This document shows, one piece after another, positions 1 to 20,955 of a stretch of DNA of 20,955 bases (position 1 is the first letter of the stretch; the number at the start of each line of letters is the position of its first letter). The DNA lies in NCBI GenBank assembly GCA_043815885.1, contig JBDRIL010000032.1, positions 1-20,955 on the forward strand, written 5' to 3'. The DNA is from an archaeon. GTDB taxonomy: Archaea > Iainarchaeota > Iainarchaeia > Iainarchaeales > 1-14-0-10-31-34. The notes under the pieces are model-generated. The model was not told the origin of the DNA. It did no database searches and saw only the letters and a program-made list of their open reading frames with translations. The position numbers were made by a program, and so were the translations under genes.

Positions 1-84
1 CTTTAATTCTTTTTTTCTTTTTAAATCAAATGAATAGAATTAAATATCTGTTTCTCTTTTTATTATTTGGATAGGTGAAAAATA

Positions 85-255
85 ATGCCCAGAGGCAGAA
101 ACAGTTTGGCAAAACGTAAATCACTTATTGAAAGCTCTCCTCCGGGGAAACTTCACAAAGTAACTACAAGCCTTCTTTCAGCCGAGAAACAGCGGCTAGT
201 GACAAAGATGAAGGATGCAAAGAGAAAAAGAAGGAGAAAAGCATTTTCACAATAG
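85..255 (+). CDS. Small basic hypothetical protein, 56 aa (MPRGRNSLAKRKSLIESSPPGKLHKVTTSLLSAEKQRLVTKMKDAKRKRRRKAFSQ)
   Basis: Translated by hand; below the ORF-track cutoff. ATG at 85, TAG at 253-255, archaeal RBS AGGTGA at 73-78, very K/R-rich. Confidence 0.65.
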   Translation: MPRGRNSLAKRKSLIESSPPGKLHKVTTSLLSAEKQRLVTKMKDAKRKRRRKAFSQ

Positions 256-300
256 CACTTTTAATCATTCTAATTCTGTACTATTGTTCTTGGATTGTAC

Positions 301-317
301 CAAAAAGCCTTTATAAA
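301..317 (+). promoter_or_regulatory. Archaeal BRE/TATA promoter (CAAAAAGCC-TTTATAAA)
   Basis: TTTATAAA at 310-317 preceded by an A-rich BRE-like run; predicted transcription start around 337-342. Confidence 0.6.
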
Positions 318-336
318 GCAAATTCAGCAGTAGTAT

Positions 337-440
337 ATGGAAAAAATCCCTTTTCCTAAAAAAAGTTTTTTTCACCTCCAAGGAAAAACTTTTGTGGGGA
401 GCAAGCCTGAAAGGCTTGTTCTTTCCCTCCTTTTTCTTTT
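337..440 (+). ncRNA. Candidate small RNA or structured leader with anti-SD motif, hairpin and U-tract
   Basis: TCACCTCC at 372-379; hairpin GAGCAAGCCT-GAA-AGGCTTGTTC at 399-421; T-rich tract 431-440. A 40-codon ORF (337-459) also covers it. Confidence 0.35.
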
Positions 441-496
441 AAAATCCCTTTGTTTCTAAAGTATTACTAATTCATTTAATTTGAAGGTGGTGTGGA

Positions 497-910
497 GTGA
501 GTTATAGGACTAATGTAATGGGAGTAATAATCTTAATTCTCGTGCTGGGAATTGCTTTAGGGGTTGGACTGAGTTTAGTGAAGAGTGTAAAGTACAGTGA
601 TACAGAGGGATACTATTTTTTTGAAATGGATAAATCGCCGGATATAATGAACATTAATTTCTTTACAAGGATAGTTGACTTTGTTCTTGCATTGGCTTTG
701 GTTGTAATAGCGTTTCTTGCGTACAGGAGAATGCAGACAAAAAGAATGCTCTTAGTGTTTACTGCATTTGCATTCTTTGCCCTTAAATGGTATGTAAAGC
801 TACTGGATGTATTCCTTGCAAAAAAGAGTTTCTTTACTGACACAATAGGAAATGCATTCGAATTCGTTATACTCCTGCTGTTATTCGCTGCTTTGTTTTT
901 GAAGAAGTAA
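497..910 (+). CDS. Small integral membrane protein, about 4 TM segments
   Basis: 137-aa ORF with four hydrophobic stretches; GGTGG/GGAG RBS-like sequence upstream; 18 bp before the winged-HTH gene. Confidence 0.8.
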   Translation: MSYRTNVMGVIILILVLGIALGVGLSLVKSVKYSDTEGYYFFEMDKSPDIMNINFFTRIVDFVLALALVVIAFLAYRRMQTKRMLLVFTAFAFFALKWYVKLLDVFLAKKSFFTDTIGNAFEFVILLLLFAALFLKK

Positions 911-928
911 TTCCTTTGGAGGGGAAAA

Positions 929-1471
929 ATGGAAAAGGGAAAGAATGCATTAGAGTTAGATACACGAAACAGGATTTATAACGAGATAGTGGACTCTCCG
1001 GGACTGCATTTCAGGGAATTACAGAGAAGGACTACTCTTGCAATTGGTTCACTCCAATACCATCTTGATTACCTCCAAAAGAATAATTTATTGAAGGTAG
1101 AAAAGGAAGGCGCTTACAAGAGATACTTTGCATTAAAGATTCACAGGATAGAGGAAGAGGAAAGAATAATGCCCCTGCTTCGCCAGGAAAACATCAGGAA
1201 AATAATATTGTTTTTACTGGAGAAGGATAACTACAATCACTCTGCAATTGTTTCCTTCACTGGACTGTCTCCTTCAGTTGTTTCCTTTCACTTGGATAAA
1301 TGCATTGAAGCAGGAATAGTGAATAAAACAAAGAGAGGAAGAGAGAGTTATTTCTCGGTTATTAACCCGAATAAAGTAATTGAATTGCTTACCACTTACA
1401 GAAAGAGTTTTCTGGATAAATTGGTTGATAATTTCCTTGAAATCTGGGAGGGAGAAATGAAGAACTACTGA
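929..1471 (+). CDS. Double winged-HTH transcriptional regulator (archaeal COG3398/HVO_0163-like; ArsR-like C-terminal domain)
   Basis: N-terminal RNRIYNEIVDSPGLHFRELQRRTTLAIGSLQYHLDYL and C-terminal LSPSVVSFHLDKCIEAGIV...GRESYF wHTH signatures; RBS GGAGG at 918-922. Confidence 0.88.
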   Translation: MEKGKNALELDTRNRIYNEIVDSPGLHFRELQRRTTLAIGSLQYHLDYLQKNNLLKVEKEGAYKRYFALKIHRIEEEERIMPLLRQENIRKIILFLLEKDNYNHSAIVSFTGLSPSVVSFHLDKCIEAGIVNKTKRGRESYFSVINPNKVIELLTTYRKSFLDKLVDNFLEIWEGEMKNY

Positions 1472-1542
1472 TTTCAGGGGAAATGAGGTCTCCCGAAACC
1501 AAATAAAAGCAACTAAAAACAAATATTGGTGGGGTAAAGAAA

Positions 1543-1635
1543 ATGAGTGAAGAAATAGAAGAAGTCTACAGGAAACAAATAGATGAATTCAACCTTTTAA
1601 TGAGAATTCAGGTTAACGAAGTAATTGCTTATTGA
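1543..1635 (+). CDS. Putative 30-aa acidic micropeptide (MSEEIEEVYRKQIDEFNLLMRIQVNEVIAY)
   Basis: Translated by hand: ATG at 1543, TGA at 1633-1635, RBS GGTGGGG at 1528-1534, GAA-rich codons like neighbouring genes. Confidence 0.5.
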   Translation: MSEEIEEVYRKQIDEFNLLMRIQVNEVIAY

Positions 1636-1679
1636 AAAATCAATGCAGTACAACAAAGTTCACCGGCAATCAACTCTCC

Positions 1680-1693
1680 CGAAAATATTTAAG
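1680..1693 (+). promoter_or_regulatory. BRE/TATA-like promoter for a probably leaderless LAGLIDADG gene
   Basis: CGAAAATATTTAAG ends about 24 nt upstream of ATG 1717; no RBS in between. Confidence 0.45.
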
Positions 1694-1716
1694 GGCAGTT
1701 GAAAGCTCTTTTTTAT

Positions 1717-2889
1717 ATGAAGAAAAGATTGAATATTCCTAAAGAACAGCTTTACGATTTGTATTGGAATAAGAAATTGACTTTAGTTGAAATTGGAAAA
1801 GAGTTTGGTTGCACTGGAGAAAACATTATTTATTGGCTTAAAAAATTCAGGATTGAAAAAAGGCCAAACCAACGAAAAATTGATATACCGAAAGAAGTTT
1901 TGGAGAGACTTTATTGGAAAGAAAATTTAAAGACAACTGAAATCGCAAAAAGATATGGCATAAAGCATGGAAGGACAATCCTCAAGAAGATGAAGAAGAC
2001 AGGAGTTCCGTCAAAGACTCTTTCAGAAGCAAGAACTATAAAGATGAAGAAACCTTTTTCCGGGCCATTAGAGGAAAAAGCTTATTTTCTTGGTTTGAGA
2101 GCAGGAGACTTCTATGCAAAGAAAACACATGATTGCGTGAGAATTCAAACAACCACGACTCACCTTGCTCAAGTGGCATTATTAAAAAAATCTTTTGAAA
2201 ATTACGGGGAACTGGGAGTTTATTTAAGTAAAAACAAAAAAAGAGATACAGAGTGGTTTATCTATATTGATCTTCATAATTCATTTAATTTCTTAATTGA
2301 AAAACCGGAAGAAATTCCTGAAGAAATAATGAATGATGACAATGCTTTCTTTAATTTTCTTTCTGCTTACATGGATTGTGAAGGAAGCTGGGATGTAATT
2401 AAAAGCCATAAAAATAGTGTTAGATTTTGTTTTAGAATGAAAACAGGAGACAGTAAAATCCTTGGACAATTCAAGAAAAAATTGGAAGATAAAAATTACA
2501 ATCCAAGAATGTATTTTTATGCTAAAAAAGGTAGAAGAACACTTTATGGAACATATAAAAAAGACATTTATGATTTAACTCTGTACAGAAAAAAAGAAGT
2601 AATATCAATAATTAAAAAATTGCTTCCATTGAGTAAACACAGTGAAAAAATCAGAAGAATGAATTTTATTTTAATTAATCAGAATAGAAAGTGGAATGAA
2701 ATAGAAGGCGGATTGAATAAATTGAGAAAAGAAATTAAAATGGAATTATTGAAAAATCAGAGTAATACAAATATTGAAGCGAAAATTAATGCAACTATTG
2801 ACATGAGTTTTAATAAAATATTGATCGCAGGCCCGGAGGTATCCTTCCAGGGGTCACCCACAGTATCGCCAACAACTGCTGCCTTGTGA
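1717..2889 (+). CDS. Free-standing LAGLIDADG homing-endonuclease-like protein with two N-terminal HTH repeats
   Basis: Repeats [25 protein letters not shown] and [34 protein letters not shown]-like motifs [11 protein letters not shown] (2080-2112) and [10 protein letters not shown] (2356-2385). No intein splice motifs. Start is ATG 1717 (TTG 1699 alternative). Confidence 0.8.
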
Positions 2890-4772
2890 GCAAAGCTTCC
2901 TTTTCCTCCGAAATTTCCTTTTTCAATGTATTTCTTTGCGTTGTCCCATGCTCCTCCGGCGTTAGCCATCATTATTGCCATCATTACTCCAGAAGTTAAT
3001 GCTCCTGCAAGAAGGCCTCCAACTGCCTCAACCCCAATAAGCAATCCAACCACTATTGGAGCTAATACTGCAAGCAATCCTGGAACAATCATTCTCTTTA
3101 TTGCTGCACTTGTGGCAATATCAACGCATTTAGTGTAGTCTGGTTTTGCCTTTCCTTCCTTTAATCCTTTAATGGTTTTCCATTGCCTTCTCACTTCTTC
3201 AATCATTTCTCCTGCTGCATCTCCCACTGCACTCATTGCAAATGAACTGAAAAGGAATGGAAGCATTCCTCCAATAAGCAATCCAACAATTACTCTTGGA
3301 TCAAGGAGTGAAAGGGTTTCAATTCCTGCAGTGACAGTAAAAACAGAGAACAAAGCTAAAGCAGTTAATGCTGCTGAACCTATAGCGAAACCTTTTCCTA
3401 TTGCTGCAGTAGTGTTTCCCGCTGCATCAAGTGAATCAGTTCTTTCCCTCACTTCTTTGCCTAACCCGGCCATTTCAGTAATTCCCCCAGCGTTATCTGC
3501 TACTGGACCGTAAGCGTCAACTGCAAGGGTCACTCCTAAAGTTGAAAGCATTCCCAGTGCAGCAATTCCAATTCCATACAATCCGGCAAAGTGAAAAGCA
3601 AAATATATTCCTGCAACAAGAACAATTACCGGAAGCGCTGTACTTTTATAACCTAAAGCCAGTCCTGCAATTATATTTGTTGCTGCTCCTGTATTGCTTG
3701 ATTCAGATAACTTTCTTGTGGGAGAGTATTCATGGGCTGTATAGTATTCAGTTAAGTAACCAATAACTATTCCTACAATTAATCCAATTACCATTGCATT
3801 GAATACACCCATTTCCACTCCGGGAAAATACTGGAATAAAAAGTAAGATGCAATAATCATTATTCCTGCAGCAACCAGGGTTCCGTTCCTTAAAACAGAG
3901 TGAATCTTGTTTCCTCCAGCAAATTTAACAAATAAAACCCCTATAATTGAGGAAATTATTCCCACTGCAGCCAAAAGCAATGGAAGAGTCAATCCAGGAA
4001 TTTGGAATGCAATGAATCCCAAAGCCATTGAGGAAATTATTGCTCCAACATAACTCTCAAAGAGATCAGCACCCATTCCTGCAACGTCCCCAACATTATC
4101 CCCTACATTATCAGCGATTACTGCCGGATTGCGGGGATCGTCTTCTGGAATTCCTGCCTCCACTTTTCCAACTAAATCAGCACCAACATCTGCTGCCTTG
4201 GTGTAAATTCCTCCTCCTACCCTTGCAAATAATGCAATAGAACTTGCACCAAAAGAAAAACCGAATAAAATTGAAATAATTAAACTCTGGTCAGTAATTC
4301 CAATTACACTAGAGTAAAGCAAGTACAGTGCGCATATTCCAATTAAGCCTAATCCAACTACACTTAAACCCATTACTGCTCCGGAAGAAAAAGCAATCTT
4401 TAATGCTTCACTAAGAGAATTCCTTGCAGCCTCTGCTGTGCGGACATTGCTTTTTGTGGCTGTTCGCATTCCAAAGAATCCAGCCAAAGCAGAACAGAAT
4501 GCCCCCACTACAAAAGAAAAAGCAGTCCATGCACTCATTGCCTGAGGAAAGAAAAAGCTTAATGCAAGCAATACAACTACGACTATTACTACAAATACTG
4601 CAATGCTCTTGTATTCTCTTTTAAGGAAAGCCATTGCTCCAATCCTTATGGCTTCAGAGATTTCCTGCATTCTTGCATTGCCTTTTGGCTTGGAGTCAAT
4701 GCCCCTGCTTAAGAATAAAGCCACAAGCAGGGCAAGAATTCCTGCTCCCAAAGAATAAAAAACTAGCTCCAT
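2757..4772 (-). CDS. hppA: Membrane-integral pyrophosphatase, K+-dependent, probably Na+-translocating
   Basis: Motifs [65 protein letters not shown] and GDTVGDP. GNTTAA marks the K+-dependent type; DLFESY carries the Na+-PPase-type Glu. Confidence 0.97.
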
Positions 4773-4795
4773 TCAATATCCTTTTCCTGAAAAAA

Positions 4796-4811
4796 TTTAT
4801 AAACCAATTCG
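4796..4811 (-). promoter_or_regulatory. TATA box for hppA
   Basis: Minus-strand CGAATTGG-TTTATAAA, with the TATA 24-31 nt upstream of ATG 4772. Confidence 0.55.
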
Positions 4812-5603
4812 TTATTTCCTCTTTTTTTCTAATTCACTTAAAATTGTGCGGTATCTTTCCCTCTCAGTCCGGTGCATATTTCTATCATCCGGCACAGGGA
4901 AGCGCTTTGATTCTTTTATTCTTCCCTTTAATACCTCAATAGCGGCTTTTTCTTCCGCGCTTAATTCTACTTTTCCTCCATCTTTAATCCTTTCAAATAA
5001 TTTAGTTAATCTTCTCATTAAAGAGTCATTCTTGATAACCCTCCCCCTCTCCCTTAAAAGCAATAATAGTTGTTGTTCTTTTGATTGAACGCTTCTTCCG
5101 ATAGTTGCAAGATGTTTTTCTTGTAATCTAAAAACACGTGCCTCTCCGCCAGTGCGTTCGCCTCTTCTCTTTCTGTTTCTCCAATTTATTATTACCCTTA
5201 AGTTCTCTCTCACCTTCTTTTGTTCTTCTGGGGTTAGAGTTCTTTTTTCACGCATTATTTTTGTCTTTAGTCCTCTTGCAAGCTGGCTGGTTTTTATTTC
5301 TGGATTCCAATAACCCCTGTCACGTAAATTTTCCTTAACCAGGAAATCAATTAATGCGTCTGTATTCAATCCCAAATTAAATAAGTTCTTTAGTCTCTTC
5401 CCAACATATACTGATACATCGCCTCTCATTCCTTTTGAAACTGTGGCTGTCTTTGTAATGACTCCTGCTTTGCATAGCCTTTCTGCTGTAATCGGCCAGA
5501 AAGTCTTTTCCCCTCTCTTTGGTTTAGCGTGTGGAACCTGGAATACCTTGTGTTTTCCAAATATATCAGCCTGAATTATTGTGCTCTTCTTTTTTCTTGG
5601 CAT
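4812..5603 (-). CDS. Highly basic hypothetical protein (MPRKKK...), 263 aa
   Basis: Long open frame, K/R-rich. A GGAG RBS precedes ATG 5603; the track start is TTG 5618. No recognisable domain. Confidence 0.75.
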   Translation of the reverse strand: MPRKKKSTIIQADIFGKHKVFQVPHAKPKRGEKTFWPITAERLCKAGVITKTATVSKGMRGDVSVYVGKRLKNLFNLGLNTDALIDFLVKENLRDRGYWNPEIKTSQLARGLKTKIMREKRTLTPEEQKKVRENLRVIINWRNRKRRGERTGGEARVFRLQEKHLATIGRSVQSKEQQLLLLLRERGRVIKNDSLMRRLTKLFERIKDGGKVELSAEEKAAIEVLKGRIKESKRFPVPDDRNMHRTERERYRTILSELEKKRK

Positions 5604-5618
5604 TTTTTTAGACTCCAA

Positions 5619-5717
5619 TCAATGAAATACGTCTTTTGGCCATTTTTCCGGCAGCTTCCTTATTCCTGTTAATGGAAGCCTTGGCTTCTTTTTTTTCTTC
5701 TTTTTTGTTTCCTTCAT
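5619..5717 (-). CDS. Possible 32-aa lysine-rich micro-ORF (MKETKKKKKKKPRLPLTGIRKLPEKWPKDVFH)
   Basis: Its ATG overlaps the endA stop (ATGA at 5717-5714); it fills the intergenic gap and is in frame with the downstream ORF. Confidence 0.35.
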   Translation of the reverse strand: MKETKKKKKKKPRLPLTGIRKLPEKWPKDVFH

Positions 5718-6226
5718 GGAGTGAGCCTCTTTACCTCGTAATAATTTATGTCGTTCTCTGAATCCACTACTGCAATCAATAGAATGGTTTTAATGTTTCC
5801 GCTGAGCCTCACCATTCTGCTGAATTCAATGAAATTCATTCTGTCGTTCTGGGATACAACTGCTACCGCCCAGTATGTGTGAGCCTGTCCAGGGCGTTTT
5901 CCTCTGGGATACACCCTTAAATCAAATCCAAACTTGAAGCCGGTCTTTACTACGAAGCCTCTCTCCCTTAAATCACTATACACTAAAAATTTGGGATAGA
6001 ATTTCCTGTCCCTCTTCATTGCGTACTTCAATAATTCTTCTTCCTTTATTTTTTTTCCTTCCCTGTCCTCTAAATTTAGTTTCTTTTTTTCCATTAAAAA
6101 ATAAGCTTCAATTAAATCCAGTACATAATCGCTTTCTGTCTTTTCACCAAATCCCTTTGGAATCAATTGGTCTTTCACTTTTTTCTCTCTGACTATGGCT
6201 TTATCGCTTACAAGCAAATTCTTCAT
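5714..6226 (-). CDS. endA: tRNA-intron lyase (splicing endonuclease), single-unit alpha type
   Basis: LDLIEAYFL, VYSDLRERGFVVKTGFKFGFDLRVY, catalytic Tyr (LRVY) and His (QAHT), C-terminal LLIAVVDSENDINYY; RBS AGGTGA. Confidence 0.93.
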   Translation of the reverse strand: MKNLLVSDKAIVREKKVKDQLIPKGFGEKTESDYVLDLIEAYFLMEKKKLNLEDREGKKIKEEELLKYAMKRDRKFYPKFLVYSDLRERGFVVKTGFKFGFDLRVYPRGKRPGQAHTYWAVAVVSQNDRMNFIEFSRMVRLSGNIKTILLIAVVDSENDINYYEVKRLTP

Positions 6227-6293
6227 TAATCCTTCACCTTAAAAACAATTAAAGCAAATTAATTAAAAAGAGTTCACAAAAGAAATTGATATC

Positions 6294-7001
6294 ATGGCTC
6301 TGGAAGGGAATGGAAAAAAGCAGGCTTTAAAAGTAAAGAATCATTTTAATTCTGATTTCATTGATTATGACACCTGTGATGAATTCGTTGTTCCAAAGAA
6401 TGATGAATTGCATGAAGTGATTGTTGACTTTATTCCTTTCGCAAAAGAAGAAAAATTTCATGCACTGGATTTGGGTGTTGGAACAGGCACTGGAGCCTTC
6501 AAAATCCTTAAATATTATCCTAATGCTTTCCTTACTGGAGTCGATTTTTCCAGGAAAATGATTTCAAGAGCTGAAGAAAAACTAAAGAGATTCAATGACA
6601 GAGTGAAATTAATCGAAGGCGACTTCAATGCAATGAAGTTCCCGGAAAAATATGACTTCATTTACTCTGCGGTGGCAATCCACAATAACAGGGATGAAGA
6701 GAAGAGAAATTTATTCAATAAAATATTTGATTCCTTGAACGAGAATTGTTTCTTTATCAATGGTGATTTTTTTAAGTCTTCCAATGAAAGAGTCCAGAAA
6801 AAATTCAATGAATTTTACAGGGATTTATTGGAAAGAAATTTAAGCGGAAGAGAATCTGAGGCATGGATAAGGCATGCATTTGAGGAAGACAAACCTTCAA
6901 CAATAGAAGAGCAATTCAGTTGGCTTGAAGAAATTGGTTTTAAAGAAATGCACTGCATCTGGCAGTATTACAATACCACTGTATATTATGCAAAAAAGTA
7001 A
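6294..7001 (+). CDS. Class I SAM-dependent methyltransferase, substrate unknown
   Basis: Motif I LDLGVGTG, GVDFSRKMI, EGDF, YDFIYSAVAIHN. Confidence 0.9.
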   Translation: MALEGNGKKQALKVKNHFNSDFIDYDTCDEFVVPKNDELHEVIVDFIPFAKEEKFHALDLGVGTGTGAFKILKYYPNAFLTGVDFSRKMISRAEEKLKRFNDRVKLIEGDFNAMKFPEKYDFIYSAVAIHNNRDEEKRNLFNKIFDSLNENCFFINGDFFKSSNERVQKKFNEFYRDLLERNLSGRESEAWIRHAFEEDKPSTIEEQFSWLEEIGFKEMHCIWQYYNTTVYYAKK

Positions 7002-7048
7002 TAATGTTTAATAAAGAATTGATTTAAATAGCTTTAAAGGTGTTTTTT

Positions 7049-8143
7049 ATGCCTCCGATAGATCCATGGGGTTCAATGCTTGTAGAGGATTACTCCAGAC
7101 TCATTAAGGAGTTTGGGTTAGAGGAATTCAATGAAGAAATGCTTGCGCAATTCCCTAAACCAAACAGGTTAATGAGAAGGAAGATTGTTTTTGCTGGGCA
7201 GGGACTGAAAGAGATAGCTGAATGCATTAATAAGAAAAAGGATTACTATGAGTTAACAGGAATAATGCCTTCCTCTGAAAGAGTTCATTTTGGGACTAAA
7301 AGCGTAGTGGAAATGGTGAAATACTTTCAGGATAACAAGGCAAAGACATTTGTATTGGTTGCTGATTTGGAGTCAGCAGCAACAAGAGGAATTTCCTTAG
7401 AAGAAGGAAGAAGAAGGGCTCTTGAATTCCATATTCCTGCATATATTGCCTTTGGCTTGGATCCCAAAAAAACCTTTTTCTATTTTCAGTCAGAGAACAA
7501 GAAAGTAAGTGATTTGGCTTATATTTTTTCTCGAAGAATTACTTTGAATGAATTCAGGGCAATTTACGGGGATACTCATCCTTCCAGAATTCTTTCTGCA
7601 TTGGCTCAGGCAGGAGACATTCTCTTTCCTCAAATGGAAAAGAAAATGAATGGAATTGTTCCTGTTGGCGTTGACCAGAGCCCTCACATAAGACTGAGCA
7701 GGGATATTGCGAGAAGGACAAAAAAGGAATTTAATTTCAGGCTTCCTTCCGGAATCTATCATAAATTCACTCCCGCGTTAGATGGAAGCCTAAAGATGTC
7801 AAAAAGCTCTCCCAAATCATTTATTTCTATTCCAGAAGAACCGGAAACCGCGACAAAAAAGATCAAAGGAGCTCTTACAGGAGGAAGACCTTCAATCGAG
7901 GAACAGAAAAGGATTGGAGGAGAACCAGAAAAATGCATGATATTTGAAATGTATAAACAGCATTTGATTGACGATGACAAGAAACTGAATGAAATATATC
8001 AGGCATGCAAAAGCGGTAAACTGCTTTGCGGCGAAGACAAGGAAATGGCAGCAAAACTAATAAAGGAATACATGAAAGGCTTCAACAAAAAAATGAATTC
8101 AGCAAAGAAAAAAATAAAGAAACTGAAGTTCATTAAGAATTAG
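7049..8143 (+). CDS. trpS: Tryptophanyl-tRNA synthetase, archaeal type
   Basis: N-terminal IDPWG, TGIMPS..HFGT (HIGH-like), VPVGVDQSPHIRLSRD, KMSKS, TGG, CGEDK. AGGTG RBS before ATG 7049. Confidence 0.96.
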   Translation: MPPIDPWGSMLVEDYSRLIKEFGLEEFNEEMLAQFPKPNRLMRRKIVFAGQGLKEIAECINKKKDYYELTGIMPSSERVHFGTKSVVEMVKYFQDNKAKTFVLVADLESAATRGISLEEGRRRALEFHIPAYIAFGLDPKKTFFYFQSENKKVSDLAYIFSRRITLNEFRAIYGDTHPSRILSALAQAGDILFPQMEKKMNGIVPVGVDQSPHIRLSRDIARRTKKEFNFRLPSGIYHKFTPALDGSLKMSKSSPKSFISIPEEPETATKKIKGALTGGRPSIEEQKRIGGEPEKCMIFEMYKQHLIDDDKKLNEIYQACKSGKLLCGEDKEMAAKLIKEYMKGFNKKMNSAKKKIKKLKFIKN

Positions 8144-8598
8144 GTTTTATCTTCTGCTTTTTCTTCTTTTTTTGCATCACTACTTTTTTCAAGAGTCAGG
8201 TCTTCTTTTTTTCCCTCGAATACCGCGACATCCTTGAATTCATTTCTGAGGATTTCCTCTAATTGGCTCCAGTAATGGTTTTCCTGTTTCATTAACACGA
8301 TCTGGTTTACTTTATGTATTTTTGCTTCATTCACTATCTTTCTTGCTGTATCTCCCCATTCAGTTACCTCAGTGCATTTCTTTCTCTTCTTTCCAATTAC
8401 TTCTTTCACTTTTTCCATTAACTGATTGCCTTGCATTATTTCTGATGCAGCAAACCCTACCTCTCCACTCATTGCATTGGTGTCAATTACAAGCAAAAGC
8501 ACTACTTCCTTTACTCCCTTCAATGCCTCTTCCAGAAAGACTTCATCAAATTCCTGCCTTGAAAGCAATGGTAAAAGTATTTTCATTCTTTCACCCAA
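8140..8598 (-). CDS. Universal stress protein (UspA)-like protein
   Basis: MKILLPL first strand, VVLLLVID, WGDTARKIVNEAKIHKVNQIVL fit the USP fold pattern. Confidence 0.65.
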   Translation of the reverse strand: MGERMKILLPLLSRQEFDEVFLEEALKGVKEVVLLLVIDTNAMSGEVGFAASEIMQGNQLMEKVKEVIGKKRKKCTEVTEWGDTARKIVNEAKIHKVNQIVLMKQENHYWSQLEEILRNEFKDVAVFEGKKEDLTLEKSSDAKKEEKAEDKT

Positions 8599-9313
8599 TC
8601 AATTCATAGAGGCTTTTTCTTTTCTCAATTATTTCTCCTTCTTCGCGGAGAAATTCACATATGGCTCTGACAAGGTTTGGGTCAAGAGAACAATTGATAG
8701 AGAGCTGCTTGAGGTTTAATTGCTTGTTTTTCTTTAATTCATTTATTATTGTTGGCTTGAGTTTTTCGTATAAGGATGAAGAAAGTACATAGAATTTTCC
8801 GTCAAAGGCTTTCATGCCCTTAATCTGGTTCTCTTTTATTTCTCTGCTGAATCTATCGCAGAACTTTCTTGCTTCAAAGTCATTATCAATGACAGTAAAG
8901 TGATTTTTTTCCAGTGTAGGATTGTCTAAAGGTTCAGCTTTTTTTTTATCTTCCGGTTCTTCCTTCAATTTATAAATTGGTTTCTTGTATTTTTCCGAGA
9001 GCCTGAATTTAATTATTATTCCTTCTTTCAGTAATTCATTGAAGCGGAATAGTTCTTCTTTGGAGAGAAGTTTCTCGAATTCTCCTTCAACTCTCTGGGA
9101 AAGGTTTTTTCTCCCACTCAATAAAGAGAATATTTTTTTATCCGAAGAAGGGATTGCTGGAACTTCTTTTTCCTTTCCGATTAAAAGAAATAAGTCGTCT
9201 TTTGCCTTTACTATTTCATATTCCTTGCTTTCACTTAAATCCAGTTTATTTCTTTCGGTTTCATTTAGGACTATTACAGTCCTGTCCCTATCGACCTTTA
9301 CTTCAGCCACCAA
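8591..9313 (-). CDS. Hypothetical protein with probable C-terminal winged helix and possible AbrB-like N-terminus
   Basis: 240-aa ORF. C-terminal LNLKQLSINCSLDPNLVRAICEFLREEGEIIEKRKSLYEL is wHTH-like. Overlaps the USP-like gene by 8 bp. Confidence 0.75.
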   Translation of the reverse strand: MVAEVKVDRDRTVIVLNETERNKLDLSESKEYEIVKAKDDLFLLIGKEKEVPAIPSSDKKIFSLLSGRKNLSQRVEGEFEKLLSKEELFRFNELLKEGIIIKFRLSEKYKKPIYKLKEEPEDKKKAEPLDNPTLEKNHFTVIDNDFEARKFCDRFSREIKENQIKGMKAFDGKFYVLSSSLYEKLKPTIINELKKNKQLNLKQLSINCSLDPNLVRAICEFLREEGEIIEKRKSLYELIG

Positions 9314-9377
9314 ATCCCCTATAAAAAGATAAGAAAAAGAATTAATAAGGTTAATTGAAAAAGAACGAAAAAGAGTT

Positions 9378-9542
9378 TTAATTTATCGGAGCAATTGGTC
9401 CTTGGGCATCTCTATTTTTTTCTTTTTTTCTCAAGCGTTTCTCGGATTTGAGTAACCTATCTGCTTGCCTATTAGCTTTTCCCGCCATCCACCAAATATT
9501 TAATTTATGGGCTCCGTCTTTGATTCTTCTAAATATTGGCAT
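9378..9542 (-). CDS. Small basic hypothetical protein, 54 aa (MPIFRRIKDG...)
   Basis: RBS AGGTGA upstream of ATG 9542; the track start at 9575 is probably over-extended. Confidence 0.6.
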   Translation of the reverse strand: MPIFRRIKDGAHKLNIWWMAGKANRQADRLLKSEKRLRKKEKNRDAQGPIAPIN

Positions 9543-9571
9543 TTTTTCACCTTGAATAATATAAATGTGGT

Positions 9572-10654
9572 TCAACTACTTAAATCTTTTCCTTCGCAGT
9601 AACGCATTTTGTCACAGGAATTATTGATTCCGGCATAACCAAAGACAGTGGGAAAGAAATCAAAGGAATTCATTTCCTGAACGAGTTTTCCTATTCCTCC
9701 TCCATGCAAAATAAACGGAACAACCAATGATTCTTCCATTGAATTATGGGGGGGAGACTGGTGATGGCCTTTGCATAAAAGGCAGTCAAAAGCCATTCCG
9801 TGGTCGGAAGAAATAACGCTGATGAGTTCTTCCTGTTCTTCAATCACTTCAATTAATTGCCCCATACTTGAATCAAGTGCCTCAATGCATTCAGCATAAC
9901 CTGTTGCATTAGTGTTGTGCCCGCAGGAATCGTTTCCCTTTATATTGGAGAATAGAATATATTTCTCTTCAGGGAAATTCTTTTCCAGGTAATCAATTAA
10001 GTCTGCATCCAATTCAATTAAATAGGCAGAATACAGGGAATATTTTTCCACCTTGTCTTCATCAGAGGAAGGAATATAATAATTCAGGTTTTCCTTCCAG
10101 CTTAAAAAAAAGGATTCAAGCGAATTAGTTAATGCGCTTTTATTGTTCACTATTATTTCGTATTCATTGAATGACTGGTCATGGAAGACAACATCAAACT
10201 CGCCCAATCCTTCCTGGAAGTCTCCTCCCTGTGAGACCATTATGCATGTATATCCATATCTTTTCCCTAAATCACAGAAGGAAACAATCCCCACAGCATC
10301 CACACAGGACTTTGTTTGGGTTGGAGAAATGCATTCTCCTGCAAGATAAGTCATTGCATGGCTTTCGGTTGTGGAAGGAAAGTTAACTGTAATTCCTCCA
10401 ATAATGCCTTTTTCCTTGAATTGCTCTAAGTTTGGAGTTGAAGCCTTCAGCAATACTTCTCCGTTTAATGCTTCTGGAACTAATTCAGGGTAAACCGAAA
10501 GATAGTAAGAACCAGTGCCGTCAAGAAAGAATACAGCAATATTCTTGGAATTAATATTTTCTACACTGGAACCAAAAAAGAAATATAAAAGTAATAATAT
10601 AAGCACTATAAGCATTAGAAGAAAAACTAATCTGCTTTCAGTGCCGATCCTCAC
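9572..10654 (-). CDS. Membrane-anchored alkaline-phosphatase-superfamily protein (phosphodiesterase/NPP-like)
   Basis: N-terminal TM segment; metal and nucleophile motifs FFLDG, PSTTESH, DSCGH, SSDHG, GHH, and C-terminal VPFILHG...DFFPTV. Confidence 0.85.
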   Translation of the reverse strand: MRIGTESRLVFLLMLIVLILLLLYFFFGSSVENINSKNIAVFFLDGTGSYYLSVYPELVPEALNGEVLLKASTPNLEQFKEKGIIGGITVNFPSTTESHAMTYLAGECISPTQTKSCVDAVGIVSFCDLGKRYGYTCIMVSQGGDFQEGLGEFDVVFHDQSFNEYEIIVNNKSALTNSLESFFLSWKENLNYYIPSSDEDKVEKYSLYSAYLIELDADLIDYLEKNFPEEKYILFSNIKGNDSCGHNTNATGYAECIEALDSSMGQLIEVIEEQEELISVISSDHGMAFDCLLCKGHHQSPPHNSMEESLVVPFILHGGGIGKLVQEMNSFDFFPTVFGYAGINNSCDKMRYCEGKDLSS

Positions 10655-10660
10655 ATTGAA

Positions 10661-11935
10661 TCAACCCTCTTCCTTGCATTCCTCCAATTCGGAGTGAAGC
10701 AAACAGATTACTTCTTTTAAGGAATCTGTCCCGACTAAAACATAACTGCAGTCTACTACAAAGTAAGGCCCTGCATGAGGCATCATTCCATACCCTGCTC
10801 CAATCAAATAATCATCTTTTACCTTTTCCTTCATTTTATCCCAGTCTTCTTCCAGGCATTTCTTGAAGGAATCATAATTATTAGGCATTACACCCATTGC
10901 ACCGTAAAGCATTACTGATTTATCCGAGACATCTAATGGGTTTCCTTCCCCCGGGAAAGAACTCTTAAATAACCAATGAACCCAGTCATTGAAGAGCCTC
11001 TCTCCTTCCATTCTTGCACATTCAGCGCCAGCAGCTGCATTCTCTGCCCTCACTCCATTTACTGGAAAATTCCTGTAAGTGAAGTTGATGTCATAACCAA
11101 ATTCCGTGTTTAATTCATCTATTCCCTCTACTGCTGCATTGCTTGCAGGAGAAATATAATCCAAAAATGCATGCACTATTGGTTTTTCTCCGCCATCACA
11201 TTCCTCTACTTCCTTTAATATCATTGTATTGCGTGGAACTCCGTCCAGATAAAGTTCAGGTACAACGAAAAAATCCTTTACAACAGGAAAATTCTTCTTC
11301 AGTTCATTGAATATTTCAGGGTATTCAATTACTGTTTCCCTTTCAACCAATGCAGTTGGAATTACTTCTACGCCAAATTCTTCTATGTAATGCTTGTTTT
11401 TTTCTTTTGCGGTATCAATTAATTCCTCTTCAAACAATACTTTTTTTTCCTGAAAAGAAGCCTTAATTGAGTTTTCTTTTTCACAGAAACCACATTCAGA
11501 AGAATAAAGAAGCAGTAACTTTACTGGTTTGGTTTCAGGGATTGGTTCGTAAGGCGGAATTTCTTCCATAAATACTTTATGGATTACTGCTCCTGCGGCT
11601 GCACCCAAAAAAATGAATAAAATTATTAAATAGAAAGGAAACCTCTTTTTTTTCTTGGGTTCTTTTGGTTTGACTTTTTCTTCTTCCTTTTTCTTTTTTT
11701 CTTTTTCAAGGACAGTTCCTTTCTCTATTATTTCTTCCTTTAATTTTTCGTCCTTTGTTTTAGGTTTTGTTTCTTTCTTTGTTTTTTTTTCTTCAAGGAC
11801 TTTTCCTTTCTCTAAGATATCCTCTTTTAACATCTCATCCTTTGTTTTAGGCAAAGCTTCTTTCTTTACTTCATCCTTTGCGTCACTGCCCTCTTCAGAA
11901 TCAGTGCTTTCCCCAGGAATAAATATTTCTCCCAT
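10661..11935 (-). CDS. Membrane-anchored thioredoxin/DsbA-like protein with two Trx-fold domains
   Basis: Charged N-terminal tail and one TM segment. Domain 1 has CGFC and VIPT. Domain 2 has DYISPAS, YRNFPV and AAAGAECA (DsbA-like). Confidence 0.8.
   Translation of the reverse strand: MGEIFIPGESTDSEEGSDAKDEVKKEALPKTKDEMLKEDILEKGKVLEEKKTKKETKPKTKDEKLKEEIIEKGTVLEKEKKKKEEEKVKPKEPKKKKRFPFYLIILFIFLGAAAGAVIHKVFMEEIPPYEPIPETKPVKLLLLYSSECGFCEKENSIKASFQEKKVLFEEELIDTAKEKNKHYIEEFGVEVIPTALVERETVIEYPEIFNELKKNFPVVKDFFVVPELYLDGVPRNTMILKEVEECDGGEKPIVHAFLDYISPASNAAVEGIDELNTEFGYDINFTYRNFPVNGVRAENAAAGAECARMEGERLFNDWVHWLFKSSFPGEGNPLDVSDKSVMLYGAMGVMPNNYDSFKKCLEEDWDKMKEKVKDDYLIGAGYGMMPHAGPYFVVDCSYVLVGTDSLKEVICLLHSELEECKEEG
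11684..11851 (-). repeat. Intragenic tandem duplication, 87 bp / 29 aa period
   Basis: PKTKDEMLKEDILEKGKVLEEKKTKKE versus PKTKDEKLKEEIIEKGTVLEKEKKKKE. Confidence 0.85.
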
Positions 11936-12007
11936 TTTGAATCCAGAAATAATCTGAGCCAGGTTTAATTTAAAAGATTAACTGGTTAGTAATCCTTTTG
12001 ACTTTTT

Positions 12008-12757
12008 ATGCTTATAGATTGCCATTGCCATTTGAATGAATGCAGTGAAACAGAGAAAGCAATTGAGAGGGCAAAAAAGAACGGAGTGGAAAGAATTATT
12101 TCTGCTTCAACTGATTTTGAGTCAAATAAAGAGAACCTGTCTCTCTCAAGGAAATTTCCTGGAATTGTTTTTCCCTGTTTCGGAATCCATCCATCCAATC
12201 TCCTTAGGATGAAAGAAAAGGAAGTTGCTGATTGTTTTGAATTCATTAAGGAAAATCCAGGGAAAGGAGTCGGGATAGGGGAGATTGGATTGGATTTCAA
12301 GCACGCAGAAAGAAAAGAGGAAAGAATGCTCCAGGAAAAAATATTCCTGGAATTAATTGAATTGGGTGAGAGGAAAAAACTGCCTTTGGTAGTGCATTCA
12401 AGGTATGCAGGAAAGAGGGTTCTTGAGTTACTGGAAGAAGGGAATGCTGAGAGAGTACTGCTGCATTGGTTTAATGGTTCAGTAAAGGAATTCGAGGAAG
12501 GGATTAAAAGGAATTACTTTTTTTCCATTGGACCAAGCATTCTATCAAGCAAGGAATATGCTGAAAAGGTAAAGGAAATTCCCCTGGAGAACTTAATGCT
12601 TGAAACCGATTCACCAGTGGAATTTAACGGAGAAAAGGCAGAGCCTTCCTGGATAAAGGAAGTAGGAGAGAAGCTTGCAGAATTAAAAGAAGTCAGTATG
12701 GAAGAAATTGAGAATAAAACCTCTGAAAATGCATTTAAGTTTTTTGGGCTGGAATAA
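12008..12757 (+). CDS. tatD: TatD-family metal-dependent DNase
   Basis: IDCHCHL, GIHP, GEIGLD, VVHSR, LHWF and LETDSP motifs. Confidence 0.95.
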   Translation: MLIDCHCHLNECSETEKAIERAKKNGVERIISASTDFESNKENLSLSRKFPGIVFPCFGIHPSNLLRMKEKEVADCFEFIKENPGKGVGIGEIGLDFKHAERKEERMLQEKIFLELIELGERKKLPLVVHSRYAGKRVLELLEEGNAERVLLHWFNGSVKEFEEGIKRNYFFSIGPSILSSKEYAEKVKEIPLENLMLETDSPVEFNGEKAEPSWIKEVGEKLAELKEVSMEEIENKTSENAFKFFGLE

Positions 12758-12813
12758 TTAGCTTAATAAATTTATTCGTGTAGTTATTTTTTATTACTTG
12801 GAAGTGAAAGATA

Positions 12814-13347
12814 ATGATTACTTTATTTCTCTTGGTTTTTGTGGTTGCGTTAGTGATAGGGAATTCATTGCTTTTTTTTACTGGTTCAAGAGATTCCACT
12901 CATGCAGGCTCTGATTTGGGGAGATTGAAGGAAAGGATTGGAGAAGGGATTCCTGAAAGCAGCGAAGGAGTAGGAGAGATTGAAGTTAATGCAAGGCTTA
13001 AGGCAGCAAACAAGAAAACAGAGATGGCCCATAGCAGAATGAATGAATTAGAGAAAAAAGTGAAGGTGCTTGCCCTTGAGGTTACAAAAACGAATGAAAT
13101 GCTTAAAATGAAGGGAGTAAAAAAAGGAAGCATTGAATTGAATGATAGGGTTGACAGATTGGATCATTTCAGGCACAACACAAAGATAGAGATTGCAGCA
13201 GTAAAGGATTTACTGGATGATTTAAGGAAGACACTTCCATTAATGAAGAAGCCAAGAAAGAGCAGGAAAGAGTTAATCAAACTGAACAAGGAAACAAAAG
13301 AATTAGAGAAAAGGATTCATGATATCGTCTTCCATAAAGCTAAATAA
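12814..13347 (+). CDS. Membrane-anchored coiled-coil hypothetical protein
   Basis: N-terminal hydrophobic segment followed by heptad-like charged helices. Confidence 0.8.
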   Translation: MITLFLLVFVVALVIGNSLLFFTGSRDSTHAGSDLGRLKERIGEGIPESSEGVGEIEVNARLKAANKKTEMAHSRMNELEKKVKVLALEVTKTNEMLKMKGVKKGSIELNDRVDRLDHFRHNTKIEIAAVKDLLDDLRKTLPLMKKPRKSRKELIKLNKETKELEKRIHDIVFHKAK

Positions 13348-13437
13348 TATCAAAGGACAACTTTTTTGTCTATATTTTTGTCCTTTGATAGCTATCAAAA
13401 GACATTAAGAAGTTTCATAACCAATGTCTTTTGATAT
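13347..13437. repeat. Array of four TATCAAA(G/A)GACA arms in alternating orientation (double inverted repeat)
   Basis: Perfect arm pairs at 13348-13360/13378-13390 (17-nt spacer) and 13393-13406/13423-13436 (16-nt spacer); central palindrome TTTGATAGCTATCAAA. Confidence 0.9.
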
Positions 13438-13473
13438 GAATTTAATTAGTTTTTCCTTCTCTAATTGATTCTG

Positions 13474-14016
13474 ATGAAGAAAAAATTCTCTATGGCAATA
13501 GACTGTCCTAGCTGCGGAAAGAAGGCAGTAATGACTGAATTAATAAGAAAGATCCCTAATTTTGGAAAAATCCTTTTAACAAACCTGAACTGCAGGGAAT
13601 GCGGATTCAATTTGAATGACGTAATGAATGCTGGTTCTGGTAAACCAATGAAGTATGAAGTGGAAGTGAATTCAGTCAAAGACTTAAAGACAAAAATAGT
13701 GAAGTCAAGCACTTCCTCTGTTGAAGTACCTGAATTGGGGATAAGTCTTTACAGCGGCTCTTACTCTGAAGGATACATTACAAATATTGAAGGTTTTCTG
13801 CTTAGAACAAAGGAAGCCCTTTCCTCTCTAATGAGATTAAAGGATACCCCGGAAAAAGAAATGAAGAGAATTGAAGAGCTGAGAAAAAAAATATGCAAAG
13901 CAGTGAATGCAGAAATAAGTTTCAGGGTAATACTGGAAGATGCCCAAGGAAACGGTGCCTTAATTGGAAGAAAAGTGAAAAAAATTGAATTAAAGAAAAA
14001 GAAACCAAAAACTTAA
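13474..14016 (+). CDS. Archaeal ZPR1-related C4 zinc-finger protein
   Basis: CPSC...IPNFGKILL...CRECGF, DLKTKIVKS, VPELG, EGYITNIEGFL, LEDAQGNG. Start could also be 13465 or 13492. Confidence 0.92.
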   Translation: MKKKFSMAIDCPSCGKKAVMTELIRKIPNFGKILLTNLNCRECGFNLNDVMNAGSGKPMKYEVEVNSVKDLKTKIVKSSTSSVEVPELGISLYSGSYSEGYITNIEGFLLRTKEALSSLMRLKDTPEKEMKRIEELRKKICKAVNAEISFRVILEDAQGNGALIGRKVKKIELKKKKPKT

Positions 14017-14043
14017 AATACAACTTAAAACTATAATTTAGTC

Positions 14044-15945
14044 ATGAAGAAATTAATTCTGTTATTGGCTTTATTGGTATTGTTTAGTCCTATTTCTTTT
14101 TCGCAGGAAGAAACTCCTCCTGAAGTGCCTGTTGAAGAAACTCCCCCAGAACCGCCAATGGAAGAAGCTCCTGTTGAGGAAGCCCCACCAGAACCTCCTG
14201 TGGAAGAAGTGTTTGGAGAGGAAGTGATTCCTGAGGGATGCCATAAAGTGGAAACAGGAACAGGAATGTCTCAATTGGAATGTGATTTTGATAAAGAAGA
14301 ATTTGAGGAATTTGATGTAAAGGAAGAATTAAATGAATGTGATGGAAAGTTTGAGTTGATTGAAGGAAAGCCTACATGTATTAAGGAAGGAGAATCCGGT
14401 TTTATTGGAACACAGTGCCCAACCCAAGAAGAACTGGATGCAGTTAAATCAAGCTGTAATAAAAAGATAGAGGAATTCAAGGATGAAAAAGGATGTAATG
14501 CAGTAATGTGTGTTAACGAGGAATTCAAGAAAAAATATGATGAAAAAATAAATGAAATGTATGGAGACGATCCATTAAAGGCTGAGGCAATTAAGTGCCA
14601 GAAGGATGGAGGGGAATTCACTCTAATTAAAGGAGAACCGCAATGTATTGGCAAAGGCCTTGAACCAATTTCAATAAAGGGAGAACTAGGAGAAATGAGT
14701 GCAGAAGAATTATCTAAGGCTGCATACAAACTGGATCAATTCCAAAAAACAGTTGGGGAAGTAGAAGGAAAGCTTGGGCCAATAAAGGAAATGTATGAAG
14801 GAGAAGGAAAGACAGAGGAAGCAGAGGCAATCGGTTATGGTATTGAAAAACTGGGAGAAGTGAAAGCAAAGATAAATGAAATAAAATCTGATTTATCTTC
14901 AGGATGGTTAACAACAGAAGAAAGAGAGGAAATCATTATTGAAATACAGTCTTTAAGGAGAGAGGTTTTGGATGTCACAAAAGTAATTACTAGTGGAAAG
15001 GTTCCAACCCTGGAGGAAATTGAAATGGCGGTAGCTGAACAATTCGATAAATTTTATGGCTCGCCTTTTGGGAGTGAGGAAGAATTTCAGAAATGGGTTG
15101 AAGCAGAAAAGGATGCACTGGAAACAGTAAGAGGCTGTGAAAAATACAAGGAAACCGAGAAATCATTTGTTCCTCCTGACCCAGAAGGAATGATTGTATT
15201 AGTAACATTAAAATATTCAGAGGAAGTGTGCAATATGACCCTTAATTCAAAAGAGGGGCTTACTGCTACTTATTCCGTTCCTCCGGAAGGATACAAGGAA
15301 TTTAAAGGACCGGAAAGACTGCCTGAATTTTCTTGCACTGGAGATTGCGATAAAATAAATGAGGTTTTCAGTATGCATGTTCCTGAAGGTCCAGAGGAAG
15401 AATGTATGGAAGACTGTGTTGTCAGAGACTGTGATGGCGGAACGTTTGAATGTATGGGATTGAATAGAGAGAAATGTGAATTAGAGTGTGGACTGAAAAA
15501 AGAAGGAGACGGTCCATTTGGACCGGGAGGACAGATTGATCCATTTCAAGGATGTATAATGGTTTGCGTTGGAGATGAAGCAGATCAGTGTGGGCCCGGA
15601 GGAAGCAATCCAAAATGCATTGAATGTGAGGAAAAATGCATGCAGGAATACGGGCCAGGAATTGGATATGAAAGGTGTTTGAGTGGAGAACAAGTGGATT
15701 CAAGGGAATCAGAATGCATTACTCAAGGCCAATACGGAGAACCAGTAGAAGAACAGGTAATGGATACTGTATGCATAGTCGATATTATATGTAAGGCATA
15801 TGAACCAGTAGGAGACGATCCAGGAAGCGGTCCTGATAACTGGGAACCAGGACATGAGCCAACAGGAGGATTTGGATTGGGCGGGATTCCTTTCGGGAAC
15901 CTGATTGAAGGAATAATGAATTGGATGCAGGGGTTATTTAAATGA
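14044..15945 (+). CDS. Large secreted acidic Cys-rich surface protein
   Basis: Signal peptide MKKLILLLALLVLFSPISFS, Pro/Glu repeats, Cys-rich domains flanking a coiled coil, and an amphipathic C-terminus. Confidence 0.85.
   Translation: MKKLILLLALLVLFSPISFSQEETPPEVPVEETPPEPPMEEAPVEEAPPEPPVEEVFGEEVIPEGCHKVETGTGMSQLECDFDKEEFEEFDVKEELNECDGKFELIEGKPTCIKEGESGFIGTQCPTQEELDAVKSSCNKKIEEFKDEKGCNAVMCVNEEFKKKYDEKINEMYGDDPLKAEAIKCQKDGGEFTLIKGEPQCIGKGLEPISIKGELGEMSAEELSKAAYKLDQFQKTVGEVEGKLGPIKEMYEGEGKTEEAEAIGYGIEKLGEVKAKINEIKSDLSSGWLTTEEREEIIIEIQSLRREVLDVTKVITSGKVPTLEEIEMAVAEQFDKFYGSPFGSEEEFQKWVEAEKDALETVRGCEKYKETEKSFVPPDPEGMIVLVTLKYSEEVCNMTLNSKEGLTATYSVPPEGYKEFKGPERLPEFSCTGDCDKINEVFSMHVPEGPEEECMEDCVVRDCDGGTFECMGLNREKCELECGLKKEGDGPFGPGGQIDPFQGCIMVCVGDEADQCGPGGSNPKCIECEEKCMQEYGPGIGYERCLSGEQVDSRESECITQGQYGEPVEEQVMDTVCIVDIICKAYEPVGDDPGSGPDNWEPGHEPTGGFGLGGIPFGNLIEGIMNWMQGLFK
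14107..14208 (+). repeat. Pro/Glu-rich low-complexity repeats
   Basis: EETPPEVPVEETPPEPPMEEAPVEEAPPEPPVEE. Confidence 0.8.
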
Positions 15946-16211
15946 AAAAAATAGTTTTTGCTTTATTGGTTTTGGTTGTTTTTTTTGGGTGTACTACTTT
16001 GCCTCCAGCCCCTGAGCCAGGGGATATAACAGACGGAGATGCTGTGAAAGATGATAAGAAAAAAGAAGAAAGCACTCTGGATAAAGAAGAAGTTAAAGAT
16101 ACATCCGCTCCAAAAGAAGAAGAAAATTCTACTGATACTGTTGAAGATATTGCTGGGGAATTAACTGATTTAACTGAAGGATTAGATGAAGTCGGAGAAG
16201 ACATAGATTAA
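15942..16211 (+). CDS. Small acidic putative lipoprotein
   Basis: MKK plus hydrophobic core plus FFGC lipobox-like Cys; ATGA overlap with the upstream gene. Confidence 0.8.
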   Translation: MKKIVFALLVLVVFFGCTTLPPAPEPGDITDGDAVKDDKKKEESTLDKEEVKDTSAPKEEENSTDTVEDIAGELTDLTEGLDEVGEDID

Positions 16212-16214
16212 ATG

Positions 16215-16892
16215 CTATTTCTTCCAGCTCTTTCTTGTTTCTTTGTCGCCTGATTCTTCTCTGAACCATTTTGCCAGAACGCTTGCTGCGCCAATTACTG
16301 GTTCTAAGTCATCACCTTTAACTATGAATTTTATTTTTGGATTGGCTCCTTTCAAACTGCTTCCATCCACTATTACTTCCTTTTTTTCATCCAGTGAATC
16401 AAATAATTCCTTTATCCTGTTTATTGTTTTGGATTCTATTTCATTTAAATTCATTCCCTTGTTTCTCAGCCTGTCAACAAAGGAAGCATTGAATGAAACA
16501 ATTACCTGGGCAGAACTGTTTTCTGTGAGCAGTAAGAACTTCTCCTTAATGTTCTTTACCTTCTTGCTGTCCCTCAGTTCTCTCAGATAATCATTGTTTC
16601 CTAGGACTGCTCCAACCACAAATGCGCCCTCTCCTTCTCCTCTTCCTGTCTCATCTATTCCGATTGCTTCTTCTTCGTTTAAATTCATTTTCTCCAGAAT
16701 TAATTTCTTTACCGTTTCGCAGTCCTTTCCCTGGATAACGACTCTTCCGGAAGAATAGAGCGTTACAGTGCTTGCATTGATTCTTGCCCTCATTTCCTCA
16801 AAAGAAGTATTTGTTTTATTTAAGGGAAATTTATTCATTATTTCCTTTACTTCTTCTTTCTGTTTTAATCCAAAATTCAGTACTCTCTGCAT
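16215..16892 (-). CDS. Type 2 ribonuclease H with an RNase HIII-type TBP-like N-terminal domain
   Basis: N-domain ARINASTVTLYSSGRVVIQGKD; catalytic-domain motifs IGIDETGRG, LRDSKK, IVDG, KGD, IGAASVLAK; C-terminal RKSW. Confidence 0.85.
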   Translation of the reverse strand: MQRVLNFGLKQKEEVKEIMNKFPLNKTNTSFEEMRARINASTVTLYSSGRVVIQGKDCETVKKLILEKMNLNEEEAIGIDETGRGEGEGAFVVGAVLGNNDYLRELRDSKKVKNIKEKFLLLTENSSAQVIVSFNASFVDRLRNKGMNLNEIESKTINRIKELFDSLDEKKEVIVDGSSLKGANPKIKFIVKGDDLEPVIGAASVLAKWFREESGDKETRKSWKK

Positions 16893-16983
16893 TCTTTCAA
16901 CCCATTAATAGATTAAAAGCAAAAGAAATATATTAATGTACTGGACAATTAATACGGAAAAAGGATTTTAAGGAGAAGAACAA

Positions 16984-17736
16984 ATGAATCACAAATTAAT
17001 TTATGCTCTATTATTGGTTGTTTTGGTTATCTGGATAAGTGGATGCATTGAAGAAATGGAAGAAATAGAAGGACAGGACAAAGAAATTGCGGGAGAAGTG
17101 GGAGAAGAGGACTGGACTGAGATAAAAAAAGATGAATGGAGGGAAGCAGAACAAACAGATTACGATAGATATATTGAATGCACTAAAAAGAGTCTTGCTG
17201 TAGAAAGGGACACCTGCATCTATGACTTGGCTTTGGAATTAATGGAAGAAACTGCCTGCAACAGAGTAGAATCAGGCTTAATGGGAAAAAATTTAACAGA
17301 TACAATTGAGTACTGCAAGAGGCAGGTAAAACTGAAAAAAGCAATCGAGTTGAACAGCCTGGAAGAATGCAGGAAACTGGATTTTGGTTTTGATTCGGAT
17401 AACTGCGTTAAAGAGATTGCTTTAAGGAGAAATGATTCAGGCGTCTGCAATGAAATAAGTGATTCAGCGATAAATGTTAATTGCTTGAATGGGATTGCGA
17501 TAAAGCAAAAAAATATAGAGATATGCAATGAAATCACATTAGAAAACGCCAGAGGCGGCTGTTACACTAATGTGGCTGTTTCTTCTTTTGATGAGTCAAT
17601 CTGTGATATATATGAAAATATTACCGTAAAAGACAACTGCATTCTTTCAGTTGCACAGGCAAAAAAAGATTCAAGTGTGTGCGAGAAAATATTCTCTGAG
17701 TTAACGAAAAATCACTGCCTGAAGACAACTCAATGA
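16984..17736 (+). CDS. Putative lipoprotein with ~26-aa Cys repeats (C-X13-C-X11)
   Basis: ISGC lipobox-like motif; repeats such as CVKEIALRRNDSGVC, CLNGIAIKQKNIEIC, CYTNVAVSSFDESIC, CILSVAQAKKDSSVC; RBS AGGAG. Confidence 0.85.
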   Translation: MNHKLIYALLLVVLVIWISGCIEEMEEIEGQDKEIAGEVGEEDWTEIKKDEWREAEQTDYDRYIECTKKSLAVERDTCIYDLALELMEETACNRVESGLMGKNLTDTIEYCKRQVKLKKAIELNSLEECRKLDFGFDSDNCVKEIALRRNDSGVCNEISDSAINVNCLNGIAIKQKNIEICNEITLENARGGCYTNVAVSSFDESICDIYENITVKDNCILSVAQAKKDSSVCEKIFSELTKNHCLKTTQ

Positions 17737-20064
17737 CTAGAGCTCTCTTAAATAGCCCCAGTTATGCAGTTTATCGCTGTCTTCAACCCATCTGTCTCCA
17801 ATATCTGTCCTGTAATACATGTTTGGGATTATGATGTTTTTTATTCTGCTGTATGCCTGGTGCTGTGCTTGCCTCATGGTTTGGCCTGTTCCGCAAATAA
17901 TAAGCACGACTCCAGAAGTGCCTGTTATAAGCCACTCGCCATTAATTTTTTTCACGTCTTCTATGTGAACGCCGTCAATTGGCTTTTTGAAGAAAATAAC
18001 TGAATCCTTTGATTTGACTTCAAAGATTTCCTTGTCCTTATAAGGGAAGGGCGGAACAACTACTCTTATGCCTACCTGAAAACCGCTTTTAACATTTAGT
18101 CTTGGCTTGTTTCCGTGAGCCAATTCATAGAAAAAATCTCCAATAGGATTTATCATTGACTCCTGCTGAATGCTTATAGTGGGATAACCAAAGCGGGAAG
18201 TCCATTCCAATGGATAAATTCCGTTATTGTTTACTATGCAATTAATATCAATGTACCCTATATATCCTTCTTCAGCTAACTTTGACTCCATTTTTTTCAA
18301 TGTATTATTAAAAATCCTGTTAGGCCCGCTCCAGAACATGGATGTGTTTCCACACCAGAATGGCTTGAAATTCCGCCTAACATACATTACGTGATTCTTT
18401 ACAGTAGCACAATAAACCTTTCCACTGTATTTAACTATTTTTGTATCTCTTCTGTCTATCCATGAATCCAGCTTCTTTACTCTTTCAATTACTTCATATT
18501 GTGGCTTTAGAGAGTTAGCAAAATGATCTTTTATCCATACCTTTTCCTTTCTTTTCCTCATTTTTATAATTCCAACCCTGCCTATTTTCAGCAGTAATTC
18601 CTGTATGTCACCCGCAAGTTTTTCTGAAGAAGTATAAAAAATTCTGAAGCCATTCTTCATTATTGTTGCGTCTCCTAATGCAAACCAGTCAAGGAATATG
18701 CCTATCTGTCTTGGGTTTAATTCCTTTACAAATTTTGTGACATATTTTTCGTTTGCTTTTCCAAATTCTTTCAAATAAGAAGAAAGTTGCTTGCTGTAAA
18801 TATAAAATTCGTTTTTTCCTGCAGAAAATTTGAAAGGAAGTTTCTTTAATAATTCTTCTATTAATTTTGTTTTACCTGGTATCTTTTGTGTTACGCCTGT
18901 TTTATAATTGGAAACATAACCGTCTGCTAACCATATCCCCATAAAGGCTATCCAGTCATCCATTGGAATTTTTAGTTCAGGAGATTTGTGCAGCATTACC
19001 TGGTTTCCTTCGTAGTGACCAATTTCTACTGTTGGCAGAATAAAGTATTGTTCTTCTCTGCCAATCCAGACGCCTGTTCTCTTTATTACTGACTGACTCT
19101 GCAGATCACGGGCTTTTACAAAACCGAACTCGTTTTTTTTGTTTCTTGCATTCCATTGCGTTGAAACATACATATTGTGGTCCAGTGTCACCATTATATC
19201 CAGTGTCTGATTTTGAATTGAAATCATTTCTTTGTGGTGATCAAAGCAAACAATTGATTCAGGACAATGAAATTCAATCAGTGAATTCAAAGGATTCAAG
19301 GTGCATATCTTGTCTTCATAAGTTAAATCTTTGAAAAATTTCCAGCCTTCCTCAGTTAAAACCTCGGTCTTTTCATCATAGCAACCCATTTCTCCTGTTG
19401 AAGGCCCTAAATTTCCTGGAAACAATTTCTTGTGCTCGAAATTCACGTTTATCGGGTAAATGAATTCCTTTCCATCAAAGAAAGCCCCAACTGCTACCTC
19501 CACCCCGACAATTCTTTTTTGCAGCTGGAATAAAGGAATTTTTTTTGCCCAGGCTTTGTTGTAGTCATTTAAGACCTGTATGACGTCCCTGCCGTCATCT
19601 TCTTCTCCAATGAAAAGCAGTCCCTTAATGTTTTGCGCCTGCCCGCTTGGCTTTAATACATATTTTCCTGGGTTTTCTTTCACGAAAATTATTGCTTCAT
19701 CAAAGGAAGTGAAATCACGGTATGGAATTATTGGAACGCCGTGGCTTTTCAATTCCTCCTGCCCAAAAGCCCTGTCATCCTCCAGCCTGTCAGTGTATGG
19801 CGTGCCTCCAATTACTGCCTTTCCTTCTTTGCGCAGTTTTTCTGCTTTCTTGCCTTGCCCTAAAACGTCATCAAAAACAATTACGTCCGCCCAAGAAACC
19901 TCCTGCTTCCAGTCATCAACCTTTGGAAAAAATCCGTCTCCAACTTCTCTTTCCTCTGGGGTTTCAACACAATACTTTACGCTATGCCCTTCCTTGACAA
20001 GCTGCCATGCAATGTCCCCAATAAGGTTATCAAGAGAAATAAAAAGAAAATTCTTAGGTTCCAT
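17737..20064 (-). CDS. Divergent PurD-like (phosphoribosylamine-glycine ligase family) ATP-grasp ligase, interrupted by an intein
   Basis: LEDDRAFG, YVLKP, EHKKLFPGNLGPSTGEMG, LEWTSRFGYP and YYRTDIG are GARS-family motifs. Exteins total about 429 aa from ATG 20064. Confidence 0.85.
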   Translation of the reverse strand: MEPKNFLFISLDNLIGDIAWQLVKEGHSVKYCVETPEEREVGDGFFPKVDDWKQEVSWADVIVFDDVLGQGKKAEKLRKEGKAVIGGTPYTDRLEDDRAFGQEELKSHGVPIIPYRDFTSFDEAIIFVKENPGKYVLKPSGQAQNIKGLLFIGEEDDGRDVIQVLNDYNKAWAKKIPLFQLQKRIVGVEVAVGAFFDGKEFIYPINVNFEHKKLFPGNLGPSTGEMGCYDEKTEVLTEEGWKFFKDLTYEDKICTLNPLNSLIEFHCPESIVCFDHHKEMISIQNQTLDIMVTLDHNMYVSTQWNARNKKNEFGFVKARDLQSQSVIKRTGVWIGREEQYFILPTVEIGHYEGNQVMLHKSPELKIPMDDWIAFMGIWLADGYVSNYKTGVTQKIPGKTKLIEELLKKLPFKFSAGKNEFYIYSKQLSSYLKEFGKANEKYVTKFVKELNPRQIGIFLDWFALGDATIMKNGFRIFYTSSEKLAGDIQELLLKIGRVGIIKMRKRKEKVWIKDHFANSLKPQYEVIERVKKLDSWIDRRDTKIVKYSGKVYCATVKNHVMYVRRNFKPFWCGNTSMFWSGPNRIFNNTLKKMESKLAEEGYIGYIDINCIVNNNGIYPLEWTSRFGYPTISIQQESMINPIGDFFYELAHGNKPRLNVKSGFQVGIRVVVPPFPYKDKEIFEVKSKDSVIFFKKPIDGVHIEDVKKINGEWLITGTSGVVLIICGTGQTMRQAQHQAYSRIKNIIIPNMYYRTDIGDRWVEDSDKLHNWGYLREL
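18346..19383 (-). mobile_element. Class 1 intein (346 aa) with LAGLIDADG homing endonuclease
   Basis: Block A CYDEKTEVLTEEGWK, block B VTLDH, HEN motifs FMGIWLADG and FLDWFALGDA, block F YSGKVYCATV, block G KPFWCGN followed by Thr+1. Confidence 0.95.
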
Positions 20065-20145
20065 AAAAAATGATTCCCAAAAATAATCATTCACTGAATA
20101 TCTTTAAATTCTTTCTATTAAAAGGCTCAGAGTTGAGTTAATTCT

Positions 20146-20664
20146 TCATTCCTTATTTACAAGAACTTCTTTGATGTTTTTTGTCAGCTTCACTATGTTT
20201 GTTTTTCCGTGTTTTTCTATCTCTATAACTCCTCTGTCGGAAAGCCTTTGAAGAATGCGGTGGCTTTTTAGTTTGCCAATGCCTTCAATTCTTGAGATTT
20301 CAGATTGAAATACTTTTCCGTTATTTTCAAGGATTTTCTGGATTACTGCTTTTTCGTCCTTGTTCAGGAACTGAATTAAAGCCTGTGTTACTTTTTCCAG
20401 ATCCTTTTTCTTGTCCTCAAGCTTTGTTGTCATGAAAAAGAAAACTATTGCGCCAATAACTATCCCGCTCAAGATAAAGACTGGCACCAGTTGATTCATT
20501 AATTCAACCCTCTGTTCATGCTGGCAGACGCCGTCAACAATACATATCTCTGGATTGCTTTCAGAGAGTATTACCGGTGAATAAAAAACAAGCGCAATAA
20601 GGCATATGAGTACAATGACCCCAGCAATAGTTCTCTTGTTTGAGAAATCAATCTTTAGCTCCAT
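20146..20664 (-). CDS. Membrane-bound transcriptional regulator (2 TM segments plus C-terminal MarR-like wHTH; COG2512-like)
   Basis: LNKDEKAVIQKILENNGKVFQSEISRIEGIGKLKSHRILQRLSDRGVIEIEKHGKTNIVKL; RBS AGGAG before ATG 20664. Confidence 0.85.
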   Translation of the reverse strand: MELKIDFSNKRTIAGVIVLICLIALVFYSPVILSESNPEICIVDGVCQHEQRVELMNQLVPVFILSGIVIGAIVFFFMTTKLEDKKKDLEKVTQALIQFLNKDEKAVIQKILENNGKVFQSEISRIEGIGKLKSHRILQRLSDRGVIEIEKHGKTNIVKLTKNIKEVLVNKE

Positions 20665-20715
20665 TAGAATCTCCTTTGTATGCAACTATTTTTAAGCTAA
20701 ATCATGTATTCTCAC

Positions 20716-20744
20716 GGTTTCAAGAATCAATATTAATGGTTTCA
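20716..20744. promoter_or_regulatory. GGTTTCA direct repeats flanking a TATA-like AATATTAA in a divergent promoter
   Basis: GGTTTCA at 20716-20722 and 20738-20744 (22-bp period); AATATTAA at 20729-20736. Confidence 0.4.
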
Positions 20745-20769
20745 GTAGCAGTATGTATGGTGATTCCAA

Positions 20770-20955
20770 ATGAAAACAGAATTGAATCTAGAAATAAAAG
20801 GAATGCACTGCAAAAGCTGTGCAGAATTAATCAAAAGCCATTTGTCTGGATTAGATGGAATTGAATCAGCAGACGCAAGCTATGCAGAAGAAAGAGCAAA
20901 GATACGTTTTGATTCAGATAAGATATCCCAAGAGAAGATTGAAGAAGAAATAAAT
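20770..20955 (+). CDS. Heavy-metal-associated (HMA) domain protein, truncated by the window end
   Basis: Translated by hand: MKTELNLEIKGMHCKSCAELIKSHLSGLDGIESADASYAEERAKIRFDSDKISQEKIEEEIN. GMxCxxC motif; RBS GGTGA at 20759-20763. Confidence 0.92.
   Translation, partial: MKTELNLEIKGMHCKSCAELIKSHLSGLDGIESADASYAEERAKIRFDSDKISQEKIEEEIN

Follow-up and report, generated by a model that had tools for sequence, protein, structure and literature searches.

The open reading frame at positions 1717 to 2889 of the forward strand, in the 20,955-nt stretch of archaeal DNA analysed here (the window), is very probably, judging from comparative sequence data, a selfish gene for a free-standing, monomeric LAGLIDADG homing endonuclease of the double-motif type, one of a lineage whose members adjoin the hppA stop codon, tail to tail, in small-genome archaea of the DPANN type. 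A first-pass annotation had suggested a chromosomal, archaeal, free-standing homing endonuclease gene tied to the 3' end of hppA, and that suggestion gains strong support from the docking of the whole family at this site, its patchy distribution, the conflict between the nuclease and hppA trees and the recoding of the hppA alleles that accompany the gene.

LAGLIDADG homing endonucleases cleave site-specifically, recognizing targets of ~20 bp and leaving 4-nt 3' overhangs, and most of those known reside in introns and inteins, whereas the paradigm of intronless homing by free-standing nucleases comes from phages. Our search of the literature outside subscription journals turned up no paper describing a nuclease docked on hppA. 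A survey of LAGLIDADG enzymes published in 2026 treats genes borne by introns, and its introduction notes that free-standing ones are in general confined to intergenic positions (PMC13619312).

A free-standing gene with HTH units and a LAGLIDADG core

The reading frame encodes 390 amino acids from an ATG at 1717 (a TTG at 1699 is an alternative start), and its stop ends at 2889. It is a genuine gene, and every point of the first-pass annotation that could be checked was confirmed as correct. The two LAGLIDADG-like motifs described there, FLGLRAGDF and AAYMDCEG, do carry their acidic residues: D131 (nt 2107-2109) in the first and E222 (nt 2380-2382) in the second, both assigned as catalytic and both present without exception in an alignment of 44 family members. 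Also invariant in this alignment are G126, R128 and G130 before the first acid, and Y218, D220 and C221 before the second. The window protein has all 30 positions that are invariant in the family, including D131, E222 and an SKHSEK block, a result that follows from the window sequence being itself part of the alignment in which invariance was scored.

An AlphaFold2 model generated from the 44-member alignment (pLDDT 88.6) contains the two N-terminal HTH repeats that had been read from the sequence. Each is a three-helix unit, one formed by residues 9-43 (1741-1845, forward strand), for which Pfam also gives weak Sigma70_r4 and HTH_Tnp_IS630 matches, and the other by residues 59-95 (1891-2001, forward strand). 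They are followed by a poorly predicted linker and by a core in which an alpha-beta-beta-alpha-beta-beta-alpha arrangement occurs twice. This double-motif LAGLIDADG core (residues 118-341; 2068-2739, forward strand) is identified by the alignment, the model, Foldseek and the Pfam matches of relatives. A Foldseek comparison with the PDB placed only LAGLIDADG enzymes at the top, namely E-DreI, I-AniI, the bI3 maturase, I-DmoI, I-SceI and PI-PfuI, with E values from 4e-9 to 1e-6, a probability of 1.0 and sequence identities of 10-18%.

When the window protein was used for sequence-level searches, there was no match to Pfam LAGLIDADG_1, LAGLIDADG_2 or LAGLIDADG_3 at E <= 0.1, only chance-level matches among PDB sequences (E 0.4-0.9), and only a weak match to sigma-70 region 4 in NCBIfam. 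Among the 44 family members, 31 match PF14528 (LAGLIDADG_3) at E <= 0.01, the best of them at 3.4e-8. Database homologues of the window protein number 146 at E <= 0.001, with 46-62% identity, and the source records of their contigs name Woesearchaeota, Aenigmarchaeota, Diapherotrites and similar lineages. The number of HTH units varies within the family, and members with one, two or three of them are about 300, 350 and 400 residues long, respectively.

Like I-DmoI, I-AniI, I-SceI, PI-PfuI and E-DreI, the window protein has a monomeric double-motif fold, with its two domains packed through the LAGLIDADG helices and an acid at the end of each helix. The genes of those enzymes are part of introns or inteins inserted at their own cleavage sites; the window enzyme, in contrast, is free-standing, and its family carries one to three N-terminal HTH units. 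The lack of an intron or intein context, remarked on at first sight, holds up: hppA is uninterrupted, the nuclease gene lies on the opposite strand with a start of its own, an arrangement that is neither an intron nor an intein setting, and a search of Rfam found no intron families at the locus. The gene occurs as a single copy in a 1.16-Mb genome and is indeed more AT-rich than hppA (GC 0.24-0.37 versus 0.38-0.45), its 3' half falling to 0.24-0.28. The stretch was not found in any RNA-labelled sequencing run on record, and the left flank (929-1471 and 497-910) has no synteny with family relatives within the loci compared.

The first-pass annotation had also offered a WhiA-like DNA-binding protein, or an antisense regulator of hppA, as an alternative. 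WhiA is a bacterial DNA-binding protein derived from a LAGLIDADG enzyme; it has a C-terminal HTH, lacks catalytic acids and shows broad conservation across its lineage. The window family resembles it in joining a LAGLIDADG scaffold to HTH, but differs in having its HTH units at the N terminus, in retaining invariant acids and in being patchily distributed. These three differences disfavour a WhiA-like protein; we return to both alternatives with the distribution data.

The overlap with hppA

The neighbouring hppA gene (2757-4772, reverse strand) encodes an intact membrane H+-pyrophosphatase of 671 amino acids (Pfam H_PPase, PF03030, E 4.7e-280) that is 68-74% identical to the hppA products of six family relatives from which the nuclease gene is absent. 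The nuclease frame shares 133 nt with it in antisense. Homologues of the nuclease end in ...ELLKNQ plus 0-22 residues; in the window the end of ...ELLKNQ coincides exactly with the hppA stop codon, and the frame then reads on for 42 unconserved residues and a stop (2761-2889, forward strand), antisense to the 3' end of hppA. In intact convergent loci elsewhere, the two genes overlap by 4-133 nt.

Because the homologues stop so soon after ...ELLKNQ, the 42-residue tail is best seen as incidental to this copy; it does not characterize the family. The 133-nt overlap results from the cassette abutting the hppA stop and from its reading frame entering a stop-free antisense frame of hppA. The antisense frame that is entered is also open in nuclease-free hppA alleles, and at one other locus, L054, an otherwise intact nuclease gene reads through 127 nt in that frame; together with the contigs described next, these observations mark the tail as a consequence of where, and in which frame, the cassette sits.

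That the frame has no stop before hppA and runs 133 nt into it had been noted from the start, along with the concern that the overlap might be an assembly error. In that case, an assembly or sequencing indel would have removed a true stop near 2757-2765, as might be thought from the relatives that stop within 0-22 residues of ELLKNQ and from two independent assemblies that break at about 2800 (the 361-aa protein P0001 is encoded on a 2774-nt contig, and a Logan contig breaks there as well). We find this highly improbable. One Logan contig from run X1, which is possibly the sample from which the window was assembled, spans 1400-2800 with one substitution and no indel, 2750-2800 included, and bridges the junction; a second Logan contig matches 2810-3007, positions 2801-2809 being outside both. 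The break in the Logan contigs, with loose ends at 2839 and 2871, sits in a conserved stretch of hppA that is common to other organisms in the sample, and the read-through at L054 is of the same kind. The overlap is not an assembly artefact, and, to the extent that contigs can tell, the frame truly lacks the stop.

The lost stop also bears on whether the window copy is still active, as it could be a decaying relic of a mobile family that no longer cuts or moves. Its tail is the longest among the intact convergent loci compared, neither of the two promoter-proximal motifs of the family is clearly present upstream (there is only a 7/10 match, described below), the GC content of its 3' half is as low as 0.24-0.28, the protein falls below Pfam detection when 31 of 44 relatives are detected, and decay is common in the family (L043, L058 and G068). 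On the other side, the frame is intact over 390 codons, the 30 invariant positions are all retained, the model folds with high confidence, and L054 combines a similar 127-nt read-through with a gene that is otherwise intact. On balance we regard a relic as rather unlikely, and we continue with the window copy as a homing endonuclease gene.

A constant address at the 3' end of hppA

A survey of the neighbours of homologues, proposed in the first-pass annotation as a check, returned hppA almost without exception. When one genome per species was searched with a profile of the family alignment, 26 loci were found (a single-protein query of the genome contigs had found none), and in all 26 the 3' end of hppA is the direct neighbour, with the two genes convergent in 23 cases and co-directional in three. 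Adding the window, G052 and the remnant in G068 brings this to 29 of 29 genome loci, 26 of them convergent and three co-directional. Scanning metagenome contigs with the family alignment yielded a further 80 loci. By tblastn, hppA is located beside 62 of these, to which L177 was added on inspection, and for 16 the contig ends within about 60 nt of the 3' end of the nuclease gene; hppA is thereby the address in 63 of the 64 informative metagenome loci. The exception, L201, has a 458-nt flank with a different neighbour.

The opposite orientation of the cassette in three loci is unexplained by simple homing. We looked beyond the cassette for a displaced hppA 3' pseudo-end, and found none downstream in the three co-directional loci and none beside the window copy.

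Patchy distribution, decay and probable horizontal movement

Within the order to which the window belongs, hppA is present in 58 of 101 genomes, and the nuclease gene is found at hppA in four of these, with a remnant in one more (5/58). Empty sites, which had been put forward as a test of homing, are therefore common (53 of the 58 hppA-bearing genomes). In the window's own family, the nuclease gene is absent from all eight other genomes, six of which have hppA. Different states can be seen at a single interval: in one family, the region between hppA and acs is nuclease-free in G095 (where there is another small ORF), occupied in G042, and contains an internally deleted remnant in G068. Decayed copies also occur at L043, which has a premature stop, and at L058, where the gene is in fragments.

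An occupied and an empty site can be compared in a pair from the same genus, G052 and G003, whose hppA genes are 79% identical in DNA and which have in common the downstream genes for a small membrane peptide and an acylphosphatase. Here some 36 nt that immediately follow the hppA stop give way to a cassette of about 960 nt; its right boundary was read by eye, MAFFT having misaligned the right flank of the intergenic regions. Among the loci compared there is no near-identical occupied and empty pair, the best being L160 and L095 (79% over 772 nt of hppA), and the search for nuclease remnants beside the seven nuclease-free hppA alleles that have a variant motif (see below) yielded none, only antisense matches to hppA itself. 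All stages of a cycle of gain, decay and loss are present, seen as patterns.

Trees were made for the 19 loci that have both an intact nuclease gene and a full-length hppA. The hppA genes of L050, L051 and L057 form a clade with a support of 100, whereas the L050 nuclease is nested in another clade (support 99/95), and when the (L050, L051, L057) clade was put to an AU test with the nuclease alignment, it was rejected (p 0.00195); this group was picked post hoc, and one of its members, L057, sits on a long branch. Pairs of close relatives agree between the two trees, and recent descent has therefore been vertical. Strictly vertical inheritance, which the first-pass annotation had set against homing, does not fit the conflict between the trees.

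A further sign of movement comes from the complete chromosome of G101, in which the full-length hppA stands without a nuclease gene and, at a different place, an intact nuclease gene has a 109-residue 3' fragment of hppA as its neighbour. The ectopic fragment is a different allele from the resident gene and is bordered by a 100-nt masked stretch. The conflict between the trees and this fragment accompanying the gene both speak for horizontal spread and co-conversion of flanking host sequence. Among 41 pattern matches on viral contigs there was no relative of the nuclease, and hence no viral vector was identified. A sliding-window comparison revealed no distinct co-conversion tract in the window hppA: its similarity advantage to family relatives is lost at the 3' terminus, and it is lost in the same way in another conserved stretch.

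These data weigh on the alternative in which the gene is a domesticated WhiA-like protein or an hppA-linked regulator, inherited vertically and often lost, with convergent transcription damping hppA. Such a role would sit well with the strict physical link to hppA, the HTH units and conserved promoter-proximal motifs, the 46-62% identity among members of several DPANN lineages (as named in the records) and the close pairs that are congruent in both trees. It does not readily accommodate two catalytic acids that are invariant in 44 of 44 members, or the pseudogenized copies, the incongruent phylogeny and the occurrence of both orientations; with the gene in only five of 58 hppA-bearing genomes of the order, hppA evidently does not need it. 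Nor does it account for the recoding of an hppA motif solely in alleles accompanied by the gene. Sister lineages, moreover, are found at the unrelated genes metG and pheS. A domesticated regulator is in our view very unlikely, and the homing endonuclease remains the preferred reading in what follows.

A likely target in hppA and a putative mark of immunity

Residue 642 of the window hppA (2847-2849) is Trp in place of the usual Phe or Leu, and the first-pass annotation had proposed that this Trp, in the sequence GDPWKD, could mark an immune allele. We compared alleles using a canonical motif, GDT[VILF][GA]DP[FL]KDT[ASVC]GP, that was defined after inspection of the data. It is present in 46 of 53 nuclease-free alleles (from one order, plus the resident copy of G101) versus 3 of 29 non-redundant nuclease-bearing alleles (from all collections), giving a Fisher p of 6e-12 for alleles that are phylogenetically non-independent. 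Within the order alone, all five nuclease-bearing alleles are variant. Among 49 distinct metagenome alleles located beside a nuclease gene, one is canonical, or three if Tyr is accepted for one hppA clade.

The codons altered in nuclease-bearing alleles are those for P, F/L, T, G and P, and the intervening D, K and D never vary, with or without the nuclease. At the F/L position there are ten different residues among the nuclease-bearing alleles. The variable stretch covers about 24 bp, located 70-95 nt from the hppA stop. The proposal about Trp 642 is borne out to the extent of a statistical association: hypervariability of this codon and those next to it is confined to alleles that bear the nuclease.

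From these patterns, the hppA codons for DP(F/L)KDT(A/S)GP are the likely target, and the corresponding codons P641-W-K-D-T-S-G-P648 of the window (2829-2852, reverse strand) are the putative homing-site region in an immune form, as placed by the allele statistics. The combination of variable flanks and a fixed centre would match the reading of a site of roughly 22 bp by two LAGLIDADG halves. Provided that the gene is a selfish, docked homing endonuclease, we consider this account of target and immunity fairly likely.

The correspondence between gene and allele has exceptions in both directions. Three of the 29 nuclease-bearing alleles are canonical (L048, L054 and L057), and seven of the 53 nuclease-free alleles are variant. 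One nuclease-free allele, G087, shares an odd motif with L160, a nuclease-bearing metagenome allele, which fits loss of the gene with retention of immunity. In G101, the intact nuclease gene coexists with a resident hppA whose sole departure from the consensus is a Cys at the A/S codon. For the K and D codons, synonymous shifts were no larger a signal than in a control codon and were confounded by composition, which leaves them uninformative.

Promoter-proximal motifs

A TATA-like box, AAAATATTTAA, read by eye at 1682-1692 of the forward strand, lies 25-35 nt upstream of the ATG and is the putative promoter of the nuclease gene; boxes of the TTTATAAA type are found at the same distance upstream of related nuclease genes, and the window nuclease mRNA is possibly leaderless. 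Upstream of the TATA-like box, related cassettes have one of two motifs, either GGTCC-N4-TGTRTCTTTCAA (14 loci) or CACTGGACA, the latter often doubled (10 loci). In 510 kb of loci, 12 of 16 occurrences of CACTGGACA are located at -143 to +2 relative to the starts of hppA-type nuclease genes (10 loci). Since the motifs accompany the promoter in both orientations of the cassette, they belong to the cassette. The window has no clear copy of either; CACCGGCAAT (1661-1670, forward strand) could be a degenerate copy of the CACTGGACA(T) motif, with a 7/10 match, an assignment that is weak as it was made by eye.

The GGTCC-N4-TGTRTCTTTCAA motif is similar to the canonical hppA target when the latter is read as its reverse complement: its PWM score is 5.75 versus 2.44 +/- 0.58, none of 2000 column shuffles reached that score, and 10 of the 13 positions that are specified in both the motif and the target consensus agree over 18 nt. 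No similarity to the hppA target was found for the CACTGGACA motif. I-TevI acts as its own repressor, and the operator that it uses at its promoter is similar in sequence to its homing site (PMC2988022). The cassettes of the GGTCC-N4-TGTRTCTTTCAA class are comparable in having, next to the promoter, a sequence resembling the presumed target; they differ from the I-TevI case in that the resemblance is confined to one of two motif classes, that the operator is a putative one, and that the window lacks a clear copy.

A model for homing and its relation to phage systems

Taken as a homing cycle, the observations suggest the following series of events. The enzyme would recognize about 22-24 bp of hppA, located 70-95 nt upstream of the stop, and cut canonical alleles. 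Repair from a nuclease-bearing allele would then copy the hppA 3' end together with the cassette, as in the intronless homing of T4. Carrier alleles may be protected by substitutions in the flanking codons, with the catalytic D, K and D codons held fixed, a step that is read from the allele pattern; in the window, the protecting change would be Phe to Trp. After fixation, decay and loss of the gene would leave behind variant nuclease-free alleles, again as suggested by pattern. Finally, the target-like sequence or the CACTGGACA repeat just upstream of the TATA box might serve as an autoregulatory operator.

The closest parallels are in phages. The cleavage sites of free-standing phage nucleases that undergo intronless homing are away from their own genes; SegA-G and MobE of T-even phages are free-standing homing endonucleases of the GIY-YIG or HNH type, and the cleavage sites of the T-even enzymes are hundreds to thousands of bp distant (PMC2988022). 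The hppA-docked gene is like SegA-G and MobE in being a lone intergenic gene beside a conserved gene, with its target, here an inferred one, in that neighbour and off the insertion point. Sporadic presence and absence is another shared property, as is the spread by break repair and co-conversion of flanks that we propose here. There are also differences. The hppA-docked family combines LAGLIDADG with HTH repeats and resides in cellular archaeal chromosomes; its presumed site is only about 70-95 bp away; its cassette is mostly convergent with the host gene and overlaps the stop of that gene; and immunity is apparently achieved by amino-acid changes in a conserved catalytic-site motif.

Related lineages at metG and pheS

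The evidence on hand leaves about an even chance that the window gene exemplifies something more general, in which a family of HTH-LAGLIDADG nucleases, free-standing in the small chromosomes of DPANN archaea, docks on the 3' ends of hppA and pheS and the 5' end of metG, and an arms race with the host recodes near-invariant catalytic-site motifs. If so, selfish nucleases would directly drive the diversification of protein sequence in essential enzymes of cellular organisms, and the many natural pairs of nuclease and target variant would constitute a series from which changes in LAGLIDADG specificity could be studied and borrowed. Already for hppA, on the homing reading, the intronless-homing logic of phages appears in cellular archaeal chromosomes, with its address fixed at a gene terminus. 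There is an apparent cost to the host, as conserved residues beside the catalytic Asp and Lys of the H+-pyrophosphatase give way to ten or more different amino acids, and do so only where the nuclease is present. For annotation, the homing reading accounts for the odd 133-nt antisense overlap and for the unusual hppA (and metG) residues in DPANN genomes. With dozens of natural enzyme and target pairs for work on specificity, it offers a case in which the influence of a selfish element on the sequence of a core enzyme can be tested directly.

Outside hppA, more distant paralogues (28-40% identity) are present in the same order and have other fixed addresses. The pheS lineage lies between the 3' end of pheS and pheT in three of three cases. 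Members of the metG lineage are located directly upstream of metG, at its 5' end and between MCM and metG, in 10 of 11 cases, the eleventh meeting a contig end. Recoding of metG in company with a paralogous nuclease supports the general model: in the segment preceding the HIGH motif, the sequence ...P-H-[LIA]-G-H is found in 22 of 24 nuclease-free genomes versus one of 10 that bear the nuclease, and the nuclease-bearing variants read F-H-L-G-H or P-I-F-G-H.

Exceptions to the hppA address and to cassette orientation

The cassette, that is, the nuclease gene with its promoter region, is co-directional with hppA at 3 of the 29 genome loci (L037, L039 of genome G011, and L048) and at 5 of the 63 metagenome loci (L142, L148, L154, L164, and L202). 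At such loci it is the promoter side of the cassette that adjoins the hppA stop, and no inverted hppA remnant was found beyond the cassette. The hppA address itself has a sole exception among the 64 informative metagenome loci, those not cut by a contig end: on the metagenome contig L201, the nuclease gene belongs to the family (52% identical over aa 99-346) but has no hppA neighbour, and in the place of hppA there are two hairpin-like repeats and an unrelated convergent gene.

A different arrangement is found in G101, a complete chromosome (loci L036 / L060 and L059), where an intact nuclease gene with three HTH repeats adjoins a free-standing 109-aa hppA 3' fragment. This fragment comes from a foreign allele and is bordered by a masked stretch of 100 nt; the full-length hppA of the same chromosome lies ~390 kb from the fragment and the nuclease gene, and has no nuclease gene of its own.

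Putative target codons and promoter-proximal motifs

Several hppA alleles without the nuclease gene have non-canonical codons at the putative target: L095 (G087), L100 (G078), L107, L108, and L112 (all of genus g33), L078 (G050), and L090. They may be former nuclease carriers; none of the seven has a nuclease remnant beside it. In nuclease-free family relatives (L027-L031), the convergent neighbour just downstream of hppA belongs to a family of small basic ORFs with MPVK... at the start and ...DRR..KKK at the end; in some cases two or three copies stand in tandem.

Two classes of promoter-proximal motif lie 40-150 nt 5' of the nuclease starts (L033-L057), and they are mutually exclusive except at L044, where both are present. 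The CACTGGACA class occurs mostly with hppA alleles altered at the P-x codons only, and the other class accompanies alleles altered at the T/G/P codons too, a pattern that may reflect two specificity types.

Related lineages at metG and pheS

A lineage of HTH-LAGLIDADG paralogues with 28-35% identity is located directly 5' of metG, between MCM and metG, in other genomes of the order (L008-L014, L017-L019, and L210-L239). The metG segment that precedes the HIGH motif has its canonical form, P-H-x-G-H, in 22 of the 24 genomes without the nuclease gene versus only 1 of the 10 that carry it; in four of these ten it is P-I-F-G-H, which is without the first His. A third lineage (38-40% identity) sits between the pheS 3' end and pheT at all three of its loci (L005, L006, and L007).

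Other features of the window

A very basic ORF of 268 aa (4812-5618, minus strand), for which no Pfam family was found, separates hppA from the tRNA-intron endonuclease gene (5714-6226). Position 1887, inside the nuclease gene, is A in the window and C in the contigs of two sequencing runs, each from a separate study; strains may differ at this site, or the window may be in error.
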